Source of the DNA: a virus
DNA length: 28,569 nucleotides
Virus genome (UHGV): UHGV-0000020
Reading direction: 5' to 3' (one strand)
Part shown: positions 1 through 28,569 of the stretch, piece after piece
Layout of the letters: each line of letters begins with the position of its first letter
Position numbering within the stretch: position 1 is the first letter of the stretch
Program-made: the position numbers and the translations under genes
Notes under the pieces: model-generated
Databases searched by the model: none
Told to the model about the DNA's origin: nothing
What the model saw: the letters and a program-made list of their open reading frames with translations, nothing else

Positions 1-240
<240 letters not shown>

Positions 241-280
241 GAACGACTTCGCGCTGCATCCAAAGCGTGTTAGAAAACAA

Positions 281-310
281 GGGGTTAGCGCAATGCTAAC
301 CCCTTTTTTA
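281..310 (+). terminator. Rho-independent terminator downstream of rplS
   Basis: GC-rich inverted repeat GGGGTTAGCG...GCTAACCCC (281-303) followed by TTTTTTA. Confidence 0.8.
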
Positions 311-362
311 TTGGCGATGGCGGCAAATTGGCGACGGAAAAAAGATGAATGGCGACAGATAC

Positions 363-391
363 AAAAAAACCTGCCGAAGCAGGTCTTTTTT
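363..391 (-). terminator. Rho-independent terminator downstream of ogr (bidirectional hairpin)
   Basis: A-run, hairpin CCTGC-CGAA-GCAGG (370-383), then T-run; on the minus strand it reads hairpin followed by U-tract immediately after the ogr stop. Confidence 0.7.
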
Positions 392-608
392 ATAGCCACA
401 GTTGATGCTGGGCGTATTTATTCGGATGGGGTGGGGCCGGGTCAATTTCTCCGGGTTTTACAATATATCTTGCCAACGCCTCATGAGTGACAAATGTACA
501 TCCGCAGTTGATGTTTTGACACTGGTGATATCGTTCTTTGGTTTCTGTACTGAGGTAGCGACTTGATCTCGCGTGAGCTGCATCTTGGCATAACGGGCAG
601 TGCATCAT
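390..608 (-). CDS. ogr: Late-gene transcription activator Ogr (zinc-finger)
   Basis: 72 aa from ATG at 608 (MHCPLCQDAAHARSSRY...YHQCQNINCGCTF...), Cys4 motif and length typical of P2 Ogr; GGGGGA Shine-Dalgarno 7 nt upstream. The track ORF starting at 641 is an upstream in-frame extension. Confidence 0.9.
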   Translation of the reverse strand: MMHCPLCQDAAHARSSRYLSTETKERYHQCQNINCGCTFVTHEALARYIVKPGEIDPAPPHPNKYAQHQLWL

Positions 609-685
609 TTTGTTATCCCCCTTTGATAATGTCTGCATCATAGCGCCATGAGTTTCAAATGCAAATCATGATTTGCATTTTCGAG

Positions 686-1855
686 TTACTCTTCGAGTTC
701 GTAATCGACATCGGACAGCCTAACCTCTAACTCAACAGACGTCGTGAAGCCGTTCCCGCCGAGGTTGTGCACCACCTTACTGATTAACCACGACTGCTCG
801 TCTATGACGCGCTTAAAACCTGATACTGTCACCGGCATTTCGGGGTAAATATCTTCGCGTCCATTCGCCAGCAGGATTGAGAACTCAGCAACCCCACGCT
901 GCAACTTATCCCATTTCGCCTGCGCCGCGCGCATTGCCTGAGCCTTTGTGGCGTAAATGGTCGTCAGGGCGAAAACGTTGTCGGCCTCCCCGGCCATGTA
1001 TTCACCTTCGCGGGCTTCCTGTTCTTTCTGTTTTTTCGCCGTGGTTTTAGCGCTCACCGCTTTTGCTTTTGGATGCTGAAGCGCCCTTAAATGTTGTTCT
1101 TTAGGCTTACGCTTCAGCTTCACCTTCTGTTTCTGCTTTGCCGGTTTCGGGTCTTTGGTATGTAACCATTTTGCTGTTACGCCGGTATAGGCACCACGGT
1201 CAGCAATAGCGAATTGATGCCGGTCGCCGTCGCTGCGCTGGATTGTGATTGCCGGTATCGCTTTTCCGCTCGCCGTTGTTCCACTCCCCGCTTTCAGCAT
1301 CAACAGCTTTCCGGCTTTCACTGAGACAGCCCCGCCGTTACGGTCTGCAAGGCGTGTCAGAAATACCGCATCGGATTCCTGCGACTGGTCAATATGGGGT
1401 ATCGATATTGAGGCCAGCGAGTCAGCGACACTGGCCGTCAGGTTATTACGCGCTGCAATGGTGCTTACCAGCGCGCCGAGTGTGGTGTCGTGCCATGACT
1501 CCTCCCTGCGAGAGTTGAGCGTACCGCGAAAATCAGCGCTACGGGCGCGGATTGTGACCGTATCCGGCGCGCCTCTGTGCTCGACCTCATCGACCGTGAA
1601 TTTCCCCTTACTCACCAGTGCAAATCCTTTCCAGCCAAGATACAGGGACAGGACAGCACCGCGAATCGGTAGCTCGACAAGCCCGTCAGTGTCGTCGAGC
1701 TCAATATCGAGCTGGTCAGCCTCAAATCCCCGGTTATCGGTCATCGTCAGATTAATCAGCCGATTGCTGATGTTGCCGGTAATATCTTTGCTTTCAAGCA
1801 TCAGCATGAAATCAGGCGTCAGTGTCGCCCCTTCGCCGGTAATGATATCAACCAT
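686..1855 (-). CDS. D: Tail protein D (late control gene D family)
   Basis: About 390 aa ORF with a lysine-rich linker (KPKPAKQKQKVKLKRKPKE) between domains, located between ogr and U as in P2. ATG at 1855 chosen; the track start at 1861 is GTG. Confidence 0.85.
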   Translation of the reverse strand: MVDIITGEGATLTPDFMLMLESKDITGNISNRLINLTMTDNRGFEADQLDIELDDTDGLVELPIRGAVLSLYLGWKGFALVSKGKFTVDEVEHRGAPDTVTIRARSADFRGTLNSRREESWHDTTLGALVSTIAARNNLTASVADSLASISIPHIDQSQESDAVFLTRLADRNGGAVSVKAGKLLMLKAGSGTTASGKAIPAITIQRSDGDRHQFAIADRGAYTGVTAKWLHTKDPKPAKQKQKVKLKRKPKEQHLRALQHPKAKAVSAKTTAKKQKEQEAREGEYMAGEADNVFALTTIYATKAQAMRAAQAKWDKLQRGVAEFSILLANGREDIYPEMPVTVSGFKRVIDEQSWLISKVVHNLGGNGFTTSVELEVRLSDVDYELEE

Positions 1856-1857
1856 AA

Positions 1858-2322
1858 TCACCCCCCGACCTGAGAAAGCATGTCAGACGCTTTACCGACC
1901 AGACCTTCGGCCTGTTTCCCTATATCGCCATACATTGCCGCGAGAGACTCGTCGACGCGCGTCAGGGACAGCGTAAAGCTGATTTTGCGCGGTGAGCCAT
2001 CGGCAAAGAATACGGTTCCCGTTTCCGACACGTTACTGACAACAAACATCCCGTAAATCGTACCTGTTCCAGAGATTAGGGGCCACGCTCGCCCCTGTTC
2101 GGCCATCGTGTAAAGCGCCAGCATCGAGAGCCGCCCGCCGGTGAGCTCAGGATATAAATCACCGCTAAGGGTTACTTTATCCTCACCCGGCCCGATAAAC
2201 TGAAAAGCATCACGCAGGCCAATACGACTGTTCGCCGCCCACTGATAATCGGCGCTACGCTGCAAATTCTGATAAGGCAGCGTCTGACGCATAAAAACAA
2301 ACATTCCAAGAGCAAGCATCAT
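1858..2322 (-). CDS. U: Tail protein U
   Basis: 154 aa, MMLALGMFVF...TVPYQ-like N-terminus and ELTGGRLSMLAL motif characteristic of P2 gpU; position between T and D. Confidence 0.9.
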   Translation of the reverse strand: MMLALGMFVFMRQTLPYQNLQRSADYQWAANSRIGLRDAFQFIGPGEDKVTLSGDLYPELTGGRLSMLALYTMAEQGRAWPLISGTGTIYGMFVVSNVSETGTVFFADGSPRKISFTLSLTRVDESLAAMYGDIGKQAEGLVGKASDMLSQVGG

Positions 2323-2333
2323 AATCAGCCTCC

Positions 2334-4775
2334 TTAATCGTGCATCATGCTGGCGCGCGCTCTTGCACGCTTCTCGCGGTCATATTTATCTAATGCATCC
2401 TGCAACTGGTTCCCCAACTGGCCTCCCGGCATACCGTTACCCGGTACATTGATTTGATATGTTGGGCGACTCTGGTCGATATAGGTTTTACCGGCAGGCG
2501 CTGTCACCGGCTGATAGGCCTGATACCCCCCATAGGAGCTGGTCGCGGGAATATAGCTGTTGCTGCCAGTGGCCGCGCTTGCTTTCGCCGCCGTCTGGTC
2601 AAGGGTGCTGGATTCTTTATTGATGACGCCGAGCTTTTCGAGTACCCAGTCAATCCCGCTTCGCAGTTTGTTAAAGGCTGTTAACGGGAGCATGAGAGCA
2701 TCAGCCAGCGCCCGGCCAAACTGAACACCAACATTCTGACAACTATTTAATGTGTCCTGAGTCGACTTTACCGGCGCAATCAGATCTTTAAACCACTGCC
2801 AGACACCACGTAATTTATCAATTAGCCCATCAAAGACAGGGGCAAGAGGTGCAAACATTGCGCCCACCGGCGCGAATGCTTCCATAAGCCCCTGCACGAC
2901 ACCTGAGAAAAAGGCGCTTATCGGTTCCCAGTACTTACGAATAAGCAGCGCACCGGTGACGATTGCGGCCACTACGGCAACCACTGGCAAAGAGATCGCA
3001 CCGATAGCCGTGGCGATGGCTCCCCCGGCAACGGTAAAGACGGTACCCAATAAACCAGCCGCCGCAATAATGGCATTAATCCCGGCTATCACCGGCCATG
3101 CGACAAGTCCAATCCCCCCAATTATCCCAATCAGAGCGATAGCGCCCCCGGCAATCAGGCCAATAGTCTGAGCTAAATCTTTATTTCTCTGGATCCAGCC
3201 ATCGAGACGAAGTACATATTTTGTGGCTGTTTGCGTAAGCGACCTTAATGATTCTTCCTGCTGGTCATAAAGGTCAGTTCCGACAGCTTCATAAGCAGAC
3301 TGGAATTCTTTGAAGTCACCGCCAAGGTTATCCTGCATGACCTTAACCAGCTCCTCAGTTTTCCCGTCAGATTCTTTAATCAGTTTTGTCAGGTTATCGA
3401 GCTTCCCGCTTGCCGCTGCGGCCATCAGTACACTCGCCGACGAGCTGGCCTCTTCGCCAAAAATGGCTTTCATGTATTCTGAGCGCTGGCCGGTACCGAG
3501 CTTATTCTTCTCAAAACTCGCCTGCATTTCCTTCAGAATGGAGAAAATCGGTCGCGTGTTCCCTTTGCTATCCATCGTCTTAACGCCGAGCTCTTTGATG
3601 GCGTCATAAGCCTTACCGGAAGGAGCCTGTAAACGGCTTAACACTGCGCGGCTACCGGTACCGGCCATTGACCCGGTGATATTGGCATCATGTAGCGAGC
3701 CAATCATCGCGGCGGTTTCTTCCAGGCTAACACCTGCATTTTTAGCGACCGGCGCGACATAGGTCAGTGAGTCACTGAGACCGGCAAAAGTTGCTTGTGA
3801 TTTATTCATCGTCATCGAGATAACGTCGGCAATATGTGTCGCATTGTCATCTGACAGGCCGAAAGCGGATTTTGTCCCGATAAGTAATTTTGCGTTGTCC
3901 TCCATCGTCTCTTTATTTGCAAGAGACATATTCAGGATGGCGGGTGTCTGCGCGAGAATGCCGTCTTTATCTGCGCCCGATTTTGCAACGATGATTTGTG
4001 CCGCTGCGGCGTCATCTGCTGATGCGGCGGTGTTATCGCCCAGGGTGCGAGCCTGCGATTTTAATGCGATGAGTTCAGGGGATTGTTTTTCAAGCCCCAA
4101 TACAGCCTGAAGCTCAGAATTTTTGAGCGAAAAATCATAACCGGGTTTAAGTACTGCACCACCGGCAACAACTCCTGATGTTGCTGTCGCTACTCCAGCC
4201 ATCCCGACATTACGCGCACCTGCGGCGAGTTTCTGCCCCGACTCATAACGTGATTTAACCGCATTGAGTTTCGCCTGTTGCGTGCTGACGCGCGCCAGTG
4301 CCTCACGCTGGCGGTTGAGCTGTGCGGTCGTCTCGCTAATTGAGTTTTTCAGACGTAATTCATCAGAAGACAGTTTTCGGGTATTAATTCCGGCCTGACC
4401 GAGCTCCTGACGCTGGCGCTGGACGGACAAACGCAGACCGTTATATTTGAGCTGTAAGTCAGCCGCACTTTTTTTCGCAAGCTCCATTGCTCGCGCCTGC
4501 GCGCGGGTTGGGTTTTCCGTGTTTTTAAACTGCACGGCCAGTGCGGCGGCTTCCTGCTTTGCCTTTGCCAGTGACTGACCGGTGACGGCGAGCTGTGCGC
4601 TGGTTTTTCGAAAACCGTCGATTTTTGACGCCTGACCATTCAAATCACGCAAGGTCTGTTGAGAGGTGCGGATATCACCAGACAGCGACTTGCTCGCTGT
4701 CTGGATTGCTTTGAATGGTCGGGTCGCCTGGTCAACAGCTTTCAGCAACACTTCGAGTTTGAGGTTATTGCTCAT
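2334..4775 (-). CDS. T: Tail tape measure protein T
   Basis: 813 aa; coiled-coil-rich N-terminal half, Gly/Ala/Ile-rich hydrophobic segment, located directly downstream of E/E' as in P2. Confidence 0.9.
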   Translation of the reverse strand: MSNNLKLEVLLKAVDQATRPFKAIQTASKSLSGDIRTSQQTLRDLNGQASKIDGFRKTSAQLAVTGQSLAKAKQEAAALAVQFKNTENPTRAQARAMELAKKSAADLQLKYNGLRLSVQRQRQELGQAGINTRKLSSDELRLKNSISETTAQLNRQREALARVSTQQAKLNAVKSRYESGQKLAAGARNVGMAGVATATSGVVAGGAVLKPGYDFSLKNSELQAVLGLEKQSPELIALKSQARTLGDNTAASADDAAAAQIIVAKSGADKDGILAQTPAILNMSLANKETMEDNAKLLIGTKSAFGLSDDNATHIADVISMTMNKSQATFAGLSDSLTYVAPVAKNAGVSLEETAAMIGSLHDANITGSMAGTGSRAVLSRLQAPSGKAYDAIKELGVKTMDSKGNTRPIFSILKEMQASFEKNKLGTGQRSEYMKAIFGEEASSSASVLMAAAASGKLDNLTKLIKESDGKTEELVKVMQDNLGGDFKEFQSAYEAVGTDLYDQQEESLRSLTQTATKYVLRLDGWIQRNKDLAQTIGLIAGGAIALIGIIGGIGLVAWPVIAGINAIIAAAGLLGTVFTVAGGAIATAIGAISLPVVAVVAAIVTGALLIRKYWEPISAFFSGVVQGLMEAFAPVGAMFAPLAPVFDGLIDKLRGVWQWFKDLIAPVKSTQDTLNSCQNVGVQFGRALADALMLPLTAFNKLRSGIDWVLEKLGVINKESSTLDQTAAKASAATGSNSYIPATSSYGGYQAYQPVTAPAGKTYIDQSRPTYQINVPGNGMPGGQLGNQLQDALDKYDREKRARARASMMHD

Positions 4776-5201
4776 TCGTGTTTCCGCTTCGCTGTAGCGC
4801 CTTTTCGCGCCAGTTGATGAGCTCGGTCAGGCTCATGGGATATAAATCTGATGGCGACCAGTGGAAAATCACCGCTATGTCAGCCATCAGGTCATCGACC
4901 GATAGTTTGTCTGGGAAGTCTAAGCCGCCGAATTCGGTGACAAAAAACCAATCACCTTACCGGCGAGTTCAACCATATCCGGCAGCTCCATCGCGGCGCA
5001 TTCCTGCGGGGTCAGCGGCGGGATTGTCATTCGCGGCAGCACTTTAATCAGCGCATCAACGTCAGAGTTAGCGACAGCCGCCAGCCCTACGCCGCGAAGG
5101 GTGCCCGCAGTGGGTTTTAACAGCGTAATTTCAGTAATGACCTGTTCGCCACGCTTGATAGGAGTATTCAGGGTGACGGTGTTTTCGTTGGTTTTTTCCA
5201 T
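4765..5201 (-). CDS. E+E': Tail assembly chaperone E+E' (-1 programmed frameshift product)
   Basis: Minus-strand slippery heptamer T-TTT-TTG at 4941-4947 inside E; the -1 frame stays open for about 59 codons to TAA at 4765-4767, overlapping the T start. Same architecture as P2 E/E'. Confidence 0.75.
4920..5201 (-). CDS. E: Tail assembly chaperone E
   Basis: 93 aa ORF upstream of T ending ...GFLSPNSAA-stop; contains the slippery heptamer used for the E+E' frameshift. Confidence 0.85.
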   Translation of the reverse strand: MEKTNENTVTLNTPIKRGEQVITEITLLKPTAGTLRGVGLAAVANSDVDALIKVLPRMTIPPLTPQECAAMELPDMVELAGKVIGFLSPNSAA

Positions 5202-5263
5202 GATATTTTCTCTTCTTAATCAGTATTCAGGGTTCCCGGCCAGCATTGCTGACCGGGCAGCAA

Positions 5264-5782
5264 TTACAGACCGATATTCTGTCGGTGTGCTTCCAGCATG
5301 TCGGTACCGTTAACCTTTTCGACGAGGTTCACTGTGTCGATTTCCACCAGTTCCGAGCCGTTCATCGTCAGCTTGAAATAGGTGCATGCCAGCGAGATTT
5401 TCGACTCGGTGTCTTCGCCCTGTTTGGCTTCGCCGAGATCGATTTCCTTCTGACGGCCACGAAGGACAACTTCGACCGGGATAGTCTCGCCGGTGTCATC
5501 ACGCTGGTAAGAGCCAGCGAAGCGCAACGGTACAGATGCGGTACCTGTTGCAGCGTACAGAGACCAGAGCGCGTCATCCGGGAAGCCACCGAGCGAGATT
5601 TCAGCCGACAGCGCGTCGTCATCGAGGCCGAGGTCAACTGGCGCGGAGCCGTTCATCCCGCCGCCGCGATAGTTTTCGAGCTTGCGGGTCAGTTTCGGCA
5701 GCGTGACGGACTGCACGACACCGAGATAACTCACACCGTCGACAAACAGGTTCATGAGTTTAAGCTTGCGCGGTAATGCCAT
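5264..5782 (-). CDS. FII: Tail tube protein FII
   Basis: 172 aa, MALPRKLKLMNLFVDGVSYLG... typical of P2 FII; directly downstream of FI. Confidence 0.9.
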   Translation of the reverse strand: MALPRKLKLMNLFVDGVSYLGVVQSVTLPKLTRKLENYRGGGMNGSAPVDLGLDDDALSAEISLGGFPDDALWSLYAATGTASVPLRFAGSYQRDDTGETIPVEVVLRGRQKEIDLGEAKQGEDTESKISLACTYFKLTMNGSELVEIDTVNLVEKVNGTDMLEAHRQNIGL

Positions 5783-5794
5783 TATTCAGGCTCC

Positions 5795-6985
5795 TTATTT
5801 GCTGTTGACGGAAGAGACCAGATTCGCCAGATATTTATCTGTGATGCGCTGGCGTAAGGTCAGGTTTTCGAGCGGCGGTACCGGCGTGTAGTCGTAATCG
5901 ATAAACAGTTTTCCGGCTTTCAGCGTCTCCTGAGTATTCGCCTCTTCATCAAACCAGCAGGTCGCATCAATGATGTATCCACCGTTTTTCAGTTCGCGGA
6001 ATTTGGCGTTGATACCGTCGATGATGTCGCGAATCAGTGTCGCGGTGACGGGCTTATCGACCGCCCACATATGACCTTCAGCCATCGTGTCAGCGATGAT
6101 TTGCGCGGTGCGGGTGTAGTTCTCAAACTGAAAGAGCGGGTCGTCGGAGCAATTACGGTTACCCCAAAAACGGAAGCCATCAGCACGAATCAACGTGGTG
6201 ACACCGGCCTCGTTCAGCAGGTCAGCATCGGTACCGGATTCCTGCAAATCCCAGAAGACCGACGCACTGATACCCGTCACCTCATTGACGCCGACGTTAG
6301 ACAGGGTTTTATGCCAGCCGGTGTCGTTGTCGATTTTGGCACGCAGACCCAGCGCAACAGCGGTCGCGTAGGTTGTCGTGGTGGCGCTGGCCGTGGTATC
6401 CCATCCGAGGAAATCAGGCCAGATGATCATGAGCTCACGGGCGCTGAAGTTTTCACGGTACGCGATAACGTCAGAAATGGTTTTACAGCCCCATGCGCTG
6501 ACGTAAGCAAAAGCACGCAGCTTTTGCGCGGTCGAGGCAAGCGCGGTCGCGACTTCCTGCGTATCGAGACCCGGCACGCCGAGAATGCGCGGCTTAACGC
6601 CGGTAACGGCTTTCGCGGTTAACAGTGCTTTGAGGCCGGTGTATTTACCGTTCTCATCCGTAGTGCCGATGATGTTGGAAATGGTCTGCGCCTGCGCGGC
6701 TTCCTCATCATCACCGCTGCCCTCTTCGACACGCACGACAACAACGACCGGCTTCGACTGGTTGGCGATAGCCTGTAAGGATTTTTTCAGGGTGCCTTTG
6801 GTACCGGCTTTCGCAATGGCGCTTTGTGGGTTCGTAATCAGTACCGGCTCATTAAGCGGGAATGCTTCGGCGTCAGCATCGCTGGCCGTACAGACCATAC
6901 CGACGACGGCGGTCGATACTGTTGAGATTGTGCGGGTACCGTCGTTAATCTCGACGACCTGCACGCCGTGATGATAATCACTCAT
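5795..6985 (-). CDS. FI: Contractile tail sheath protein FI
   Basis: 396 aa, MSDYHHGVQVVEINDGTRTISTV... sheath N-terminus; synteny FI-FII-E-T. Confidence 0.92.
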   Translation of the reverse strand: MSDYHHGVQVVEINDGTRTISTVSTAVVGMVCTASDADAEAFPLNEPVLITNPQSAIAKAGTKGTLKKSLQAIANQSKPVVVVVRVEEGSGDDEEAAQAQTISNIIGTTDENGKYTGLKALLTAKAVTGVKPRILGVPGLDTQEVATALASTAQKLRAFAYVSAWGCKTISDVIAYRENFSARELMIIWPDFLGWDTTASATTTTYATAVALGLRAKIDNDTGWHKTLSNVGVNEVTGISASVFWDLQESGTDADLLNEAGVTTLIRADGFRFWGNRNCSDDPLFQFENYTRTAQIIADTMAEGHMWAVDKPVTATLIRDIIDGINAKFRELKNGGYIIDATCWFDEEANTQETLKAGKLFIDYDYTPVPPLENLTLRQRITDKYLANLVSSVNSK

Positions 6986-7049
6986 CCGTTTTACTCCGTT
7001 GGTTGGGGTGAGTGATATTTTCGGGTTTACACCGGCGGGGGGCTATTTA

Positions 7050-7301
7050 TCAGGGTTTTACTGTCTGTGACACAACGAGAGATTGAGCCGGATATCGCTT
7101 ATAGATAGTTTGTTCTGATATGTCATAAATACGGGCAAGCTCCGCGCGCGGATGACCGTTTTTAAGTAGGCGACCAATTTGCTCCCATTGTTCAGGGCTT
7201 AGTTTTGGCCGTCGCCCACCGATGCGCCCCTGAGCACGTATTATCTCGATGCGCTGGAAGCGGTGGACACCTCCAGCGCGCCGGATATCAACTGGCCTGA
7301 G
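7050..7301 (-). pseudogene. Remnant of a Hin/Gin/Cin-type serine DNA invertase (C-terminal HTH domain only)
   Basis: Minus-strand frame open without a start codon reads ...FQRIEIIRAQGRIGGRRPKLSPEQWEQIGRLLKNGHPRAELARIYDISEQTIYKRYPAQSL..., resembling the C-terminal GRIGGRPPKL...HTH region of tail-fibre invertases; the N-terminal catalytic domain is absent and the fragment abuts the tail fibre assembly gene stop. Confidence 0.6.
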
Positions 7302-7695
7302 TCACCGGAGGAATTGGCCATTCCGGGGCTGCGGTATCAACTCTCATCAGTAGCACCCGGTATTTTTTCCATTCTGCCAGCACGACGGTTTCTTCTTCCG
7401 TTGCAATATCTGCATCAACAGAATCTTGTCGCCATGCTATTTCAGAATCTGCAATAGCGCGTAGGGCTGCTCTTTTGTCTTCATTAGCAGCAATTATTTC
7501 TTCTTGCGTTGGTGCTGGTATATCAATCCATAAAGGAAGTCCATCATCACCAGCTACACGGCACTTACCGGATGGGGGAGACTCGGAATATTCGTTAAAA
7601 ACAGCCTGCTCAATTTCGATAACATCAGACGGCATGTCAGAATCATTAAAACCTAAAATATAAAACCCATTATTACCAGGACTGTAAAAATACAT
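7288..7695 (-). CDS. G: Tail fibre assembly chaperone
   Basis: ATG at 7695, 2 nt after the H stop; C-terminus ...EWKKYRVLLMRVDTAAPEWPIPP matches the conserved Tfa C-terminal motif. The track ORF start at 7746 lies inside H. Confidence 0.8.
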   Translation of the reverse strand: MYFYSPGNNGFYILGFNDSDMPSDVIEIEQAVFNEYSESPPSGKCRVAGDDGLPLWIDIPAPTQEEIIAANEDKRAALRAIADSEIAWRQDSVDADIATEEETVVLAEWKKYRVLLMRVDTAAPEWPIPPVTQAS

Positions 7696-7696
7696 A

Positions 7697-8671
7697 TTAA
7701 TACCCCACCACATAAACCAGGCAAGATTCTCTTGTTGGAGTGCCATTTCTAACCTTTGTTGAGGTTAGAGTCCGAACGTCGTAGCACTCACCCCACCATG
7801 TTACCCCAGTACTTCCGCCTACGGTTGAAGCTGTTAGCTCTCCACAGAAAACAGCAACAACCTTATTAGGAAATGCCACTGGATAGTTAGCAACGGCAAC
7901 CCCCGTAGCGTCAGCCTCAGCAGAATTGAACCACTGTTCGATTAACCCTGAGGGATTTTTTTGCACAAGATATGAGCCTGTTTTAATTGAATAGAAGGAG
8001 CTCATATCAGGAATCTGGTTTGCGCCCGTTCCGACATTCCTTTTCGCTGCATCTCCTAAATCAAGGTTTTCGTGAGCTTTTGACACCAGTCCGGCGTCGG
8101 CAATTTCTTTTAAGGCGTTAGCGATTAACGGGTACTGGTTATGCGGGTTGGCTTCGGCCAGATGCTTTTTCATCAGGTCATCGGCATAACCCTTAACCTC
8201 GATAACTTTGTCATCAACATATTTACGGGTCGCCAGCACGACTGACGGGTCGATTTTTAGCGTGATGGCCGACGTGCTCGATACCACCAGAATCATTCGA
8301 ATGGTTTGCGTGCGACCGCTTCCCTCAGCCAGCAGGGGCTTGTAGGTTTCCGGGCAGTTGGCAACAGCTATCAGAATGCCGTTGTCGTCAAACAATCCGA
8401 TTTCACGGATGAAAAAACCACCCTCATTTTCAGGGATGATTTGCTCAGCAATAATCTGACCAGCGTCGTTAGCGTCAACATTAAGAGAGTTAATCGCCGC
8501 AATGCGCGTCTGATTAATGAGTTTCGTTTGAGCCGGGTCAGGAACTGGCAGTGTGCCGTTCCCGTCCCCCACGGCCATTTGGGTAATATTCAGTTTAGTG
8601 CCGAGTGCGGTCGCATTTGCCAGGAGCGCCGCGCCCTGATTTGTCAAAGTGGCAAAGTATTTTGTCGTCAT
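7697..8671 (-). CDS. H: Tail fibre protein H (short form, 324 aa)
   Basis: N-terminus MTTKYFATLTNQGAALLANATALGTKLNITQMAVGDGNGTLPVPDP...IAVANCPETYKPLLAEGSG matches the conserved P2 gpH baseplate-attachment domain; located between I and G. Confidence 0.85.
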   Translation of the reverse strand: MTTKYFATLTNQGAALLANATALGTKLNITQMAVGDGNGTLPVPDPAQTKLINQTRIAAINSLNVDANDAGQIIAEQIIPENEGGFFIREIGLFDDNGILIAVANCPETYKPLLAEGSGRTQTIRMILVVSSTSAITLKIDPSVVLATRKYVDDKVIEVKGYADDLMKKHLAEANPHNQYPLIANALKEIADAGLVSKAHENLDLGDAAKRNVGTGANQIPDMSSFYSIKTGSYLVQKNPSGLIEQWFNSAEADATGVAVANYPVAFPNKVVAVFCGELTASTVGGSTGVTWWGECYDVRTLTSTKVRNGTPTRESCLVYVVGY

Positions 8672-9279
8672 GCGCTTACTCGCAGGTTATCAATTAAATG
8701 AATGGCCGAAGCCGGGTACAACGTCCCACCCACCACGATTTCCTCGGCGGTGTAGGGGTAAACAGTCAACAGGTCGCCGTCATAGCAGCCCGCGCCAACA
8801 TATGCGGGGCCGCTTGTGCTCAGGCTGATCGCTAGGCCGGTCAGGTGGCGGCTTGCCGGTTTTGCTCCTTCAATCAGGCGCTCCAGCTCGATAAACATTT
8901 CATCGGTGATGCCGGTATCGAGGACGCCGACAACCAGCCGGAAAGTACCGGGCTCCTCGTTGAGCTCCCACCACTCTTTCACCTCAATCAGATAGCCGAG
9001 CGGCTCCACCACTCGCCGCAATGCGCTGATGGTGCCTTTGTGCTGATGGACGTAAAACGATGAGGCGATAACGTTTCGTTTAGTGGCTTCCGGCCAGTTC
9101 TCATCCCACCGGTCAACAGACAGTGCCCACGCCAGATAGGGCAACAGCTTTACCGGGCAGGTGCGCCAGTTCCACAGCATGCGCAGCGGCACCGGTACGC
9201 GCTCGATATCTGCGGCCGCTTTTGCGGCGGCGACTTCCAGAACCGATGAGCCGACGGGCAACAGCCGGTTATCACTCAT
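8668..9279 (-). CDS. I: Baseplate protein I
   Basis: ATG at 9279 (MSDNRLLPVGSSVLEVAAAKA...WPEATKRNVI...), about 203 aa, overlapping the J stop by 8 nt. The longer track ORF is an upstream extension. Confidence 0.85.
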   Translation of the reverse strand: MSDNRLLPVGSSVLEVAAAKAAADIERVPVPLRMLWNWRTCPVKLLPYLAWALSVDRWDENWPEATKRNVIASSFYVHQHKGTISALRRVVEPLGYLIEVKEWWELNEEPGTFRLVVGVLDTGITDEMFIELERLIEGAKPASRHLTGLAISLSTSGPAYVGAGCYDGDLLTVYPYTAEEIVVGGTLYPASAIHLIDNLRVSA

Positions 9280-10180
9280 CTGTTCCCCCGGCGGTAATGG
9301 TGTATTCAGTACAGAAAGATGCCTGGTATTTACTGAGCACAATGTCAGCCAGTGGCGCGGCCAGTTCGACACGCTGCACACCTTCCACATGCAGCGCGGC
9401 ATAGATTGCCGACTGGCGAATATCACGCCCTAAACGCTGTTGTGAGCTGATATAGGTTTTGAGTTTTTCCTCAGCAGCCAACCGGATGGGCTCGGCTTCG
9501 GGGCCGGGGTAGAAATAGAGTGTGGCGTTAATCTCATAGGGCACGATTTCAGCGCTTTGCACGGTCACACGGTCGCCTACCGGGCGCACCTCTTCAGCGT
9601 TCAGCGCCTTCTCAACAATGGCAAGTAAATCATCCGATGCCGTACCGTCACCCTCGCGGGATAACACTGATATCGTCACACATGCTGGCGTGGGGCTTTC
9701 GACAGAAATATCGGCGACGCGCCCATCGGCGCTGCGGCCATGATATTCATATGCACCAACCGGCCCCGCCACACTCAGCCCCTCAAAAGCCTGTTGTGCG
9801 CGTAGCCGTAAATCTGTATCAGACTCCATTTCTGCGGGTGTTGGTGGAATAGTGCTGTCGTCAGCAGGCGTAATTGTCAGCCGGGCGGTGTTGTTGTTAC
9901 CTGCAATGACATCGAGGTCATTATTTCCCGAATAGGCCAGCGTGACCGCTTTCGCCGCGTCATTCACGCGCTGACGCCAGATAACTTCCCGATAAGCGTT
10001 TTCCTCCAGATATTTCACCAGAGGCTCAGACTCAAGCGCCAGCGTGCGCGCAACGGCGTCCTGCTGGTCTTCCGGGTACAGAGAGACCAGCGTCGCTTTT
10101 CGCTCGGCGAGGATGCTCTCGAAATCCAGCGTCTCCACAACGTCAGGCGCGGGGAGCTGGCTCAGGTCAATGGTTGCCAT
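9272..10180 (-). CDS. J: Baseplate assembly protein J
   Basis: 302 aa between W and I, MATIDLSQLPAPDVVETLDFESILAERKA... typical gpJ N-terminus. Confidence 0.9.
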   Translation of the reverse strand: MATIDLSQLPAPDVVETLDFESILAERKATLVSLYPEDQQDAVARTLALESEPLVKYLEENAYREVIWRQRVNDAAKAVTLAYSGNNDLDVIAGNNNTARLTITPADDSTIPPTPAEMESDTDLRLRAQQAFEGLSVAGPVGAYEYHGRSADGRVADISVESPTPACVTISVLSREGDGTASDDLLAIVEKALNAEEVRPVGDRVTVQSAEIVPYEINATLYFYPGPEAEPIRLAAEEKLKTYISSQQRLGRDIRQSAIYAALHVEGVQRVELAAPLADIVLSKYQASFCTEYTITAGGTDE

Positions 10181-10184
10181 AGAT

Positions 10185-10532
10185 TCAACTCACAGGGATG
10201 GTTAACGAAAGGCTTTCGCCGGTGTCTTTTGTCTCGCCGGTCAGCTCAACAATCATCTGGCCGTTAAACTGGCGTTCGACGGTCAGCGTAGTGATGCTGA
10301 CGCGCGGCTCCCACTTCAGCAGCGCCATATAGCAGGCGCACATAATTTGCAGTTTCAGGGCGTCGGTTTGCGGCTGGTCAATCAGGGAGAAAAGCAGCGA
10401 GCCATAATCGCGACGCATGACCCGCGACCCGACCGGCGTGCGCAAAATATCGCTGACACTTTGCCGGATGTGTTCGGCGTCGGTGATGGCGCGCCCGGTC
10501 TCCCGGTTCATACCGATGTAGCGTGTTGTCAT
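10185..10532 (-). CDS. W: Baseplate wedge protein W (gp25-like)
   Basis: 115 aa, MTTRYIGMNRETGRAITDAEHIRQSVSDILRTPVGSRVMRRDYGS motif of the GPW/gp25 family. Confidence 0.9.
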   Translation of the reverse strand: MTTRYIGMNRETGRAITDAEHIRQSVSDILRTPVGSRVMRRDYGSLLFSLIDQPQTDALKLQIMCACYMALLKWEPRVSITTLTVERQFNGQMIVELTGETKDTGESLSLTIPVS

Positions 10533-11164
10533 ATCGGCGCTCCTGTCTCGCCGCCACTGTCGCCGGGGTGTTTATGGGTATGCAGCACTTTCCCGTTTGA
10601 AGAAAGCGAGCCGCCGGTGTGGGTAATATCTCCTTTCATCGTCCCGCCTTTTTGCACTTCGAGCGTGGAGGTGATCAGCTTGTTGGTGCAGACCACTTCC
10701 GGCGTATCGAGCGTGATACGGGTTTCCGCTTTCACCAGCACGACCGGCACCGTGGCGGTAATGGAATCAGACGCTGTAACGTCGGCGGTTTTAATGCCAC
10801 TCACTGTCAGGTCGCTGGTTTCAGGTTCGTACTCGATAACCGCACCGTCAGGAAAGGTGATATGCAATGCGTCAGCGGAGGCCGACGGTGCCGGGTGGTC
10901 ATCCGAGTAAATACCCGGCAGCACAAACGCCGTATCGAGCTCACCGCCCACGGCCAGAATTAAAACCTGTTCGTCAACGGAAGGAGCCCACCATGTACGC
11001 GAGCGACCGGCGCGATGCGTCAGCCACTGAAGCCAGTCGGTAATAATGCCGCCCGTCTGGACACGACAGCGCCCCGCGTCGAGGTCAGTCTCGACCACGA
11101 CGCCGGTGCGAATCATGTTGCGCAGCAGGCGCGAAAGTTCCTGAAGAGATGCGAGAGTATTCAT
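10529..11164 (-). CDS. V: Baseplate spike / assembly protein V
   Basis: ATG at 11164 (MNTLASLQELSRLLRNMIRTGVVVETDL...), about 211 aa, C-terminal HTHKHPGDSGG motif of gpV. Confidence 0.9.
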   Translation of the reverse strand: MNTLASLQELSRLLRNMIRTGVVVETDLDAGRCRVQTGGIITDWLQWLTHRAGRSRTWWAPSVDEQVLILAVGGELDTAFVLPGIYSDDHPAPSASADALHITFPDGAVIEYEPETSDLTVSGIKTADVTASDSITATVPVVLVKAETRITLDTPEVVCTNKLITSTLEVQKGGTMKGDITHTGGSLSSNGKVLHTHKHPGDSGGETGAPI

Positions 11165-11232
11165 ACAAGAGAGGATGCCGCCCCATGTTCGGAGCGGCAA
11201 TTGATGCGGGTTTTACTGGCGATGACACAACG

Positions 11233-11682
11233 TTAACGCGAAAGTTTTTCGATGATTATCGCCTCCACGGCTTTTCGGTCGTCATCACTGAATCCGATAA
11301 GCGGTCGGGCGTCATACTGTACCGGCTTACTGTTTCTCGACGGTTTGTCTTTGAGGCCGTACTGATGCACATTTGCCATCCGTTGCACCTTCCCGGTAAA
11401 TTCCACGACCGCCGCGTCATTGCCGCCGGTGGCTTTCATAAAGCGATTTGTACGCAGCTTCGCGAACATTTCACGCTTAACCCGGCCTTTCTTCGCTTTT
11501 ACCGGCTGGCGCTTACGTGCGGCATACGGTGTGCCATCCGGTGACGTCTGCGATTTAATGCGACGTTGCTGACGGGTGCGCAGGGTCTTCGCGATATCTG
11601 CGGTCATTTTCCGACGGGCAGACGGTGACAGCGCGGCAATCAGCCCGGCGAGCTTATCGTCAAACGCCTTAAACTCGTTCAT
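11233..11682 (-). CDS. S: Tail completion protein S
   Basis: 149 aa, position between R and V. Confidence 0.8.
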   Translation of the reverse strand: MNEFKAFDDKLAGLIAALSPSARRKMTADIAKTLRTRQQRRIKSQTSPDGTPYAARKRQPVKAKKGRVKREMFAKLRTNRFMKATGGNDAAVVEFTGKVQRMANVHQYGLKDKPSRNSKPVQYDARPLIGFSDDDRKAVEAIIIEKLSR

Positions 11683-12142
11683 GCCATTCGCTCACCAGTT
11701 CACCATGAACATACAGCATCATTGGCCGCGTTACCGGCTCCGGTGGTTGCGGTTCCGGTGCGTGCTCAACGTGCAACTGGGTACCCACTTCTTTAACGAG
11801 GGTTCGCTCGGTCAGCATCAGGCTGATACTGAGGTCGATACTGTCGTTATCATTGATATCGGCAAAATAGGTGAAGCCTTTTTTGCGCCCTTCGTCGGTC
11901 GTCATAATGTCGGCCTGATGGACGCGCAACCATGCCTGAATCGGCACGAGGATCAAATCGATATCGCCGGGAAAGTCCTCCACAATCACATTCAGCGTGT
12001 ACTGATTTTCAAACGACAACGAGGTCGCCAGCGTCGAGGCGAGTTTTCCGTTATCGATGAAAATGCGCAGCATATCCGGGTTTCCCCTCAGTACCGGCAC
12101 GGCGTCATTCAGTGCGGCGCGCAGACTCTTTGGTTTGTACAT
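11669..12142 (-). CDS. R: Tail completion protein R
   Basis: ATG at 12142 (MYKPKSLRAALNDAVPVLRGNPDMLRIFIDNG...), about 157 aa; the longer track ORF uses an upstream start overlapping lysC. Confidence 0.8.
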   Translation of the reverse strand: MYKPKSLRAALNDAVPVLRGNPDMLRIFIDNGKLASTLATSLSFENQYTLNVIVEDFPGDIDLILVPIQAWLRVHQADIMTTDEGRKKGFTYFADINDNDSIDLSISLMLTERTLVKEVGTQLHVEHAPEPQPPEPVTRPMMLYVHGELVSEWHERV

Positions 12143-12395
12143 CGATTTTGTCCTGGCAGTTTTTAACGGCGCTGACCTGAAGTGCGCAACGTTCGAGGGC
12201 GCTTTCGAGCTGTCGAATGTCAGCACTCAGGTCGCCGTTGGTGTGTGGATCACTTCCCGGCATCGGGCATGGGCTCACCTTCGGGCAGGCGTTGTAAACA
12301 ATCACCGGCGTCGGTGCAGGCGGCGCGCTGGTGCAACCGACGCACAGCATCAGGAAGGTCAGCGCTATACCAGCGGCGAAGCTGTTCGTTTTCAT
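12105..12395 (-). CDS. lysC: Outer-membrane spanin LysC (Rz1-like lipoprotein)
   Basis: ATG at 12395 with GAGGT Shine-Dalgarno; MKTNSFAAGIALTFLMLCVGCTSAPPAPTP signal/lipobox-like N-terminus followed by a Pro-rich segment; begins out of frame inside lysB and extends into R. Confidence 0.75.
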   Translation of the reverse strand: MKTNSFAAGIALTFLMLCVGCTSAPPAPTPVIVYNACPKVSPCPMPGSDPHTNGDLSADIRQLESALERCALQVSAVKNCQDKIDVQTKESARRTE

Positions 12396-12663
12396 TGAGT
12401 AACCTCGTAATGGTTTGTTCGCGACGTTGCGCGCGAATACCAGCAGCGGCGAGCGAATCGCGCAAGGCGACCTGAGCAACCTCCTTCTGGTCGCTGACTT
12501 CATAGGCCAGTTTTAGCTGGCTTTTCAGCATCCCGATTAGCCGCTTTTGCTCGCTGGCGACGTCGTTCGCGCGGGTAAATGAGCCCGTAAGCTTTGTGTT
12601 TTCATGACGCAACCACGCCAGCCCGGCCACGGCCATAATCAACAGAACAATCAGCGTTTTCAT
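12250..12663 (-). CDS. lysB: Inner-membrane spanin LysB (Rz-like)
   Basis: 137 aa, N-terminal TM helix MKTLIVLLIMAVAGLAWL then a coiled-coil-like periplasmic domain; directly downstream of the endolysin. Confidence 0.8.
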   Translation of the reverse strand: MKTLIVLLIMAVAGLAWLRHENTKLTGSFTRANDVASEQKRLIGMLKSQLKLAYEVSDQKEVAQVALRDSLAAAGIRAQRREQTITRLLNENEQLRRWYSADLPDAVRRLHQRAACTDAGDCLQRLPEGEPMPDAGK

Positions 12664-13187
12664 TTAACCCCCTTCAGGCAGTAAGTGCGCTCGCGGTACC
12701 GGCGATTCTCCAGACCGGTACTTTTGACGCCGTTAACAAATACCCAGCGCGTGAGCTGGTCGCATGCCTGCCAGTACTGCTGATGTTTGAGGTGATAAAC
12801 CAGCGTTGAGCGACACGCCGCGCCGGTACCCACGTTAAACGCGAAGCTCACAAGCGCGTCATAGACCGGCTGCGGCATTTGCACCGGCACGCAGACCGCG
12901 AGCCGCTTTTCGACGGTCAGCACATCGGCGACAAGGTTCGTTGCCGCCTCGCGTTCGGTGATATCCCGTTTCGGTACCACCCCGGCAGTGTGGCCAATGC
13001 CTGACGTCCACACACCCGCGCTGCACTGGTACGGGCGCAACCGGCAACCTTCGAGGTCGGCAATCAGCGCAAGCCCGTCTGGCGAGGTGTGAAGCAAACG
13101 AAAGTCGGGCACCAGTGTCGCCAGCGCCAGCACGACGGCCACACTGCACTTTTTAACGATTGAGGCCACGGATAACCCCCTTATCAA
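12660..13187 (-). CDS. K: SAR endolysin (GH24 lysozyme, P1 Lyz-like); start codon uncertain (TTG 13187 or GTG 13169)
   Basis: N-terminal weakly hydrophobic signal-anchor-release segment SVASIVKKCSVAVVLALATLV, then LEGCRLRPYQCSAGVWTSGIGHT, matching the T4-lysozyme E-x8-D/C-x5-T catalytic signature with Cys in place of Asp. Confidence 0.8.
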   Translation of the reverse strand: MIRGLSVASIVKKCSVAVVLALATLVPDFRLLHTSPDGLALIADLEGCRLRPYQCSAGVWTSGIGHTAGVVPKRDITEREAATNLVADVLTVEKRLAVCVPVQMPQPVYDALVSFAFNVGTGAACRSTLVYHLKHQQYWQACDQLTRWVFVNGVKSTGLENRRYRERTYCLKGVK

Positions 13188-13362
13188 TCCCCATTGAAAC
13201 GAGATAGCGGTATGTCTGGCGGCGGTACCAGAAATTCACCAGCGCGGTAAAAATGGCGCAGCCACCGCCGATATAAATCGCGAGCCGTTCCGGCGTCTGC
13301 GTACCGAAATACGCCAGCGCCACTGACAGCCAGTAGGTCAGGAATGTCGTGATTTTTTCCAT
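13153..13362 (-). CDS. Small holin (two predicted TM helices; candidate pinholin)
   Basis: ATG at 13362 (MEKITTFLTYWLSVALAYFG...GGGCAIFTALVNFWY...) with an in-frame GTG four codons upstream (possible dual-start); sits between X and the SAR endolysin. Confidence 0.7.
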   Translation of the reverse strand: MEKITTFLTYWLSVALAYFGTQTPERLAIYIGGGCAIFTALVNFWYRRQTYRYLVSMGIDKGVIRGLNR

Positions 13363-13364
13363 AG

Positions 13365-13568
13365 TCAGTCCCACAGGTTTACGGTCTCCGATACCGGCGC
13401 GGCGTCCACTTCTGGCAGACTGACCGCCGTGCCGTGAGGCAGAATCACGCCCAGCTCAGCGAGCCCCGGATTAGCCAGTAACACCGCCTCGACCACACCC
13501 TCGGTGCGCCCGTAATGGCGCTGACAAAGGGTGTCGAGCGTGTCGCCCTGATGCGCGATGACGTTCAT
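13365..13568 (-). CDS. X: Tail protein X (LysM-like)
   Basis: ATG at 13568, 67 aa: MNVIAHQGDTLDTLCQRHYGRTEGVVEAVLLANPGLAELGVILPHGTAVSLPEVDAAPVSETVNLWD, the conserved gpX pattern. Confidence 0.9.
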   Translation of the reverse strand: MNVIAHQGDTLDTLCQRHYGRTEGVVEAVLLANPGLAELGVILPHGTAVSLPEVDAAPVSETVNLWD

Positions 13569-14068
13569 CAGATTTGCCCCACAATGCAGCGCGCTTTGTC
13601 CTGGATACGTGCGACTGACCAGCGCATATCCCGCCACATTTCATCGATAGTGCTGTCGATGCTGTCAGCCTTTTTATCCCCCTTCGCGCTGGCGTCGACG
13701 CCGCGATAACGCTCGTACAGCGTGGCGGTTGTCATTGCACATACGGCGTTGAAGTAATGGAAGACGCGCACGCTTTCCCCGTCGAGCTCATCCGTCGGCA
13801 CATCTTCAAGACGGGTAAAACCGGCACTGACCTGAAGGTCTCGCCATTCGTGCAGCTCGGCGTTGGTTTCTGCCATCCCGTTTTTAATCGCCCGACGCAG
13901 GCGCACCGGGGTAACGGTCTGTTCGAGTCGCATTTCTTCACGCACGCGCTTCGGGTCGATATCCGGGAAAAAGGCGGTATTTTTTATCACCGGCTCATCA
14001 TCCGGCGCAGGCGGGATGACCAGCGGGTCGCGCTTCTGCGTCGGGTTACTCATCACTATCGTGGTCAT
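13568..14068 (-). CDS. L: Head completion / stabilisation protein L
   Basis: ATG at 14068 with GAGGT Shine-Dalgarno (the track ORF start is an upstream TTG); ...LYERYRGVDASAKGDKKADSIDSTIDEMWRDMRWSVARIQDKARCIVGQI C-terminus typical of gpL. Confidence 0.85.
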   Translation of the reverse strand: MTTIVMSNPTQKRDPLVIPPAPDDEPVIKNTAFFPDIDPKRVREEMRLEQTVTPVRLRRAIKNGMAETNAELHEWRDLQVSAGFTRLEDVPTDELDGESVRVFHYFNAVCAMTTATLYERYRGVDASAKGDKKADSIDSTIDEMWRDMRWSVARIQDKARCIVGQI

Positions 14069-14165
14069 GACTACCTCAGAAATTAGGTGGGCGGTGGACG
14101 CCGGTCGCAGTTCCGATGAAACATCGACATTGACCAGCGTGCCGCCCGGCGCGGGGCGCGTTCGG

Positions 14166-14921
14166 TTAACCGGCAACTTTCTTCGGACGTCCTCGCCCTC
14201 GTTTTGCCGGTGAATTCGTGTTTTTAGCCGGTGTCTTTTTTGACGCTTTAGACGCGGTCTTTTTGACGGCAACCGGCTTCGGGTTCAGCTCACGTTTGAG
14301 CGTCTCAACGTCTTTACGCACGCCGACATGAGGGTCGAGCTGTAAAGCCCGTTGCAGGTGCGCCAGCGCATCATTGAGCTGACCTCTTTCTCGCAGGGTC
14401 AGACCCGTAACTTTATGCAGTCGGGCGCGCACTTCATCAGGCATATCGGCGGCAAGCGTCAGCTCAATGACGCTCAGTAGCTCGGATGCGTCGACCGGCT
14501 CACCTGCGGCGCGGGCGCGCAGTGCGGCAAGCGCCACCTCTTCAGCCAGCATGTACGGCGCGGAGCGGGCATGGCCCGGCATTGACAGGTTGTAGCGCAG
14601 CGCATAACGGGCAATCTCAATCGCGCCGGTGATATCACCGGCATCGAGACGCCAGAGCATCACCGTCATCAGAATGTCATCCTGTGCGCCGGTGCCGTTT
14701 TCCAGCACGCCAGCGACCCACGGCAGATACAGCGGCAGCAGCTCGCGTTTCTTTGCCGCTTTGCGCTCTTTCGAATGGATTGTTTTTAGCGTCCGACGGT
14801 CTCCGGCCAGCTTGACGAGCATTTGCTCGTAAGCGGAAGCATTACGCAACGGGGCGTTATCCCGTTGCGATGCTTTACTGGCCGAGACCCGCATCGCGTG
14901 ACGCTGTGCGGGGCTCGCCAT
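14166..14921 (-). CDS. M: Terminase small (endonuclease) subunit M
   Basis: 251 aa, MASPAQRHAMRVSASKA... and basic C-terminal tail; between N and L. Confidence 0.9.
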   Translation of the reverse strand: MASPAQRHAMRVSASKASQRDNAPLRNASAYEQMLVKLAGDRRTLKTIHSKERKAAKKRELLPLYLPWVAGVLENGTGAQDDILMTVMLWRLDAGDITGAIEIARYALRYNLSMPGHARSAPYMLAEEVALAALRARAAGEPVDASELLSVIELTLAADMPDEVRARLHKVTGLTLRERGQLNDALAHLQRALQLDPHVGVRKDVETLKRELNPKPVAVKKTASKASKKTPAKNTNSPAKRGRGRPKKVAG

Positions 14922-14924
14922 CGG

Positions 14925-16079
14925 TTACGCCTCCCCGCCTTCAGTGGTGTCAGCCGGGGCGGTAACGCCCATTGCCTGTACCGCTTTCACAATCGCGGCG
15001 GCGAATGCGTCCGCGCTGGTCGGCTCGGTCGAGGCGTCCTCTTCAGGATCCAGAATCTCGATGTTTTCAATCAGGCAACCGGCTTCGTAGTCTTCGATAA
15101 CAAAGTCGACTTTGACCTGCTCGTAGTTTTCCACGCGGTCGAGTTTGGGGTTTTCGATGATGTGGCGGCGGTGACCGTCCTCATACAGATAGATAGAAAT
15201 GTTATCCAGCGTGGTGATAAAAATACTGTTCGCCGGGAAGAACGGTGCGCGCACCGCCTGCAACTGACCGATGGTTTTCTGGCTGATAATCAGCTCACCG
15301 GCGAGCTGTTCCGTATTCGCCTGGAATTTGTTAATCATCGGGAAGTATTTGTCGGTCAGGATGCGACGGCCACAAATAACCACCATTTCCGGGTTTTCGC
15401 GGTGAATCTCTTCGACCAGCGACTCGAATGCATCCATCACCAGCGCGTCAAGGTTCGCGTAATGACCACCCTTGCCAATCTTGATGGTATTTGACGTCAC
15501 ATTACCGTCAGCGTCGGTAATGCTGGACATGACGCGCTCAGGCGCATCGTTGCGGTATTTCTGCAACCAGCCCACAGCCACATCCTGAAGCAGTGGATTT
15601 TGTTTGCGGTCGGACGTCGCCGCGCGGGTCACACCGTTAAAGCCAATGGTGATGTAGTCCAGCGCCTGACGCTTGATGATGGCGTTACGGATTCGAATCT
15701 GGAAATCCTGATAGCGCGCCCACAGGTCGAGCTTGTTGTAATGAAGGTGATAATCGAAGTTGACCGGGTTACAGAAGTAACGGTATGCATCCAGTTTCGA
15801 GAAATCAGCGGTCTGACGCTCGACGCCGTTCGCGGTGTCTGCGTTACTGGCAATCGTGCCGGTGACATCGATACCGACTTTCTCTTCGGTCAGTTCGCTC
15901 ACCGTCACCATGTTGATGAGCTTCAGGAAGGAAGACGACTGCTGGATTTTATCAAAAAGCGTTTGCGTGACGGACGGCTCAACGTTGAATTTCTTGTTAA
16001 GGTCGGCCACTTCGACGCCGTTCAGCTCGGCGATACGGCTCAGGTACTGGTTGAACTTAAAGCGGGTTTCTTTACGCAT
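14925..16079 (-). CDS. N: Major capsid protein N
   Basis: 384 aa, MRKETRFKFNQYLSRIAELNGV...DLWARYQDFQIRIRNAIIKRQALD, hallmark P2 gpN sequence. Confidence 0.95.
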   Translation of the reverse strand: MRKETRFKFNQYLSRIAELNGVEVADLNKKFNVEPSVTQTLFDKIQQSSSFLKLINMVTVSELTEEKVGIDVTGTIASNADTANGVERQTADFSKLDAYRYFCNPVNFDYHLHYNKLDLWARYQDFQIRIRNAIIKRQALDYITIGFNGVTRAATSDRKQNPLLQDVAVGWLQKYRNDAPERVMSSITDADGNVTSNTIKIGKGGHYANLDALVMDAFESLVEEIHRENPEMVVICGRRILTDKYFPMINKFQANTEQLAGELIISQKTIGQLQAVRAPFFPANSIFITTLDNISIYLYEDGHRRHIIENPKLDRVENYEQVKVDFVIEDYEAGCLIENIEILDPEEDASTEPTSADAFAAAIVKAVQAMGVTAPADTTEGGEA

Positions 16080-16111
16080 GGTTTTTCTTTTCCTTCAGGG
16101 TAATCGGGTTA

Positions 16112-16948
16112 TCAGCAGTCGGTCAGCGTGGTCGTCACAACATCGCCACCAGTGCTCAGCTTGCGGCGCGACTGCGTGATGCTTTCGGTTTTATCCAGCG
16201 TGGTTTTGATGGTGTTGAGTTGCTGCGTGGTAGTAGTGACCTGTGCGGTCAGCGACTGCTTGACGGCGGCGAGGTCGCTTTCAATCTTACTGAAGCGTGC
16301 CTCGGCACTTTCACCGCCGGTCTGTACCTGCTCGGCGATAGCGGTCACAGCTTCGTGCACGTCACTGAATCGCGCATCGTCGCTGACCTGTTTACGGCTG
16401 AAAATACCTTTCACGGTGTCGCTCAGTTTGACGAAAAGGCTTTCGGGCTGGTCTTCAAATTCCAGCTCGGCGAGGGTCGCCACAGAAAACAGGTCGTCGG
16501 GCTGTTCTTTTTTACCGGCGGCGCAGAATTGCAGGTATTCAGTCCCAAGGCTTGCCGGGTCATCCGTCACAGCCAGGCCGATGAGGTGGCATTTGCCGGT
16601 ATCGGCAAAATTCGGGCGAATTTCCATCGAGGTATAAACCTTCTGGCCCTTGTCCAGCATGGCGAGCAGGTTGTCGAGCGGTGCGATTTTGCCGTACAGC
16701 GCCAGCTTGCCGTTGAGCGCCGAATCATCGTCAATCACTTCGGCTTTCAGTTCGATGACGTCGCCGTAGCGACAGAATGGTGTATCGGGAACAACGCTGC
16801 GGATATGCTCCAGATTGATACGGCAACCGTAGACGCGCGGGTCAAAGCCGTCGGCCATTTCCTGAATTTCTTGCTTGCTGATTTTGCGACCGTCGCAGGT
16901 GTCACCCTCGACGCCGATGCGAAACCATTTAGAGATTTTTTTTGCCAT
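16112..16948 (-). CDS. O: Capsid scaffolding protein O
   Basis: 278 aa, MAKKISKWFRIGVEGDTCDGRKISKQEIQEMADGFDP... typical gpO. Confidence 0.9.
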   Translation of the reverse strand: MAKKISKWFRIGVEGDTCDGRKISKQEIQEMADGFDPRVYGCRINLEHIRSVVPDTPFCRYGDVIELKAEVIDDDSALNGKLALYGKIAPLDNLLAMLDKGQKVYTSMEIRPNFADTGKCHLIGLAVTDDPASLGTEYLQFCAAGKKEQPDDLFSVATLAELEFEDQPESLFVKLSDTVKGIFSRKQVSDDARFSDVHEAVTAIAEQVQTGGESAEARFSKIESDLAAVKQSLTAQVTTTTQQLNTIKTTLDKTESITQSRRKLSTGGDVVTTTLTDC

Positions 16949-17113
16949 TAGTCAGGTGTCCTGAGTTGGGTTATCGGGTCGGATGTAGTTTCCCGACTCC
17001 GCGCCCGACCAGCCACCGGTTACAGAAGTGCAACCCCTGACACAACAGGGGGTTAGCGATTCATTCTCCCGGAATCTTTAGCCTTGCCGTGTACTCATAA
17101 CGGCGAGGTTGTA
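16949..17113. promoter_or_regulatory. Divergent late promoter region between O and P (expected Ogr-dependent); elements not resolved
   Basis: 165-bp intergenic spacer between divergently transcribed O and P, the position of the late promoters in P2. Confidence 0.5.
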
Positions 17114-18883
17114 ATGACTCACACCACAGACACATCACTGGTTAATGACCCGCGACGACAGGCGGCATTGCTTTTCTGGCAGGGGTATTCCGTGCCGCAA
17201 ATCGCCGAGCAATTGCAGGTCAAACGGCCAACAGTGCAGAGCTGGAAGCAGCGCGGTAAATGGGAAGAGACAGCCCCGTTAAACCGGGTCGAGTTCACTC
17301 TCGAAGCGCGATTAATTCAGCTCTATGCAAAACCTGACCTGACGGCCCACGACTTTAAAGTCGCTGACTTTCTGGCGCGCCAGATGGAGCGGCTCGCGCG
17401 GGTGAATCGCTACGGCCAGACCGGCAACGAAGCGGATTTAAATCCGAACGTCGCCAACCGAAACAAAGGGGAAAAGAAGAAGCCGAAAAAGAACTTTTTC
17501 AGCGAAGAGGCTATCGAGAAACTCGAAGAAATTTTCCTCGACCAGTCTTTTGACTATCAGCTCGAATGGTGGCGCGCGGGGCTGGAACATCGTATCCGGC
17601 ACATTCTGAAATCACGCCAGATTGGCGCGACGTTCTACTTTGCGCGTGAAGCACTAATGAGAGCGCTCAGTACCGGCAATAATCAGATTTTTTTATCAGC
17701 CAGTAAGACGCAGGCGTATGTATTTCGAGAGTACATCATCGCCTTTGCCCGACAGGTTGATGTCGAGCTAACCGGCGACCCGATTGTGCTCGGCAACAAT
17801 GGCGCGAAATTGATTTTTCTTGGCACTAACTCCAATACGGCCCAAAGCCACAACGGCGACCTCTATGTCGATGAAGAATTCTGGATCCCCAATTTCCAGA
17901 AGCTAAAAAAAGTCTCTTCGGGTATGTCATCGCAGGAGCATTTACGCACGACCTATTTTTCGACCCCCTCATCGCTGGCGCACGGTGCCTATCCCTTCTG
18001 GTCGGGTGAACAGTTCAATAAAGGGCGTACCGACAAAAGCGAGCGCGTCGACATCGATATCAGTCACGCCGCGCTCGCGAAGGGTGTTGCCTGCCCGGAC
18101 GGGCAGTGGCGACAGATTGTCACACTTGAGGACGCGCTCGCCAAGGGATGCACCCTGTTTAACATTGATACGCTGAAGCGCGAAAACAGCGTTGATGACT
18201 TCCGCAACCTGTATATGTGCGAATTCGTCGACGACAAAGCGTCGGTATTCCCGTTCGAAGAATTGCAACGCTGCATGGTCGACAGCCTCGAAGTGTGGGC
18301 CGACTACGCGCCATTCGCCGACCGGCCATACGGTCATCGCCCGGTATGGGTCGGCTATGACCCGTCGTTACGTGGCGACAGTGCCGGTTGCGTGGTAATT
18401 GCGCCGCCAGCCATCGCCGGGGGCAAATTCCGCATCCTTGAGCGCCACCAGTGGAAGGGCATGGACTTCGCGCAGCAGGCCGAATCCATTCGCGAGCTCA
18501 CGCAGAAATATAACGTCGAGTACATCGGTATCGATGCGACCGGTCTCGGTCAGGGCGTGTTCCAGCTTGTTCGCTCGTTCTATCCGGCAGCGCGTGAAAT
18601 TCGCTACACGCCGGAAATGAAAACCGCAATGGTGCTCAAAGCGAAGGACACCATCGGGCGCGGGTGCCTTGAGTACGACGTCAGCGCGACCGACCTCACA
18701 CAGTCGTTTATGTCTATTCGCAAGACCATGACCAGCAGCGGGCGCAGTGCGACCTATGAAGCCAGCCGCACCGAGGAAGCCAGTCATGCCGACCTCGCAT
18801 GGGCAACCATGCACGTACTAATCAACGAGCCGCTCACCGCCGCCAGCGGCCAGCAGTCATCCAGCATTATGGAGTGGAATTAA
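17114..18883 (+). CDS. P: Terminase large (ATPase) subunit P
   Basis: ATG at 17114 with GAGG Shine-Dalgarno (the track ORF starts at an upstream TTG); 589 aa; stop overlaps the Q start by 1 nt. Confidence 0.9.
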   Translation: MTHTTDTSLVNDPRRQAALLFWQGYSVPQIAEQLQVKRPTVQSWKQRGKWEETAPLNRVEFTLEARLIQLYAKPDLTAHDFKVADFLARQMERLARVNRYGQTGNEADLNPNVANRNKGEKKKPKKNFFSEEAIEKLEEIFLDQSFDYQLEWWRAGLEHRIRHILKSRQIGATFYFAREALMRALSTGNNQIFLSASKTQAYVFREYIIAFARQVDVELTGDPIVLGNNGAKLIFLGTNSNTAQSHNGDLYVDEEFWIPNFQKLKKVSSGMSSQEHLRTTYFSTPSSLAHGAYPFWSGEQFNKGRTDKSERVDIDISHAALAKGVACPDGQWRQIVTLEDALAKGCTLFNIDTLKRENSVDDFRNLYMCEFVDDKASVFPFEELQRCMVDSLEVWADYAPFADRPYGHRPVWVGYDPSLRGDSAGCVVIAPPAIAGGKFRILERHQWKGMDFAQQAESIRELTQKYNVEYIGIDATGLGQGVFQLVRSFYPAAREIRYTPEMKTAMVLKAKDTIGRGCLEYDVSATDLTQSFMSIRKTMTSSGRSATYEASRTEEASHADLAWATMHVLINEPLTAASGQQSSSIMEWN

Positions 18884-19920
18884 TGAGCAAGAAACGTAAT
18901 AAGCGCCAGCCGCAACCAGAGACCCGCAAACATACCGCCGAGACCGCTCAGAGCATGGAAGCATTCACCTTTGGCGAGCCGACGCCGGTGCTCGATCGCC
19001 GCGACATTCTCGATTATGTCGAATGTATCGATAACGGCCAGTGGTATGAGCCGCCGGTGAGTTTCTCCGGGCTCGCGAAAAGTATGCGCGCCGCCGTACA
19101 CCACAGCTCACCGATTTACGTGAAGCGTAATATTCTGGTATCGACGTACACGCCGCACCCGCTGTTATCCCGTCAGGACTTCAGCCGGTTCGCGCTCGAT
19201 TATCTGGTATTTGGTAACGCCTTTCTCGAAGAGCGTCGAAGCGTCACCGGCAAGCCGCTGAAGTTCGATACCTCCCCGGCCAAATATACCCGACGCGGGG
19301 TGGATGATGATATTTACTGGTATATCCAGAGCTACACGCAGCCGCACCAGTACGCGCCCGGTTCCGTCTTCCATTTGCTTGAGCCGGATATTAATCAGGA
19401 GCTCTACGGTATGCCGGAATACCTGAGCGCGCTCAATTCAGCCTGGCTGAATGAATCCGCGACCCTGTTTCGCCGGAAGTATTACCAGAACGGGGCGCAC
19501 GCCGGTTACATCATGTATGTGACTGACGCCGCGCAGAGCAGCACCGACGTCGAGGCACTACGCAAGGCGATGCGCGACTCGAAAGGGCTCGGCAACTTTA
19601 AGAATCTGTTTTTCTATGCACCAAACGGAAAAGCAGACGGGATTAAAATTGTGCCCCTGAGCGAAGTCGCCACGAAGGATGATTTTTTCAACATCAAAAA
19701 AGTCAGCGCCGCTGACCTGCTGGACGCCCACCGCATCCCGTTCCAGTTGATGGGCGGCAAGCCTGAAAACGTCGGGTCAGTGGGTGACGTTGAGAAGGTG
19801 GCAAAGGTCTTTGTCCGCAATGAGTTAATCCCGCTTCAGGCGCGATTCATGGAGCTGAACGAGTGGGCGGGTCAGGAGATTATCCGCTTCGAAAAATACA
19901 CACTCGAAGACAGCGAATAA
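18883..19920 (+). CDS. Q: Portal protein Q
   Basis: ATG at 18883 in TAATG overlap with P; 345 aa MSKKRNKRQPQPETRKHTAETAQSMEAFTFGEPTPV...; position next to cos. Confidence 0.9.
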   Translation: MSKKRNKRQPQPETRKHTAETAQSMEAFTFGEPTPVLDRRDILDYVECIDNGQWYEPPVSFSGLAKSMRAAVHHSSPIYVKRNILVSTYTPHPLLSRQDFSRFALDYLVFGNAFLEERRSVTGKPLKFDTSPAKYTRRGVDDDIYWYIQSYTQPHQYAPGSVFHLLEPDINQELYGMPEYLSALNSAWLNESATLFRRKYYQNGAHAGYIMYVTDAAQSSTDVEALRKAMRDSKGLGNFKNLFFYAPNGKADGIKIVPLSEVATKDDFFNIKKVSAADLLDAHRIPFQLMGGKPENVGSVGDVEKVAKVFVRNELIPLQARFMELNEWAGQEIIRFEKYTLEDSE

Positions 19921-19930
19921 CCCGCCATAA

Positions 19931-19953
19931 GCCGCCGATACAGGCGGCTTTTT
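19931..19953 (+). terminator. Rho-independent terminator after Q
   Basis: GCCGCC-GATACA-GGCGGC hairpin followed by TTTTT, 11 nt after the Q stop. Confidence 0.8.
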
Positions 19954-20095
19954 CGTACCCGCCACCATACGCCCTCAGAGCGACGACACGCCGTCGCCAA
20001 CAACGCCCACCCAATGACTCACTCAACACCATTACAACGCGACAGCGAGCTGCTGAGGCGCGAGAAAATAAATTAAATACCTGCTCCAGCGCGCA

Positions 20096-20114
20096 ATGCT
20101 ATCCCCGCCTCGCC
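20096..20114. other. cos: cos-like site (cohesive-end region)
   Basis: Minus-strand sequence GGCGAGGCGGGGATAGCA closely resembles the P2 19-nt cohesive end as I recall it (GGCGAGGCGGGGAAAGCAC); located just beyond Q as in P2. Confidence 0.7.
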
Positions 20115-20271
20115 TGCCCGCTTTATGGGTCGGTTTTAATGCAGTTGCATGAACACGTCGGAGCCGCGCCAGCACTGGCGGCGCTCACACATGACAGGGG
20201 AGGAAAACGCATGCAATTCGATGCAATAGCGCATGCAGCGCTAAAAAACGGGGAAAAAGCGGAAAAATGAC

Positions 20272-20299
20272 ATAAAAAAACCGGCATACAGGGTGCCGG
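20272..20299 (-). terminator. Rho-independent (bidirectional) terminator closing the minus-strand accessory operon
   Basis: Hairpin CCGGCA-TACAGGG-TGCCGG (20281-20299) flanked by an A-run on the plus strand, giving hairpin plus U-tract on the minus strand directly after the 33-aa peptide ORF. Confidence 0.75.
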
Positions 20300-20323
20300 T
20301 TTGTGCAGGTATTAAGGGGGGGC

Positions 20324-20425
20324 TTACTGGCCGCGCAATGCTCCAATAATGCTGTTCAGGCAACAACTGGCAATAATCATCAGAAAAATTGTCGTCCACG
20401 GATTTTCATAAACAAGCGATAGCAT
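20324..20425 (-). CDS. Predicted 33-aa single-TM peptide (hypothetical)
   Basis: ATG at 20425 preceded by AGAGGA overlapping the stop of the upstream ORF; MLSLVYENPWTTIFLMIIASCCLNSIIGALRGQ-TAA; 20-residue hydrophobic core; followed by a terminator. Below the size cutoff of the ORF track. Confidence 0.4.
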   Translation of the reverse strand: MLSLVYENPWTTIFLMIIASCCLNSIIGALRGQ

Positions 20426-20434
20426 TTTAATCCT

Positions 20435-20638
20435 CTATTTCATCATTCGAATGTGGTTAAGCAGTTCTTTGACGACCGCACCAAGTTCCTCACCGTTTGT
20501 CTGATGCACCAGGCTATCAGTAAATTTATTAACTTCCCGTGAACTCAGGTCGTGATTGGCTGCGAGGCAAATCATATTCTGCGCCCACTTTTGAAGCCAT
20601 TTGTTATCAACAACATCGGAAGGGACAAGACGCAACAT
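20435..20638 (-). CDS. Hypothetical 67-aa protein
   Basis: First ATG at 20638 (MLRLVPSDVVDNKWLQKWAQNMICLAANHDLSSREVNKFTDSLVHQTNGEELGAVVKELLNHIRMMK) with GAGGT 8 nt upstream; the track ORF start at 20647 is GTG. No family recognised. Confidence 0.5.
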   Translation of the reverse strand: MLRLVPSDVVDNKWLQKWAQNMICLAANHDLSSREVNKFTDSLVHQTNGEELGAVVKELLNHIRMMK

Positions 20639-20848
20639 AGCGCACACCTCGATTAGTCATTTTCAGTCGTATTGAAATTGTTTAAGCAAAGGCATGATAT
20701 GCGTGGAGTGGCAGACGACCAATCGATGAGCGGCGTGCTGTATATGGCACAAAGGAAAACGGCTAACGCCTCGCGGGGCTCGTTGTTCAACCCCGCCAGC
20801 CCTGAAATCAAGTTTCAGTACCGGCGGCGTTTGCGCGCTATTCAGATA

Positions 20849-21079
20849 TTAACGCCAGCTTTCGTCTTCCCAGACTTCCTGAAGGATACTATCCAGCGCT
20901 TCCCTGTCTGAATCTTTGTCGACCCCCATCAACTCGACGCCAGTCATTGAGCCTTTTTTTACCGTGACGCGCGTCGACGGAAAAACTGACTGAATTCTTC
21001 GGGTCAATTCACTTTGAAATGCATCAATGACTGGCTGCCCGATTTTCTGGTCTTTGTCTAACGTGATATTGATATTCAT
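20849..21079 (-). CDS. DinI-family protein
   Basis: 76 aa MNINITLDKDQKIGQPVIDAFQSELTRRIQSVFP...ALDSILQEVWEDESWR aligns along its length with E. coli DinI (ELSRRIQ, FP, ILQETWE motifs). Confidence 0.85.
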   Translation of the reverse strand: MNINITLDKDQKIGQPVIDAFQSELTRRIQSVFPSTRVTVKKGSMTGVELMGVDKDSDREALDSILQEVWEDESWR

Positions 21080-21082
21080 AAC

Positions 21083-21265
21083 CTACTCAGCCTCATAAAA
21101 GAAATCTTCTTCGGTCTCGTTATTTTCGCTATTTGCAAGATCGGCAATGAGAGTGAGCGCGAGCTTTAAGTCTGCTGGTTTGCAGTTCGCTATCAGAGAT
21201 ACCTCGGCTATGAATTGCACACAAGCCCACTTTTGCTGCGTTCGGCTGAAATGTTCCCCAACCAT
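21083..21265 (-). CDS. Hypothetical acidic 60-aa protein, first ORF of LexA-controlled operon
   Basis: ATG at 21265 with GGGAGGG Shine-Dalgarno immediately downstream of the LexA box; ends ...ENNETEEDFFYEAE-TAG; in frame with the DinI-like ORF, separated only by TAG plus one codon. The longer track ORF starts at a GTG upstream of the LexA box. Confidence 0.55.
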   Translation of the reverse strand: MVGEHFSRTQQKWACVQFIAEVSLIANCKPADLKLALTLIADLANSENNETEEDFFYEAE

Positions 21266-21285
21266 GAAATCCCTCCCAATAGGGT

Positions 21286-21305
21286 TACTGTATAAATATA
21301 CAGTA
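21286..21305. promoter_or_regulatory. LexA (SOS) box
   Basis: TACTGTATAAATATACAGTA, a 19/20 match to the TACTGTATATATATACAGTA consensus (CTGT-N8-ACAG), 20 nt upstream of the 60-aa ORF start and next to a TTGCCA -35-like hexamer. Confidence 0.8.
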
Positions 21306-21383
21306 GCACGTATTGGCAAACATGGGGAAGAAAAAAAATACACGCCATCAATGTATCTATCTGATATCGATAAACATTAAATG

Positions 21384-23681
21384 TTAACTCCTTGTTTGTG
21401 GCGGTGTTAACTGCTCTATACGACTCATTATTTGTTCGGCTTTTAATCGTGCAGCCTCACTTTTTGCAGCCTGAGAAGGTGCTGACGGGAACACTTCCCC
21501 GGAAGAAGATCCCCGGCACCATTTGCCGTTTATACAGCTTCGCCCACCGGCCATAAGGTGCAGAGCTTCCCCACGACTGATGGTGATGCCAGTCGTCAGA
21601 TGTATTTCGTCGATAGTTTTTTCTATCGCTGGGTTTTGCTCAGGCGTTCCGTGAACGAAGGCCGGCCTTTTTGGTGGTTTTGGCTTCCTGATTCGTTTTG
21701 CCAATTCGCGTTTTTCTCGTCGGCTTAGTGGTTTTGTTAAATCGAGTTCCGGTGGCTCGCTTTCGCTCCCCGTACAGTTATTGACAGAACTCCGAGAGGG
21801 CGCAGGAGCGCCCTTAACGTCAACGGCCAAATCAACGGCACACTTCGGCACAATTTTCCACTGTGTGAGCCGGGTTAAAATCGGAGTGTCAGCGCCGACG
21901 GCAGAGTCGTACACGCCACGAATGCAGACAGTTTCCTCGCCATACTGATTAAACTCTGCGCGCGGCTCATACAGCGTGCGCACCTGCAAATCGTCACGAC
22001 GGACAAACGGGCCACCCTGTGCATTAACATAGCCAGCCCAATCACCGGCGTCGGCGGCATCATGGACGGCGGCAAACTCAACGCTCAGACCATGTGCGGT
22101 CTCGGTGTCAGCGAGACGACGCAACTCACGGTAGACCGTCACCGGCGCGCCGCCGATAAACTGGAATTGACGGATGTGCCAGCGTGCCGCCCATGCTGAA
22201 ACGGCGGGGGCTGTCTCTTTCAGCAGCTCACCGCTTTCGTCATCGGTTTCGCCATCGAGAGCATAGCCGTCGATATTTTTTGAAATGTATTTAGCAACAT
22301 AGCCGGTAGCGCTGCCCTTTTCAGGGTCAATGGCCTCGGCATGAAAGCGCGCTTTTTTGGCTTTGTCGCTTCTCAGCTCGTGGCGGTCTTCCTCCCACGC
22401 ATAATCACGGATGATGAGGCGGACGCGCTCGACGTCTTCCGGCAACATGAACATAAGCATGTGCCAGTGCGGCGTGCCGTCGTGATGGGGCTCGGCTACA
22501 CGGATGCCGAAAATGCGGATTTCTTCCCGATGCAGCTTGGCGCGAATGCGCGCCCAAAGGCCGGTTAGATAGCTCTGCGTGTCCGAAGGGCTGGCACCGT
22601 TCCATTTGCTGTTACGGTATCCCGCTTTGGTGGTGGCGTGATATTTGGACGGTGCAGTCAGGGTGTAAAACTCCCCGACATATCCGAGCTCATTGCAGAT
22701 ATTTTCAAACCCACGAATGCGGGTCATCAGCTCGCAGCGACGTATCGCAGGGTTAGCGACCGAACCGTCGTATTTTTCAATCAGGCTGATGCGGTTGCCG
22801 TCTTCGTCTTCGAGATCCAGCCCCTTGAGAAATTCGCGCGTGCGGCGCTTCTGCTCACGCCAGTCGGTCACGCAGTTCTTACTCGCGTATGCGTGTCTTT
22901 TTTTGCTGACATTTCCGACTGCGATTTGCAAATGTTCGCGCCATGCAGCCGCAATGCGACGCAGGCGACCACGCCACCACGCATCGTTAAACATGCGAGC
23001 GATAGCCGGGGCGATTTCATCCTCACCGACATATTTCTTTGCCACCCGCTCCCAATGCGGGGGGGTAACGTTGAATTGCAGGGAAATAAAACCAGCCCGC
23101 ATGTACCAGGTGTACAGCGTTTTAAGCTCGCTAAATCCGCTGTCATCAATGTCAGCCAGTTCAGCGCGAATAAAATTTGCGATATCAGCGGCCAGCAGGT
23201 CAATATCGGCGCGCGACATGTCTGGGAGGCGGTTATATCTGGCGATCATATTGACCATGCGTGATGCCAGATATTGCAAAAGCTCAGTATCAAAATGACC
23301 ACCGAAAACAGCGGCGGATACATTGCTGTTGATACCTGCACACTCGTATTTTTTTGCGACCAGTTCAAGACGCGGCAATGTCTTTTTGCAGAAGCTGATT
23401 AAAAAAGCATTGGCTCGTTGACTGCCTTGATTTTGCTCCAGCACCGCAGCGGTGCGATAAACATCAAAACGCACGCACTCAGGCTGGAGAGAAAGCATCT
23501 TTTTCGCATGCAGCAAAGCCGCGAACATACGGTCGCGGCGATACTGTTGCTCATAGGTAAGATATGGGCTGGCTATTGCCGACCGTGGAGCGTTCCACGG
23601 GTAAGCATAGTTAACGCTTACCCGCATAGCTCGCCCATTTGCCGGCGCTGTATACTTAACATCACATAGCCGGGAGCCCAT
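21384..23681 (-). CDS. A: Replication initiation protein A (rolling-circle nickase)
   Basis: 765 aa; ...FGIRVAEPHHDGTPHWHMLMFM... and ...GYVAKYISKNIDGYALDGE... are hallmark motifs of P2 gpA. Confidence 0.92.
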   Translation of the reverse strand: MGSRLCDVKYTAPANGRAMRVSVNYAYPWNAPRSAIASPYLTYEQQYRRDRMFAALLHAKKMLSLQPECVRFDVYRTAAVLEQNQGSQRANAFLISFCKKTLPRLELVAKKYECAGINSNVSAAVFGGHFDTELLQYLASRMVNMIARYNRLPDMSRADIDLLAADIANFIRAELADIDDSGFSELKTLYTWYMRAGFISLQFNVTPPHWERVAKKYVGEDEIAPAIARMFNDAWWRGRLRRIAAAWREHLQIAVGNVSKKRHAYASKNCVTDWREQKRRTREFLKGLDLEDEDGNRISLIEKYDGSVANPAIRRCELMTRIRGFENICNELGYVGEFYTLTAPSKYHATTKAGYRNSKWNGASPSDTQSYLTGLWARIRAKLHREEIRIFGIRVAEPHHDGTPHWHMLMFMLPEDVERVRLIIRDYAWEEDRHELRSDKAKKARFHAEAIDPEKGSATGYVAKYISKNIDGYALDGETDDESGELLKETAPAVSAWAARWHIRQFQFIGGAPVTVYRELRRLADTETAHGLSVEFAAVHDAADAGDWAGYVNAQGGPFVRRDDLQVRTLYEPRAEFNQYGEETVCIRGVYDSAVGADTPILTRLTQWKIVPKCAVDLAVDVKGAPAPSRSSVNNCTGSESEPPELDLTKPLSRREKRELAKRIRKPKPPKRPAFVHGTPEQNPAIEKTIDEIHLTTGITISRGEALHLMAGGRSCINGKWCRGSSSGEVFPSAPSQAAKSEAARLKAEQIMSRIEQLTPPQTRS

Positions 23682-23899
23682 TCGTTAAGGTCAGTTACAT
23701 GAGTCACTAACACGAAGACAAAAGCCCCCGTAAAACCGACCCTTTGCGGGTCGTACTCGCAGGGGCCATATTCGTTTAAGCAAAGCAAATCGCCAGCAGA
23801 AAAAGCACGGTCAGCGAGACGAAACTCGGCTTTTTTCGTTCCATTGAGGACAGCCCGAAAAAACTCAGGCCTGATTTTTAGTTGATGTGTTTTCCTCAT
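23618..23899 (-). CDS. Small early protein, ASCH/DUF3850-like
   Basis: ATG at 23899 with AGGTGG Shine-Dalgarno; MRKTHQLKIRPEFFRAVLNGTKKAEFRLADRAFSAGDLLCLNEY resembles the THxLKIxPxYF...KxFExRxNDR pattern; overlaps the A start by 64 nt. Confidence 0.55.
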   Translation of the reverse strand: MRKTHQLKIRPEFFRAVLNGTKKAEFRLADRAFSAGDLLCLNEYGPCEYDPQRVGFTGAFVFVLVTHVTDLNEWAPGYVMLSIQRRQMGELCG

Positions 23900-24168
23900 G
23901 CCACCACCTTGATTGAGGATGCGCATATTTTTCCGACACGCTCGATTTCAGCGGCCATTGCGTCAAGTGTGGTAATTGATGACTGCTGAATATGGTGATG
24001 AATCAGCCCGGAAATAAGCTGGTTAATCTTTGGGTAATAGCCGATGGTGTCGAGCCATTCCTCGCCAGCTTTCTTACCGGATTGCGCGACTTTCTTTTCA
24101 TTCAGGATGAATTGATATTGGTCGCTGGTAATAACCCACTTGTCACCAACTTCGATACGAATGCCCAT
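23896..24168 (-). CDS. Hypothetical early protein (90 aa)
   Basis: ORF with ATG start, tightly packed in the early operon; no family recognised. Confidence 0.55.
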   Translation of the reverse strand: MGIRIEVGDKWVITSDQYQFILNEKKVAQSGKKAGEEWLDTIGYYPKINQLISGLIHHHIQQSSITTLDAMAAEIERVGKICASSIKVVA

Positions 24169-24390
24169 TTATACGCCCCTGTAATGTTTAGATTTGAGCT
24201 CTGCTATTTGCTGACAGGTCACGCAAAAGGCCACGCCCGGAATTGCAGCGCGGCGCGCTTCCGGGATTGGTGCGTCACATTCTTCGCAAAGAAAACGAGA
24301 GGGCGCAGCGATGCGGCTGCGTGCTGTGTTGATATGGCGCTCTCGGTCTTCCTGCTCGCGCTGTTGTACTAAATCCATTGCGTCGGCCAT
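24169..24390 (-). CDS. TraR/DksA-family C4 zinc-finger protein
   Basis: 73 aa with CEECDAPIPEARRAAIPGVAFCVTCQ, the C-x2-C...C-x2-C zinc finger of the TraR/DksA family; a TraR-like ORF occupies this position in P2. Confidence 0.75.
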   Translation of the reverse strand: MADAMDLVQQREQEDRERHINTARSRIAAPSRFLCEECDAPIPEARRAAIPGVAFCVTCQQIAELKSKHYRGV

Positions 24391-24617
24391 TAGTGCAGCT
24401 CCTGTGATTCGTTTTCGTAGCGGGTTGCTTCACGGCGCAGCAGTTCAGCCGCTTCAATACCGTTTAACCCTTTGTTGGCAATATGGGTTGCCAGTGCCTC
24501 AAGGCGGATTGAAACTGCGAGCGCTCGACCTTTGCGCTCCTCACGTTTGGCAATATCAATCACAGCCATAAGTGGGTCGGTTTCGGCTACAAACATTTTT
24601 GGCAATTCTTTCTGCAT
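24390..24617 (-). CDS. Hypothetical early protein (75 aa)
   Basis: ATG-started ORF between the TraR-like gene and upstream early ORFs; start overlaps the neighbouring stop. Confidence 0.55.
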   Translation of the reverse strand: MQKELPKMFVAETDPLMAVIDIAKREERKGRALAVSIRLEALATHIANKGLNGIEAAELLRREATRYENESQELH

Positions 24618-24684
24618 TGTTCTTTCTCCTGAATTTGGGCAATAAGAAGCCCGGCGGATTTACGCCATTAAATTTCTGTTTGGA

Positions 24685-25023
24685 TTAATTCGGCATGGTT
24701 AGCCGTTTTGGGAATAAGCTCACTACTGCACGAAAATGATTCATCGCTGTAATAAGCGCCTTTTTCTCGTCAGTAGTCAGCTCACTTAATTCGAGCTCAT
24801 GACGAGCCGCCGGTATTTTTGCCAGAAAGAAGATAGCGGCCAGCGCCCGATTATTTTCTTCAAACTGCGGGTCACGTTTATCGCGCATATCATCGACAAA
24901 ACGCTCGACCTCTTTCCAGCTATCGCCCCAATATCTCGCGCGCAATTCAGCTACATGATTGAGACCGGCTAGACGTTCGCCCGCTTTCAGCGGAACAGTC
25001 GCGGAAACAGCTTCGATAGCCAT
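24685..25023 (-). CDS. Hypothetical early protein (112 aa)
   Basis: ATG-started ORF in the early operon; no family recognised. Confidence 0.5.
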   Translation of the reverse strand: MAIEAVSATVPLKAGERLAGLNHVAELRARYWGDSWKEVERFVDDMRDKRDPQFEENNRALAAIFFLAKIPAARHELELSELTTDEKKALITAMNHFRAVVSLFPKRLTMPN

Positions 25024-25187
25024 GATTCCCCCTGCTTTTGAGTAGAGAGGCCAGCCAGTAAATCAGCCTGTGAGCGGCTCGGGTGCCAGCGCTTGCCGTC
25101 TTCCCCAAGGATCCAGCCGTGGCTGTAGTGCATACCGGGGCTTTGCTTAACGAGCAGAGACGCGAATGATGGTTCGTTAGTCGACAT
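24987..25187 (-). CDS. Hypothetical early protein (66 aa)
   Basis: ATG at 25187 with GGTGA Shine-Dalgarno (MSTNEPSFASLLVKQSPGMHYSHGWILGEDGKRWHP...); the track start at 25220 overlaps B. Confidence 0.45.
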   Translation of the reverse strand: MSTNEPSFASLLVKQSPGMHYSHGWILGEDGKRWHPSRSQADLLAGLSTQKQGESWLSKLFPRLFR

Positions 25188-25194
25188 ATTCACC

Positions 25195-25704
25195 TCACAC
25201 CAAACCGAACGTTGCGCCAATGCCAGTCATGGTATCGACAACACTCGACATTGCCGGGTTGGACTGAAGCCGAGCATGTAACGCCAGTGCAGACAGTGAC
25301 AGCATGCGAATACCAGAATTAACGCTTTCGACCATGCTGTGCTTACGGTCAGAGGTCAGACGTTCAGTCGATACAGCACCGGTTGCCAGCTCGCCAAGTT
25401 CACTCATTGCACGCATGACATAGGTCTGAAGTTTGTCTTTTGCTAACTCATTCACTGGCACACAAGGAAGACAATGAATCTGAGCGAGAAAGCCATCAAC
25501 GAGGGTTGAGTCTTCAGTCAGGTCAGTCAGTAGCCACAATTCAGGCGGTGTGAACTGGTGAGGCTGTTCCGGGTTGAGCTTGTTACGTAACGTTTGAACG
25601 TTCATACCCGCACGCTCGGCCAGCTTCGCCATGTTGTGACGCTGCGCAAAGGCCCGACATGCTTCGTCGAAGTGGGGATGTTTGGAAACCTGAAAATCAA
25701 ACAT
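25195..25704 (-). CDS. B: Replication protein B-like (start 25704 or 25728)
   Basis: About 169 aa (MFDFQVSKHPHFDEACRAFAQRHNMAKLAERAGMNVQTLRNKLNPEQPHQFTPPELWLLTDL...), at the P2 B position in the early operon upstream of A; GGAG Shine-Dalgarno before ATG 25704. Confidence 0.65.
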   Translation of the reverse strand: MFDFQVSKHPHFDEACRAFAQRHNMAKLAERAGMNVQTLRNKLNPEQPHQFTPPELWLLTDLTEDSTLVDGFLAQIHCLPCVPVNELAKDKLQTYVMRAMSELGELATGAVSTERLTSDRKHSMVESVNSGIRMLSLSALALHARLQSNPAMSSVVDTMTGIGATFGLV

Positions 25705-25736
25705 GTTGAAATCTCCGTCAACTTGCATAATCAAGT

Positions 25737-26102
25737 TCAGTTAAGCGCCTGGGTGTCGGCGGGGATATAACGACAATCGATAGCTTGCTGCGTCAATTTG
25801 TCGCGCCATGCTTTGACGTTGACTAATGTGCGGCCGCGTTTATTGGCCTCTTCTTTGTTTGAGAAATCTTTGGTTGGAGCCTTGAGTAATATGCCTTTGT
25901 CGAGCCATTGCCACACAAGGCGCTCGCTGATTCCACGGGTTGCCGCGAAGTCTTCGACTGTCATAGTGTCTGACATAGCGGAGCGAATCAGGCTTTCCAT
26001 TTTTGGCAGCATTGCATCAACGATGGCCGCTAGCTGAGCGGGTTCTAAACGTAAAGTTTGATTTTGTGAGTTATCAAGCGATGTTGATTTTGCATCTGAC
26101 AT
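25737..26102 (-). CDS. First early-operon gene: putative Cox/Apl-like HTH regulator or excisionase
   Basis: 121 aa ORF immediately downstream of the candidate lytic promoter, with a helix-turn-helix-like segment MTVEDFAATRGISERLVWQWLDKGILL; occupies the cox/apl position. Functional call is by position and motif only. Confidence 0.45.
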   Translation of the reverse strand: MSDAKSTSLDNSQNQTLRLEPAQLAAIVDAMLPKMESLIRSAMSDTMTVEDFAATRGISERLVWQWLDKGILLKAPTKDFSNKEEANKRGRTLVNVKAWRDKLTQQAIDCRYIPADTQALN

Positions 26103-26164
26103 ATCGCATTATCTCCTGTTGTGTGAAATGTGGTGCAGTGGTGTGCATCTTGGTCGATGAACGC

Positions 26165-26194
26165 CACTATAGATCGTAAAAAGTTATCTGTAAA
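26165..26194 (-). promoter_or_regulatory. Candidate early (lytic) sigma70 promoter
   Basis: Minus strand reads TTTACA (26194-26189), a 17-nt spacer, then TATAGT (26170-26165), about 60 nt upstream of the first early ORF; both hexamers overlap the operator-like repeats. Confidence 0.5.
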
Positions 26195-26215
26195 CACCCA
26201 TAAAGTTATCTATAG
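26167..26215. promoter_or_regulatory. Operator-like repeat cluster between divergent early and repressor genes
   Basis: Direct repeat AAAGTTATCT at 26180-26189 and 26202-26211 (22-bp spacing) and palindromic CTATAG hexamers at 26167-26172 and 26210-26215 (CTATAGAT / ATCTATAG arms). Confidence 0.5.
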
Positions 26216-26223
26216 AGGTTTTT

Positions 26224-27087
26224 ATGAGTTCTGGGCTTGATGTTCAGTGGCGCATCGGTGCGGCAAATGGAGTTTTAGAGCGCTTGATGTCTGCGTATGG
26301 CGTGAAGATGCAGAAAGATTTGGCTGACCTGCTGGGGATTGCAAAACATAGCGTGAGTGGTTGGGTTCAGCGCGATGCGATACCGGGCAATATCATCGTG
26401 AGATGCTGTCTCGATACTGGCGCTGATATCAACTGGCTTGTAAATGGTGAACTTGCAAATGCAAACCTCGATCTCCAGCATAGTCGTTTGAAAGGCAAAG
26501 AACTCTATGACGAAATAATGACTAACGGTGGTAAAACCGTATTACGCCGTATTTTGGATGCGTATGGTTTTACGATGCAAAAAGAACTTGGTGATTTGCT
26601 AGGCATTTCCTCTGGCACCATCAGCACTTGGGTTCGTCGAGAGTTCTTTCCGGGGGATGTAGTAGTCGCCTGTGCACTTGATACCGGAGTTTCCCTTGAG
26701 TGGTTGGCTACTGGCAAAGGGCAAATGCTGGATAGTTCATCGAGAAAAAATGCTATTCAGCAAGTAATAAAAAAATGTCGATTAGAAGCCGGAGAACTCA
26801 AAGATGCAGGTGAGTGGCATCCTGACCCTTCAATGGTTCCCGACGCTCACGACAAGCTCATTTATATAGTTGGTGTTACATCATCTTGGTTAATAGATAA
26901 AGCAGTGCTGAATGTATCTAATGGCAGATGGCTCATAAGCATTGATGGTGCTTTTGACGTTTTCGACGTGATTCGATTACCAGGCGGCAAGGTTCGCCTA
27001 TCAAATAAAAATGCAGAATTTGAATGTAATCTTGCAGATATCACACCAGCCGGGGCTGTTATTTTTACCTTGGAAAAACACATATAA
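26224..27087 (+). CDS. cI: Immunity repressor, 186 CI-type, with tandemly duplicated N-terminal DNA-binding domain
   Basis: 287 aa; two homologous about 65-aa repeats (residues ~13-75 and ~103-166; LERLMSAYGVKMQKDLADLLGI...SGWVQRDAIPG...CCLDTGADINWL vs LRRILDAYGFTMQKELGDLLGI...STWVRREFFPG...CALDTGVSLEWL) resembling the phage 186 CI N-terminal domain, plus a C-terminal domain; divergent from the early operon. Confidence 0.75.
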   Translation: MSSGLDVQWRIGAANGVLERLMSAYGVKMQKDLADLLGIAKHSVSGWVQRDAIPGNIIVRCCLDTGADINWLVNGELANANLDLQHSRLKGKELYDEIMTNGGKTVLRRILDAYGFTMQKELGDLLGISSGTISTWVRREFFPGDVVVACALDTGVSLEWLATGKGQMLDSSSRKNAIQQVIKKCRLEAGELKDAGEWHPDPSMVPDAHDKLIYIVGVTSSWLIDKAVLNVSNGRWLISIDGAFDVFDVIRLPGGKVRLSNKNAEFECNLADITPAGAVIFTLEKHI

Positions 27088-27095
27088 GGATAGTT

Positions 27096-27488
27096 ATGAA
27101 ACGTTCTATTTTTGCAGTTGCTTTGCTCGCTTCTTTCTCAGTATTTGCACAGCCATCTAATTTATCTGTTCTGAAAAAATCGATGAATGAGATGCAACCA
27201 ATTTCAATTGAGGAAAGTGATAGCACCGTTGTGATTGTGCTCAACACCGCAAGCGTTACGCCAGAAATCTACGACACTGCCATTTTAGGTATCTGCAACC
27301 CCGTTTGGTTGAATAAAGAAAACACGGCATACCTTAAAAATACTAAAGAAGTACATGTGCTGAATAAATTTAGTGCCATCGGATATGCACTTGAGAAGCC
27401 ACGCGCGACATGTGAAAAGGCAGGCCAAGAACAACCAAAACAATCCCAAATTACAATTCTTTCAAACACTCATACTCTTAGTCTGTAG
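27096..27488 (+). CDS. Secreted or periplasmic protein of unknown function (moron)
   Basis: 130 aa with Sec-type signal peptide MKRSIFAVALLASFSVFA and likely cleavage before QPS; AAGGA Shine-Dalgarno; 8 nt after the cI stop and upstream of int; AT-rich. Confidence 0.7.
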   Translation: MKRSIFAVALLASFSVFAQPSNLSVLKKSMNEMQPISIEESDSTVVIVLNTASVTPEIYDTAILGICNPVWLNKENTAYLKNTKEVHVLNKFSAIGYALEKPRATCEKAGQEQPKQSQITILSNTHTLSL

Positions 27489-27519
27489 CACGTAAATCAT
27501 CATATAGCCTCGGTGTATT

Positions 27520-28569
27520 ATGACTGTAAGCAAACAAAAAAACGGCAAATGGTTATGTGAGCTCTATCCAAACGGTCGGGAAGGGCGGCGTATACGTCGA
27601 CACTTCAACACCAAAGGTGAGGCCGAGGCTTTTGAGCTTTACACAAAAAATGAAAGTGAAGACAAGCCGTGGCTCGGAAAGAAAGAAGACCGACGGCGTT
27701 TAAGTGAAATTATTCAGCTTTGGCATAATTTACACGGACAGGCTCTAGTCGCGAGCAAATCAAGATTGGCTAAATTGCAGATTGTGTGTAATGGCCTTGG
27801 CGACCCTATCGCATCCCGTCTCACAGCTAAGGATTGGGCTCACTATCGTGATAAACGGCTTCGTGGTGAAATTGATAATGGGTATCACAAAGACCCTGAG
27901 AAATGGATAGCTAAACCGATTACGGTCAACCGTGAACAGCAGTATTTAGAGGCCGTTTTCAATGAGCTAAAGCGGTTAGGGGAATGGTCGCTACCAAACC
28001 CTCTCGATGGCATTCGCGTCTTTAAAGAAGCTGAAAAGGAAATGTCATGGCTAACGATCGAGCAAATACCTCAACTTTTACAGGCATGTCATCAGTATGG
28101 ACACGAAGACCTTACACAGATTGTTGAGATTTGTTTAGCTACCGGCGCGAGATGGAGTGAGGCAGAGCGATTGACTCGTCCGCAGCTTTCGCCCTACAAA
28201 CTGACTTTCACAAAAACGAAAGGCAAAAAAAATCGTACAGTCCCGATCACAAAATGGCTTTACGAAAAATTATCCACACGACAGGGGCGAATGTTTAAGC
28301 CTTGCTATCAGGAGTTCAAAAAAATGCTTTTGCTCACTGATATCGAACTGACGGAAGGCCAGAAAACCCATGTTTTACGCCACACCTTTGGTGCGCATTT
28401 TATGATGAACGGCGGTAACATCCTTGTTCTTCAGAAGATACTTGGTCACGCTAACATTCGTGAAACAATGAAGTATTCGCACTTTGCACCAGACCATCTT
28501 GAGCAGGCTGTTACATTGAATCCCTTGTCGTTAGCTATTGGCGACAAAGTGGCGACAGAGGTTGCGTAA
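27520..28569 (+). CDS. int: Tyrosine integrase (P2 Int family)
   Basis: 349 aa; N-terminal GREGRRIRRHFNTKGEAEAFE arm-binding-like domain and C-terminal catalytic motifs ...LATGARWSEAERL... HVLRHTFGAHFMMNGG...LGHANIRETMKYSHF; TAA at 28567-28569. Confidence 0.92.
   Translation: MTVSKQKNGKWLCELYPNGREGRRIRRHFNTKGEAEAFELYTKNESEDKPWLGKKEDRRRLSEIIQLWHNLHGQALVASKSRLAKLQIVCNGLGDPIASRLTAKDWAHYRDKRLRGEIDNGYHKDPEKWIAKPITVNREQQYLEAVFNELKRLGEWSLPNPLDGIRVFKEAEKEMSWLTIEQIPQLLQACHQYGHEDLTQIVEICLATGARWSEAERLTRPQLSPYKLTFTKTKGKKNRTVPITKWLYEKLSTRQGRMFKPCYQEFKKMLLLTDIELTEGQKTHVLRHTFGAHFMMNGGNILVLQKILGHANIRETMKYSHFAPDHLEQAVTLNPLSLAIGDKVATEVA

Follow-up and report, generated by a model that had tools for sequence, protein, structure and literature searches.

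Scars of a tail-fibre inversion switch, probably locked by a single deletion, in a P2-like phage genome

Described tail-fibre switches and the P2-like setting

The tail-fibre loci of phage Mu (G/Gin), phage P1 (C/Cin), e14 (P/Pin) and P2-like prophages of EPEC share their gene order with the presumed ancestor of the locus described here: a constant fibre part, a 26-bp site, a variable tip, an assembly gene, a convergent second assembly gene, and the invertase. Two P2-like prophages of EPEC E2348/69 invert their fibre loci (PMC4272514). The locus analysed here resembles these Din-family systems in that its remaining HTH_7 tail is 57–75% identical to their invertase tails and its site lies at ...NLGLG... 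codons. In contrast to them, its switch is dead: a single site survives, the alternative tip is gone, and the invertase is reduced to 62 of about 190 codons. The tailocin carotovoricin Er (P2-type; invertase Ein) also resembles the presumed ancestor in that a P2-type tail cluster carries an inverting fibre locus. Only 47% of the P2-type carotovoricin clusters have Ein (PMC13195805), and switch loss is therefore common in P2-type tails. While the carotovoricin study scored presence or absence of genes, the scars reported here are mapped to the nucleotide, and they stem from a phage genome, not from a tailocin. Phage P2 itself (NC_001895) shows the same order V-W-J-I-H-G ... pF-FI-FII-E-T-U-D, and its pF promoter can be aligned, but it has no invertase sequence, carries fun(Z) between G and pF, and has a much longer H.

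The window, a stretch of 28,569 nt from the virus genome UHGV-0000020, belongs to a 44-kb metagenome contig (positions of its features are collected in Table 1). Judging from Pfam families of the called genes, the Ogr homologue and the alignment of pF to annotated P2 features, we assign the window to the late region of a phage or prophage that is P2-like (Peduoviridae). It shows the V-W-J-I-H-G / FI-FII-E-T-U-D order, an Ogr activator and a pF-type promoter, and all genes around the invertase relic lie on the minus strand in a P2-type late cluster. Capsid, terminase, replication and Ogr genes are present, as in a complete phage genome. The mechanical ORF for I (252 aa, including the part 9280-9426) is over-extended, and the likely true start is the ATG at 9279 (203 aa, as called in the relative L035). 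The sheath protein is 93.7% identical to the sheath of E. coli L001 (tblastn). The best E. coli nucleotide identity to the window is about 83–85%, and the window is not E. coli. Identical H and G proteins were found on 5 contigs. A megablast search of phage GenBank records gave no match, and a distant search of these records matched the assembly-gene part only.

Relatives were compared under locus numbers, among them L001 (E. coli EC23-1020, annotated), L002 (Rosenbergiella), L038 (an IMG/VR P2-like phage), L041 (IMGVR_UViG_3300011952_000038) and L037 (IMGVR_UViG_2887663082_000001). Comparison with relatives that retain an invertase, as suggested by the initial annotation of this locus, revealed an intact architecture next to the sheath gene in L001, L002, L038, L039/L040, L042 and L044. 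The order in these relatives is I, Hc, an invertible segment (site, Hv and G forward; G′ and H′v backward; site), invertase, and sheath.

Table 1. Features of the late region in the window (minus-strand genes are read from high to low positions).
Feature	Position	Strand	Remarks
V	10529-11200	-	
W	10185-10532	-	
J	9272-10180	-	
I	ends at 8668	-	
H, intact tail-fibre gene	7697..8671	-	324 aa; Phage_tail_fib N-terminus, Gp53-like_C
Orphan gix/hix-type crossover site	8051..8076	-	26 bp, CTCACGAAAACC TT GATTTAGGAGAT; encodes ...HENLDLGD...
G, intact tail-fibre-assembly gene	7288..7695	-	135 aa; Caudo_TAP E=1.9e-26
Terminator-like hairpin and T-run	7323..7368	+	TATTTTTT; antisense of WKKYRVLLM codons in G
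G′ relic (convergent second tail-fibre-assembly gene)	7242..7313	+	last 24 codons, YLDALEAVDTSSAPDINWPESPEE
Hairpin formed by G′ relic	7242..7287	-	starts one base after the G stop
Deletion junction	7239..7240		...GAGATAAT / A CGT GCT CAG...; left side G′-derived, right side invertase-derived
Invertase relic	7050..7238	-	last 62 codons and TGA stop (7052-7050); equivalent to Gin residues 131-193
G-to-sheath gap			302 nt, between G stop (7288) and sheath ATG (6985)
pF-type late promoter of sheath operon	6986..7080	-	by alignment to annotated P2 activator site and start
Predicted activator-site equivalent	7052-7080		overlaps last 9 relic codons and stop
Tail sheath gene FI	5795..6985	-	first gene downstream of the scar
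Tube gene	5264-5782	-	
E/E′, then tape-measure gene (position is that of the latter)	2334-4775	-	
U and D genes		-	beyond tape-measure gene in cluster order
Ogr homologue	390-641		

An invertase tail joined to the tail of a second assembly gene

According to the initial annotation, only the C-terminal DNA-binding part of a Gin/Hin-type invertase is left at 7050-7301, with neither a start codon nor the catalytic N-terminal domain. A translated search against invertases had been proposed as a check. The minus-strand frame from 7301 to 7053 is open for 83 codons and contains no ATG, GTG or TTG that would give an ORF of at least 30 aa. Its translation matched Pfam HTH_7 (PF02796; E=2.4e-14), residues 128-183 of 193 of the Gin invertase structures 3uj3/4m6f (E=7e-15), and the Hin DNA-binding domain 1hcr (E=4e-8). 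No Pfam match to the Resolvase domain PF00239, with its serine nucleophile and YVRVST motif, was found in the relic frame, and tblastn of the full-length L038 invertase against the window returned residues 132-189 only, at 7238-7065 on the minus strand, and no other invertase homology. These results confirm the claims on domain content, start codon and catalytic domain. In an alignment of invertases (A2), columns 1-131 are empty for the window. The relic consists of the GRIGGRRPK arm and the HTH_7 DNA-binding domain, from R131 of Gin to the end, and is 75% identical to the last 62 residues of the Rosenbergiella invertase, 67% to those of Leminorella, and 55–57% to those of E. coli L001 and L038. 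It is free of stops and frameshifts and keeps all 22 columns (22/22) that are invariant among the aligned invertases.

The recombinational enhancer of Gin and Cin lies in the 5′ part of the invertase gene. In the window the 5′ 390 nt of the gene, the part that would hold the enhancer, are missing. Thus, among the features that define a serine invertase, the C-terminal HTH_7 domain and the GR(I/P)GGR arm are retained, whereas the catalytic domain, a complete ORF with a start, and the enhancer region are absent. The relic also has no promoter, and it is presumably inactive as a protein. A homologue search with the 62-aa relic returned 4 short proteins only, and their contexts were frameshift-split invertases or tiny contigs. 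A frameshift-split invertase was also seen in an Enterobacter-type P2-like prophage (L047, 481-1057; contig of 2x coverage), where a DNA methyltransferase is inserted between the invertase and the sheath gene.

It is only from 7238 (RAQGRIGG...), and not from 7301, that the earlier frame is homologous to invertases. Its upper 21 codons (LRPVDIRRAGGVHRFQRIEII, 7301-7239) correspond to the C-terminus of a tail-fibre-assembly protein in reverse complement, and the opposite plus strand reads YLDALEAVDTSSAPDINWPESPE in this region. These codons are antisense to G′; the junction lies at 7239/7240, and the invertase part comprises 7050-7238. Consequently, the assignment of 7050-7301 to an invertase holds for 7050-7238, but 7240-7301 is the antisense of the G′ 3′ end, and the relic does not begin at the stop codon of G as had been stated: a 49-nt scar of another gene intervenes.

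The identity of this other gene becomes clear from comparison with L038, in which two assembly genes converge and overlap. The C-terminal half of L038 G(B) is similar to G of the window, and L038 G(A) ends with ...LWLDYLDALEAVDTSGAPDINWPESPEA and a stop codon. The G′ relic is identical to residues 125-147 of G(A) at 22 of 23 positions (95.7%, E=5e-9; tblastn, plus strand 7242-7310). A gapless DNA alignment of the minus strand of the window (7419 to 7240) to L038 spans the 3′ end of G(B) and the antisense G(A) tail and stops at 7240, and the tblastn matches for invertase and G′ abut at 7238 and 7242. L038 also has the same spurious antisense ORF as the window (...LRPVNIWCAGGVYGLQRIEII...). In 10/10 relatives (L002, L004, L006, L017, L038-L040, L042-L044) the convergent assembly genes overlap by exactly 29 nt, and this geometry is kept in the window (7288-7316). 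G′ homology ends at 7242 and the stop codon is lost; the position of the former G′ stop (7314-7316) reads TTG in the window and TAG in L038. The plus-strand scar thus shows the ...LDALxxVDTSxAPDIxWP motif of the Caudo_TAP family and the 29-nt overlap, but not the full-length domain of about 130-200 aa.

The two sides of the junction could also be followed in 5,426 E. coli genomes. Positions 6986-7103 matched the 3′ ends of annotated recombinase genes, including that of an EPEC E2348/69 prophage, and positions 7240-7300 matched overlapping "tail fiber assembly protein" gene pairs, with matches starting exactly at 7240. None of the 5,426 genomes had a match spanning the junction, and neither a 24-mer nor a 22-mer from the junction was matched exactly in IMG/VR or JGI metagenomes. 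No microhomology of more than 1-2 nt can be inferred at the junction. The event therefore looks like illegitimate rather than site-specific recombination.

A search for crossover repeats flanking H and G, another check proposed earlier, succeeded in part: one site is present in H, but the partner site is missing. Crossover sites of the relatives fit the consensus TTCTCNNAAACCNNGGTTTNNGAGAA at 15-20 of its 20 specified positions. The window site, CTCACGAAAACCTTGATTTAGGAGAT, fits at 16, as do the sites of the intact relatives L038 and L044. No second site (at least 15/20) exists in the 28.6-kb window, and none arose in 200 shuffled sequences. The orphan site is located at H residue 199, which is the boundary between the constant and the variable part (Hc/Hv), and thus at the same codon position as the sites of L037, L038, L039 and L041. 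It also encodes the conserved ...NLxLG... motif, and this protein constraint helps to preserve it. Of the elements of an invertible segment, the locus thus has the crossover site at the boundary, but neither an inverted second site nor two convergent tip and assembly cassettes. No second fibre tip exists in the window, and the second assembly gene has been reduced to its final 24 codons.

H itself is intact and comprises a constant part (residues 1-198) and a variable cassette (199-324). The variable part is of usual size (126 aa versus 120-165 aa in relatives), while the constant shaft upstream of the crossover site is short (198 aa versus 269-345 aa). It lacks the units of about 70 aa (APKxSPTFTGTPKAP...LDTLKELAxALGNDP) of which relatives carry one or two, and this points to a separate deletion in H, in frame and between repeats. 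At about residues 180-200, ...PHNQYP runs straight into an LKEIADAG-type segment. The earlier suggestion that loss of the switch would explain both the single G and the short H consequently applies to G, where the 24-codon G′ tail is the scar of the second assembly gene, but fails for H, as its shortness stems from the shaft. The H stop (7699-7697) is separated by one base from the G start. An ORF of 152 aa called for G from 7746 is an over-extension into H, and the ATG at 7695 is the likely start.

Reconstruction of the deletion and alternative explanations

The invertase tail, the G′ tail and the orphan site are three independent scars, and together they support the loss of a host-range switch. 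An ancestral invertible host-range segment locked by deletion had been postulated from the beginning, and this postulate is upheld: with high confidence, we conclude that a Din-type tail-fibre switch was locked by one non-homologous deletion. By homology, the ancestor would have had a Din-type (Gin/Cin/Pin/Hin-like) inversion switch at its tail-fibre locus, with the layout Hc, crossover site, Hv(B) and G(B) forward, G(A) and Hv(A) backward, second site, invertase, pF, and sheath. A single deletion of about 1.2 kb, a size estimated from L038 for an ancestor rebuilt from 60–85% identical relatives, would have fused codon 131 of the invertase to the last 24 codons of G′. It would have removed G(A) codons 1 to about 124 (~370 nt), the alternative fibre tip Hv(A) (~350 nt), the crossover site on the right along with the promoter and the enhancer region of the invertase (~70 nt with site and promoter), and invertase codons 1-130 (~390 nt). 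What is found in the window is one G, one orphan site in H, and two tails without start or promoter, of 24 codons from G(A) and of 62 codons from the invertase. With a single site left, and the invertase and the enhancer region gone, Hc-Hv(B) with G(B) is the form in which the fibre is locked. This shows that the Hv(B)-G(B) orientation is frozen.

Such a fossil switch is a known kind of phenomenon, a case of ordinary gene decay, of which the window is an unusually clean example. It illustrates at nucleotide resolution how a host-range switch is lost and which scars to look for, and helps to annotate "HTH domain" or "partial recombinase" fragments beside tail genes. It further predicts that the phage makes one fibre type only.

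In order to judge the age of the deletion, we compared the G′ tail with the functional gene of L038 at 7242-7310 and found 7 synonymous and 1 non-synonymous differences. Because the changes in G′ are almost exclusively synonymous and the invertase tail is stop- and frameshift-free with its invariant residues kept, the deletion is probably recent relative to the divergence from functional homologues. Most of this divergence would have arisen while both genes were under selection, which likewise argues for a recent event. The intact relic frame could, however, reflect selection instead of youth. It might also be that the deletion took place in a donor phage and then arrived by recombination instead of arising in situ. 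No relative that shares >90% nucleotide identity and has kept the segment intact was found.

A comparable case is provided by L041 (P2-like; 4582-5635), which has one crossover site (18/20), one G, a G′ tail, and then pF and sheath. It resembles the window in the single site in H, the single G and the G′ tail scar, but differs in its deletion endpoints and in that no recognisable invertase is left; a candidate 3′ remnant gave weak alignments only. The G′ scar of L041 comprises about 26 codons, including a hairpin, and is followed by a T8 run. L041 represents an independent locking event.

Four other explanations have to be weighed against loss of an ancestral switch. The phage may never have had a working switch, having imported an already scarred Hv-G cassette from a donor, e.g., an L037-like phage. 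The closest Hv-G cassette (85% identical G) is indeed part of a non-P2-type fibre gene in L037, and horizontal movement of tail-fibre cassettes is known (PMC13195805). We nevertheless regard import as unlikely. The P2-type pF and sheath gene follow the 3′ end of the invertase contiguously and collinearly, with 83% nucleotide identity to E. coli L001 across 6900-7084, and convergent G(B)/G(A) pairs exist in the P2-like L038, L039 and L041. Moreover, a deletion is required in either scenario.

The cassette of L037 (3965-6752, on a 96-kb contig) is joined to a non-P2-type fibre N-terminus. Inverted repeats of 62 nt flank the segment, whose invertase (214 aa) is intact and whose G′ (52 aa) is truncated. 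This arrangement points to cassette exchange between unrelated phages.

It is highly improbable that the relic has a function, be it as an HTH protein of its own or as a C-terminal tail added to G by frameshifting. One conceivable task for such a product would be the binding of crossover sites, by which inversion or exchange through invertases supplied in trans would be blocked. The intact frame, the retention of all invariant HTH residues, a GGAGGT sequence at about 7266-7271 and the +1 position of the relic frame relative to G would fit this idea. Yet the frame has no ATG, GTG or TTG before its last stretch of fewer than 30 codons, and the GTG that follows GGAGGT is in another frame, which stops after 12 codons. 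An in-frame TGA at 7304-7302 means that a shift from G would be needed within its last 4 codons, which contain no slippery or prfB-like motif. In addition, the frame opens with 21 codons that are the antisense of another gene. On sequence grounds, we reject both +1 frameshifting from G and the GGAGGT as a source of translation.

Mis-assembly, that is, a chimera of an assembly-gene tail and the invertase gene of another element, has to be considered for a metagenome contig, as tail-fibre loci are repeat-rich and mosaic, but is hardly credible either. Exactly the same 901 nt of the junction region are present in one ENA assembly (k141) and in one Logan assembly, both flanks are collinear with P2-like relatives, the junction does not lie in a repeat, and L041 carries a comparable natural deletion. 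Finally, a misread intact invertase in this interval is refuted by the gap of only 302 nt between G and the sheath gene, the restriction of homology to residues 132-189, and the lack of a Resolvase match.

Promoter and hairpins embedded in the switch genes

The pF-type promoter overlaps the 3′ end of the invertase relic. A -10-like AAAATAT is located at about 7015-7021, with a predicted transcription start at about 7008-7010. In the window as well as in E. coli L001 the activator-site equivalent lies within the last invertase codons, and E. coli P2-like prophages without an annotated invertase match only from 6986 to about 7078. Because pF overlaps the invertase ORF, the extreme 3′ end of this gene is promoter DNA and cannot be lost. 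The overlap accounts for only about 30 of the 189 relic nucleotides. A scan for consensus promoters and terminators between 6900 and 7800 revealed nothing relevant on the gene strand.

On the other side of the junction, the G′ relic forms a hairpin (7287 to 7242) of -29 kcal/mol (z=-4.6), and 0/200 shuffled sequences fold as well. The fold of the whole interval 6986-7300 is not unusual (z=-0.95), and the local hairpin alone stands out. The junction lies 2 nt beyond the foot of the hairpin. An equivalent hairpin follows every convergent assembly gene that we examined (L038, 5424-5469; L041, 5421-5466; and the junctions of L002, L004, L006, L039, L042, L043 and L044). It is the antisense of the ...DA(L/V)xxVDTS(S/T)AP codons of the partner gene. 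In an alignment of 12 phylogenetically related sequences built from coordinates (A4), 79.8% of cells pair, versus 33–48% if the 3′ partners are slid by 1-3 columns. Eight of the 19 pairs have changed on both sides, and the covariation score of these related sequences exceeds that of 500/500 shuffles. One pair is CG in 6 sequences and GC in 5, and the coupled amino acids are A-L...S-A versus A-V...T-A. Selection on the nucleic acid itself appears to maintain the hairpin, and with such strength that the amino acids are forced to covary.

The terminator-like hairpin with T-run on the plus strand within G is missed by the consensus terminator scan due to its loop of more than 8 nt. The same plus-strand hairpin with GGTATTTTTT is present in L038, L039, L041 and L042. 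By its position, it would have ended G′ transcription in the other orientation of the segment. For the antisense-motif hairpin, a role as orientation-independent 3′ terminator or stabiliser for whichever assembly gene is expressed would be conceivable. From both palindromes we infer that, whichever way the segment is oriented, they may terminate or stabilise the late transcript.

On the left, the deletion thus ends 2 nt past a conserved hairpin, and on the right 158 nt separate it from the pF activator site downstream. With two locked examples only, the window and L041, deletion endpoints seem to lie where they are tolerated. This suggests that regulatory elements embedded in switch genes limit switch decay. 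We put forward tentatively, and with more doubt than conviction, that two cis-elements within coding sequence, the assembly-gene hairpin and the activator site of pF, may determine at which points a switch of this type can suffer a deletion. If this is true, fossil tails of G′ and invertase are a predictable, recurrent signature of locked P2-like phages and not random debris.

A sub-threshold match to the Rfam family IS009 (RF02111) was seen on the minus strand at 7328-7444 (43.6 bits versus a gathering score of 117, E=9e-9). It lies entirely within the 3′ half of the G coding sequence, and the IS009 family may have been seeded on conserved ends of prophage assembly genes and not on a free-standing RNA.

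Follow-up and report, generated by a model that had tools for sequence, protein, structure and literature searches.

A predicted P1 Lyz-type SAR endolysin and a probable pinholin in the lysis cassette of a P2-like prophage

In a viral genome sequence of 28,569 nucleotides (UHGV-0000020; this whole stretch is hereafter called the window), we characterized a lysis cassette in which a two-TMD class II holin, probably a pinholin, is encoded directly upstream of an endolysin that, on every point testable from sequence, is supported as a signal-anchor-release (SAR) endolysin of the P1 Lyz type. We consider it likely that the cassette serves lysis in a P2-like prophage of the Peduoviridae, where it is flanked within the late operon by tail gene X and by tail genes R/S, and that it is equipped with a P1-type switch. 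It is real and ordinary: cassettes of this type have already been described and annotated in related phages, and the underlying concept dates from 2005.

Gene order and related cassettes

The holin and endolysin genes were both confirmed on the minus strand at the positions given in the preliminary description (Table 1). The genes are tightly packed: 2 nt separate the X stop codon from the holin ATG, the endolysin gene overlaps the 3′ end of the holin gene by 17 nt, and the endolysin stop overlaps the start of LysB (ATGA), with the LysB and LysC genes following directly after the endolysin. The X gene is also called as 67 aa on an identical ENA contig. A scan of positions 11000–17200 for promoters and terminators revealed none above shuffled expectation, which is consistent with genes embedded in a late operon.

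Table 1. Features of the lysis cassette and its flanking genes (window coordinates)
Feature	Position	Strand	Evidence
Tail protein X gene, 67 aa	13365..13568	-	Pfam Phage_tail_X, E 3e-28; context only
Class II holin, probable pinholin, 69 aa	13153..13362	-	phrog_20 holin, E 2.7e-18
Predicted SAR endolysin, GH24 muramidase, P1 Lyz regulatory type, 169 aa	12660..13169	-	PF00959, E 1.7e-38
Predicted signal-anchor-release segment of endolysin, residues 6-26 (KKCSVAVVLALATLVPDFRLL)	13092..13154	-	Cys8 aligned to P1 Lyz Cys13
Endolysin catalytic and predicted regulatory motif E40-G-C42-x6-C49-x5-T55	13005..13052	-	column-for-column alignment with P1 Lyz and HP1 Lys
LysB, Rz-like inner-membrane spanin, 137 aa	12250..12663	-	TIGR03495 phage_LysB; phrog_89, E 5e-49
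LysC, Rz1-like outer-membrane lipoprotein spanin, 96 aa	12105..12395	-	NF038368 P2_Rz1; Pfam LysC, E 6e-16

LysB and LysC have the features of a P2-type two-component spanin. Both exceed the cutoffs of curated models (LysB, TIGR03495, 144 bits versus 92.75; LysC, NF038368, 122 bits versus 27), and they are encoded as an overlapped pair, lysC beginning within lysB in another frame and extending beyond its end. A signal peptide and an LMLCVGC stretch are present in LysC, whose N-terminal extension is conserved in Midge and in E. coli relatives.

The same X-holin-endolysin-LysB/LysC layout is found in Escherichia phage Midge, Klebsiella RCIP0057, Erwinia EtG and Yersinia vB_YpM, whose endolysins are 84-86% and holins 72% identical to the window proteins; in these phages the genes are already annotated as 'SAR endolysin' and 'holin class II' (PMC12697156). 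Midge differs in having an extra gene for a LysA-like putative antiholin between endolysin and i-spanin, which is absent from the window, since here the endolysin stop runs into the LysB start. A more distant parallel is Haemophilus phage HP1, likewise a member of the Peduoviridae, for which the pinholin and the SAR endolysin are experimentally supported (PMC7312051). Its two-TMD pinholin gene lies directly upstream of, and overlaps, the SAR endolysin gene, a spanin gene comes next, and HP1 Lys has the same SAR Cys and EGC...C motif. However, the endolysins of HP1 and the window are only 32% identical, the holins lack BLASTP similarity, and the HP1 cassette follows tail tube genes whereas that of the window follows X. 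With HP1, Midge, RCIP0057, EtG and vB_YpM as examples, this arrangement is not unusual for P2-like phages.

P2 itself had been described beforehand as organized differently, and this was borne out. P2 and PsP3 (Y, K, lysA, lysB, lysC) share with the window the position in the late operon and homologous LysB and LysC, but their holin and endolysin are unrelated to those studied here, and the P2-type endolysin lacks an N-terminal anchor. PsP3 was rejected as a P2-like precedent: at the same position it carries P2 Y/K-type genes, and BLASTP returned no match to either the holin or the endolysin of the window.

The endolysin and its cysteines

The mechanical open reading frame of the endolysin (12660-13187) begins at TTG and comprises 175 aa. 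Instead of the TTG at 13187, we adopted the GTG at 13169 as the likely start. It is located 6 nt after a Shine-Dalgarno sequence (AAGGGGG) and yields a product of 169 aa; the databases contain a protein of this length with 100% identity (P0001), and gene callers choose the same GTG. The product scored 132 bits against Pfam Phage_lysozyme (cutoff 22.3) and thus belongs to the GH24/T4-lysozyme family. P1 Lyz, R21 and P22 lysozyme were matched in the PDB as well as by Foldseek. The best PDB sequence matches were the two structures of P1 Lyz, 1XJT (active form; phmmer, E 3.5e-21) and 1XJU (inactive form), and 1XJT was also the top Foldseek match of an AlphaFold model (TM 0.71 over the full length). 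This model, built from 32 close homologs (pLDDT 71.8), serves fold assignment and not Cys-Cys geometry: pLDDT drops below 50 exactly at residues 43-64, the catalytic hairpin. A helix is modelled over residues 4-19.

The SAR string noted previously, KKCSVAVVLALATLV, is present in the endolysin, as is the motif that had been taken to hold a Cys in place of the catalytic Asp, E40-G-C42-RLRPYQ-C49-SAGVW-T55 (E-x8-C-x5-T). Alignment to P1 Lyz and R21-type enzymes, which the preliminary description had proposed, indeed placed Cys and not Asp at the catalytic position and matched three Cys of the endolysin with the P1 trio. E40, C42, C49 and T55 are in register with E42, C44, C51 and T57 of P1 Lyz and with their counterparts in HP1 Lys, so that C42, at E+2 within EGC, is aligned to the P1 caging partner Cys44. 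The only Cys of the N-terminal anchor, C8 (encoded at 13146-13148), pairs with C13 of P1 Lyz in the phmmer alignment against the PDB, which also matches EGCRLRPYQCSAGVWT with EGCRRDPYMCPAGVWT; MAFFT concurs. Both enzymes have seven Cys in total. In 120 close homologs (78-100% identity) the motif is invariant, and so are all seven Cys, except for a gap at the Cys8 column in five homologs. Homologs of the endolysin numbered 16,022 in all. Judged from sequence, motif and fold match are no chance pattern. The P1 Lyz-type reading of the preliminary description thus agrees with fold family, triad register, Cys at the Asp position, E+2 Cys and anchor Cys alike, albeit at an overall identity to P1 Lyz of 34% and with an insertion of approximately 11 residues, present in P1 and HP1 after the FNVG motif, missing from the endolysin.

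Two other modes of SAR endolysin control were compared with these features. Lyz103 of Erwinia ERA103 is reportedly caged by a Cys on either side of the catalytic Glu (C-E-x-x-C), as Kuty and colleagues are said to have described in 2010; in the endolysin, the residue preceding E40 is Leu39 (DLEGC), which departs from this pattern. R21 and RrrD, of phage 21 and E. coli DLP12, respectively, have Asp in the triad and Val at E+2 and lack a SAR Cys, so that EGVSYIPYKD of RrrD/R21 stands against EGCRLRPYQC of the endolysin. Control of the R21 type alone would mean that the SAR segment tethers the enzyme and, once released, folds into the catalytic domain and so completes the active site, the Cys being catalytic or structural and not part of a disulfide switch. 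The body of the endolysin is slightly closer to RrrD/R21 than to P1 Lyz (36% versus 34% identity) and, as mentioned, lacks the P1/HP1 insertion, both of which agree with such control. Moreover, in a set of 150 representatives (50% identity level), 66 have a Cys at the Asp position but no SAR domain, which suggests that such a Cys can act as a plain catalytic residue; in 34 of these the E+2 Cys is present as well, and the Cys pair alone is therefore no proof of regulation. R21-type control, however, gives no role to Cys8, which is retained in 115/115 full-length close homologs. Nor does it fit the distribution of this Cys in the same representative set: of 28 SAR-type relatives with the C...C pair, 26 have a Cys in the SAR segment, always a single one in the N-terminal half, as compared with one of four SAR-type relatives with Asp. 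Together with the exact alignment of the three Cys to the P1 Lyz trio, these data make R21-type control by itself unlikely and argue for an endolysin of the P1 Lyz type.

The N-terminal anchor (C8-L26) is hydrophobic and preceded by K6 and K7. Its uncharged core comprises 14 residues (C8-P21), followed by D22 and R24, as compared with 24 residues in P1 Lyz and RrrD. Given this short core and an A-L-A sequence at residues 15-17, the N-terminus might instead be a cleavable Sec signal peptide, the enzyme being secreted like Lys44 of fOg44 and controlled by membrane energisation alone. We consider this highly improbable: A-L-A is situated only 10 residues past K7, in the middle of a hydrophobic stretch that continues with TLVP, cleavage would remove the conserved Cys8, divergent homologs retain the Cys and not the AXA site, and the signals of P1 Lyz and R21 are uncleaved (PMC6116005).

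The holin and its probable pinholin character

The description of the holin as a 69-aa protein with two TMDs was confirmed. Starting at ATG 13362, it contains two uncharged stretches, residues 4-24 (TMD1) and 27-46 (TMD2), connected by a two-residue loop (ER) and followed by a basic C-terminus with a net charge of +3 over the last 20 residues. The Kyte-Doolittle mean is 0.76 for TMD1 and 1.49 for TMD2; TMD1 of the S21-type holin EssD has a value of 0.70. TMD2 displays a small-xxx-small face (G32xxxA36xxxA40).

The proposal that the holin is a pinholin partner of the endolysin gained further support from profile comparisons. The holin shares phrog_20 with EssD (E 1.7e-33) and with the HP1 holin (E 9e-10), and hhalign related it to EssD with a probability of 61% (E 8e-5). 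Of 20 members of its family, all matched PF04971 (P21 holin S) and 19 matched PF16080 (HP1 holin), and E values among these relatives reach 1e-6 for PF16080 and 3e-5 for PF04971. The link relies on profile methods only, BLASTP against the HP1 holin and EssD being not significant (E 2.9 and 0.04). Phage 21 (S21-68/R21) and DLP12 (essD/rrrD) also resemble the window in pairing a pinholin with a SAR endolysin, and the N-terminus MDKLTT of the S21-type holin aligns with MEKITT of the window holin. Homology to P1 LydD or LydA was rejected (hhalign probability 0.2%, no BLASTP match, different PHROG). The P1 system differs accordingly: lyz precedes lydD, the spanin genes do not adjoin them, and LydD, the pinholin of the same operon, is unrelated to the holin described here.

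SAR endolysins function with pinholins as well as with canonical holins, and hole size is unreadable from sequence. The holin may therefore be a canonical large-hole class II holin, an alternative that we consider less likely. In line with it, LydA and LydC, with which P1 Lyz also functions, are canonical holins (PMC9025707), and the window holin itself remains below the Pfam gathering cutoffs of the pinholin families (18 bits versus 28.8 for PF16080; 11.8 bits versus 26 for PF04971). On the other hand, its PHROG is common to two experimentally supported pinholins, S21-type and HP1, its architecture is S21-like with respect to the weak TMD1, the two-residue loop and the small-xxx-small face of TMD2, and its neighbour is a SAR endolysin, the usual partner of a pinholin (PMC9025707). 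These features suggest that the holin is probably a pinholin.

A possible dual start of the holin had also been put forward. Two in-frame starts do exist, the GTG at 13374 giving a product of 73 aa that is extended by MGLT, but they hardly point to a functional dual start. The last codons of X (Leu-Trp-Asp-stop) overlap the upstream start and dictate its NTG as well as the subsequent G-L codons, so that its presence is no proof of a dual start. Furthermore, none of the four additional residues is positively charged, whereas a Lys is gained through the dual start of S21. In a few homologs the position of the second start is occupied by Thr or Ile. HP1 hol has no dual start (PMC7312051).

Proposed lysis sequence and distribution

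The disulfide-isomerisation mechanism of P1 Lyz is reported to originate from work of Xu and colleagues (2005, Science 307:113), which is cited in PMC6116005. From work on P1 Lyz, S21 and HP1 we infer export, tethering, disulfide exchange and hole size in the window system as follows. The lysozyme would be exported by Sec and remain attached to the inner membrane through its N-terminal SAR helix, which would not be cleaved off. In this state, a disulfide to Cys42 would lock Cys49, the residue that stands in for Asp in the E-x8-D/C-x5-T triad, and Cys8 would be buried where the helix ends on the cytoplasmic side. The two-TMD holin would accumulate and eventually trigger, probably forming the small holes of a pinholin, and the membrane potential would collapse. 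The SAR helix would then exit the bilayer and Cys8 would attack the Cys42-Cys49 bond, resulting in a Cys8-Cys42 disulfide and a free Cys49. The freed enzyme would refold and cut the murein, whereupon the outer membrane would be disrupted by LysB and LysC.

A more elaborate scheme appears doubtful to us. The endolysin of these enterobacterial P2-like phages would be a hybrid of an R21-like body, the three-Cys switch of P1 and an unusually short anchor, and may therefore be controlled covalently and sterically at once, or leave the membrane more easily than P1 Lyz does. Independently of this, the charge-neutral holin start within the end of X might set the holin/antiholin ratio by translational coupling and not through an additional positive charge.

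Beyond correct annotation, the cassette is of little importance. The endolysin family could nevertheless serve, after P1, as a compact second model for the disulfide-isomerisation switch, since its anchor is shorter and the insertion is absent. Of 5,426 complete E. coli genomes, 127 gave matches, and further ones came from Citrobacter, Klebsiella, Enterobacter, Yersinia and Erwinia phages. In a widespread group of P2-like prophages, the P2 Y/K pair has thus been replaced by a pinholin-family holin and a putative P1 Lyz-type SAR endolysin. In RefSeq, these endolysin genes are labelled 'lysozyme' only, and the names given to the holins include 'hypothetical protein' and 'primosomal protein'.

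Gene layout of the lysis cassette

The window represents an almost complete P2/186-like prophage from a metagenome contig, with genes for portal, terminase, capsid, L, X, R, S, V, W, J, I, sheath and tube, as well as gpD, gpA, CI/CII-type regulators and an integrase. The CI-type repressor ORF (26224-27087, plus strand, 287 aa) combines two Phage_CI_repr HTH matches with a CI C-terminal domain; either the ORF was called too long or the HTH is duplicated. The preliminary description had placed a lysis cassette at 12660-13374, and this observation was confirmed, with the holin and lysozyme genes overlapping on the minus strand. The gene order is X, holin, endolysin and LysB/LysC, followed by the tail genes R and S. 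Two nucleotides separate the X stop codon from the holin ATG, and the lysozyme stop overlaps the LysB start (ATGA). Scanning around the cassette revealed no promoter-like or terminator-like sites above shuffled expectation, which fits a cassette internal to a late operon.

The mechanical endolysin ORF is headed by TTG 13187, but the downstream GTG is most likely the true start: it is preceded at 6 nt by the Shine-Dalgarno sequence AAGGGGG, and the resulting protein is identical to database protein P0001 and to the source-contig gene call.

Features of the lysis cassette
Feature	Position	Strand	Remarks
Holin	13153-13362	-	ATG start, 69 aa
Lysozyme (endolysin)	start GTG 13169	-	169 aa
LysC o-spanin	12105-12395	-	starts within lysB in another frame, extends beyond lysB end

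Cysteines of the endolysin

The endolysin belongs to Pfam Phage_lysozyme (GH24; E 1.7e-38), and its top match among all PDB sequences was P1 Lyz (1XJT, E 3.5e-21), with R21 and RrrD next. Active P1 Lyz was also the best structural match of the AlphaFold model (mean pLDDT 71.8; TMq 0.71 over all 169 residues). Residues 43-64 (window 13007-13043), a hairpin with Cys49 and Thr55, had pLDDT <50, while the remainder of the domain was confident; no inference on disulfide geometry was therefore drawn from the model. The low values may stem from the shallow alignment or from the pair of conformations described for P1 Lyz.

In the PDB sequence alignment Cys8 paired with P1 Cys13, and LEGCRLRPYQCSAGVWTSGIGHT with AEGCRRDPYMCPAGVWTDGIGNT of P1 Lyz, so that E40, C42, C49 and T55 correspond to P1 E42, C44, C51 and T57. 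R21 and RrrD read LEGVSYIPYKDIVGVWT at this place, Val and Asp standing where the two cysteines would be. The register was unchanged in a MAFFT alignment with HP1 Lys, which has the three cysteines as well. The proposal of a Cys in place of the catalytic Asp, together with a P1 Lyz-like cysteine trio, is supported by these alignments. The endolysin has seven cysteines, as does P1 Lyz; all are invariant in 120 homologs (78-100% identity), the sole exceptions being five sequences gapped at the Cys8 column.

According to Xu et al. (2005), the triad Cys of P1 Lyz is reportedly held in a disulfide until the Cys of the signal-anchor-release (SAR) domain exchanges with it after membrane release. Among the best 150 representatives at the 50% identity level (P0170-P0319 of the database proteins), 28 have a SAR-like N-terminus and the Cys pair at E+2 and E+9. 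In 26 of them the hydrophobic segment has exactly one Cys in its N-terminal half; the other two start directly at this segment and may be N-terminally truncated. Such a SAR Cys is found in one of the four SAR-type representatives with a triad Asp (Fisher P 0.017, relatedness ignored). The co-occurrence of SAR Cys and Cys pair agrees with the prediction of the P1 mechanism.

The Cys pair by itself is not diagnostic, since a Cys in place of the triad Asp is common outside SAR proteins: it occurs in 66 of the 150 best GH24 representatives that lack an N-terminal hydrophobic segment altogether, and 34 of these also keep the E+2 Cys. These proteins fit the published idea that soluble endolysins can derive from P1 Lyz-like SAR ancestors. 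They allow for some R21-like steric contribution to the control of the endolysin, as do its uncharged anchor core of only 14 residues (C8-P21, then D22 and R24) versus 24 in both P1 Lyz and RrrD, its identity to RrrD (36%; P1 Lyz, 34%) and the absence of the P1/HP1 insertion. Cleavage of the N-terminus as a signal peptide is far less probable, as its only AXA lies mid hydrophobic run, 10 residues past Lys7, and cleavage there would lose the conserved Cys8.

The holin as a probable pinholin partner

The upstream two-TM holin was found as described, with uncharged residues 4-24 and 27-46 (Kyte-Doolittle means 0.76 and 1.49), a two-residue loop and a basic C-terminus. TMD1 is only weakly hydrophobic, to about the degree seen for the SAR-type TMD1 of EssD, an S21 homolog (0.70), and G32xxxA36xxxA40 in the second stretch is conserved family-wide. 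The holin matches phrog_20 (E 2.7e-18), as do EssD (E 1.7e-33), HP1 holin (E 9e-10) and Midge holin. It scored below the Pfam gathering cutoffs for HP1 holin (18 bits vs 28.8) and P21 holin S (11.8 vs 26); 19/20 (best E 1e-6) and 20/20 (best E 3e-5) family members, respectively, matched these models. The prototype pinholin is S21-68. Comparison of the holin family with EssD by hhalign (probability 61%, E 8e-5) aligned MEKITT with MDKLTT, placing the 69-aa start at that of S21-68. No similarity to P1 LydD or LydA was detected by hhalign, BLASTP or PHROG comparison. Remote homology and architecture thus support a putative pinholin, as had been suggested. Many database copies (P0121-P0167) carry the NCBI/UniRef name 'primosomal protein', apparently a misannotation of this 69-73 aa two-TMD holin that has been passed on between records.

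A second in-frame start codon, GTG 13374, makes a candidate dual start and would add MGLT; as in S21 (MKSM), three codons separate the two starts. However, the end of X (Leu-Trp-Asp-stop) dictates the upstream NTG as well as the codons for Gly and Leu; the start is GTG in the window and ATG in Midge, RCIP0057 and an E. coli relative. The extension adds no positive charge. In a few homologs the second start is Thr or Ile, and the upstream start would be needed there.

Related cassettes and spanins

The interpretation as a P1 Lyz-type SAR endolysin with a putative pinholin is supported, and the mechanism would not be a new one. In the P2-like phage HP1, a pinholin and a SAR endolysin have been characterised by experiment; its holin kills cells without lysis or beta-galactosidase leakage, and its Lys is 49% identical to P1 Lyz according to the authors, who do not discuss the Lys cysteines (PMC7312051). 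In P1, the pinholin LydD is encoded in the lyz operon (PMC9025707). The X-holin-endolysin-spanin cassette is also present in the isolated phages Midge (endolysin 84%, holin 72% identical), RCIP0057 (86% identical), EtG, ENT4 and many Yersinia vB_YpM phages. At this position P2 and PsP3 carry Y/K genes that are not related to it, in line with the different set-up noted for P2. The Midge and RCIP0057 records already carry a SAR endolysin annotation, that of Midge citing P1 lysozyme (PMC12697156). Similar DNA occurs in 127/5,426 complete E. coli genomes, in which the RefSeq label is 'lysozyme' for the endolysin and 'hypothetical protein' or 'phage holin family protein' for the holin.

In Midge, RCIP0057 and the source ENA contig, annotations or gene calls give the o-spanin LysC a length of just 52 aa (related loci L001, 1433-1771, and L005, 10907-11065); this form begins MPGSDP and has neither signal peptide nor lipobox. 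The window, Midge and E. coli share a conserved in-frame MK(T/M)xxFAAGI..LMLC(V/A)GC upstream of the short start, and this upstream sequence is spanned by the NCBIfam P2_Rz1 model, so that a 96-aa LysC is likely the real product. Midge carries a LysA-like putative antiholin gene between endolysin and i-spanin (L001 1988-2419), which is absent from the window (endolysin-LysB junction, 12660-12663) and from E. coli and RCIP0057 relatives; the cassette thus occurs both with LysA and without it.

Follow-up and report, generated by a model that had tools for sequence, protein, structure and literature searches.

The stretch between cos and gene A of this phage is best read, with a probability that we put at about 0.85, as the right-end operon of a temperate phage of the 186/PSP3-like (Eganvirus-type) kind, running leftward on the strand of A and composed of a tum-type SOS switch, a folded element that we call E, and a pair of very small genes, ORF3 and ORF4. 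The reading is carried by gene homology, a LexA box, the co-occurrence of the switch gene with its cognate type of CI repressor, covariation in the stem of E and purifying selection on ORF4. The tum SOS induction switch is known, and the version found here is a new mosaic of a known kind. Element E appears to be new, and beside it stand two tiny genes that are conserved as judged from their relatives.

Boundaries, gene content and composition of the interval

The window is the whole 28,569-nt stretch of virus genome UHGV-0000020 that was analysed. A previous annotation made without database searches (hereafter the sequence-only reading) had taken positions 20115-21383 as the interval between cos and replication gene A, and both boundaries proved right. 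The cohesive-end 19-mer (reverse complement GGCGAGGCGGGGATAGCAT) was located by alignment, and position 20115 aligns with the last base, at the right end, of the PSP3 record; this alignment makes it the right-hand terminus of the mature phage genome. Directly past 21383 begins gene A, on the minus strand (21384-23681, listed at 765 aa). A search with the P2 ori nick sequence, meant to show which strand is displaced in replication, gave no match.

Four small minus-strand ORFs (60, 76, 67 and 33 aa, the second DinI-like) had been described on A's strand. All four have good Shine-Dalgarno sequences, and the same four genes were called independently on the source metagenome contig (Table 1). A plus-strand ORF at 20672-20911 (79 aa, weak match to phrog_33524; shortened to 70 aa, with a later start, by the source-contig gene caller) overlaps element E and the 3' end of tumB. 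It was rejected as a gene because its apparent conservation is that of E. ORFs annotated over the cos-proximal flank in the Midge, SEN1 and SW9 records are probably spurious as well. The AT-richness attributed to the interval relative to the structural genes is real, with 46.4% GC against 56.4% in the structural block; merely 7% of equal-sized windows of the sequence are lower, which makes it moderate rather than extreme.

Table 1. Features of the cos-to-A interval and its cos-side border (positions in the window)
Feature	Position	Strand	Description
cos cohesive-end 19-mer	20096..20114	.	aligned to the P2 cosR 19-mer GGCGAGGCGGGGAAAGCAC and to the ends of the PSP3 and 186 records
cos-proximal flank	20115..20277	.	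kept across 186/PSP3/SEN1/Midge-type phages (megablast, pieces from query position about 207-216)
intrinsic terminator	20278..20302	minus	9-bp stem followed by TTTTTTTATG; found by terminator scan; closes the leftward operon
ORF4	20324..20425	minus	33-aa single-pass membrane peptide MLSLVYENPWTTIFLMIIASCCLNSIIGALRGQ
ORF3	20435..20638	minus	67 aa from ATG; cytoplasmic three-helix protein, phrog_2454 (E=3e-29)
element E	20757..20841	minus	AAC, 15-18 bp covarying hairpin, tail GGGTTGAACAACGAGC-N3-GCGAGGCGTTAG; between tumB and ORF3/ORF4
tumB (ORF2)	20849..21079	minus	76 aa, DinI-like; start 3 nt past the tumA stop
tumA (ORF1)	21083..21265	minus	60 aa; antirepressor homolog; 55/60 identical (92%) to PSP3 TumA
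LexA (SOS) box	21286..21305	minus	TACTGTATAAATATACAGTA; overlaps the -10 of the p95-like promoter; aligned to the 186 LexA site/p95 annotation
p95-like promoter	21300..21329	minus	-35 TTCCCC (21329-21324), 18-nt spacer, -10 TACTGT (21305-21300); placed via 186 homology

A split tum locus with a LexA box

The LexA box, about 20 nt upstream of tumA, matches 19 of the 20 positions of the consensus TACTGTATATATATACAGTA. Box and promoter have base-by-base aligned counterparts in the LexA site and p95 promoter annotated for phage 186, and CTGT-N8-ACAG is found 21-24 nt 5' of tumA in 69 of 70 related loci. A generic sigma-70 promoter scan missed the promoter, whose -35 and -10 hexamers are both weak.

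Remote-homology searches assigned TumA to phrog_1993 (E=7e-31; 212 relatives in IMG/VR) and TumB to the Pfam DinI family (PF06183, E=2e-18, nearly full length; phrog_189). Laid end to end, the two proteins are colinear with the Tum protein of 186: TumA has weak colinear similarity to residues 14-60, and TumB is identical at 70 of 73 positions (96%, BLASTP) to residues 74-146, the C-terminal half. Against the model for the host DinI equivalog (NCBIfam PRK10597) TumB scores 50.2 bits, below the cut-off of 111, and is therefore DinI-like rather than an equivalog of host DinI. Its identity to PSP3 TumB is about 50% as estimated by eye. By homology, then, the tum halves are mosaic, TumA being of PSP3 type and TumB of 186 type. 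When TumB types were scored by direct translation in the TumA loci of IMG/VR, this combination occurred in none of the roughly 61 that could be scored. This shows that the antirepressor and its DinI-like partner are able to reassort independently.

The Tum protein of 186 binds CI and blocks its binding to the operators (PMC3121763). Across related prophages the tum operon recurs in the 186, PSP3 and Fels-2 types, and in the last two tum is split into an upstream antirepressor gene and a downstream DinI homolog, the antirepressor role of PSP3 TumA being cited solely as a personal communication (PMC3121763). Under stress, no transcript of prophage BTP5 is expressed more highly than that of its tum homolog (PMC7067206); Tum is not mentioned by Nilsson (2011). 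The present phage has the switch genes of the 186 family (Phage_CI_repr/CI_C, CP76, which corresponds to CII, and Fil). Its CI repressor (287 aa, 26224-27087) is of PSP3 type, 81% identical to PSP3 CI and 31% identical to that of 186. CI proteins at 69-81% identity were found only in carriers of PSP3-type TumA, namely PSP3, SEN1, 613R3, SI22, SW9, RCIP0057 and Midge. This co-occurrence of TumA type and CI type across phages fits a cognate antirepressor-repressor pair.

One could instead read the whole interval as anti-phage or lysogenic-conversion cargo that has replaced old/tin, an SOS-linked defence or counter-defence island made up of the DinI-like gene and the small ORFs. The location invites the idea. 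As the sequence-only reading held, the gpA-gpQ/cos interval is a recognised variable hotspot of P2-like phages, occupied by old/tin in P2 and by other genes here; it is also a documented defence hotspot, where relatives hold a retron RT, Fic, a cytosine methylase or old/tin. According to the annotation of the 186 record, plasmid-borne expression of Orf97, whose gene has the same place in the 186 operon, blocks infection by 186; GC in the interval is also below that of the backbone. We nevertheless consider the idea quite unlikely. Homologs of tumA/tumB form an induction module that has been studied by experiment, and the two genes go with the type of CI; the E. coli locus has "hypothetical + DinI" as a standing component on top of which real defence genes come. 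A defence-system search with PADLOC gave no family at E<=1 for any of the four ORFs; PADLOC and NCBIfam together returned nothing for them but the sub-threshold DinI match. Pfam and PADLOC were equally silent on p143, gp37 and gp38, the neighbouring cargo of relatives.

As a 186/PSP3-like right-end operon, the interval does combine an SOS-responsive module with uncharacterised small proteins, as had been suggested. Its description as an accessory island with different cargo holds in part: it fails for ORF1 and ORF2, an induction operon tied to the phage's CI type; ORF3 and ORF4, for their part, have no assigned function and form a recurring pair. With their regulatory role and their match to CI type, tumA and tumB come close to the case that would count against that description, conserved core genes of known non-accessory function. 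Here the P2 "defence hotspot" is seen without a recognisable defence gene, and the locus could so serve as a baseline for telling scaffold from cargo.

A small-gene pair next to cos

The start of ORF4 lies 9 nt past the stop of ORF3 and has its own Shine-Dalgarno sequence. Relatives of ORF3 are few: a word-indexed search found 8 close homologs, and a profile search 12 representative clusters in 1.84 billion proteins. AF2 models it as a generic bundle of three helices (pLDDT 67), for which Foldseek found nothing in the PDB at E<=0.001; the best matches, such as the X domains of paramyxovirus P proteins, all had E>0.1 and were dropped as non-specific.

For ORF4, tblastn found a 33-codon ORF, 76-91% identical, in 15 phage records. 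Among 23 copies, synonymous and nonsynonymous codon changes stand at 743:706 in its own frame, against a ratio of at most 0.47 in the other five frames, and the start, the stop and the 33-codon length are kept in 18 distinct DNA versions. By these figures ORF4 is under purifying selection. The peptide is one hydrophobic helix (Kyte-Doolittle 17-residue mean up to 2.2) and has no family in Pfam, PHROG, NCBIfam or PADLOC. The pair adjoins cos in several Peduoviridae genera, often with unrelated flanks, and is also found beside other cargo in phages that have no tum; SEN1 carries ORF4 without ORF3. Such recurrence marks it as a conserved cos-proximal module and not as idiosyncratic cargo.

The two genes might constitute a toxic-peptide or superinfection-exclusion module, turned on with the SOS operon or in lytic growth, in which ORF4 would enter the inner membrane and either depolarise it or stop DNA from entering, with ORF3 as its regulator or neutralising partner. 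A hydrophobic one-helix peptide of constant length, held by purifying selection and tightly coupled to its upstream neighbour, is what one would expect of such a module. The pair moreover sits in the operon slot of 186 Orf97, a membrane-anchored protein that blocks infection, and its presence in tum-less phages points the same way. We find the proposal doubtful all the same, since neither gene resembles any toxin, antitoxin or defence family in Pfam, PHROG, PADLOC or NCBIfam. A check of ORF4 against type I toxin-antitoxin systems (Hok, Ldr, TisB etc.) gave no family match, and the Rfam and promoter scans showed neither an antitoxin or other antisense RNA nor an antisense promoter. The fold search with ORF3 was uninformative, and the solitary ORF4 of SEN1 argues against obligate neutralisation.

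Element E

Element E, some 75-85 nt long, directly follows stop codons; the base of its stem is AAC/GTT, and its 3' tail of about 30 nt is near-invariant. Under a covariance model the minus strand of the copy in this window scores 88 bits (E=2.6e-25), the plus strand only 19. Paired cells make up 92% of the hairpin, a level reached by none of 500 shuffles and compared with 38-51% in slid controls, and 13 of the 15 pairs have compensatory changes. G.U/G.T wobbles make up about 13% of stem cells and occur on one strand only.

By blast the element is present in 67 phage records, covering several Peduoviridae genera, and 9% of the complete E. coli genomes contain it. Its position is always between gpA and gpQ, downstream of A in A's orientation (104/104 loci). 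In PSP3, SEN1 and SW9, and likewise in 24 of 80 TumA loci, a gp37-family gene lies between two copies. Matches on plasmids, considered as an independent context, turned out to be P2-like prophages within the plasmids. The covariance model detects no copy in P2 or P4; as P2 does without it, a basic P2-type life cycle does not require E.

A permissive Rfam 15 scan (E<=1) of positions 19800-21600 gave no match on E; two chance-level matches fell elsewhere, RsmY (15 bits) on the terminator and an lncRNA model inside gene A. Among the listed E. coli genome rows, most have no PGAP annotation on E, and a full-text literature search with its core sequence returned nothing relevant. We regard E as a conserved folded DNA or RNA element that seems to have gone undescribed so far. 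A search of the window for complements of the tail, as a possible RNA target, found none besides E itself.

Two known identities were rejected. As an intrinsic terminator E fails because a conserved GGGTTGAACAACGAG, and not U residues, comes after the hairpin, and the terminator scan is silent; most copies have no U-tract, and only in this window does a U-rich run come after the whole element, which is followed by GTTTTCCTTTG. As an integron attC site it fails because the 7-bp R'' (RYYYAAC) and R' (GTTRRRY) boxes are absent: pairing is limited to the AAC/GTT triplets, and the four bases beyond them are non-complementary (variable on the 5' side, an invariant GAAC on the 3' side). The locus has no IntI-type integrase gene.

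The roles that can be proposed for E, as for ORF3 and ORF4, draw on position and conservation. Tentatively, and with the odds against it, E may be a cis-acting signal, in RNA or in displaced-strand DNA, that punctuates the cassettes of the hotspot and helps their exchange, a previously undescribed and strand-specific signal of the gpA-gpQ region in enterobacterial P2-like phages. Recent work on the hotspot describes the way in which it exchanges cargo so quickly as unknown. Fixed in place, oriented, structured and standing at the A end of the cargo, opposite cos, E would make a concrete candidate. Should it prove a cassette-exchange signal, ORF3/ORF4 would be a minimal cassette with a putative membrane-directed role. 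Among the by-products of this analysis, E may have the most potential.

In another reading E works at the level of single-stranded DNA rather than RNA. The strand displaced in rolling-circle replication by the A protein might fold into the hairpin and provide a priming site for the lagging strand; alternatively, the hairpin might be a structure-specific recombination site for cassette insertion, comparable to integron attC or the folded attP of CTX. Several features are in keeping with this: the fixed orientation relative to A, the AAC/GTT stem base directly past stop codons, the cassette-like layout of two copies around the gp37-family gene, the confinement of wobble pairs to one strand, and the fact that the mechanism of gene exchange in the hotspot is an open question in the literature. 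However, E is not needed for replication, being absent from P2 and P4; the attC boxes and an integron-type integrase are missing; the share of wobbles in the stem is far better tolerated by RNA than by DNA; and neither a second end nor a target duplication is seen. We think it unlikely that E acts in this form.

One might also suppose that ORF3, ORF4 and E are functionless, decaying leftovers of older cargo, kept through phage kinship alone. The hotspot is indeed full of small intergenic remnants, and the scarcity of ORF3 relatives is in line with decay. Yet ORF4 holds its start, stop and length with a synonymous excess confined to its own frame, the stem of E is rebuilt from wholly different sequences and still pairs, and both recur in several Peduoviridae genera amid flanks that are in many cases unrelated. 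Decay is highly improbable on this evidence.

Proposed operation of the operon

The right-end operon would work as follows. In the lysogen, LexA would shut the weak p95-type promoter, whose -10 is buried in the near-consensus LexA box. DNA damage would activate RecA and bring about the self-cleavage of LexA, whereupon the promoter would fire. By analogy with the work on 186 and PSP3, TumA would then bind the PSP3-type CI and keep it off its operators, leaving the lytic promoter open and inducing the prophage. TumB most likely binds RecA filaments and so adjusts how strong the SOS signal is or how long it lasts. Element E, 15 nt past the tumB stop, would fold on the transcribed strand as a 3'-UTR or inter-cistronic RNA structure with a part in processing, stability or partial insulation, and might also be a short homology island at which modules of the hotspot join. 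The transcript, or a second start, would read ORF3 and ORF4 up to the strong intrinsic terminator 160 nt from cos; our guess is that the two gene products act at the membrane, in exclusion or host modulation. This scheme would account for prophage induction and would place the phage, within the P2 family, in the 186/PSP3 branch, which is SOS-inducible, and not in the non-inducible P2 branch.

Comparison with known systems

Element E is reminiscent of attC sites and of REP-type 3'-UTR hairpins, which are likewise imperfect, strand-specific hairpins just past stop codons, repeated between cassettes; attC sites even share AAC...GTT at the stem base. E differs from them in having neither R''/R' boxes nor an associated integron integrase or RAYT gene. 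They have no counterpart of its 30-nt near-invariant single-stranded tail and, unlike them, E occurs at a single locus in a single phage family.

TumB shares its Pfam DinI domain, and control by LexA, with host DinI, an SOS modulator that binds the RecA filament. Unlike the host protein, TumB is encoded by a phage, and its translation is linked to that of an antirepressor.

The old/tin (TO) region of P2 occupies the same cos-adjacent slot, with GC under that of the backbone and a content that varies among relatives. It is transcribed in the opposite direction from a promoter near cos and consists of proven exclusion genes, whereas the genes of the window lie on A's strand; P2 has no tum, E, ORF3 or ORF4.

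The resemblance to PSP3 lies in the switch itself. There, as in Fels-2, SEN1, SW9 and Midge, tumA-tumB also lies between A and cos on the same strand, with the same LexA box and promoter. Its tum is likewise split, a 60-aa TumA being followed after 3 nt by a DinI-like TumB of 76-77 aa and then by E; downstream it has gp37 and gp38 in contrast to the ORF3 and ORF4 of the window.

The 186 operon, p95-tum-t95a-orf97-t95b, resembles that of the window in its LexA-repressed p95, in the DinI-like C-terminal half of Tum, in having more genes downstream on one transcript, in the presence of E and in an intrinsic terminator near cos; by the 186 annotation, t95b is the positional counterpart of the terminator found here. 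The Tum of 186 is, however, one polypeptide of 146 aa with internal starts, of which the N-terminal half is weakly similar to TumA, and E comes after orf97. In the window, orf97 and t95a are missing and E is followed by ORF3/ORF4.

The interval between cos and gene A

The P2-family prophage of ENA metagenome contig ERZ27287286 k141_241109 carries the cos 19-mer immediately ahead of position 20115, to which the PSP3 record aligns with its right end; thus, 20115-21383 is the entire stretch from cos to gene A, known in the literature as the "TO region" or gpA-gpQ hotspot (PMC9122126, PMC6823313, PMC13586616). The sequence-only reading had described four small ORFs here, on one strand and encoding 60, 76 (DinI-like), 67 and 33 amino acids. 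This description is correct throughout, and the source contig's gene caller predicts the identical genes. The AT-richness relative to structural genes is likewise borne out (46.4% GC, versus 56.4% in the structural block; 7% of equal-sized windows have lower GC). The locus is indeed a variable one combining an SOS module with small proteins of unknown function, but its description as "different cargo" does not hold for half of it, which is the lineage's known induction switch, tumA/tumB. The interval is a mosaic; what may be most novel in it is a structured element (E) and, in second place, the ORF3/ORF4 pair.

A search with PADLOC gave no match for any of the four ORFs, and nothing is recognizable as a defence system. 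In Table S5A of Rousset et al., "hypothetical + DinI + hypothetical ..." forms a standing part of the E. coli gpA-gpQ locus, supplemented by RT, KAP NTPase and further genes. Together, these data make the interval a hotspot without a recognizable defence gene. Both hotspot studies state that the exchange mechanism is unknown. The cos-proximal flank, 20115-20277, is kept across 186/PSP3-type phages, and some records annotate a protein in it ("aI protein" in SW9, Midge_047, SEN1_43); it may be terminase-recognition DNA instead.

Features of the prophage and of related loci (L numbers denote DNA loci of relatives; L002 is PSP3)
Feature	Position	Strand or direction	Remarks
Terminase P	17084-18883	rightward	
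Portal Q	ends 19920	rightward	
cos cohesive-end 19-mer	20096-20114		P2 19-mer alignment
Terminator	20278-20302		after ORF3/ORF4, before cos
ORF4, 33 aa	20324-20425	-	good Shine-Dalgarno upstream
ORF3, 67 aa	20435-20638	-	good Shine-Dalgarno upstream
Element E, ~85 nt	20757-20841	-	covarying hairpin, near-invariant tail
ORF2 (tumB), 76 aa	20849-21079	-	good Shine-Dalgarno upstream; Pfam DinI, E=2e-18
ORF1 (tumA), 60 aa	21083-21265	-	good Shine-Dalgarno upstream
LexA box	21286-21305		covers -10
Replication gene A	21384-23681	leftward	
CI repressor, 287 aa	26224-27087	+	
130-aa ORF	27096-27488	+	between cI and int
E copies in relatives	L002 603-687 and 1008-1091; L003 207-291; L009 3432-3516; L012 1932-2016		
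ORFs opposite E	window 20672-20911; L008 152-415; L012 1844-2143	+	
gp37-family gene of PSP3	L002 680-889		~69 aa, C-terminus ...PPPRRP
143-aa gene	L001 526-957; L006 1863-2294; L007 1860-2291		Midge, FSL SP-004, Klebsiella phages

A probable SOS induction switch

tumA and tumB very probably form the prophage's SOS induction switch and are not cargo. Megablast against phage records matched the annotated tumA/tumB genes of PSP3 and the SOS operon of 186. PSP3 TumA is identical to the 60-aa protein at 55 of 60 positions, and 186 Tum, a single 146-aa protein, is colinear with TumA plus the 76-aa protein (70/73 identical in the DinI-like half). The p95 promoter and LexA site of 186 align to the 120 nt separating the A stop from tumA, and the LexA box, TACTGTATAAATATACAGTA, is one base off the LexA consensus. 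CTGT-N8-ACAG lies 21-24 nt upstream of tumA in 69 of 70 TumA-bearing IMG/VR loci. Another match in the window, CTGTTGCAGCGTACAG (5545-5560, late-gene region), is poor beyond the conserved tetramers and probably due to chance.

The 186-family switch genes lie elsewhere in the prophage: CI (with Phage_CI_repr/CI_C), CP76 (CII) and Fil. Close CI homologs (69-81%) occur in exactly those phages that have a PSP3-type TumA, whereas 186 CI is only 31% identical, as would be expected if antirepressor and repressor form a cognate pair. To the eye, the N-terminal helix-turn-helix region of CI seems duplicated as two similar ~75-aa segments. The long form is also found in PSP3, SEN1 and 613R3 (81% identical); it exceeds the 186 protein (192 aa) by some 95 aa. 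The identification of the switch is in line with published statements that Tum binds CI and blocks its operator binding, and that in PSP3 and Fels-2 tum is split into an upstream antirepressor half and a downstream DinI homolog (PMC3121763). The sole unusual point is that a PSP3-type TumA is joined to a 186-type TumB, a combination found in none of the ~61 scorable TumA loci.

The 130-aa ORF next to cI, with an apparent signal peptide (MKRSIFAVALLASFSVFAQP...) and in a stretch of 38-46% GC, possibly marks a second variable site, occupied by a lysogenic-conversion moron.

A conserved structured element

Element E was recognized from a 73-bp segment, located between tumB and ORF3, with matches of 83-95% in many phages that are unrelated in other respects. 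E is present in 67 phage records (P2-type, 186-type, Klebsiella and Erwinia phages), and a pattern scan of IMG/VR yielded more than 120 loci comprising 104 sequence variants, among which the stem is wholly rewritten with pairing preserved. When 66 sequences are aligned, 92% of the cells in the 15-bp hairpin are paired, versus 38-51% in slid controls, and 13 of the 15 pairs show compensatory changes, a level reached by none of 500 shuffles. Conservation along the tail, GGGTTGAACAACGAGC-N3-GCGAGGCGTTAG, reaches 90% or more at almost all positions, also in loci gathered through TumA rather than the pattern (E in 59 of 80, with two copies in 24). With the covariance model, the minus strand scores 88 bits and the plus strand 19, and G.U makes up ~13% of stem cells; this assigns the structure to the transcribed strand shared by A and tum. 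Our conclusion is that E represents a genuine structure that is under selection and strand-specific. A "hypothetical protein" is placed opposite E in a number of public records, by the gene caller used on the source contig and by a PHROG (phrog_33524); these calls look spurious, since their conservation is that of E itself.

E directly follows the stop codons of tumB, gp37-family genes and orf97. It lies downstream of A, in the same orientation, at all 104 loci whose sequence extends to gpA, and upstream of the convergent Q at all 105 that reach gpQ. A one-genome-per-species collection contains it in 19 Enterobacterales species, and 490 of 5426 complete E. coli genomes have it; the plasmid matches examined are P2-like prophages within plasmids. 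P2 and P4 lack E. The element is restricted to enterobacterial P2-like phages and, within them, to the gpA-gpQ hotspot; it is mostly unannotated. Homologs of gp37 occur at many loci (e.g. L017, L046, L010) and very often terminate exactly at the 5' edge of E, including in P2-type phages without tum, so gp37 and E behave as a unit, at times bracketed by a second copy (PSP3, SEN1, SW9).

An Rfam scan found no family for E, a full-text literature search with its core sequence no match, and the window no complementary target; U-tract and attC boxes are absent. E may act as RNA, in 3'-UTR processing or stability, or as displaced-strand DNA, in priming or recombination.

The ORF3/ORF4 pair

ORF3 belongs to phrog_2454, a family of unknown function; close homologs number 8, and a search of 1.84 billion proteins gave 12 representative clusters. 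Its predicted model is a three-helix bundle (pLDDT 67) for which a structure search gave no specific match. ORF4, MLSLVYENPWTTIFLMIIASCCLNSIIGALRGQ, contains one hydrophobic helix. By tblastn, a 33-codon homolog, 76-91% identical, exists in SEN1, SW9, SI22, Midge, FSL SP-004 and Klebsiella phages of three genera; in many cases it lacks an annotation or has been assigned to the incorrect strand. Across 18 distinct DNA versions, synonymous and nonsynonymous codon changes number 743:706 in the ORF4 frame, whereas no other frame of the remaining five exceeds a ratio of 0.47; ORF4 is therefore a real gene.

The pair is invariably last before the terminator and cos, whereas the cargo ahead of it differs greatly among relatives, which have a 143-aa divergent gene, Fic, a retron-type RT or gp37 there. 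SEN1 has ORF4 without ORF3. The 143-aa gene, absent from the window, is oriented divergently to ORF3 (the two start codons overlap), has E just beyond its stop and gave no Pfam or PADLOC match. In relatives, the gap between E and ORF3 is merely ~60 nt, with no conserved promoter evident. This makes it plausible that the pair is co-transcribed with the upstream operon, in which case it would be SOS-inducible in this prophage. As a low-confidence guess, ORF3/ORF4 might serve as an accessory module directed at the membrane; the analogue would be the membrane-anchored Orf97 of 186, which occupies the same slot and, according to the 186 record annotation, blocks 186 infection.

Follow-up and report, generated by a model that had tools for sequence, protein, structure and literature searches.

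A semi-conserved two-gene module encoding a predicted single-pass membrane peptide, next to cos at the putative end of an SOS operon in a 186-like prophage

This study concerned the cos-proximal region of the virus genome UHGV-0000020, a stretch of 28,569 nucleotides that was analysed as a whole and is referred to here as the window. The window is a 186-like prophage rather than P2 proper. In the region under study, a 67-codon gene (p67) is followed by a gene for a 33-residue peptide, both on the minus strand, with the peptide start located 9 nt past the p67 stop (Table 1). At their junction, TAGAGGATTAAAATG, the AGAGGA Shine-Dalgarno sequence of the peptide gene overlaps the TAG stop codon of p67 (20437-20435). 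The p67 frame opens with ATG at 20638, and GAGGTG is found 6 nt upstream of it; an alternative GTG start at 20647 would give a protein of 70 aa, and homologues are called at 67 aa. The terminator reads AAACCGGCACCCTGTATGCCGGTTT and then TTTTATG (20302-20278), was kept in all loci compared, and is predicted to close the operon ahead of cos, at a distance of 164 nt. All of the elements named in a preliminary description of this sequence (the 67-aa ORF, the 33-aa peptide, the AGAGGA over the stop and the strong terminator) are thus present, and the approximately 210 bp with stem-loops that it placed past the DinI-like gene correspond to a 210-nt gap containing a conserved hairpin. Upstream, the 60-aa ORF, which is also called as a gene in an identical contig, is positioned where 186 has the N-terminal part of Tum, and the DinI-like gene corresponds to the DinI-like C-terminal part of the same protein.

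Table 1. Features of the region between the LexA operator and cos, in positions of the window
Feature	Position	Strand	Remarks
p95 promoter homologue with LexA operator	21286..21330	-	operator TACTGTATATTTATACAGTA at 21305-21286
60-aa ORF	21083..21265	-	PHROG 1993 (function unknown); first cistron of the putative operon
DinI-like gene, 76 aa	20849..21079	-	Pfam PF06183, E=2e-18
DinI-like gene/p67 gap	20639-20848		210 nt, conserved hairpin inside
Conserved structured RNA element, ~72 nt	20761..20832	-	15-bp hairpin at 20789-20831
p67 (67-aa ORF)	20435..20638	-	PHROG 2454 member
33-aa predicted single-pass membrane peptide gene	20324..20425	-	MLSLVYENPWTTIFLMIIASCCLNSIIGALRGQ
Intrinsic terminator	20272..20302	-	9-bp stem and T-run; homologue of 186 t95b
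cos cohesive end	20096..20114	-	GGCGAGGCGGGGATAGCAT; 17/19 identical to annotated P2 cosR

With regard to p67, the earlier statement that it belongs to no recognised family holds for Pfam, NCBIfam and PADLOC, but not for PHROG, as the protein is a clear member of PHROG 2454, a family of unknown function (E=3.1e-29, residues 7-67 on profile positions 4-64 of 64). Its homologues form 66 clusters across Enterobacterales and share the invariant motifs DLSSRE and LLNHIR. With a pN/pS of 0.26, p67 is a genuine gene under purifying selection. The structural model has three helices (pLDDT 70.6), and the product is predicted to be a soluble three-helix bundle of approximately 7.5 kDa. A sequence profile search of the PDB gave no match below E=0.1, no DNA-binding or antitoxin fold was detected in PDB sequence and fold searches, and a Pfam scan of 31 p67 homologues yielded no consistent weak match. 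A full-text literature search for motifs of p67 and of the peptide found no paper, and the available passages of the papers on the P2 hotspot mention neither gene.

The peptide gene was followed in two samples of loci, one found by a degenerate 10-codon DNA pattern (n=58) and an independent one anchored on p67 (n=60). The ORF comprised exactly 33 codons in all 58 loci of the former and was intact in 39 of the 60 loci of the latter. Intact copies always had 33 codons; 36 unique versions were seen at the nucleotide level and 25 variants at the protein level. On thousands of contigs of Salmonella, Klebsiella and E. coli, the peptide is represented by at least 91 distinct sequences; these 91 fall into three clusters at 90%, and several are found on at least 1000 contigs. 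Variable sites of the ORF are distributed over the three codon positions as 16/7/27, compared with a flat distribution of about 12/14/13 in three non-coding flanks. The pN/pS was 0.38 outside the search pattern and 0.36 in the independently ascertained sample. The peptide ORF is a genuine gene under purifying selection, and its conservation in related prophages, which the preliminary description had left to be checked, is borne out by the kept length of 33 codons and the codon-periodic variation.

These data bear on an explanation without any functional peptide, in which the ORF would be retained as packaging or insulating DNA flanking cos and p67 would be the leftover of a larger cassette. 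The stretch from the peptide gene to cos is conserved at 75-98%, and the pS of the peptide ORF is unusually low (0.23 versus 0.53 for p67). Because the whole cos flank is conserved to this extent, the conservation of the ORF is in part due to hitch-hiking with the packaging region. Moreover, the ORF is broken or missing in about one-third of p67 loci, is absent from phages 186 and P2, and is mostly left uncalled by PGAP. Nevertheless, the codon periodicity set against flat flanks and the pN/pS values point to a protein, as does the total absence of indel columns in an ORF bordered by spacers that do have indels. Replacements are conservative swaps among I, V, L and M and polar positions are invariant; outside the search pattern, C22, S25, I27 and R31 are unchanged. 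The Shine-Dalgarno sequence is retained in every arrangement, i.e. in four different upstream contexts, and all five alternative frames contain stops in every unique version. We therefore regard the explanation by cos-flanking DNA as very unlikely.

The hydrophobic core of the peptide, WTTIFLMIIASCCLNSIIGAL, has a mean Kyte-Doolittle value of 1.9-2.2 (1.9 over a 21-residue core), and this hydropathy agrees with the earlier assignment of the product as a single-pass membrane protein, which remains a prediction. The peptide also keeps an aromatic YENPW cap, and A19/S20, C22, N24/S25 and G28/A29 form a conserved small/polar face. In Pfam, the sole match at E up to 1 was DUF883_C (E=0.24) and toxin families were absent, while nothing significant was obtained with NCBIfam or PADLOC. 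An exhaustive HMMER search of 1.84 billion representatives returned the peptide's own family, together with two frameshifted-looking variants, and nothing else. With regard to a holin or antiholin, the gene does not lie in a lysis cassette beside an endolysin or spanins; it is the last cistron of the predicted early/SOS operon, adjacent to cos, in the neighbourhood of the DinI-like gene and the terminator. A sense promoter-like site was flagged within the peptide ORF at 20373-20346, and it was not flagged in two other loci scanned. A proposed new TATAAT driving the peptide gene in P2-lineage remnants was set aside as ambiguous, the flagged site being on the opposite strand and reading into leftward cargo.

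The two genes occur together in 46 of the 58 loci found through the peptide and in about 40 of the 60 found through p67. An intact peptide gene without p67 was observed in 12 of the 58, including phage SEN1, and p67 was accompanied by a frameshifted, truncated or missing peptide gene in approximately 20 of the 60. An initial impression of a constant peptide with an optional p67 was an artefact of a sample that required an intact peptide core, as both genes are lost independently in the p67-anchored sample. Fusion of p67 to the peptide by stop read-through was likewise rejected: the two share a frame in the window, but in the Midge type, which is commoner, they are 16 nt apart, so the in-frame arrangement is not conserved.

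The preliminary description had suggested a two-gene toxin/immunity, exclusion or abortive-infection module. In its toxin form, this idea would make a membrane toxin of the peptide and an antidote of p67, or the reverse. The pair does consist of adjacent, co-oriented small genes with tight spacing and a ribosome-binding site over the upstream stop, it is found together in most loci, and it lies in the gpA-cos interval, at a site where defence systems cluster. However, a toxin of this kind is not expected without its antidote, and each gene occurs without the other, so that the pair is not a toxin and its antidote and the carrier is viable with either partner lacking the other. The pair is not an obligate toxin-antidote pair, since each gene is kept or lost independently. 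Profile and structure searches of both products for a toxin, antitoxin or defence family in Pfam, NCBIfam, PADLOC and the PDB were negative or non-specific; neither product matched any PADLOC-DB 2.0 model, even at E up to 1, and p67 lacks a detectable DNA-binding or antitoxin fold. Furthermore, defence cassettes of the hotspot show the reverse of the pattern seen here, in which the module persists and the cargo beside it is exchanged. On this evidence, a two-gene toxin/immunity or abortive-infection function is highly improbable. Given that the peptide gene is lost or broken in about one-third of p67 loci and absent from 186 and P2, any benefit of the peptide must be conditional.

Among the 52 loci extending as far as the portal gene, about 47 have the peptide stop 503-520 nt from the end of the portal-gene match, a fixed spacing seen in 186-like as well as in P2-like lineages (A protein 85-100% or ~37% identical). 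The genes upstream of the pair vary and include orf97-like, Fic-like and retron RT genes. The interval between gpA and gpQ is described, in the passages available, as the P2-type hotspot in which defence systems cluster (PMC9122126). The placement of the pair in such an accessory and defence hotspot, within the gpA-to-cos interval, was correctly recognised at the outset. Of the P2-type setting, the hotspot stands and P2 proper does not, as the phage is 186-like and the locus would be the distal part of a 186-type SOS operon, in the position of orf97. The idea that the pair is fast-turnover cargo also has to be given up: it is a semi-conserved module fixed beside cos, and cargo is swapped upstream of it.

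An alternative partner for p67 is suggested by Midge-type phages, in which a divergent 143-aa gene, p143 (PHROG 2266), abuts p67. Here p67 would be a regulator or antidote of p143, orphaned in the window after deletion of p143, and the peptide would be an independent neighbour. The start of p67 overlaps that of p143 head-to-head in every locus with a full-length p143, many loci keep only the first ~19 codons of p143 beside an intact p67, and p143 is lost far more often than p67, as expected for an effector and its orphaned partner. Conversely, purifying selection on p67 (the same pN/pS of 0.26) extends to lineages that lack p143, the 67-aa type present in the window has a conserved leader of its own with no trace of p143, and no DNA-binding fold was recognised in p67. 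In addition, p67 without the peptide-type DNA was not found in GenBank phages. A regulatory link to p143 is therefore unlikely.

In the window, the order of elements is LexA box, split Tum/DinI, p67 and peptide genes, and t95b-like terminator. As in 186-type SOS operons, a p95-type promoter with a LexA operator lies upstream of the tum/dinI gene, and a t95b-homologous end lies just before cos. The LexA operator and the adjoining upstream stretch are near-identical to the annotated p95 region of 186, most columns being invariant: in an alignment of 186, Midge, SEN1 and the window, CAATACGTGCTACTGTAT and, within the operator, the half-site TATACAGTA are the same in all four, and slight variation is seen in the preceding TTGCCA-type hexamer and in the operator centre. 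By this likeness, the pair appears to close an operon homologous to the SOS operon of 186, in the position of 186 orf97, and transcription into p67 and the peptide gene likely begins at the p95 homologue. Expression in the lysogen, as suggested earlier, is doubtful, as the sole recognisable upstream promoter is this LexA-operated one, which would be off in the lysogen and on during SOS. No hairpin-plus-T-run terminator was predicted in the interval from the DinI-like gene to p67, although a structured element does lie there.

This structured element was found by nhmmer in 45 of 61 loci, always in the orientation of the operon, and was seen in 67 phage records; in related phages it marks the upstream edge of the module. 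Its hairpin is 95% paired, with compensatory changes at 8 of 15 pairs, and the observed values were reached by none of 500 shuffles. No Rfam match was obtained for the element. The scan of 19900-21450 against Rfam gave just one sub-threshold hit, to RsmY (15 bits against a gathering score of 57), which was rejected. The hairpin element could attenuate SOS read-through to the pair. A candidate weak promoter belonging to the pair itself, TTGGTC-17-TATCAT, is kept in three arrangements. Given this candidate and the possible attenuation by the hairpin, SOS control of the pair is a tentative reading. Because P2-lineage phages without a Tum/DinI operon also carry the module, expression driven by SOS cannot hold everywhere.

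The predicted operon context invites the reading that the peptide is a stand-alone, SOS-induced toxin of the TisB, DinQ or Hok type, which would depolarise the membrane upon LexA cleavage and for which p67 would be irrelevant. With 33 aa, one hydrophobic helix and a location downstream of a putatively LexA-controlled promoter, the peptide has the small hydrophobic form of the type I toxins (Hok, Ldr, TisB, DinQ, Ibs, ShoB, Fst), and occasional frameshifted copies could be inactivated toxins. The resemblance noted in the preliminary description does not extend to other features of type I systems. A consensus scan, which a weak promoter could escape, found no promoter-like site on the opposite strand facing the ORF, and the 20-nt spacer from the peptide stop to the terminator is not conserved. 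The ribosome-binding site is not sequestered: the mRNA of 20272-20500 folds like its shuffles (z=0.04), the centroid structure limits pairing to the terminator and short local hairpins, and the Shine-Dalgarno sequence is open. No described toxin family was matched in Pfam (E up to 1), NCBIfam or the HMMER search, which recovered the family of the peptide itself. Finally, a collapse of the proton-motive force early in induction would presumably cost the phage its own burst. Taken together, a stand-alone toxin is rather improbable.

The reading we tentatively prefer, at somewhat less than an even chance, is that the two genes form a dispensable accessory module that P2/186-like phages (Peduoviridae) express under SOS, with the peptide acting in the inner membrane. 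The module would be the part of the rightward SOS operon nearest to cos. DNA damage would lead to LexA cleavage and thereby open the p95-like promoter, and the resulting transcript would run through the 60-aa gene, the DinI-like gene, the RNA hairpin, p67 and the peptide gene before stopping at the t95b-like terminator. The peptide would be translated from its own Shine-Dalgarno sequence over the p67 stop, and, as it has this sequence, translational coupling is possible but not required. It would then insert into the inner membrane as one helix and work by helix-helix contact, either with itself or with a membrane protein of the host or phage. The most likely effect would be a changed envelope function during induction, for example the exclusion of incoming phage DNA, and such a role would mirror that of the membrane protein Orf97, which has the same position in phage 186. 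We infer co-transcription from p95, membrane insertion and a role in exclusion or as a modulator; what is proposed for the function of the pair draws on its position and composition.

A more specific proposal, which we consider unlikely, is that the peptide is a LexA-triggered membrane effector that bars superinfecting phages or transiently alters membrane energetics, with p67 as a facultative chaperone or timer in the cytoplasm and the hairpin as an attenuator or a cassette boundary. If this were true, the peptide would be a protein-only counterpart of TisB and DinQ, without antisense RNA, and the hairpin would set the share of SOS transcripts that reaches the pair.

Present in thousands of Salmonella, Klebsiella and E. 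coli assemblies, the peptide gene ranks among the most widespread genes of P2/186-like prophages that are left unannotated, and the pair sits at the boundary of a hotspot now intensively mined for anti-phage systems. For surveys of this hotspot, treating the pair as a semi-conserved backbone module, and not as swappable cargo or as a toxin/antitoxin, avoids mis-scoring it as a candidate defence system. If the membrane is indeed a target of the peptide upon SOS induction, the small class of LexA-controlled membrane peptides would gain a phage-side example, and the distal genes of the 186 SOS operon would gain a function. As the module is short and readily cloned, a membrane role is directly testable.

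Among known systems, TisB/IstR-1 and DinQ/AgrB of E. coli are LexA-controlled small membrane toxins with type I antitoxins. TisB and DinQ resemble the peptide in being hydrophobic single-helix peptides of 27-33 aa downstream of a LexA box. In contrast, the peptide has no sequence similarity to them, no antisense or overlapping sRNA gene and no leader hiding its ribosome-binding site; it would be encoded by the final cistron of a polycistronic operon of the phage, and its Shine-Dalgarno sequence is both good and exposed. The small proteins AcrZ, MgtR, MgrB and CydX each span the membrane once and modulate larger membrane proteins. The peptide shares their size, single helix and small/polar packing face, a likeness of general architecture only, and differs in being phage-encoded and unrelated in sequence.

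The old and tin genes of P2 and the other cargo of the hotspot, as far as described in the passages available (Rousset et al. 2022, PMC9122126), are also non-essential accessory genes in the interval from A to cos and the portal gene. However, old and tin are large, are read leftward from a promoter close to cos and differ from phage to phage through exchange, whereas the pair is tiny, runs rightward, persists beside many cargos and has no PADLOC match.

The closest comparison is with the SOS operon of phage 186 (p95-tum-t95a-orf97-t95b), which shares with the window a near-identical promoter and LexA operator, a DinI-like module, a homologous end terminator and the position adjacent to cos. 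Tum is split in the window into the 60-aa ORF and the DinI-like ORF, unlike in 186, and a different structured element stands in place of the t95a hairpin. Phage 186 itself has neither p67 nor the peptide, and its Orf97, a protein of 243 aa, has no sequence relation to the pair. Salmonella relatives carry orf97 and the pair together, so the pair does not simply replace orf97. Like the proposed peptide, Orf97, which has an N-terminal hydrophobic helix, is membrane-anchored, is non-essential and is encoded in the distal part of the operon; its record states that "expression from plasmid blocks 186 infection". By analogy of position with Orf97, a role of the peptide in superinfection exclusion is possible.

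This analysis indicated that the 67-aa ORF (p67) and the 33-aa peptide ORF that follows it are very probably both real genes that do not form an obligate toxin/antitoxin pair. The DinI-like gene, the gap, both ORFs, the Shine-Dalgarno overlap and the terminator of the preliminary description were all found on the minus strand. At the junction, TAGAGGATTAAAATG, the p67 stop codon is overlapped by the AGAGGA Shine-Dalgarno sequence of the peptide, and the two ORFs are spaced by 9 nt.

Features of the p67-peptide locus (positions in the window unless a related locus is named)
Feature	Position or length	Strand	Remarks
60-aa ORF/promoter region	21083-21330	minus	PHROG 1993
DinI-like gene	20849-21079	minus	Pfam DinI, E=2e-18
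Gap between DinI-like gene and p67	210 nt	minus	contains stem-loops
Structured RNA element, ~72 nt	20761-20832	minus	the stem-loops of the gap
p67	ATG 20638 to TAG 20437-20435	minus	GAGGTG 6 nt upstream of ATG
33-aa ORF (peptide)	20425-20324	minus	AGAGGA Shine-Dalgarno
Intrinsic terminator	20302-20278	minus	9-bp stem and T-run
cos cohesive-end sequence GGCGAGGCGGGGATAGCAT	20096-20114		17/19 bases as in annotated P2 cosR
Portal gene	ends 19920		convergent on cos, opposite side
p143 (related loci, own coordinates)	L001 526-957; L005 1363-1794; L006 1860-2291	divergent	glycine-rich hydrophobic C-terminal tail

A degenerate pattern for YENPWTT[IV]FL retrieved 42 IMG/VR contigs and two species-representative genomes, and these matches, GenBank phages and contigs found via p67 gave 58 peptide loci. 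The ORF was exactly 33 codons long in all 58, a sample that required an intact core; these represented 36 unique nucleotide sequences, which encode 25 variants of the protein. Variable sites were distributed 16/7/27 over the three codon positions (14/7/19 outside the ten codons fixed by the pattern), and three windows of flanking non-coding DNA were flat by codon position. The pN/pS was 0.38 for the part outside the pattern, loci ascertained solely via p67 gave 0.36, and the other five frames contained stops in every version. The ORF might instead have been preserved by hitch-hiking with the cos flank, an explanation which we retain mainly because of the low synonymous divergence of the peptide (pS 0.23 vs 0.53 for p67) and the 75-98% conservation of the whole flank, but which we regard as very improbable.

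Replacements in the peptide are mainly swaps among I, V, L and M. Outside the pattern C22, S25, I27 and R31 are invariant, and N24 and G28 almost so. The proposal of a small membrane protein was supported by this conserved ORF and its 21-residue hydrophobic core (mean Kyte-Doolittle 1.9-2.2). The aromatic residues of YENPW cap the peptide on the N-terminal side, and a lone Arg lies close to its C-terminus. Conserved small or polar residues (A19/S20, C22, N24/S25, G28/A29) lie along one side of the helix and would form the type of surface that mediates helix-helix packing. An exact-sequence look-up yielded at least 91 distinct members of the family, all unnamed and several on at least 1000 contigs, and no relatives outside it were found among 1.84 billion representative proteins. 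In most cases PGAP overlooks the gene and annotates a spurious ORF on the opposite strand across the terminator/cos flank instead. Spurious calls of this kind by annotation pipelines stand in E. coli E66 (L059 4163-4463), phage SW9 (L004 2105-2275, 'aI protein') and L002 (35-205).

p67 matches PHROG 2454, a family of unknown function (E=3e-29). Its homologues form 66 clusters, all annotated as hypothetical and none with a Pfam domain, in Salmonella, Escherichia, Klebsiella, Citrobacter, Enterobacter, Serratia, Edwardsiella, Cronobacter and further genera. Two subtypes, the 67-aa type of the window and a 63-64-aa type, share about 50% identity, and the DLSSRE and LLNHIR motifs are invariant throughout. 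The pN/pS over the last 50 codons was 0.26. The predicted structure is a three-helix bundle (mean pLDDT 70.6) with no informative structural neighbours, and neither p67 nor the peptide matched Pfam, NCBIfam, PADLOC or PDB sequences.

With regard to co-occurrence, p67 was found directly upstream of the peptide in 46 of the 58 peptide loci, yet each gene also occurs alone. The 12 loci without p67 are of three kinds: in SEN1-type phages the hairpin element is joined directly to the peptide Shine-Dalgarno sequence; in one locus the p67 leader is fused onto the peptide ribosome-binding site; and in eight P2-lineage loci p67 is reduced to a decayed 3' remnant. As the first sample required an intact peptide core, a second one of 60 loci was taken via p67 alone. 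Here the canonical peptide was intact in 39 loci and had an alternative start in one more; 12 carried homologous DNA with a frameshift, lost ATG, internal stop or truncation (five of them from one lineage), and peptide-like DNA was missing from eight. Among GenBank phages, the 13 records with p67 are all nested within the 15 with the peptide. Each gene can thus be kept or lost independently, which speaks against an obligate toxin/antidote relationship, whichever of the two were the toxin. The two-gene toxin/immunity module suggested earlier was therefore not supported, the peptide lacking p67 in 12/58 loci and being broken or missing in 20/60 p67 loci, and we consider such a pair highly unlikely. 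Several disrupted peptide ORFs are frameshifted in a T-run at codons 13-15 (ACG ACG GTT TTT CTG), namely in the related loci L076, L088 and L104 (codons 12-15), which could reflect slippage-prone phase variation or homopolymer sequencing error.

The Shine-Dalgarno/stop overlap that had suggested translational coupling is present in the window. Since the ORFs are 9 nt apart in the window type but 16 nt apart in the Midge type, the commoner subtype, coupling may occur but is not conserved as a requirement. The TAG of p67 and the ATG of the peptide share one frame in the window type (20425-20440), and stop-codon read-through would yield a 103-aa tail-anchored fusion; this arrangement is probably incidental, given the out-of-frame Midge-type spacing.

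A type I toxin is expected to be accompanied by an antisense RNA and by a leader hiding the ribosome-binding site. A consensus scan of the window found no promoter-like site on the opposite strand, the stop-to-terminator spacer was not conserved, and Rfam gave no match. The RNA of 20272-20500 folds no better than shuffled sequence (z=0.04), and its centroid structure contains only the terminator and short local hairpins. With neither an antisense promoter-like site nor a hidden ribosome-binding site, a stand-alone SOS membrane toxin of the type I kind is quite unlikely.

The window is a 186-like (Eganvirus-type) prophage, and a 44-kb metagenome contig identical to it shows the gene order typical of phage 186: CI, CP76, Fil, gpA, the 60-aa gene, DinI, p67, the 33-aa gene, portal and terminase. 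A LexA operator, TACTGTATATTTATACAGTA, and the stretch directly preceding it, upstream of the 60-aa ORF, align with the annotated 186 p95 promoter/LexA operator; the two regions are almost identical, most of these columns being invariant. In the 186 annotation, p95 drives tum, the partial terminator t95a, orf97 and then t95b beside cos. The window terminator is the homologue of t95b, the Tum antirepressor is split into the 60-aa ORF and a separate 76-aa DinI-like ORF, as in Midge and SEN1, and the p67-peptide pair occupies the place of orf97. Because a consensus scan of the gap found no terminator of the hairpin-plus-T-run type, we infer that p67 and the peptide gene would form the distal part of a LexA-controlled transcript, although the gap holds a conserved hairpin element and possibly a weak conserved promoter-like site (TTGGTC-17-TATCAT).

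The stem-loops noted in the gap correspond to this ~72-nt element, which was present in 45 of 61 loci examined (including L002, L003 and the SW9 locus L004), always in the orientation of the operon and at the upstream edge of the module. In SEN1/SW9-type phages two copies flank a 69-aa gene and look like a cassette boundary; phage 186 has one copy between orf97 and t95b. BLAST located the element in 67 phage records, among them those of 186, PSP3, Wphi and Erwinia phage EtG, hardly any of which annotate it. Across 27 distinct copies the 15-bp hairpin shows 95% pairing, with compensatory changes in 8 of the 15 pairs, values reached by none of 500 shuffles, and it is followed by the near-invariant GGTTGAACAAC. 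G-U pairing, which accounts for many of the pairs, exists on the sense strand only and so assigns the structure to the transcript. The element has no Rfam family, and alignment with 186 rejected its identification as t95a. Possible roles are those of an attenuator, of an mRNA-stabilising hairpin and of a homology anchor for cassette exchange.

Of the 52 loci that extend as far as the portal gene, about 47 have the peptide stop at a distance of 503-520 nt from the end of the match to this gene, whether replication protein A is 85-100% or ~37% identical to that of the window (186 and P2 lineages). The content upstream varies: DinI alone in the window, an orf97 homologue in Salmonella prophages, a Fic-like gene in FSL SP-004, and an XRE regulator with a reverse transcriptase in Klebsiella phage ST147-VIM1phi7.1. 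The pair, which phages 186 and P2 lack, thus has the behaviour of a semi-conserved backbone module, not of swappable cargo, at the cos edge of the hotspot between gpA and gpQ that Rousset et al. described (PMC9122126). The distance from the peptide to the portal gene is 0.8-2.6 kb instead of ~0.5 kb in some relatives (L018, L037, L043, L050, L051, L059). In E. coli E66, for example, cos and the portal gene are separated by a P-loop NTPase gene and a hypothetical gene (L059 4621-6200), and these cases suggest that a second insertion point exists beyond cos. In P2-lineage loci that have lost most of p67, a promoter-like site on the opposite strand (TTGATA-16-TACATT preceded by a TG; L015 5571-5600, L030 709-738) overlaps the start of the peptide and is directed into the leftward cargo, recalling the P2 old-tin promoter; a divergent control region may be common to peptide and cargo in these loci.

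Many relatives carry a divergent 143-aa gene (p143, PHROG 2266), absent from the window, whose start codon overlaps that of p67 head-to-head. p67 could be an orphan partner of p143, which we consider unlikely. Many loci retain only the first ~19 p143 codons next to an intact p67, which suggests that this segment provides p67 and the peptide with their promoter or leader.

Our overall explanation, held tentatively and at slightly less than an even chance, is a dispensable accessory module that would be expressed at the distal end of the SOS operon; confidence in any specific function is low. The peptide would insert into the inner membrane and act via helix-helix contacts, and p67 would serve as its facultative partner in the cytoplasm, or else as a regulator that derives from the larger p143-p67 cassette. 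The peptide gene family, undescribed yet of a familiar kind, is widespread, conserved and easy to test. Our preferred guess is that the peptide may alter envelope function during induction, for example by excluding incoming phage, by analogy with 186 Orf97, which is a membrane-anchored product of the same operon position and whose expression from a plasmid blocks 186 infection.

Follow-up and report, generated by a model that had tools for sequence, protein, structure and literature searches.

A window of 28,569 nucleotides (the whole stretch of DNA analysed here, from the virus genome UHGV-0000020) carries, just downstream of its replication gene A, what we judge with a probability of about 0.9 to be the SOS operon of a 186/PSP3-like prophage of the P2 family, holding two separate genes. 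The first, tumA, encodes a presumed antirepressor; the second, tumB, encodes a protein of the DinI family and begins, in the same frame, 3 nt after the TAG codon that ends tumA. The split arrangement of tumA and tumB is already known from PSP3 and Fels-2, and because it has been described there, the module in the window is an ordinary one. The original prediction, made from the sequence, had offered three readings of the amber codon: two separate genes, an amber-interrupted Tum-like antirepressor, or a suppression-dependent switch. The first of these is supported by the data and matches the published reading (PMC3121763); the other two were not supported. What the original prediction stated about the sequence itself was borne out in full.

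The LexA box, the promoter and the operon

The LexA box, TACTGTATATTTATACAGTA, lies on the minus strand at 21286-21305 and has one mismatch to the consensus TACTGTATATATATACAGTA, in agreement with the 19/20 match that had been predicted on the operon promoter. It was the only such box in the window at up to 3 mismatches, compared with 0 expected from 100 shuffles. By alignment, the box matches base for base the LexA site annotated at p95 of phage 186. In the 186 record (U32222), p95 is described as 'SOS-dependent transcription of SOS operon', and its LexA site overlaps the -10 element. The window has the same design: gene A is closely followed by a promoter whose -10 element the LexA box overlaps. 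This putative SOS promoter (21300-21329, minus strand), the equivalent of p95, comprises a -35 element TTCCCC (21329-21324), an 18-nt spacer, and the -10 element TACTGT (21305-21300), which overlaps the LexA box; the reference elements annotated for 186 p95 and used for the placement are TTCACA and TACTGT, respectively. Its position is one that we infer, because it was placed by the alignment with 186 p95 and was not called by a generic sigma-70 scan. The promoter block TTTGCCAATACGTGC, followed by the LexA box, is near-identical in the window, 186, PSP3, vB_EcoM-613R3 and RCIP0057. In addition, all 28 of the related loci that we surveyed have a CTGT-N8-ACAG box 35-41 nt upstream of the tumA ATG.

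The SOS module, with its LexA box on the promoter, is located downstream of replication gene A (gpA, 765 aa, 21384-23681), on the cos-proximal side. We assigned cos to the sequence GGCGAGGCGGGGATAGCAT (20096-20114, minus strand), which has 2 mismatches to the 19-nt cohesive end of P2. With cos at this location, the SOS module is therefore cos-proximal, as in 186. The prediction of an SOS-controlled, LexA-regulated, Tum-like module near cos thus gains support from homology both to p95, the LexA site and tum of 186 and to tumA and tumB of PSP3.

Just downstream of tumB, on the minus strand, is a conserved hairpin followed by an invariant 30-nt block, GGTTGAACAACGAGCnnnGCGAGGCGTTAG (20763-20837). 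Fourteen related loci have the hairpin and block 3' of tumA or tumB, and compensatory changes were seen in 7 of the 20 predicted pairs of the hairpin. A search of the whole window against Rfam at gathering thresholds gave no match, the hairpin at 20763-20837 included, and a permissive-threshold scan of 19900-21400 gave no credible match. Beyond the hairpin is a small ORF (20435-20647, minus strand) that resembles gp37 of PSP3 (phrog_2454, E 4e-29) and occupies the same position as PSP3 orf37. It encodes 70 aa from a GTG, or 67 aa from the ATG at 20638, which has GAGG upstream; the 70-aa version had no Pfam match. An ORF for a 33-aa hydrophobic protein (20324-20425) lies between the gp37-like ORF and an intrinsic terminator-like hairpin with a T-run (20278-20302, minus strand; 9 pairs, a 7-nt loop and a TTTTTTT tail), which sits where the 186 annotation has t95b. 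From this layout we infer that the operon runs from the LexA box and promoter through tumA, tumB, the conserved hairpin, the gp37-like ORF and the 33-aa ORF to the terminator-like hairpin, with cos beyond. The gp37-like ORF is likely to be a distal gene of the SOS operon, the distal ORFs probably being co-transcribed with tumA and tumB.

tumA, tumB and their junction

tumA occupies 21083-21265 on the minus strand, from an ATG at 21265-21263, with the ribosome binding site GGGAGGG ahead of it (21277-21271), to its TAG stop at 21085-21083. The 60 residues of its product, MVGEHFSRTQQKWACVQFIAEVSLIANCKPADLKLALTLIADLANSENNETEEDFFYEAE, include 11 D/E versus 4 K/R, as anticipated by the original prediction of a 60-aa acidic ORF ending at this TAG. 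TumA of the window is 92% identical to TumA of PSP3. The N-terminal half of 186 Tum, in contrast, is too diverged from it for BLASTP, which returned no alignment between the two proteins. hhalign gave a weak match (53% probability, 32 columns only, E 1.4e-4), in which the core VQFIAEVS...LALTLIADLA of the window is set against VEMIARLT...IALNLIAEIA of 186. Because of these results, the homology of TumA to the N-terminal half of 186 Tum rests on synteny and on a shared PHROG profile, phrog_1993, which gives E 7e-31 with window TumA and E 1e-22 with residues 1-61 of 186 Tum. No Pfam family was found for TumA. An AlphaFold2 model made from the TumA alignment, with a moderate mean pLDDT of 67, places two predicted helices at residues 3-25 and 30-48 and leaves the acidic tail disordered.

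The stop codon of tumA is followed by a 3-nt spacer, GTT (21080-21082, minus strand), which keeps the frame, and then by the ATG (21079-21077) of tumB, whose ORF (20849-21079, minus strand) encodes 76 aa. The interval given in the original prediction, 21077-21307, spans the LexA box, tumA and the junction; the body of tumB lies outside it. Pfam DinI (PF06183) matches TumB at E 2e-18 and 66.8 bits, above the gathering cut-off of 24.2, over profile positions 4-62 of 63, and phrog_189 matches at E 8e-35. The predicted DinI-like ORF, in frame and 3 nt after the TAG, is thus confirmed, and the conceptual read-through product is 138 aa long, as had been estimated. TumB aligns with E. coli DinI (PDB 1GHH, 7YWA) over DinI residues 1-73 (E 1e-7 for 1GHH), an alignment that takes in the C-terminal acidic ILQExWE helix region. 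It differs from E. coli DinI in being phage-borne and a few residues shorter at the C-terminal end, and the two are about one-third identical by eye.

TumB and residues 71-146 of 186 Tum share 92% identity. The original prediction had proposed aligning both ORFs to 186 Tum and to DinI; a link to Tum was obtained for TumB by direct alignment with the C-terminal part and for TumA through the PHROG profile, but not for TumA by BLASTP. In U32222, a 146-aa tum is annotated after p95 ('expression repressed by LexA; inhibits CI DNA binding') together with internal tum starts. One of these, Tum95.5, has a GTG start, yields 76 aa and 'modulates SOS induction', and the ATG of tumB falls exactly on it. 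Thus, both phages have an antirepressor module (sharing the PHROG profile) followed by a DinI-like module, and in both the DinI part has a start of its own at the same position, from which 186 makes it in addition to the full-length protein. They differ in that 186 Tum is a single polypeptide, with a linker of about 10 residues where the window has the stop, and in that 186 has orf97 downstream, which the window lacks.

This relationship agrees with earlier work. Lemire, Figueroa-Bossi and Bossi (PLoS Genet 2011, PMC3121763) reported that the second half of 186 Tum is significantly identical to DinI and described Tum as an antirepressor fused to DinI. Given that report and the 92% identity of TumB to Tum 71-146, the DinI similarity of 186 Tum put forward in the original prediction was correct. 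According to the relevant passage of the same paper, which cites Shearwin et al. (1998), 186 Tum is a LexA-repressed antirepressor. That passage also states, citing Bunny et al. (2002), that a stop codon divides the tum region in both PSP3 and Fels-2, and it relays second-hand, as a personal communication, that the antirepressor activity of PSP3 is in the upstream gene. In a P2-like prophage of E. coli HS, deletion of tum or a non-cleavable LexA blocks induction (PMC12055606).

PSP3 resembles the window closely. Its record (AY135486) annotates tumA as 'similar to 5' end 186 tum; UV induction of prophage' and tumB as 'similar to dinI and 3' end of 186 tum', and its layout is a 183-nt ORF, a 3-nt gap and an in-frame DinI-like ORF. 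The two phages share the position of the module between replication gene A and cos, the LexA box and promoter block, the TAG, 3 nt and in-frame ATG that join a 60-aa TumA to a DinI-like TumB, a CI repressor with two HTH copies, and a gp37-like small ORF downstream. The window differs from PSP3 in its spacer (GTT versus ATT), in having no gp38 homologue, and in its TumB, which is of the 186 type. At the DNA level, tumB is only about 50-58% identical to that of PSP3, and the similarity profiles switch near 21070-21020, where PSP3-type tumA is joined to 186-type tumB. With TumA of one type and TumB of the other, the module is thus mosaic, its breakpoint lying close to the tumB start.

The junction of TAG, 3 nt and ATG is also present in PSP3, vB_EcoM-613R3, RCIP0057 and the genome loci L005-L008, and the same 3-nt gap is given by the called gene coordinates, and by these only, for L042-L045. 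The spacer in relatives is ATT, TTT or GCG, or else there is a gap of 2 nt or 13 nt. Between relatives, tumA differs at 12 synonymous versus 5 non-synonymous codons, and tumB differs from 186 at 28 synonymous and 6 non-synonymous codons. Because the divergence is mainly synonymous, we conclude that tumA and tumB are real genes under constraint.

The TumA family and the reading of the stop codon

A megablast search of phage records found the same region in Salmonella phages PSP3, SEN1, SI22 and SW9, with further matches in Escherichia phages vB_EcoM-613R3 and Midge and in Klebsiella phage RCIP0057. The window itself was absent from the E. coli complete-genome set, in which the best match was 83% identical and sequence related to the locus was present in 171 of 5426 genomes; among the E. 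coli matches listed, a hypothetical ORF adjoins the DinI-like gene. Searching 5.8 billion proteins with TumA yielded 188 clusters spread over many genera, among them Escherichia, Salmonella, Klebsiella, Cronobacter, Citrobacter, Enterobacter, Yokenella, Kosakonia, Pluralibacter, Buttiauxella and Atlantibacter. Of the 120 family proteins listed from these clusters, nearly all are 60-61 aa long and none is about 138 aa. The core, KWACVQFIAEVSLIANCKPxDLKLALxLIADLA, is near-invariant, with a variable acidic tail. When 1.84 billion representative proteins were searched exhaustively with a profile, 35 family members emerged, almost all of 46-87 aa. The two longer members, P0268 (137 aa) and P0263 (109 aa), proved not to be DinI fusions when their sequences were inspected. 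No TumA-DinI fusion was found among the listed matches from the 188 clusters or among the 35 members from the profile search.

We also read the tumA junction in 28 loci, one per species-level genome. TumA ends at a common position in 27 of them (59-61 aa), and the remaining copy is truncated. As stop codon, 17 loci have TAG, 7 have TAA and 4 have TGA. A DinI-like ORF follows tumA in only seven loci: in five it is in frame after a 3-nt gap (four with TAG and one, L018, with TAA), and in two it is out of frame, after a gap of 2 nt (L024) or 13 nt (L029). For the other 21 loci, DinI was not found within 1.5 kb after tumA, and 12 of these still stop with TAG, which is followed by short, unconserved in-frame sequence. 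The genes downstream of tumA vary among relatives and include a methylase, a kinase and defence genes, or there are none. In Salmonella, the TumA found most widely is P0043 (indexed in more than 3600 collection blocks); the genes after it encode HEPN and GmrSD and lie on the opposite strand. Stand-alone N-terminal halves of the 186 type of Tum (63-78 aa) occur as well; they come after gene A, and the next gene is a DNA methylase, with no DinI. We conclude that TumA is an autonomous gene linked to LexA and that the DinI module is an optional part that can be exchanged. Judged by these data, the fused Tum of 186 is the exception, not the rule.

A residual oddity is the excess of TAG among the tumA stops, which does not depend on the presence of DinI downstream and may be no more than inheritance.

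The presumed target of TumA, the immunity repressor CI (287 aa), is encoded at 26224-27087 on the plus strand and was recognized by its Pfam domains and by its homology to PSP3 CI, to which it is 81% identical. It contains two copies of the HTH domain Phage_CI_repr (PF07022) and one Phage_CI_C domain (PF16452). The CI of 186 has the same Pfam domains, but it is a protein of 192 aa with one HTH domain, compared with two copies in the window. Genes for a Cox/Apl-like protein (25737-26102) and a CII (CP76) protein (25195-25734) are also present, as in a 186/PSP3-type immunity region. The Tum module and a CI of the 186/PSP3 type thus occur in the same phage. Among 50,697 phage records, the set with a PSP3-type TumA is exactly the set that shares at least 69% CI identity with the window (10 of 10), and the next-best CI outside these 10 records is at most 37% identical. 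This co-occurrence is the pattern expected of a cognate antirepressor-repressor pair. TumB does not track CI type as TumA does, as is seen from the window, where a 186-type tumB follows a PSP3-type tumA.

These data bear on the alternatives to two separate genes. It seems improbable that the UAG is read through in a programmed or suppression-dependent manner, by a suppressor or near-cognate tRNA, to make a 138-aa TumA-X-V-TumB protein that would be the real inducer or an additional one. A fused form is functional in 186, only one sense codon lies between the in-frame ORFs in the window, PSP3, vB_EcoM-613R3, RCIP0057 and L005-L008, and UAG, which is the rarest stop codon in enterobacteria, is nonetheless the commonest one found at the end of tumA. 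However, programmed read-through requires that the identity of the stop, the frame and the downstream ORF be conserved, and across the 28 loci they are not: TAA and TGA also end tumA, TAA even where DinI is in frame (L018); DinI is out of frame in L024 and L029; and most loci, many of them with TAG, have no DinI nearby. It also requires that the fused product exist or that the element bring its own suppressor tRNA. No TumA-DinI fusion was seen among the TumA-family matches listed. ARAGORN detected no tRNA genes in the window, and there is therefore no phage-borne suppressor. Furthermore, it is TumA, not TumB, that co-occurs with CI type, and the passage of PMC3121763 that deals with PSP3 gives antirepressor activity to the upstream gene alone. 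The suppression-dependent switch of the original prediction was thus not sustained.

There is also a slight chance that low-level natural read-through of the UAG yields a little of a 138-aa fusion like 186 Tum beside TumA and TumB. If so, the fusion would be a third product that tunes the threshold of induction, comparable to the nested Tum products of 186, and the excess of TAG among the tumA stops (17 of 28) would reflect selection for a leaky stop.

We think it hardly likely that TumA is something other than an antirepressor, with another SOS-linked role, and that induction proceeds through TumB or through a downstream gene such as the 70-aa ORF. Pfam offers no family for TumA, and the role assigned to it in the window phage is deduced from its sequence. 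Nevertheless, tumA is the only gene that is invariably linked to the LexA box, its product co-occurs with CI type, the downstream genes vary among relatives, and the statement about PSP3 relayed in PMC3121763 points to the upstream gene. We presume that TumA acts as an antirepressor on the PSP3-type CI of the window phage.

Finally, although the equivalent region of 186 is one uninterrupted ORF, the idea that the TAG arose through a sequencing error or through a recent nonsense mutation in a single 186-like tum, leaving a pseudogene and a non-inducible prophage, was rejected because the position of the stop is conserved in dozens of independent sequences whose TumA identity ranges from 52 to 95%; in addition, the tumB start is one that is in use in 186 (Tum95.5), divergence is mostly synonymous in both ORFs, and the N-terminal half belongs to the PSP3 lineage, where it exists only as a short protein. 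An amber-interrupted antirepressor, as first suggested, does not fit a TumA that stands alone in about 188 clusters and in 28 species-level loci. With two separate genes, the in-frame stop is a legacy of the relation to the fused tum of 186, not a regulatory device.

Proposed pathway of induction and its meaning

DNA damage activates RecA, which leads to the self-cleavage of LexA. In the lysogen, LexA would occupy its box over the -10 element of the SOS promoter, which lies downstream of gene A. After LexA cleavage, the promoter would be derepressed and the operon transcribed, as suggested by the box and by the resemblance to 186 p95. TumA would then bind the 186/PSP3-type CI and block its binding to the operators, so that the lytic promoter is turned on. 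For the window phage, this last step is proposed from homology and co-occurrence; it has been published for 186 Tum and is reported second-hand for PSP3 TumA.

Because the Shine-Dalgarno sequence of tumB is weak or distant (GAGG, 11 nt upstream), its mode of translation has to be deduced. It is probably translated separately from its own ATG, through termination-reinitiation coupling with the tumA stop. Given its family and the annotation of Tum95.5, TumB most likely modulates RecA filaments and, through them, the strength or timing of the SOS signal. A comparable pairing is found in the Gifsy prophages, whose dinI-gfoA/gftA modules (Lemire et al. 2011) also consist of a LexA-controlled small antirepressor and a DinI homologue encoded by separate genes, as in the window. 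In these modules, however, dinI comes first, neither the antirepressors nor the repressors are related in sequence to those considered here, and the phages are lambdoid.

Taken at the level of the sequence, the module would mark this prophage as one that a LexA-controlled antirepressor makes SOS-inducible, which groups it with 186, PSP3 and Fels-2 and sets it apart from P2. For annotation, two products are due, TumA (the presumed antirepressor) and TumB (DinI-like), and no pseudogene; beyond this correction, the significance of the region is small. The survey adds a modest context, namely that across the family the small antirepressor is the constant, LexA-linked part that tracks the type of CI, to which DinI is an optional and exchangeable addition.

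Mosaic junction and hairpin element in the SOS region

We located a mosaic breakpoint in the window at about 21020-21070, close to the boundary between tumA, which encodes the presumed CI antirepressor, and the DinI-family gene tumB. On the 5' side of this breakpoint, the DNA of the promoter and tumA is 88-98% identical to that of phages PSP3 and vB_EcoM-613R3 (613R3). Where tumB begins, phage 186 takes over as the closest relative (78-92% identical), and the identity of PSP3 to the window falls to about 50%.

Directly 3' of the SOS genes, on the minus strand, lies a conserved element (20763-20837) that consists of a long hairpin followed by an almost invariant sequence block, GGTTGAACAACGAGCnnnGCGAGGCGTTAG. 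The element is present in 14 related loci (L001-L008, L012, L013, L024, L026, L030, and L031; for example, at 2396-2470 of L001 and 2497-2571 of L002), and compensatory changes were observed at 7 of the 20 predicted pairs of the hairpin. A comparison of the element with Rfam matched no family. In PSP3, a second, diverged copy appears to be positioned right after tumB, so that the small ORF gp37 would be flanked by two copies. The element could serve as a partial terminator, as an RNA-stability element, or as a module boundary.

Stop codons of tumA and surroundings of the related loci

TAG is the rarest stop codon of enterobacteria. Among the 28 species-level tumA loci (L005-L032), 17 end the gene with TAG, and the excess persists at loci that have no DinI gene downstream (12 of 21). 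The excess may be inherited or may reflect some local constraint. Two of these loci, L011 and L013, are of the enterobacterial type and are found on contigs labelled as a 'Bacillota bacterium' MAG and 'Chryseobacterium sp.'; these host labels probably reflect contamination or mis-binning rather than the true hosts.

We also observed that, in a further set of relatives (L033-L045), different cargo genes occupy the slot 3' of tumA or tumB. Loci L033-L038 have a DNA methylase there, L039-L041 have the defence genes HEPN_RiboL-PSP and GmrSD, and L042 has a Ser/Thr protein kinase.

Genome form, CI repressor, and small ORFs

The window continues uninterrupted through the cos sequence (20096-20114, called by likeness to the P2 cohesive end), and the integrase gene (27520-28569) lies at its right end. 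Thus, the window does not represent a genome defined by virion ends but either a prophage or an assembly that is circularly permuted.

The cI gene (26224-27087, plus strand) encodes a repressor of 287 aa with two tandem Phage_CI_repr HTH domains and one CI C-terminal domain, whereas the CI of 186 has 192 aa and a single HTH. This full-length form is common to the group of PSP3, SEN1, 613R3, SI22/SW9, RCIP0057, and Midge, whose CI proteins are 69-81% identical to that of the window across 94-100% of the length.

Immediately ahead of the operon terminator, a 33-aa hydrophobic ORF, MLSLVYENPWTTIFLMIIASCCLNSIIGALRGQ (20324-20425, minus strand), is preceded by a GAGGA ribosome-binding site and may encode a small membrane peptide under SOS control. 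Between cI and the integrase gene, a 130-aa ORF (27096-27488, plus strand) for which no Pfam match was found has a signal-peptide-like N-terminus (MKRSIFAVALLASFSVFAQ...) and probably belongs to the lysogenic-conversion (moron) genes.

Follow-up and report, generated by a model that had tools for sequence, protein, structure and literature searches.

The switches of phages 186 and P2 serve as textbook models, both of transcriptional interference and of repressor 'wheels'; 186 CI is a 14-mer wheel that wraps DNA. In 186, binding sites of Apl are known both at pR-pL and at att, and in P2-like phages the two start sites are typically 40-60 bp apart (PMC7498355). The operators of P2 are spaced 22 bp centre-to-centre, and in P2 Hy dis the repeats flank the -35 hexamer (PMC1904268). 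For PSP3 (Eganvirus PsP3), a 2011 survey said of the CI repressor only that it has a 'longer C-terminal domain', and classed the Apl analogue as a singleton (PMC3448106). Literature searches on the PSP3 switch and on tandem-HTH CI proteins returned no study of either, and the switch of the PSP3 group appears to be uncharacterised.

The DNA analysed here (the window) was a stretch of 28,569 nucleotides from the virus genome UHGV-0000020. On the plus strand a 287-aa repressor gene (26224-27087) is followed by a small secreted-protein gene and a tyrosine integrase gene. On the minus strand a 121-aa gene (start 26102) is followed by genes for CII (CP76), DUF5347, DUF2732, a TraR-like protein, and the replication endonuclease gpA. 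The repressor-int operon and the early operon are divergent and the early promoter adjoins the repressor start, a layout shared with the annotated 186 record; that record follows the same plan in the order and families of int, cI, apl-like, cII, DUF2732, TraR, and gpA. The nearest records were PSP3, SEN1, SW9, Midge, RCIP0057, and E. coli prophages of the genus Eganvirus, all with identical gene order, and similar DNA was found in 124 of 5,426 complete E. coli genomes. Judged by gene content and order, this is probably a PSP3-like prophage (Eganvirus, 186-type), with its P2/186-type lysis-lysogeny switch in this region. The int stop codon marks the end of the window, and the att side lies beyond it.

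Between cI and int, positions 27096-27488 (plus strand) encode a 130-aa protein with a signal-peptide-like N-terminus that matched phrog_3807 and had no Pfam match. A DUF2511 gene occupies this gap in PSP3, SEN1, SW9, Midge, and the E. coli relatives. The 27096-27488 gene is a presumptive swapped cargo gene.

The cI repressor (287 aa, 26224..27087, plus strand; Shine-Dalgarno GAGG at 26215-26218) contained two stretches matching PF07022 (Phage_CI_repr HTH) and one matching PF16452 (Phage_CI_C, the oligomerisation domain) in Pfam. These correspond to NTD1 (aa ~14-78, 26263-26457), NTD2 (aa ~92-166, 26497-26721), and the CTD (aa ~184-287, 26773-27084). Residues 105-280 aligned end to end with full-length 186 CI (2FJR, E 2e-19), so NTD2 and the CTD together amount to a 186 CI, and NTD1 is an addition. 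The two HTH domains were 50% identical to each other. An AF2 model comprised three domains with low-confidence linkers at 78-87 and 170-178; no confident arrangement between domains was obtained for the monomer (pTM 0.46), and this model is therefore equally open to a pseudo-dimer and to tethered domains. The repressor is apparently an unstudied 186-type CI with an extra N-terminal HTH.

Across 26 loci, mean pairwise identity was 62% for NTD1, 87% for NTD2, and 64% for the CTD, and the NTD2 recognition helix, ISSGTISTWVRR, was almost invariant. The DNA encoding NTD2 (26497-26721) was only ~70-85% identical, indicating that the constraint on NTD2 acts on the protein. As a separate observation, NTD2 was the most conserved part of the repressor, with 76-100% pairwise identity where the CTD dropped to 31%. 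In total, 932 database proteins matched the repressor at E <= 1e-5, and the best 120 were nearly all ~280 aa long. The tandem architecture is common in Enterobacterales.

All of the elements that an earlier note on this DNA had listed around the repressor start were recovered at their positions. The leftward promoter (Pe) is composed of the -35 hexamer TTTACA (26194..26189, minus strand) and the -10 hexamer TATAGT (26171..26166, minus strand), separated by a 17-nt spacer, with a predicted start near 26159. Ten of 12 consensus positions are matched. Pe was the sole sigma-70-like site in 25600-27600, where shuffles of that region averaged 4.1, and its PWM score was 13.4; only six positions scored 10 or above across both strands of the whole window. 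The Pe hexamers occurred at the same position across 106 related loci. The -35 hexamer (TGTAAA on the plus strand) was invariant in nine of nine aligned relatives; nearly all of the 106 loci had it, and TTGCAA stood in its place in one cluster. In the nine-relative alignment the -10 hexamer varied only to TAAAGT or TATATT, and the variants found in heteroimmune relatives (TAAAGT, TATATT, and TACAGT) kept the key positions. Conserved in all relatives and the counterpart, in position and sequence, of 186 pR (TTTACT-17-TATATT there, TTTACA-17-TATAGT here), this element is the early lytic promoter that the earlier note had taken it to be. The early 5' UTR, measured from the predicted Pe start to the first early gene, would be ~57 nt long, and single-sequence folding of it (z = 0.1) was uninformative alone. 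The two palindromic CTATAG hexamers that had been paired in the same note (26167-26172 and 26210-26215) do not form a pair of sites: the former is merely the -10 hexamer, and the latter is unconserved, reading CTGTAG or ATGTAG in most same-immunity relatives.

The exact 10-mer AAAGTTATCT occurs at 26180-26189 and at 26202-26211, 22 bp apart, and the direct repeat extends to 13 nt with 12 of 13 positions identical (consensus AAAGTTATCTrTA). Candidate operator repeat 1, AAAGTTATCTGTA (26180..26192, plus strand), shares 4 bp with the Pe -35 hexamer and takes in 9 bp of the spacer. Candidate operator repeat 2, AAAGTTATCTATA (26202..26214, plus strand), falls in the UP-element zone, at approximately -43 to -55 from the predicted Pe start. 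When the 64-bp interval from the promoter to the repressor ATG was shuffled 5000 times, a 13-nt repeat with at most one mismatch had P = 0.0008 and an exact 10-mer repeat had P = 0.0016. Repeat 1 was kept as AAArTTwTCTGTA in 32 same-immunity loci, and other motifs took its place in other NTD1 types. The repeats are thus real (shuffle P ~0.001), they flank or overlap the -35 hexamer, and they change with the first HTH of the repressor across 14 types. The accompanying suggestion that bound repressor would occlude both promoter hexamers is only partly supported: repeat 1 overlaps the -35 hexamer and the spacer, and the -10 hexamer is 8 bp away from repeat 1. The repressor ATG (26224) lies beyond the second repeat by 9 nt, counted from the 13-nt form, or by 12 nt, counted from the 10-mer (~8 nt in the earlier note), with the GAGG between them.

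Two further copies were considered and set aside. A third AGTTATC at 26069-26075 was missing in relatives sharing the same operator, and an exact 9-mer, AAGTTATCT, at 9979-9987 (minus strand), some 16 kb away, had neither an extension nor a partner and is probably due to chance.

Clustering of the 106 loci by NTD1 at 85% identity gave 14 clusters. Between 26177, just right of GATCG, and the repressor ATG the DNA differed with each cluster while the island to the left was unchanged, and each of the 14 clusters had its own motifs around the -35 hexamer. Similar NTD1 recognition helices were paired with similar half-sites: AKHSVSGWVQR with AAAGTTAT / ATAACTTT, xANN(V/I)SSWLAR with AATTTTG, and both PSNSVSTWVQR and PANNISSWIQR with AATCGA / AATCGC. 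Types F, G, and E2 had other dyads near the -35 hexamer. Among 11 representatives tested against shuffles, a repeat or dyad was significant (P <= 0.02) in six (A, C, D, D2, E2, and G), and this crude repeat test gave no significance for types A2, B, B2, and E. Operator geometry also varied: direct repeats are 22 bp apart here and 18-23 bp apart in some other types, and further types have dyads centred on the -35 hexamer. Because geometry differs between types, a single rigid binding mode is excluded; a tethered, independently binding NTD1 would explain the variation. Operator DNA adjoins NTD1 coding DNA, and part of the co-variation could therefore be plain linkage. The evidence that is independent of linkage is the internal repeats and the correspondence of helix to half-site. 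Together these data support the direct repeats as the best operator candidates, to which the repressor would bind.

At the boundary between the variable and constant DNA, beside the Pe -10 hexamer, lies GATCG (26172..26176). It forms the right edge of the conserved island and was kept in most immunity types, with rATCG present in eight of 11 operator types. Speculatively, the invariant second HTH domain may use GATCG as a half-site.

The island itself (26084..26177) was 92-97% identical to PSP3, Midge, and SW9, and the genes flanking it were 40-80% identical. In a Kosakonia prophage, the island was 82-95% identical and the flanking genes only 40-60%. Within the island, direct repeats TGCAGTG / TGCATCT, 10 bp apart (26134..26150, plus strand), lie between the two predicted start sites, and another TGCATCT is found at 26091-26097. 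TGCAGTG-N3-TGCA was present at the switch in most related loci and, where the flank extended far enough, recurred immediately after the stop codon of int. Examples of the TGCAGTG repeats spaced 10 bp apart past int were seen in relatives L107 (1083-1106) and L001 (4799-4822) and in many IMG/VR loci. The int-side repeats are probably excisionase sites at att, and the TGCA repeats of the switch are probable binding sites of an Apl/Cox-like excisionase.

The first early gene (25737..26102, minus strand; Shine-Dalgarno AGGAGA at 26118..26113) encodes a 121-aa Apl/Cox-like protein that matched phrog_575, 'Cox-like excisionase and repressor', at E 1e-5. A PDB sequence search with this protein found nothing. 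Its gene is positioned as is 186 apl, and the homologue in the Midge record is annotated as Cox. The first early gene is accordingly of the excisionase/repressor type, with direct repeats one helical turn apart at the switch and, in relatives, beside int.

A rightward promoter candidate (Pc), TTGATT-17-CATTAT (26084..26112, plus strand; -35 at 26084-26089 and -10 at 26107-26112), is the counterpart of 186 pL. Its PWM score of 8.4 was equalled by ~60 sites in the window and is not significant alone. Its -10 hexamer lies 4 nt from the ATG of the first early gene (26102), between that ATG and the Shine-Dalgarno sequence, and its -35 hexamer lies 17 nt further, inside the first codons. This register relative to the apl ATG is identical, to the nucleotide, to that of annotated 186 pL (TTGCGA-17-CATGAT). 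The pattern TTGnnn-17-nAnTAT was kept in all 60 distinct island sequences listed, distant loci included, and the block of near-perfect conservation starts at the first T of the -35 hexamer. It also survived where the N-terminus of the first early gene was different, as TTGATT/CAGTAT, TTGAAT/CAGTAT, TTGCAT/CAGTAT, TTGCAA/GATTAT, and TTGCTT/CATTAT. The start of Pc would be near 26119-26120, placing the predicted Pe and Pc starts ~40 bp apart and facing each other. Given the 186 pL register and the conservation of the hexamers in every related locus, the face-to-face layout, which the earlier note had offered conditionally, is well supported at the sequence level. A second plus-strand promoter candidate, TTGAAA-17-CATCTT, was rejected: distant loci lack it, the window has GTGAAA at the -35, and transcription from it would begin within the loop of the hairpin described below.

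From Pc, the repressor leader would then be ~104 nt long. Single-sequence folding of this leader (z = -1.6) was uninformative alone, and only the alignment revealed a conserved RNA hairpin at 26137..26168 (plus strand, repressor-sense). The hairpin (-15.7 kcal/mol) has an outer stem of 8 bp and an inner stem of 4 bp, and it covers the Pe start together with part of the -10 hexamer of Pe. In 42 distinct sequences, 92% of cells were paired, compared with 19-54% when partners were slid, and RNAalifold recovered the hairpin core unaided. At pair 32:55, the counts were GC 18, AU 10, CG 5, and GU 6. The core pairs included 61 G.U cells and one A.C cell on the plus strand, which indicates that selection acts on the plus-strand (repressor-sense) RNA. 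The covariation places the start of a functional plus-strand transcript upstream of 26137; this fits a start at Pc or at the CII-dependent pE and contradicts a short leader. Having no U-tract, the hairpin is not a typical terminator, and an Rfam search of 25600-26500 at E <= 1 gave no match.

Upstream of the Pc region, a CII-binding inverted repeat of pE, ATGTTTG-N13-CAAACAT (25678..25704, plus strand), was near-identical to the annotated 186 CII site. Its surroundings (25661-25708) were also almost identical to the 186 CII/pE site, and the cII start codon sits inside the right arm of the repeat. The true start of cII is the ATG at 25704 (169 aa), as opposed to the TTG at 25734 (179 aa) in the list of open reading frames. 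A perfect 18-bp palindrome, AACTTG-CATAAT-CAAGTT (AACTTGCATAATCAAGTT, 25720..25737), separates the apl-like gene from cII and so occupies the place that FR, a CI operator, has in 186. The palindrome was conserved irrespective of NTD1 type. NTD2 could bind it, its centre could be the -10 hexamer of pE, or it could form a minus-strand RNA hairpin; a common variant pairs only as minus-strand RNA. A search for an FL-like second copy gave only one site, with two mismatches, at 25782, fewer than in shuffles.

Downstream of gpA, a perfect, consensus LexA box, CTGTATAAATATACAG, is present at 21288-21303. It is followed on the minus strand by a 60-aa ORF (21265..21083; phrog_1993) and by a DinI-like ORF (21079..20849) that matched the C-terminal half of a 151-residue PHROG profile. 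The LexA box and the two ORFs look like a split Tum-type SOS antirepressor module.

These elements can be assembled into a switch as follows. The strong Pe (minus strand) would drive the Apl/Cox-like gene, cII, and the replication genes, and the weak Pc (plus strand) would fire toward it. Because the promoters face each other with starts ~40 bp apart, an active Pe would suppress Pc by convergent transcription, as in 186. The 10-bp-spaced TGCA repeats between the starts would serve the Apl-like protein. NTD1, a duplicated HTH on a flexible linker, would set immunity specificity; by reading both AAAGTTATCT repeats, two helical turns apart, at the Pe -35 hexamer it would shut Pe, and interference on Pc would thus be relieved. 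The transcript from Pc, or from CII-activated pE, would carry the ~104-nt leader with its conserved hairpin. Taken as a whole (Pe, Pc, NTD1 on the repeats, and a long leader), we consider this model likely to be correct.

How the repressor is built to do this can be described more tentatively. A modular repressor is possible, in which an invariant 186-type core (NTD2 and CTD) retains shared functions and a flexibly tethered NTD1 is exchangeable. NTD1 and ~50 bp of operator would then form a ~300-bp immunity cassette that has been swapped into at least 14 specificities, and half-sites 12-23 bp apart could be either direct or inverted because NTD1 is tethered. The shared functions of the core could be oligomerisation, contact with conserved DNA (GATCG or the palindrome at the FR position), or docking of a Tum-like SOS antirepressor. 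Candidate roles for NTD2 in particular are recognition of the conserved rATCG next to the -10 hexamer, recognition of the 25720-25737 palindrome, or service as the docking surface for the antirepressor.

Other explanations were weighed against these readings. The operators might instead be composite, NTD2 reading an rATCG half and NTD1 a type-specific half, so that the repeats would be the NTD1 halves of two pseudo-dimer sites. The presence of rATCG at the left edge of operator 1 in eight of 11 types, whatever the NTD1 type, is consistent with this, as is the NTD2 helix ISTWVRR, which is closest to the NTD1 helices VSTWVQR and ISSWIQR, whose types have ATCGA/ATCGC half-sites; in those types operator 1 is truly palindromic (AATCGCAAATGCGATT). 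However, operator 2 is without a conserved left half, and the two halves change together in types F and G (ATACA..TGTAT and ATCCA..TGGAT), with NTD2 unchanged. Conservation of GATCG may also reflect island membership alone, and the AF2 model gave no fixed arrangement of NTD1 and NTD2 (pTM 0.46). Composite operators are unlikely. It is much more improbable that the repeats are not repressor sites at all and represent UP-element-like A/T-rich DNA upstream of the -35 hexamer, binding sites of IHF or the Apl-like protein, or a local duplication that is neutral. Repeat 2 does lie ~43 to 55 bp upstream of the Pe start, where UP elements sit, and excisionases do bind direct repeats (PMC7498355). Nevertheless, the excisionase-type repeats here are a different motif (TGCAGTG at 10-bp spacing) that is common to the att side, and a change of NTD1 comes with wholesale replacement of the AAAGTTATCT region but with no change in the Apl-like gene or the island. 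The repeat was, moreover, retained with drift in 32 same-type loci.

The remaining alternative concerns the repressor transcript. The earlier note had proposed that the repressor mRNA may carry a very short leader, which would place its promoter just upstream of the ATG, giving a short leader or none, with TTGATT-17-CATTAT conserved only through its overlap with the Apl-like gene. The cI gene of lambda, leaderless when transcribed from PRM, is a precedent, and a weak CTGTAA-17-TATAGA (score 5.4) ends 7 nt before the ATG. A search for a conserved promoter close to the repressor ATG nevertheless found none, this weak candidate losing its -10 hexamer in relatives (TGTAGG in most of the same type). 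The Shine-Dalgarno sequence (GAGG/GGGG) is conserved, the upstream plus-strand hairpin shows selection on a longer transcript, and the Pc hexamers persist in loci L013, L022, L024, and L104-L106 despite a different Apl N-terminus. A promoter next to the ATG is accordingly very hard to credit, and the short leader was abandoned in favor of the long leader from Pc or pE.

The element that had been noted is thus an ordinary switch of the P2/186 type, and it was correctly identified; what is added here is a tandem-domain repressor and its proposed exchangeable specificity module. For annotation, this corrects the view of PSP3 CI as having a 'longer C-terminal domain'. The analysis describes a widespread sister group of 186/P2 in which the repressor gained a second DNA-binding head that would carry immunity specificity. 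If confirmed, the group would provide a natural system for specificity exchange without touching the oligomerisation and induction machinery, for how a tethered HTH tolerates direct versus inverted half-sites, and for the role of a conserved hairpin in a lysogenic transcript that crosses the lytic promoter.

Compared with 186, the locus has the same gene order, type of early promoter, and register of the candidate lysogenic promoter relative to the apl ATG. Both have excisionase-type repeats between the promoters and at att (the att side being known here from relatives), and the CII sites are nearly identical. The core of the repressor is collinear with 186 CI (2FJR), the spacing of the candidate operators fits the two helical turns seen in 186, and in both a LexA box accompanied by a DinI-like gene follows gpA. 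The two differ in several respects. Whereas 186 CI has a single N-terminal DNA-binding domain, the repressor here has two HTH domains. There are three inverted-repeat operators in 186 and two direct repeats here, although other immunity types of the family have dyads. Start sites are 62 bp apart in 186 and predicted to be ~40 bp apart here, and seven excisionase repeats in 186 compare with two to three here. The Apl analogue here is 121 aa long and only distantly related to 186 Apl, and no FL-like site was found in this locus.

The candidate operators resemble those of P2-type C repressors (P2, P2 Hy dis, and W-phi), which likewise consist of two direct repeats at the early promoter, with promoters face-to-face. 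Unlike P2 C, which is a protein of roughly 100 aa, the repressor here has 287 aa and 186-family domains only, and it is accompanied by cII and pE; the likeness to the P2 C operators is a functional resemblance only. The direct homologues of this switch are those of PSP3, SEN1, SW9, Midge, and RCIP0057, in which CI was 68-81% identical and the same tandem architecture, island, and promoters were present. The window differs from the PSP3 group in the secreted-protein gene between cI and int.

Follow-up and report, generated by a model that had tools for sequence, protein, structure and literature searches.

Repressors of P2-like phages

Among 186-type CI proteins, only a single-domain one has been studied, namely CI of phage 186, whose wheel is the textbook alternative to the lambda switch. 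It comprises 192 aa with one N-terminal DNA-binding domain (NTD) per chain (PDB 2FJR, 2FKD) and forms a 14-mer wheel whose dimers bind to inverted repeats as operators. The three sites extend from the cI ATG to the -10 element of the lytic promoter pR with a phasing of two helical turns (PMC3675496), and induction proceeds via the LexA-controlled Tum antirepressor rather than by self-cleavage. Phage P2 is instead controlled by C, a 99-aa single-domain homodimer without sequence similarity to CI (PMC2995052, PMC3448106). Its operators O1 and O2 are spaced by 22 bp; according to PMC2995052, two HTH heads probably sit on each repeat, with specific contacts coming from just one of them. The first-pass annotation of the DNA analysed here measured its repressor against both proteins; the single domain given for 186 CI holds, whereas the parallel with P2 C is a loose one, as C and CI belong to different families. 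For phage PSP3, the extra part of CI was described in one comparative paper as a "longer C-terminal domain". In this phage, tum is split and the antirepressor is encoded by the upstream half (PMC3121763), while the protein gp30 has been called a singleton Cox/Apl analogue (PMC3448106). The literature covered by our search, mostly outside subscription journals, contained no description of tandem HTH domains in CI of PSP3 or of the 186 type.

The window, i.e. the entire 28,569-nt stretch of viral DNA (UHGV-0000020), carries the cI immunity repressor gene of a PSP3-type prophage (genus Eganvirus, 186-like) that is integrated beside rplS. It shares with the PSP3 group the gene order cII, gp30-type apl analogue, cI, small gene, int, as well as a predicted pR and the split tumA/dinI locus. 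The genes and the site around which the comparison turns, apart from cI itself, are:

25195..25734, minus strand: cII, 186-type activator of lysogeny establishment (PF06892 Phage_CP76, E 4e-47)
25737..26102, minus strand: Apl/Cox analogue of the PSP3 gp30 type, with which the lytic operon opens (synteny with PSP3 gp30)
27520..28569, plus strand: integrase (PF24624 and PF00589, PSP3 synteny), a complete ORF whose stop is the last base of the window
20849..21079, minus strand: DinI-like gene, downstream half of the split tum (PF06183, E 2e-18)
21083..21265, minus strand: tumA, putative SOS-controlled antirepressor of CI (92% identical to the annotated PSP3 TumA)
21288..21303, no strand assigned: LexA box CTGTATAAATATACAG upstream of tumA (exact CTGT-N8-ACAG match)

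The Apl/Cox analogue belongs to phrog_3554 and has a weak match to the Cox-like phrog_575 (E 1e-5). CTGT-N8-ACAG occurs twice in the window against an expectation of 0.25. The LexA box and putative tumA would fit the mode of induction in 186, and cI occupies the same position in the switch as its 186 counterpart.

A repressor with two HTH domains

The cI gene starts with ATG, preceded at 6 nt by the ribosome-binding site AGAGG, and encodes the following modules:

26224..27087, plus strand: cI immunity repressor gene, 287 aa, with the stop codon inside these coordinates (ORF list; Pfam PF07022 twice and PF16452)
26272..26454, plus strand: NTD1, first Phage_CI_repr HTH domain, residues 17-77 (Pfam, BLASTP, AlphaFold2), with HTH helices 30-37 and 41-49 and recognition helix AKHSVSGWVQR
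26455..26526, plus strand: inter-domain linker with low-confidence residues 78-91, helix 92-100 and GGK ahead of NTD2
26527..26721, plus strand: NTD2, second Phage_CI_repr HTH domain, residues 102-166 (Pfam, BLASTP, 2fjr alignment, AlphaFold2), with HTH helices 119-126 and 130-138 and recognition helix SSGTISTWVRR
26767..27075, plus strand: 186-type C-terminal (oligomerisation) domain, residues 182-284 (PF16452, Foldseek match to 2fkd_A)

Both Pfam families that mark 186-type CI repressors are present: PF07022 (Phage_CI_repr) is matched twice with an overall E of 9.9e-52, and residues 182-278 match PF16452 (Phage_CI_C, E 4e-19). When one half of the protein was compared with the other by BLASTP, residues 17-76 and 106-165 agreed at 30 of 60 positions (50%, E 2e-24). 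The two recognition helices differ at seven of 11 positions. The structure 2fjr of 186 CI aligns to residues 105-280, i.e. NTD2 plus the C-terminal domain (E 2e-19; about 31% identity over this part), which leaves NTD1 as an additional N-terminal HTH domain relative to 186. In the AlphaFold2 model of the monomer, NTD1 and NTD2 each fold into five helices (17-74 and 102-163), and the C-terminal domain, rich in beta structure, superimposes on 2fkd_A with a TM of 0.87 and an rmsd of 1.9 Å (Foldseek). Its linkers 78-87 and 170-177 are of low confidence, the former with pLDDT below 50, and no fixed packing of NTD1 against NTD2 was obtained (pTM 0.52 for the full protein, 0.43 for residues 1-178). 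CI thus consists of three folded modules, two HTH domains and a 186-type C-terminal domain, that are joined by flexible linkers. The linker helix 92-100 is conserved with the motif LKGKxLYDEIM, in which region G91, Y95, G102 and G103 are invariant, and single-domain CI proteins also carry a GGK/GGQ motif ahead of helix 1.

These results bear out the first-pass annotation, which had proposed an immunity repressor with two mutually homologous, 186-like N-terminal domains and a C-terminal domain. It had also raised the fusion of two genes as a possible artefact. This can be dismissed, since the same uninterrupted ORF of 278-290 aa recurs among phage isolates (PSP3, SEN1, SW9/SI22, Midge and RCIP0057) as well as in over 100 clusters at 90% identity. 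The CI proteins of these phages and of vB_EcoM-613R3 are 69-81% identical to that of the window over the full length and share the layout of two NTDs and a C-terminal domain; the value for PSP3 (AAN08403.1, orf29 'immunity repressor') is 80.6%. An E. coli protein with 97% identity is annotated as 'phage repressor protein CI'.

Spread and origin of the two-domain layout

In Enterobacterales, more than 100 protein clusters have a CI with two NTDs. A survey of homologues of the kind that the first-pass annotation had suggested yielded 79 representatives, defined as full-length 186-type CI proteins with a detectable C-terminal domain. One NTD was found in 66 of these and two in the remaining 13, corresponding to about one in six 186-type CI lineages. 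With two NTDs in 287 aa, the protein departs from the 186 type with one NTD per chain of about 190 aa, and its length and CI-family Pfam matches likewise separate it from the P2 C type with its single-domain homodimer of about 99 aa. Instead, it displays the PSP3-type tandem hallmarks, i.e. NTD1, linker helix, NTD2 with xSSGTISTW[VI]RR and a C-terminal domain in about 278-290 aa. CI of the window is a new but unexceptional representative of a two-NTD subgroup that is known yet uncharacterised. This large subgroup with a second HTH includes PSP3 and many prophages of Klebsiella, Enterobacter, Salmonella and E. coli.

The single-domain representatives, without exception, align to CI residues ~100-285, so that NTD2 is the positional equivalent of their sole NTD and of that in 186 CI. 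Seven viral contigs that carry TumA encode a 192-aa CI whose lone NTD has the NTD2 recognition helix SSGTISTW[VI]RR. The average identity of NTD1 is 38% to the NTD2 clade and 32% to single-domain NTDs overall; its best matches lie at about 0.42-0.48 in both sets. NTD1 may have arisen by duplication in situ or by acquisition. As judged from sequence comparison, the two-NTD layout has at least three separate origins among 186-type CI proteins. For example, CI of the Klebsiella phage 4LV2017 (ARB15674.1, 313 aa) combines two PF07022 domains with a C-terminal domain at the same P2-like switch position, but is only 32% identical to CI of the window. Each of its NTDs is closer to a different single-domain CI lineage, which points to an independent origin.

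The switch region

A region of 121 bp separates cI from the lytic operon (apl analogue, cII onward). We infer its operators and promoters, as well as the domain roles discussed below, from sequence:

26166..26194, minus strand: predicted lytic promoter pR, -35 TTTACA (26194-26189), 17-nt spacer, -10 TATAGT (26171-26166), predicted start near 26159
26180..26192, plus strand: predicted operator repeat 1, AAAGTTATCTGTA, within the spacer of pR, adjoining its -35
26202..26214, plus strand: predicted operator repeat 2, AAAGTTATCTATA, 8 nt upstream of the pR -35
26084..26112, plus strand: tentative lysogenic promoter pL, TTGATT-17-CATTAT, face-to-face with pR (read from the sequence), predicted start near 26119

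The predicted pR points towards the apl analogue and cII and is the only sigma-70-like site found in 25700-27600 (10/12 match). A promoter of the form TTTACA-17-TATAGT/TATATT/TAAAGT is predicted at the same position in nearly all related loci, and its location relative to the cI ATG agrees with that of the annotated pR of 186. The placement of pL, modelled on the annotated pL of 186, which lies where apl begins, is tentative; the candidate matches the consensus at 8/12 positions, which is under the scan threshold, and lies within the block 26060-26179 that is conserved among heteroimmune relatives.

Direct repeats next to the repressor gene, as reported in the first-pass annotation, are indeed present: AAAGTTATCT occurs at 26180-26189 and 26202-26211, 22 bp apart and flanking the pR -35. 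Over 13 bp the two repeats are identical at 12 positions, and an equally good repeat arose in 1/200 shuffles of the 130-nt region. Repeat 2 overlaps the cI ribosome-binding site. Within the window, AAAGTTATCT has no exact copy beyond these two, and in a search for additional FL/FR-like operators by means of AAAGTTATCT or AAARTTWTCTRTA the other near-matches remained at chance level. The consensus AAARTTWTCTRTA is retained in 13 distinct sequences of group A, and the best-scoring spacing is 21-23 bp in most NTD1 groups and 18 bp in the HANN and PANT groups. The 22 bp between the predicted operators correspond to two helical turns, the phasing known from 186, and equal the distance from O1 to O2 in P2, which argues for an inter-operator rather than a half-site distance. 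As in 186, the predicted operators fall between the cI ATG and the -10 of pR. In contrast to the inverted repeats of 186, they are direct and non-palindromic, with just two clear repeats visible where 186 has three sites. In this respect they resemble P2, where non-palindromic direct repeats 22 bp apart likewise flank a promoter hexamer, with the difference that the repressor of the window brings two covalently linked, non-identical heads.

No invariant DNA motif for NTD2 that is common to all groups was found among the candidates considered. 'GATCG' next to the pR -10 is kept in most groups, but it is part of a conserved flank and absent in loci L022 and L031, and 'ATCT' varies inside the immunity group to which the window belongs; neither was retained as an NTD2 half-site. 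A similarity between TGATTTGCAT, one arm of a palindrome at the putative late-activator promoter pB, and GATTTTGCAT at 26086 was not above chance.

Conservation of the domains across immunity groups

Between immunity groups, no domain varies more than NTD1 (mean pairwise identity 0.63, 19 variants of helix 3), whereas NTD2 has the highest identity of any domain (0.88) with a nearly invariant helix 3. Because synonymous sites are saturated, as they are relative to PSP3 and for NTD2 relative to all relatives, pN and pS are given here instead of dN/dS. Within one immunity group, no part is better conserved than NTD1, which shares 98% identity with its PSP3 counterpart (pN 0.007, pS 0.73). From group to group, NTD1 diverges the most (pN 0.26-0.36), while pN of NTD2 amounts to 0.04-0.07 against all relatives. 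The conservation of NTD2 covers its whole surface and not helix 3 alone. Since the NTD1 recognition helix of PSP3 is identical to that of the window, both probably have the same immunity. The operator repeats are more perfect in the window (10/10 versus 7/10 in PSP3).

At the nucleotide level, the heteroimmune relatives SI22, Midge, L007 and L010 are 88-93% identical to the window over 26060-26179. Identity falls to 38-48% exactly at the repeats (26180-26239), remains low through NTD1 and is regained over NTD2. Every group defined by NTD1 helix 3 shows distinct repeats or palindromes at the two corresponding pR positions, and in the heteroimmune relatives both operator repeats change together with NTD1 while NTD2 is nearly invariant. 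This comparison suggests that NTD1 sets immunity specificity and that NTD2 has a conserved job. The co-variation could, however, partly reflect a shared recombination block instead of direct recognition. In several groups, the element in the pR spacer is a perfect palindrome (AATCGCAAATGCGATT, ATCCATATGGAT, ACACGTAACGTGT) in place of the non-palindromic direct repeat seen here, so that one binding geometry does not obviously fit all groups.

TumA is present in exactly the ten phage records that hold a PSP3-type CI, an NTD2-type domain occurs in 69 of 70 TumA-linked CI proteins, and between immunity groups the identities are 0.87 for TumA, 0.86 for NTD2 and 0.53 for NTD1. Among such closely related phages, the co-occurrence of TumA and this CI may be plain linkage. 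Moreover, TumA is not strictly tied to NTD2, as the CI encoded alongside TumA at locus L114 is of the 186-like, single-domain kind.

Possible roles of the two domains

Taken as a whole, we consider it reasonably probable that this PSP3-type CI reads the repeats at pR with NTD1, while the ancestral NTD2 has a function that is independent of the immunity group. CI would shut off pR by binding to the two 13-bp repeats, which lie two helical turns apart and bracket the -35, with the C-terminal domain linking the protomers in the way known from 186 CI. The immunity-specific reading of these repeats would be the task of NTD1. NTD2 would represent the original DNA-binding domain, the sole one in 186 CI and in the single-domain sister phages, and a group-independent function would account for its near constancy across heteroimmune phages. 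Most likely, this function would consist of conserved or low-specificity DNA contacts beside the NTD1 site, of a surface for TumA, or of both. Upon SOS induction, the LexA-controlled TumA would then dock on NTD2 and inactivate CI.

A further step, which is less likely than not, is a strict division of labour, in which NTD1 and its own pR operators form an exchangeable immunity cassette and NTD2 is frozen as a handle for TumA and/or as a reader of conserved sites such as those at pB. In 186, a single HTH would have to do both jobs. If true, immunity could diversify without loss of inducibility, which would also explain why the two-NTD layout arose at least three times in 186-type CI proteins.

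The reading of pR repeats by NTD1 competes with a model, derived from the proposal of the first-pass annotation, in which each 13-bp repeat is a non-palindromic composite site for both HTH domains of one protomer. The domains could act as a covalent pseudo-dimer or as tethered modules on adjacent subsites, with NTD2 on an invariant and NTD1 on a variable subsite and two protomers, joined by their C-terminal domains, filling the two repeats. Eukaryotic POU domains likewise place two DNA-reading modules of one polypeptide on an asymmetric site. A phage precedent is a mycobacteriophage immunity repressor that is reported to act as a monomer with two domains on an asymmetric site (PMC9283540). In both cases, folds and domain combinations are unrelated to those of the present CI. 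Both POU proteins and that repressor function as monomers, whereas CI of the window has an oligomerisation domain. Asymmetric repeats are what two different reading heads would be expected to require, and a flexible tether of 14-25 residues would, from modelling, fit the geometry. In groups C and D, the repeat unit resembles an unchanging ATCG with, 4-5 bp further on, a TGAGT or GCGAT that depends on the group, and where the NTD1 helices are alike (PSNSVSTWVQR and PANNISSWIQR), so are the units. An NTD2-type domain also appears competent as the sole DNA binder in the single-domain sister phages. Their pR spacer carries ATCTCG-N6-CGAGAT, which resembles the ATCTC-N8-GAGAT that can be read within the annotated CI-binding region at pR of 186, and ATCT occurs in the repeats of the window. 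Yet, the A of ATCT in repeat 1 varies within the window's own immunity group (TTATC or TTTTC), groups B and B' lack ATC[GT] inside the second unit, and no invariant subsite common to all groups was found. In addition, the perfect palindromes of some groups favour two equivalent heads. On this evidence a composite site is unlikely, though it deserves serious consideration.

Still less probable is that NTD2 stays off the pR operator altogether, either as a structural spacer or adaptor to the C-terminal domain or as a reader of conserved sites such as those at pB. The late-activator promoter pB is also bound by 186 CI, with two annotated sites that read as TTCAC-N5-GTGAA, unlike the ATCTC-N8-GAGAT type at pR, and a paper cited in PMC3675496 mentions in its title 'two distinct recognition sequences' for the 186 HTH. 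In the window, the perfect 24-bp palindrome AAATGCAAATCATGATTTGCATTT (655-678) covers the -35 of a putative pB that would serve the ogr-like gene, and the pB region of PSP3, SI22 and Midge, with GCAAAT repeats, is conserved across immunity groups. However, the pB element of the window is arranged differently from that of these three phages despite ~94% identity of NTD2, and the pB motif has no statistical link to the pR region. The whole-surface conservation of NTD2 does not discriminate between the proposed roles.

Finally, the first-pass annotation had expected a single monomer to span the operator, its two NTDs each occupying a different one of the repeats spaced by 22 bp; two domains do face two repeats, and ~14 disordered linker residues plus a helix could in a model physically reach, but the repeats are identical while the recognition helices are not, both repeats vary with NTD1 while NTD2 is invariant, AlphaFold2 predicts no fixed arrangement of NTD1 and NTD2, and 21-23 bp is the phasing between operators in 186 and P2, all of which renders this proposal very improbable.

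Possible consequences for immunity and inducibility

The existence of CI proteins with two NTDs raises the question how a wheel-forming repressor could use 28 instead of 14 reading heads. The combination of variable NTD1 and operators with invariant NTD2 and TumA bears on how immunity specificity and inducibility are partitioned within one repressor, and the pattern of NTD1 and operators on how new immunity types arise by cassette exchange. Downstream of cI, the lysogenic operon cI-orf130-int, which ends with int, differs from that of the PSP3 group in its middle gene, which encodes a 130-aa secreted protein (phrog_3807) in the window and is replaced by a DUF2511 gene in the PSP3 group.

Architecture and distribution of the tandem repressor

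The cI gene (26224-27087, plus strand) starts with ATG, is preceded 6 nt upstream by the ribosome-binding site AGAGG, and encodes a 287-residue product with two Pfam matches to PF07022 (Phage_CI_repr) and one to PF16452 (Phage_CI_C). The two N-terminal segments, hereafter NTD1 (residues 17-77) and NTD2 (residues 102-166), align over 60 residues with 50% identity (E 2e-24), which bears out the first-pass annotation of a repressor with two homologous 186-type N-terminal domains. An AlphaFold2 model (alignment of 47 sequences; mean pLDDT 77.6, pTM 0.52) likewise contains two five-helix helix-turn-helix domains followed by a beta-rich C-terminal domain, which superposes on that of 186 CI with a TM score of 0.87 and an rmsd of 1.9 Å. 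The solved 186 CI structure 2fjr matches residues 105-280, i.e. NTD2 and the C-terminal domain. The linkers at residues 78-87 and 170-177 were modelled with low confidence, and AlphaFold2 on residues 1-178 gave no fixed arrangement of NTD1 relative to NTD2 (pTM 0.43), which fits a flexible tether.

The tandem architecture is real, widespread and visible to domain databases. PSP3 CI shares it and is 80.6% identical to the cI product over the full length; since it recurs in the CI proteins of SEN1, SW9/SI22, Midge, RCIP0057 and vB_EcoM-613R3, an artefactual origin of the reading frame is ruled out. The cI product belongs, as a new member, to the PSP3-type subgroup of 186-type CI repressors. Searching 5.8 billion proteins gave 932 matches, of which the best 120 are almost all 278-290 residues long, mostly named 'phage repressor protein CI', and come from Klebsiella, Enterobacter, Salmonella, Escherichia, Citrobacter, Pantoea, Brenneria and other hosts. 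When proteins were clustered at 50% identity and the best 150 representatives taken, a single NTD with the C-terminal domain (66 proteins) was more frequent than two NTDs with the C-terminal domain (13), and one protein had three NTDs. The single-domain representatives all align to residues ~100-285 of the cI product.

In a neighbour-joining tree and identity tables, the NTD1s of the PSP3 clade form one group, while the NTD2s form a separate one that includes single-domain proteins; a second domain was gained separately in the clade of Klebsiella phage 4LV2017 and in a third clade. By these groupings, the two-NTD layout arose at least three times among 186-type CI proteins. Some representatives (P0249, P0211, P0237, P0253 and P0266; 323-1170 residues) have three to six matched Phage_CI_repr-like stretches, so helix-turn-helix arrays exist beyond tandem pairs; in at least one of them, the C-terminal CI domain is undetectable. 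A literature search of incomplete coverage found no description of tandem CI domains, and the architecture, although widespread, is apparently uncharacterised.

Genome context

In the window, a P2/186-like prophage, the genes around cI are arranged, gene by gene, as in PSP3:

left of cI, minus strand: replication gene A
left of cI, minus strand: 186-type cII (PF06892)
25737-26102, minus strand, left of cI: apl/cox analogue (phrog_3554 and a weak Cox-like match)
27096-27488, plus strand, between cI and int: 130-residue secreted protein (signal-peptide-like N-terminus; phrog_3807; no Pfam match)
right of cI, plus strand: integrase

In PSP3, SI22 and Midge, the slot between cI and int is occupied by a gene for a DUF2511 periplasmic protein instead of the phrog_3807 gene, which looks like exchangeable cargo of the lysogenic operon. 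The window opens on the left with the 3' end of host rplS and Int arm-type repeats, followed by an Ogr/Delta-type late activator gene. The prophage end, positions 1-360, consists of the rplS part, which shares 95-99% identity with E. coli, then a terminator-like hairpin and three GGCGA repeats of the Int arm type; a match across the rplS-prophage junction was obtained in 85 of 5426 complete E. coli genomes.

Switch region

Between 25700 and 27600 there is only one sigma-70-like site, the predicted early lytic promoter pR on the minus strand (TTTACA, 26194-26189; 17 nt; TATAGT, 26171-26166), which is equivalent in position to pR in the annotated 186 record. In that record, the cI start codon and the pR -10 are 57 bp apart, a stretch filled by three CI sites. 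The switch region here contains:

26180-26189 and 26202-26211: two copies of AAAGTTATCT, with no others in the window
26084-26112: weak candidate TTGATT-17-CATTAT for the lysogenic promoter pL, facing pR as in 186

The direct repeats noted next to cI are present. Over 13 bp they agree at 12 positions, a match that only one of 200 shuffled versions of the region equalled; the first lies within the pR spacer and abuts the -35, and the second lies 8 nt upstream of the -35. The assignment of pL is an inference only.

Among heteroimmune relatives, 26060-26179 is the best conserved part of the switch (88-93% nucleotide identity, with synonymous sites saturated elsewhere). It holds the start of the apl-analogue gene with its ribosome-binding site, putative pL and the pR -10, and is probably where the conserved Apl analogue binds, by analogy with 186.

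Co-variation of NTD1 with the operator

PSP3-type CI proteins were compared across 31 genome loci, four phage loci and 62 viral contigs. In this set, the NTD2 recognition helix xSSGTISTW[VI]RR is almost invariant, whereas at least ten groups are distinguished by their NTD1 helix, which is AKHSVSGWVQRD in the window and PSP3 and, for example, HANNVSSWLARN, YANNISSWLARD, PSNSVSTWVQRN or PANNISSWIQRD in others. Mean pairwise identities are 0.63 for NTD1, 0.56 for the linker, 0.88 for NTD2 and 0.64 for the C-terminal domain. Against heteroimmune relatives, nucleotide identity falls from 88-93% at 26060-26179 to 38-48% at exactly 26180-26239, which holds the direct repeats, stays low across NTD1 and recovers at NTD2; against PSP3, which shares the NTD1 helix, there is no drop at the repeats. 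Each NTD1 group has its own repeats or palindromes at the same two positions on the conserved predicted pR, with a best-scoring spacing of 21-23 bp in most, though not all, groups and 18 bp in two.

While pS is saturated against all relatives (0.7-0.9), pN is 0.04-0.07 for NTD2 against every relative and 0.007 for NTD1 against PSP3 (98% identity), so both domains are under strong purifying selection. NTD1 pN between immunity groups reaches 0.26-0.36, and the C-terminal domain shows about 0.19-0.27 against relatives. NTD1 behaves like a reader tied to the operators of its own immunity group, and NTD2 like a module whose task does not depend on the group. This pattern, drawn from sequence comparison, points to a division of labour in which variable NTD1 sets specificity and ancestral NTD2 is frozen.

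The mechanism first proposed, with the two domains of one monomer each occupying one direct repeat, is only partly supported: the domains and repeats exist, but the one-repeat-per-domain arrangement is unlikely because the repeats are identical while the recognition helices differ, and because both repeats vary with NTD1. Possibly, each 13-bp repeat is instead a bipartite site for NTD1 and NTD2 of a single protomer.

Possible roles of NTD2

A clue to the task of NTD2 may come from the SOS region:

21288-21303: perfect LexA box CTGTATAAATATACAG upstream of the split tum
21083-21265, minus strand: tumA, putative antirepressor (60 residues, 92% identical to PSP3 TumA)
20849-21079, minus strand: separate DinI-like gene after tumA

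In PSP3, the upstream half of the split tum encodes the antirepressor (PMC3121763). The ten phage records with PSP3-type tandem CI are exactly those that have a TumA homologue. A CI gene was in reach in 70 viral contigs carrying TumA: the CI is of the tandem type in 62, has 192 residues and a sole NTD of NTD2 type in seven, and is 186-like in one. Between-group identity is similar for TumA (0.87) and NTD2 (0.86), compared with 0.53 for NTD1. NTD2 may hence also serve as the handle for TumA.

The single-domain sister phages imply that an NTD2-type domain can be the sole operator binder, and NTD2 probably remains a DNA-binding domain. An invariant DNA motif as NTD2 target was not found across the relatives' predicted pR regions. 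The TumA-carrying single-domain relatives (IMG/VR loci L054, L109, L115 and L117-L120), whose NTD has the NTD2 recognition helix, have TTGGATTTTnGCGATnACTCGGATTTTTAAG upstream of the -35 in common and one of two palindromes in the pR spacer, ATCTCG-N6-CGAGAT or ATCTTA-N6-TAAGGT. The former resembles ATCTC-N8-GAGAT, an element read in the part of 186 pR that is annotated as CI-binding.

Other elements

Two further features of the window lie near the left end:

390-608, minus strand: Ogr/Delta-type late activator gene
655-678: perfect 24-bp palindrome AAATGCAAATCATGATTTGCATTT, between this gene and the D tail gene

The palindrome overlaps the -35 of the putative late-activator promoter pB (TTGCAT-16-TATGAT), where CI binds in phage 186. 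The corresponding place in PSP3, SI22 and Midge is occupied by a region of GCAAAT repeats, conserved but arranged in another way. Across the whole window, TGCAAATCA occurs 22 times with at most one mismatch (9.7 +/- 3.4 expected; 22 reached in 0 of 100 shuffles), an excess that may be due to biased codon or oligonucleotide use, or to binding sites scattered over the window.

What the first reader, a model, noticed from the sequence alone, without database searches (positions are those of the whole stretch)
27096..27488. Signal-peptide moron between repressor and integrase
A 130-aa AT-rich ORF with a clean Sec signal peptide and two Cys residues lies 8 nt after the repressor gene and before int, so it is probably co-transcribed with the repressor in the lysogen. 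Genes in this position are usually lysogenic-conversion or superinfection-exclusion functions. No family was recognised by eye.
Basis: partly seen in the sequence, partly recalled or inferred. Interest (0 to 1): 0.55.

Follow-up and report, generated by a model that had tools for sequence, protein, structure and literature searches.

The report
Secreted prophage cargo protein, function unknown
A P2/186-like prophage carries, between its repressor and integrase genes, a real and conserved gene for a small exported protein of an uncharacterised family that travels with this phage group; it most plausibly protects the lysogen's envelope against further phage infection, but no function has been shown.

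Summary
Window 27096..27488 (+) is a 130-aa ORF. It starts 8 nt after cI, behind an AAGGA ribosome-binding site, and ends 31 nt before int. It has a Sec-type signal peptide (MKR / hydrophobic core / VFA|QP), two Cys, and 39.7% GC against 52.9% for the window.

It is a real gene: dN/dS is 0.03-0.19 against orthologues. It belongs to PHROG 3807 (unknown function) and matches nothing in Pfam, NCBIfam, PADLOC or PDB sequences. A confident AlphaFold model (pLDDT 88) has no significant fold match in the PDB.

At least 142 cluster representatives exist. In an alignment of 101 members, 99 have a signal-like N-terminus and 99 have both Cys.

In 69 of 70 surveyed loci the gene lies in a P2-like (Peduoviridae) prophage, always at the tail-gene/lysogeny boundary. 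It occupies three slots: cI-ORF-int (as here), beside ogr, or between ogr and gpD.

Close relatives fill the cI-int slot differently. PSP3 has an unrelated secreted DUF2511 protein, 186 and Fels-2 have nothing, and Vibrio phage K139 has Glo, a periplasmic exclusion protein.

Best reading: a lysogen-expressed periplasmic binding protein, most likely a superinfection-exclusion factor analogous to Glo but not homologous to it. The function is inferred, not shown.

The parts
26085..26113 (+). Candidate pL promoter of the lysogenic operon (-35 TTGATT 26085-26090, 17-nt spacer, -10 CATTAT 26108-26113)
   Evidence: Read from the sequence. It scores 8 of 12, below the scanner's threshold, so one search did not list it. 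Its position relative to the apl-like start codon (26102) matches the annotated pL of phage 186 relative to apl. The block is conserved in PSP3 and a Klebsiella prophage, although that conservation also covers the apl RBS and start codon. This is an inference.
26166..26194 (-). pR-like promoter for the lytic operon (TTTACA-17-TATAGT), convergent with pL
   Evidence: Promoter scan, 10 of 12 matches. Its position next to the cI start matches pR of 186.
26224..27087 (+). cI immunity repressor, 287 aa, two Phage_CI_repr HTH domains plus Phage_CI_C
   Evidence: Pfam E 1e-51 and 4e-19; 80.6% identical to PSP3 CI.
27086..27090 (+). Shine-Dalgarno AAGGA for the ORF, overlapping the cI stop codon
   Evidence: Sequence. 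AGGA/GGAG-like motifs recur at the same place in orthologous loci.
27096..27149 (+). Signal peptide, residues 1-18 (MKRSIFAVALLASFSVFA), predicted SPase I cleavage after VFA
   Evidence: Hydrophobicity and the -3/-1 rule. Ala at -1 in 89% of 101 family members, and 99 of 101 have a signal-like N-terminus. pLDDT is about 50 for residues 1-20.
27150..27488 (+). Mature domain (112 aa, 12.4 kDa, pI 6.1) plus stop codon. Alpha/beta fold: a0-b1-b2-a1-b3-b4-a2-a3-b5. Near-invariant Y59, C67, N90, G96, C106
   Evidence: AlphaFold2 pLDDT 88, pTM 0.78; conservation; PHROG 3807 E 4e-46.
27294..27296 (+). Cys67 codon (in helix 56-72)
   Evidence: Cys in 99% of 101 members; 99 of 101 have both Cys.
27411..27413 (+). 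Cys106 codon (in helix 102-110)
   Evidence: As for Cys67.
27520..28569 (+). Tyrosine integrase, 349 aa, last gene of the operon and of the window
   Evidence: Pfam Int_N E 2e-31 and Phage_integrase E 5e-20.

Best explanation
The ORF is a functional accessory (cargo) gene of a PSP3/186-like P2-family prophage. It is translated from the lysogenic pL transcript (cI-ORF-int), exported by Sec and cleaved after VFA18. It folds in the periplasm into a 112-residue alpha/beta domain, probably stabilised by a C67-C106 disulfide.

It has no catalytic signature. Its C-terminal half has an alpha-beta-beta-alpha-beta topology that weakly resembles periplasmic protein-interaction modules. It therefore most likely acts by binding.

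The most likely role is superinfection exclusion: blocking an early envelope step, such as tail penetration or DNA delivery, of incoming and probably related phages. Vibrio phage K139 Glo, a non-homologous periplasmic protein in the same slot, is reported to do this.

Shown: a real conserved gene; signal-peptide features; family-wide Cys pair; cargo status; near-exclusive residence in Peduoviridae prophages.
Inferred: co-transcription, export, disulfide, binding mode.
Hypothesised: exclusion.

Sub-confidences: real secreted cargo protein about 0.9; expressed from pL in the lysogen about 0.75; superinfection exclusion specifically about 0.35.
For: Gene reality: dN/dS 0.03-0.19 and homologues down to 25-30% identity.

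Export: signal-peptide features. In 101 members, 99 have a signal-like N-terminus, 3 carry lipobox-like motifs and 99 have both Cys. In long relatives the domain lies C-terminal to membrane anchors or a signal peptide.

Operon: 8-nt gap with SD; no terminator-like site between the cI start and the int start. The cI-ORF gap is 7-14 nt in 12 of 13 slot-A loci counting the window. The pL/pR geometry matches 186, whose record annotates a cI-int lysogenic operon ending in a terminator beyond attP.

Cargo status: the slot holds DUF2511 in PSP3 and is empty in 186, Fels-2 and Cartapus. GC is 39.7% against 52.9%.

Phage association: 69 of 70 surveyed loci are P2-like prophages, across three slots. A distant Thauera member lies right after gpD, and KS14 gp9 lies next to gpD.

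Precedent: K139 has cI-orf2-glo-int, with Glo annotated as periplasmic and involved in phage exclusion. Glo is described as a soluble periplasmic sie protein in PMC3952083. The cI-int interval is an antiviral hotspot in K139-like phages (PMC9122126), and the integrase-primase interval holds 8% of P2 defence systems (PMC13586616).

Against: There is no experimental evidence for any member of the family.

There is no homology to Glo (hhalign probability 1%) or to any PADLOC defence model, so the exclusion role rests on position and analogy.

Rare members lie on plasmids outside phages, which fits a general envelope function as well as an anti-phage one.

In Thauera the gene is co-directional with the tail genes, which could mean late expression.

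The signal peptide was judged by heuristics, not by a trained predictor. The disulfide could not be checked in the model.
Confidence: 0.35

Rival explanations
1. Lysogenic-conversion or host-fitness factor unrelated to phages. The periplasmic protein changes an envelope property of the lysogen, such as stress tolerance, metal handling, serum or antimicrobial-peptide resistance, adhesion or signalling, and is kept because it benefits the host.
For: It has the same secreted, lysogen-expressed cargo features. PSP3 carries a DUF2511 protein in the identical slot; from my own knowledge, DUF2511 is the family of E. coli YebY of the copper-linked yobA-yebZ-yebY operon. This suggests the slot also accepts host-physiology genes. 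Members occur on Enterobacter, Pseudomonas, Halomonas and Salmonella plasmids among metabolic and regulatory genes. Weak, non-significant sequence and fold echoes of heavy-metal-associated and CDF C-terminal ferredoxin-like domains were seen.
Against: The family resides overwhelmingly in one phage group across Gamma- and Betaproteobacteria, which argues for a function tied to that phage's biology. No metal-binding motif such as CxxC or His clusters is conserved; the conserved residues are Y59, C67, N90, G96 and C106. The metal-domain hits have E > 0.08.
Confidence: 0.3
2. Orphan periplasmic immunity or inhibitor protein. It neutralises a periplasm-acting toxin or lytic enzyme, such as a peptidoglycan hydrolase, a bacteriocin or tailocin component, or a T6SS effector.
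For: Small, Sec-exported, disulfide-bearing and non-enzymatic proteins carried on mobile elements are typical of such inhibitors (general knowledge). The family is fast-evolving in sequence around a fixed core.
Against: No cognate effector gene is adjacent in any surveyed locus. There is no Pfam, PDB or fold match to Ivy, PliC/MliC, PliG, T4 Spackle or T6SS immunity families.
Confidence: 0.12
3. A non-essential lytic-cycle or virion-related function of P2-like phages, for example a periplasmic helper for tail penetration, lysis timing or release.
For: The gene is persistently adjacent to gpD/ogr in most family members, including distant Thauera (co-directional, 34 nt after gpD) and Burkholderia KS14.
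Against: In enterobacterial slots beside ogr or between ogr and gpD it is oriented against ogr and gpD and is bracketed by strong intrinsic terminators, so it forms an independent unit. Here it lies in the lysogenic operon. It is absent from the 186, PSP3 and Fels-2 regions examined, and P2 itself did not appear among the tblastn matches to phage records. A Sec signal peptide is unusual for virion proteins.
Confidence: 0.08
4. A spurious or decaying ORF with no function.
For: Low GC and no curated family.
Against: Strong purifying selection (dN/dS 0.03-0.19), a conserved SD and spacing, a confident fold, and a family of at least 142 cluster representatives with conserved core residues.
Confidence: 0.02

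Closest known systems
Glo of Vibrio cholerae phage K139 (P2-family, Longwoodvirus)
   Same: It lies in the same operon and slot (cI ... glo-int, immediately upstream of int). It is of similar size (137 aa against 130 aa), has an N-terminal signal peptide and two Cys, and is a soluble periplasmic protein. It is annotated and reported as involved in phage exclusion (PMC3952083).
   Different: No detectable sequence relationship (hhalign probability 1.3%). K139 has an extra gene, orf2 (BRCT), between cI and glo. The Glo fold could not be compared here.
PSP3 gp28 and Salmonella phage SW9/SI22 homologues (DUF2511 family)
   Same: It occupies exactly the same position, 8 nt after an 81%-identical cI and before a 90%-identical int region. 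It is a small secreted protein with a signal peptide and two Cys.
   Different: An unrelated family: Pfam DUF2511 does not match the window ORF and hhalign probability is 0.8%. It is 112 aa and also uncharacterised in phage.
PHROG 3807 / KS14 gp9 / FSL SP-004 gp27 / KSP20 orf1 / ST147-VIM1phi7.1 gp35
   Same: True homologues: PHROG HMM E 4e-46 and tblastn E 1e-29 to 4e-2. BFVD Foldseek matches to KSP20 at TM 0.82. All are in Peduoviridae.
   Different: They sit in other slots, beside ogr or between ogr and gpD, as terminator-insulated units rather than inside the cI-int operon. All are annotated hypothetical.
Membrane or lipid-anchored superinfection-exclusion proteins (TP-J34 Ltp, HK97 gp15, P22 SieA, T4 Imm/Sp, T5 Llp, phi80 Cor)
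   Same: Prophage- or phage-encoded, expressed from the lysogeny module, and acting outside the cytoplasm on incoming phage (PMC3952083; general knowledge).
   Different: No sequence, Pfam or fold match. Most are anchored, whereas this protein is predicted to be soluble.
Classical morons of lambdoid phages (Hendrix/Juhala sense, e.g. lambda bor and lom)
   Same: An extra gene that is present or absent among close relatives, has deviant GC, and is presumed to be expressed in the prophage.
   Different: In this window it has no promoter or terminator of its own and rides on the repressor transcript.

Membership tests
PHROG 3807 (uncharacterised phage protein family) | Full-length match to the family HMM | tested here: met
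   E 4.2e-46, residues 1-128 against profile positions 4-132 of 135.
Sec/SPase I-exported periplasmic protein | Positively charged n-region, hydrophobic h-region of 10-15 residues, small residues at -3/-1, no lipobox Cys | tested here: met
   MKR / SIFAVALLASFSVFA / V-F-A|QP; Kyte-Doolittle 11-residue maximum 2.34; no Cys before residue 67. This is a heuristic; no trained predictor was available.
Sec/SPase I-exported periplasmic protein | Demonstrated export or cleavage | not testable with these tools
   Needs PhoA or Bla fusions, fractionation, or N-terminal sequencing.
Moron / prophage cargo gene | Present in some close relatives and absent or replaced in others | tested here: met
   PSP3 and SW9 have DUF2511 in the slot; 186, Fels-2 and Cartapus have none.
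Moron / prophage cargo gene | Nucleotide composition deviating from the phage backbone | tested here: met
   GC 39.7% against 52.9% for the window; GC3 35.9% against 58-60% in gpA and the tape-measure gene.
Moron / prophage cargo gene | Own promoter and terminator (autonomous unit) | tested here: not met
   No promoter-like or terminator-like site flanks the ORF on the + strand. It is embedded in the cI-int operon. Homologues in other slots do have flanking terminators.
Moron / prophage cargo gene | Expression from the repressed prophage | not testable with these tools
   Inferred from operon structure only.
K139 Glo family | Sequence homology to Glo | tested here: not met
   hhalign of the 39-sequence profile against Glo: probability 1.3%. 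K139 is absent from the tblastn hits.
K139 Glo family | Position between cI and int in the pL operon; small periplasmic protein | tested here: met
   This supports 'works like', not membership.
K139 Glo family | Excludes superinfecting phage at an early step | not testable with these tools
   Needs plating-efficiency and DNA-entry assays.
DUF2511 (PSP3 gp28 type) | Match to Pfam DUF2511 or homology to gp28 | tested here: not met
   No Pfam hit at E <= 1; hhalign probability 0.8%.
Known anti-phage defence systems (PADLOC-DB v2) | Match to any defence-protein HMM | tested here: not met
   0 families at E <= 1.
Periplasmic lysozyme inhibitors (Ivy, PliC/MliC, PliG) and T4 Spackle | Pfam or PDB sequence match, or fold similarity | tested here: not met
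Ring-building-motif / alpha-lytic-protease-prodomain-like periplasmic modules | Significant structural superposition on the alpha-beta-beta-alpha-beta module | tested here: inconclusive

The most novel reading that the evidence does not exclude
PHROG 3807 is a previously unrecognised, structurally new class of soluble periplasmic superinfection-exclusion proteins. It has co-evolved with contractile-tailed P2-like phages across Beta- and Gammaproteobacteria. It would work by binding either the incoming phage's tail-tip or tape-measure apparatus, or a host inner-membrane entry factor. This would explain why the gene stays at the tail-gene/lysogeny boundary while hopping between three insertion slots.
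Probability: 0.3. Interest if true: 0.65.

Novelty: new variant of a known kind. Interest (0 to 1): 0.4.

Why it matters
Periplasm-acting exclusion proteins are poorly understood, and for contractile-tailed P2-like phages the periplasmic stage of genome delivery is largely uncharted. This family is small, apparently soluble and confidently modelled. It is under strong purifying selection, recurs in P2-like prophages of clinically important Enterobacterales (Klebsiella, Enterobacter, Citrobacter, Cronobacter, Salmonella), and has no curated annotation. If it is an exclusion factor it offers a tractable handle on the entry step. It could also affect host range in phage therapy against lysogens. 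If instead it alters envelope physiology, it is a widespread lysogenic-conversion gene. In either case, three unrelated secreted two-Cys proteins (this family, DUF2511 and Glo) occupy the same cI-int slot, which points to a recurrent selective niche for periplasmic cargo expressed with the repressor.

Tried and rejected
- **Curated libraries:** Pfam, NCBIfam and PADLOC scans of the ORF found nothing. A Pfam scan of 101 family members found nothing.
- **PDB sequence searches:** profiles A2 and A3 gave only E > 0.08 echoes of heavy-metal-associated domains, which I rejected as non-significant.
- **AFDB:** the afdb50 library was unavailable, so the AlphaFold database was not searched.
- **Homology to K139 Glo and PSP3 gp28:** rejected by hhalign.
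- **E. coli complete genomes:** the locus is absent; only an int fragment matched.
- **Locus scans:** the genome-contig scan returned only 4 loci. A viral-contig scan with the broad alignment A3 failed for lack of a conserved stretch, and succeeded with A2.
- **Rfam:** no RNA family anywhere in the window.
- **A second family copy beside ogr in this window:** rejected. Only about 80 bp separate the host rplS terminator from ogr, and the 129-aa ORF at 101-490 is a frame artefact over rplS and ogr.
- **Primary literature:** the Nesper et al. 1999 paper on Glo is not held, so Glo's properties are cited second-hand from the GenBank record and PMC3952083.
- **Disulfide geometry:** could not be measured, because model coordinates are not exposed.

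Full report
**1. The observation**

Window 27096..27488 (+) is an ATG-initiated ORF of 130 codons.
- The upstream gene, 26224..27087, is a CI-type repressor with two Phage_CI_repr HTH domains and a Phage_CI_C domain.
- The downstream gene, 27520..28569, is a tyrosine integrase.
- The cI stop (27085-27087) overlaps an AAGGA Shine-Dalgarno (27086-27090), 5 nt before the ATG. The intergenic gaps are 8 nt and 31 nt.
- The protein has exactly two Cys, C67 and C106.
- GC is 39.7% (GC3 35.9%), against 44.9% for cI, 45.3% for int and 52.9% for the window.
- The N-terminus MKR-SIFAVALLASFSVFA|QP has a charged n-region, a hydrophobic core (Kyte-Doolittle 11-residue maximum 2.34) and V-x-A at -3/-1, with no lipobox.

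Every descriptive element of the finding is confirmed. The signal peptide rests on heuristics, because no trained predictor was available.

**2. It is a real gene**

Pairwise Nei-Gojobori dN/dS against orthologues in the same slot is 0.03-0.19. The closest orthologue is 98% identical in protein yet has dS 0.375. The SD and the short distance behind cI recur in orthologous loci: 7-14 nt in 12 of 13 loci counting the window, and 35 nt in one.

**3. Setting**

The window is a PSP3/186-like Peduoviridae prophage. It contains tail genes, gpA, cII (CP76), Fil, an apl-like gene, cI and int.
- Its left edge is the 3' end of host rplS (Ribosomal_L19, E 5e-35), followed by ogr.
- In a metagenomic contig carrying the identical protein, int is followed by DUF2946, PepSY_TM, an OmpA-family gene, a GGDEF gene, DUF4154 and a DAHP-synthase gene.
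- The locus is not in 5,426 complete E. coli genomes.
- The nearest named protein, 98% identical, is from Citrobacter freundii.

**4. Transcription (inferred)**

- The scan found no terminator-like site between the cI start and the int start. The only + strand hit is a 5-bp stem inside int, at chance frequency.
- A pR-like promoter (TTTACA-17-TATAGT, - strand, 26194..26166) lies next to the cI start.
- A candidate pL has -35 TTGATT at 26085-26090 and -10 CATTAT at 26108-26113. It has the same geometry relative to the apl-like start codon (26102) as the annotated pL of phage 186 has to apl. The 186 record annotates a lysogenic operon running from pL through cI and int to a terminator beyond attP.
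- The pL block is conserved in PSP3 and a Klebsiella prophage, though that conservation also covers the apl RBS and start codon.

Co-transcription with cI and int in the lysogen is therefore likely but not shown.

**5. Family**

- Pfam, NCBIfam and PADLOC give nothing. PHROG 3807 ('unknown function') matches at E 4e-46.
- Word-indexed searches found 17 and then 42 relatives, all unnamed or 'hypothetical' and mostly without Pfam domains.
- The exhaustive HMM search of 1.84 billion cluster representatives found 142 at E <= 1e-3.
- Most are 120-140 aa. In an alignment of 101 of them, 99 have a signal-like N-terminus, 3 have lipobox-like motifs and 99 have both Cys. Y59, C67, N90, G96 and C106 are at least 92% conserved, and Ala at -1 of the predicted cleavage site is 89% conserved.
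- None of the 101 matches any Pfam model.
- A few long proteins carry the domain C-terminal to membrane anchors, or to a signal peptide plus pentapeptide repeats. This fits an extracytoplasmic domain.

**6. Structure**

AlphaFold2 with a 39-sequence alignment gives pLDDT 88 and pTM 0.78. Residues 1-20 are disordered. The fold order is a0(21-29), b1, b2, a1(56-72), b3, b4, a2(102-110), a3(114-123), b5.
- Several hits align about 70 residues at about 3 A: alpha-lytic-protease-prodomain-like proteins, the pilotin AspS, FliF, YscD and SpoIIIAH ring-building domains, and CDF C-terminal domains. This matches the a-b-b-a-b order of residues 56-129.
- None of these is significant. Foldseek against the PDB finds nothing better than E 0.39, and BFVD returns only family members. 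The AFDB library was unavailable.
- PDB sequence searches with profiles are negative.

There is no characterised structural relative. The weak echoes suggest a binding module rather than an enzyme.

**7. Genomic distribution**

tblastn against 50,697 phage records hits only Peduoviridae of Serratia, Klebsiella, Salmonella, Yersinia and Burkholderia. I classified 70 loci (66 IMG/VR, 4 GTDB) by tblastn with cI, int, ogr and gpD.

| Slot | Arrangement | Loci |
|---|---|---|
| A | cI-ORF-int; holds the query's closest relatives (98% down to 43% identity) | about 16 |
| B | ORF convergent with ogr, between attP and ogr, so at the prophage edge | about 48 |
| C | between ogr and gpD | 5 |
| none | no marker found | 1 |

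- Examples of slots B and C are annotated in FSL SP-004, P37 and ST147-VIM1phi7.1, and in Enterobacter and Xenorhabdus genomes.
- In the slot B/C homologues checked, a strong intrinsic terminator follows the gene, and in two of the three another precedes it. These are classical autonomous morons.
- A very distant Thauera (Betaproteobacteria) member lies 34 nt after gpD in a P2-like prophage.
- Burkholderia KS14 gp9 is convergent with gpD.
- Rare members are on plasmids.

The family is thus long-standing, mobile cargo of P2-like phages, confined to the tail-gene/lysogeny boundary.

**8. The slot**

Among close relatives the cI-int interval is polymorphic.
- PSP3, vB_EcoM-613R3 and SW9/SI22 carry a 112-aa DUF2511 protein, with its own signal peptide and two Cys, at the same 8-nt distance behind cI.
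- 186, Fels-2 and Cartapus have cI abutting int.
- 4LV2017 has a 349-aa gene in the interval.
- K139 has orf2 and glo, with Glo annotated 'periplasmic protein; involved in phage exclusion'.

Glo is cited as an unusual soluble periplasmic sie protein (PMC3952083). The window ORF is homologous neither to Glo nor to gp28 (hhalign probabilities 1.3% and 0.8%). Rousset et al. identify the cI-int interval of K139-like phages as an antiviral hotspot (PMC9122126). A 2026 survey places 8% of P2 defence systems between integrase and primase, and 3% between integrase and att (PMC13586616).

**9. Interpretation**

Well supported:
- a functional cargo gene;
- a product that is Sec-exported and carries a conserved Cys pair, so a periplasmic disulfide is inferred;
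- placement such that it is made whenever the repressor is made.

Most likely mechanism: a non-enzymatic periplasmic binding protein that interferes with an early envelope step of superinfecting phage, as reported for Glo. I put this specific role at about 0.35.

The main rival is a host-fitness or envelope-conversion role (0.3). The DUF2511 occupant of the same slot and the plasmid-borne members support it. Further rivals are an orphan periplasmic immunity or inhibitor protein (0.12), a non-essential lytic-cycle function suggested by the gpD adjacency (0.08), and a non-functional ORF (0.02, contradicted by selection).

**10. Novelty and score**

The kind of element is known: a prophage-encoded secreted protein expressed from the lysogeny operon. 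The family is already catalogued as PHROG 3807 but is uncharacterised, absent from Pfam and without a structural relative. I therefore rate it a new variant of a known kind.

It is a sound and testable lead rather than a surprise, so interest is 0.4. The most novel reading not excluded is a new structural class of periplasmic exclusion proteins co-evolving with contractile-tailed P2-like phages. I give that probability about 0.3 and interest about 0.65 if true.

Noticed in passing
window 1-239 (+), hairpin about 283-310, ogr 390-641 (-): The window begins inside host rplS (Ribosomal_L19, E 5e-35). A terminator-like hairpin and the prophage's ogr-side junction follow. The prophage therefore sits directly downstream of rplS. 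Only about 80 bp separate the rplS terminator from ogr, so there is no cargo gene at this end.
   Followed up: partly
window 26224-27087 (+): The CI repressor is 287 aa with two tandem Phage_CI_repr HTH domains (Pfam reports 2 stretches), as in PSP3 and SEN1 (81% identical). Phage 186 CI is 192 aa and matches only through a two-piece alignment. This looks like a duplicated DNA-binding domain in this immunity group.
   Followed up: partly
window 19921-21383: The gpQ-gpA interval is the main anti-phage hotspot of P2-like phages. Here it holds only three small ORFs: a DinI-like protein (20849-21079, -, E 2e-18) and two with no Pfam match (20435-20647 and 21083-21343, both -). No recognisable defence system is present.
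   Followed up: partly
L001 2994-3332 (PSP3 gp28); L008 1781-2194 (K139 glo); window 27096-27488: Three mutually unrelated proteins occupy the cI-int slot of different P2-family phages. All are small (112-137 aa), carry an N-terminal signal peptide and have exactly two Cys. This suggests a recurring niche for secreted, disulfide-bonded cargo expressed with the repressor.
   Followed up: partly
L018 4951-4975 and 5447-5470; L005 2909-2927 and 3420-3435; L004 3383-3408: Homologues beside ogr or between ogr and gpD are followed by strong GC-rich intrinsic terminators, and two of the three are also preceded by one. In the prophage state the ogr-side copies become the outermost gene, reading inward from the host flank (for example after pflB in Enterobacter).
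   Followed up: partly
L095 6001-6387 (Thauera humireducens chromosome): A very distant family member lies 34 nt downstream of gpD and in the same direction as the tail genes of a betaproteobacterial P2-like prophage. This raises the possibility of late-operon expression in some lineages.
   Followed up: no
L024 4180-5385 (Escherichia phage Cartapus); L022 4068-4319 (phage 186 orf69): In relatives whose cI abuts int, cargo lies downstream of int instead: a RES-domain protein in Cartapus and Orf69 in 186. Both would still be within the lysogenic transcript, before attP.
   Followed up: no
window 27096-27488 against L029 4001-4393: The ORF and its closest orthologue differ at 2% of residues but at about 30% of synonymous sites (dS 0.375, dN/dS 0.027). 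This is unusually strong protein-level constraint for a cargo gene.
   Followed up: yes
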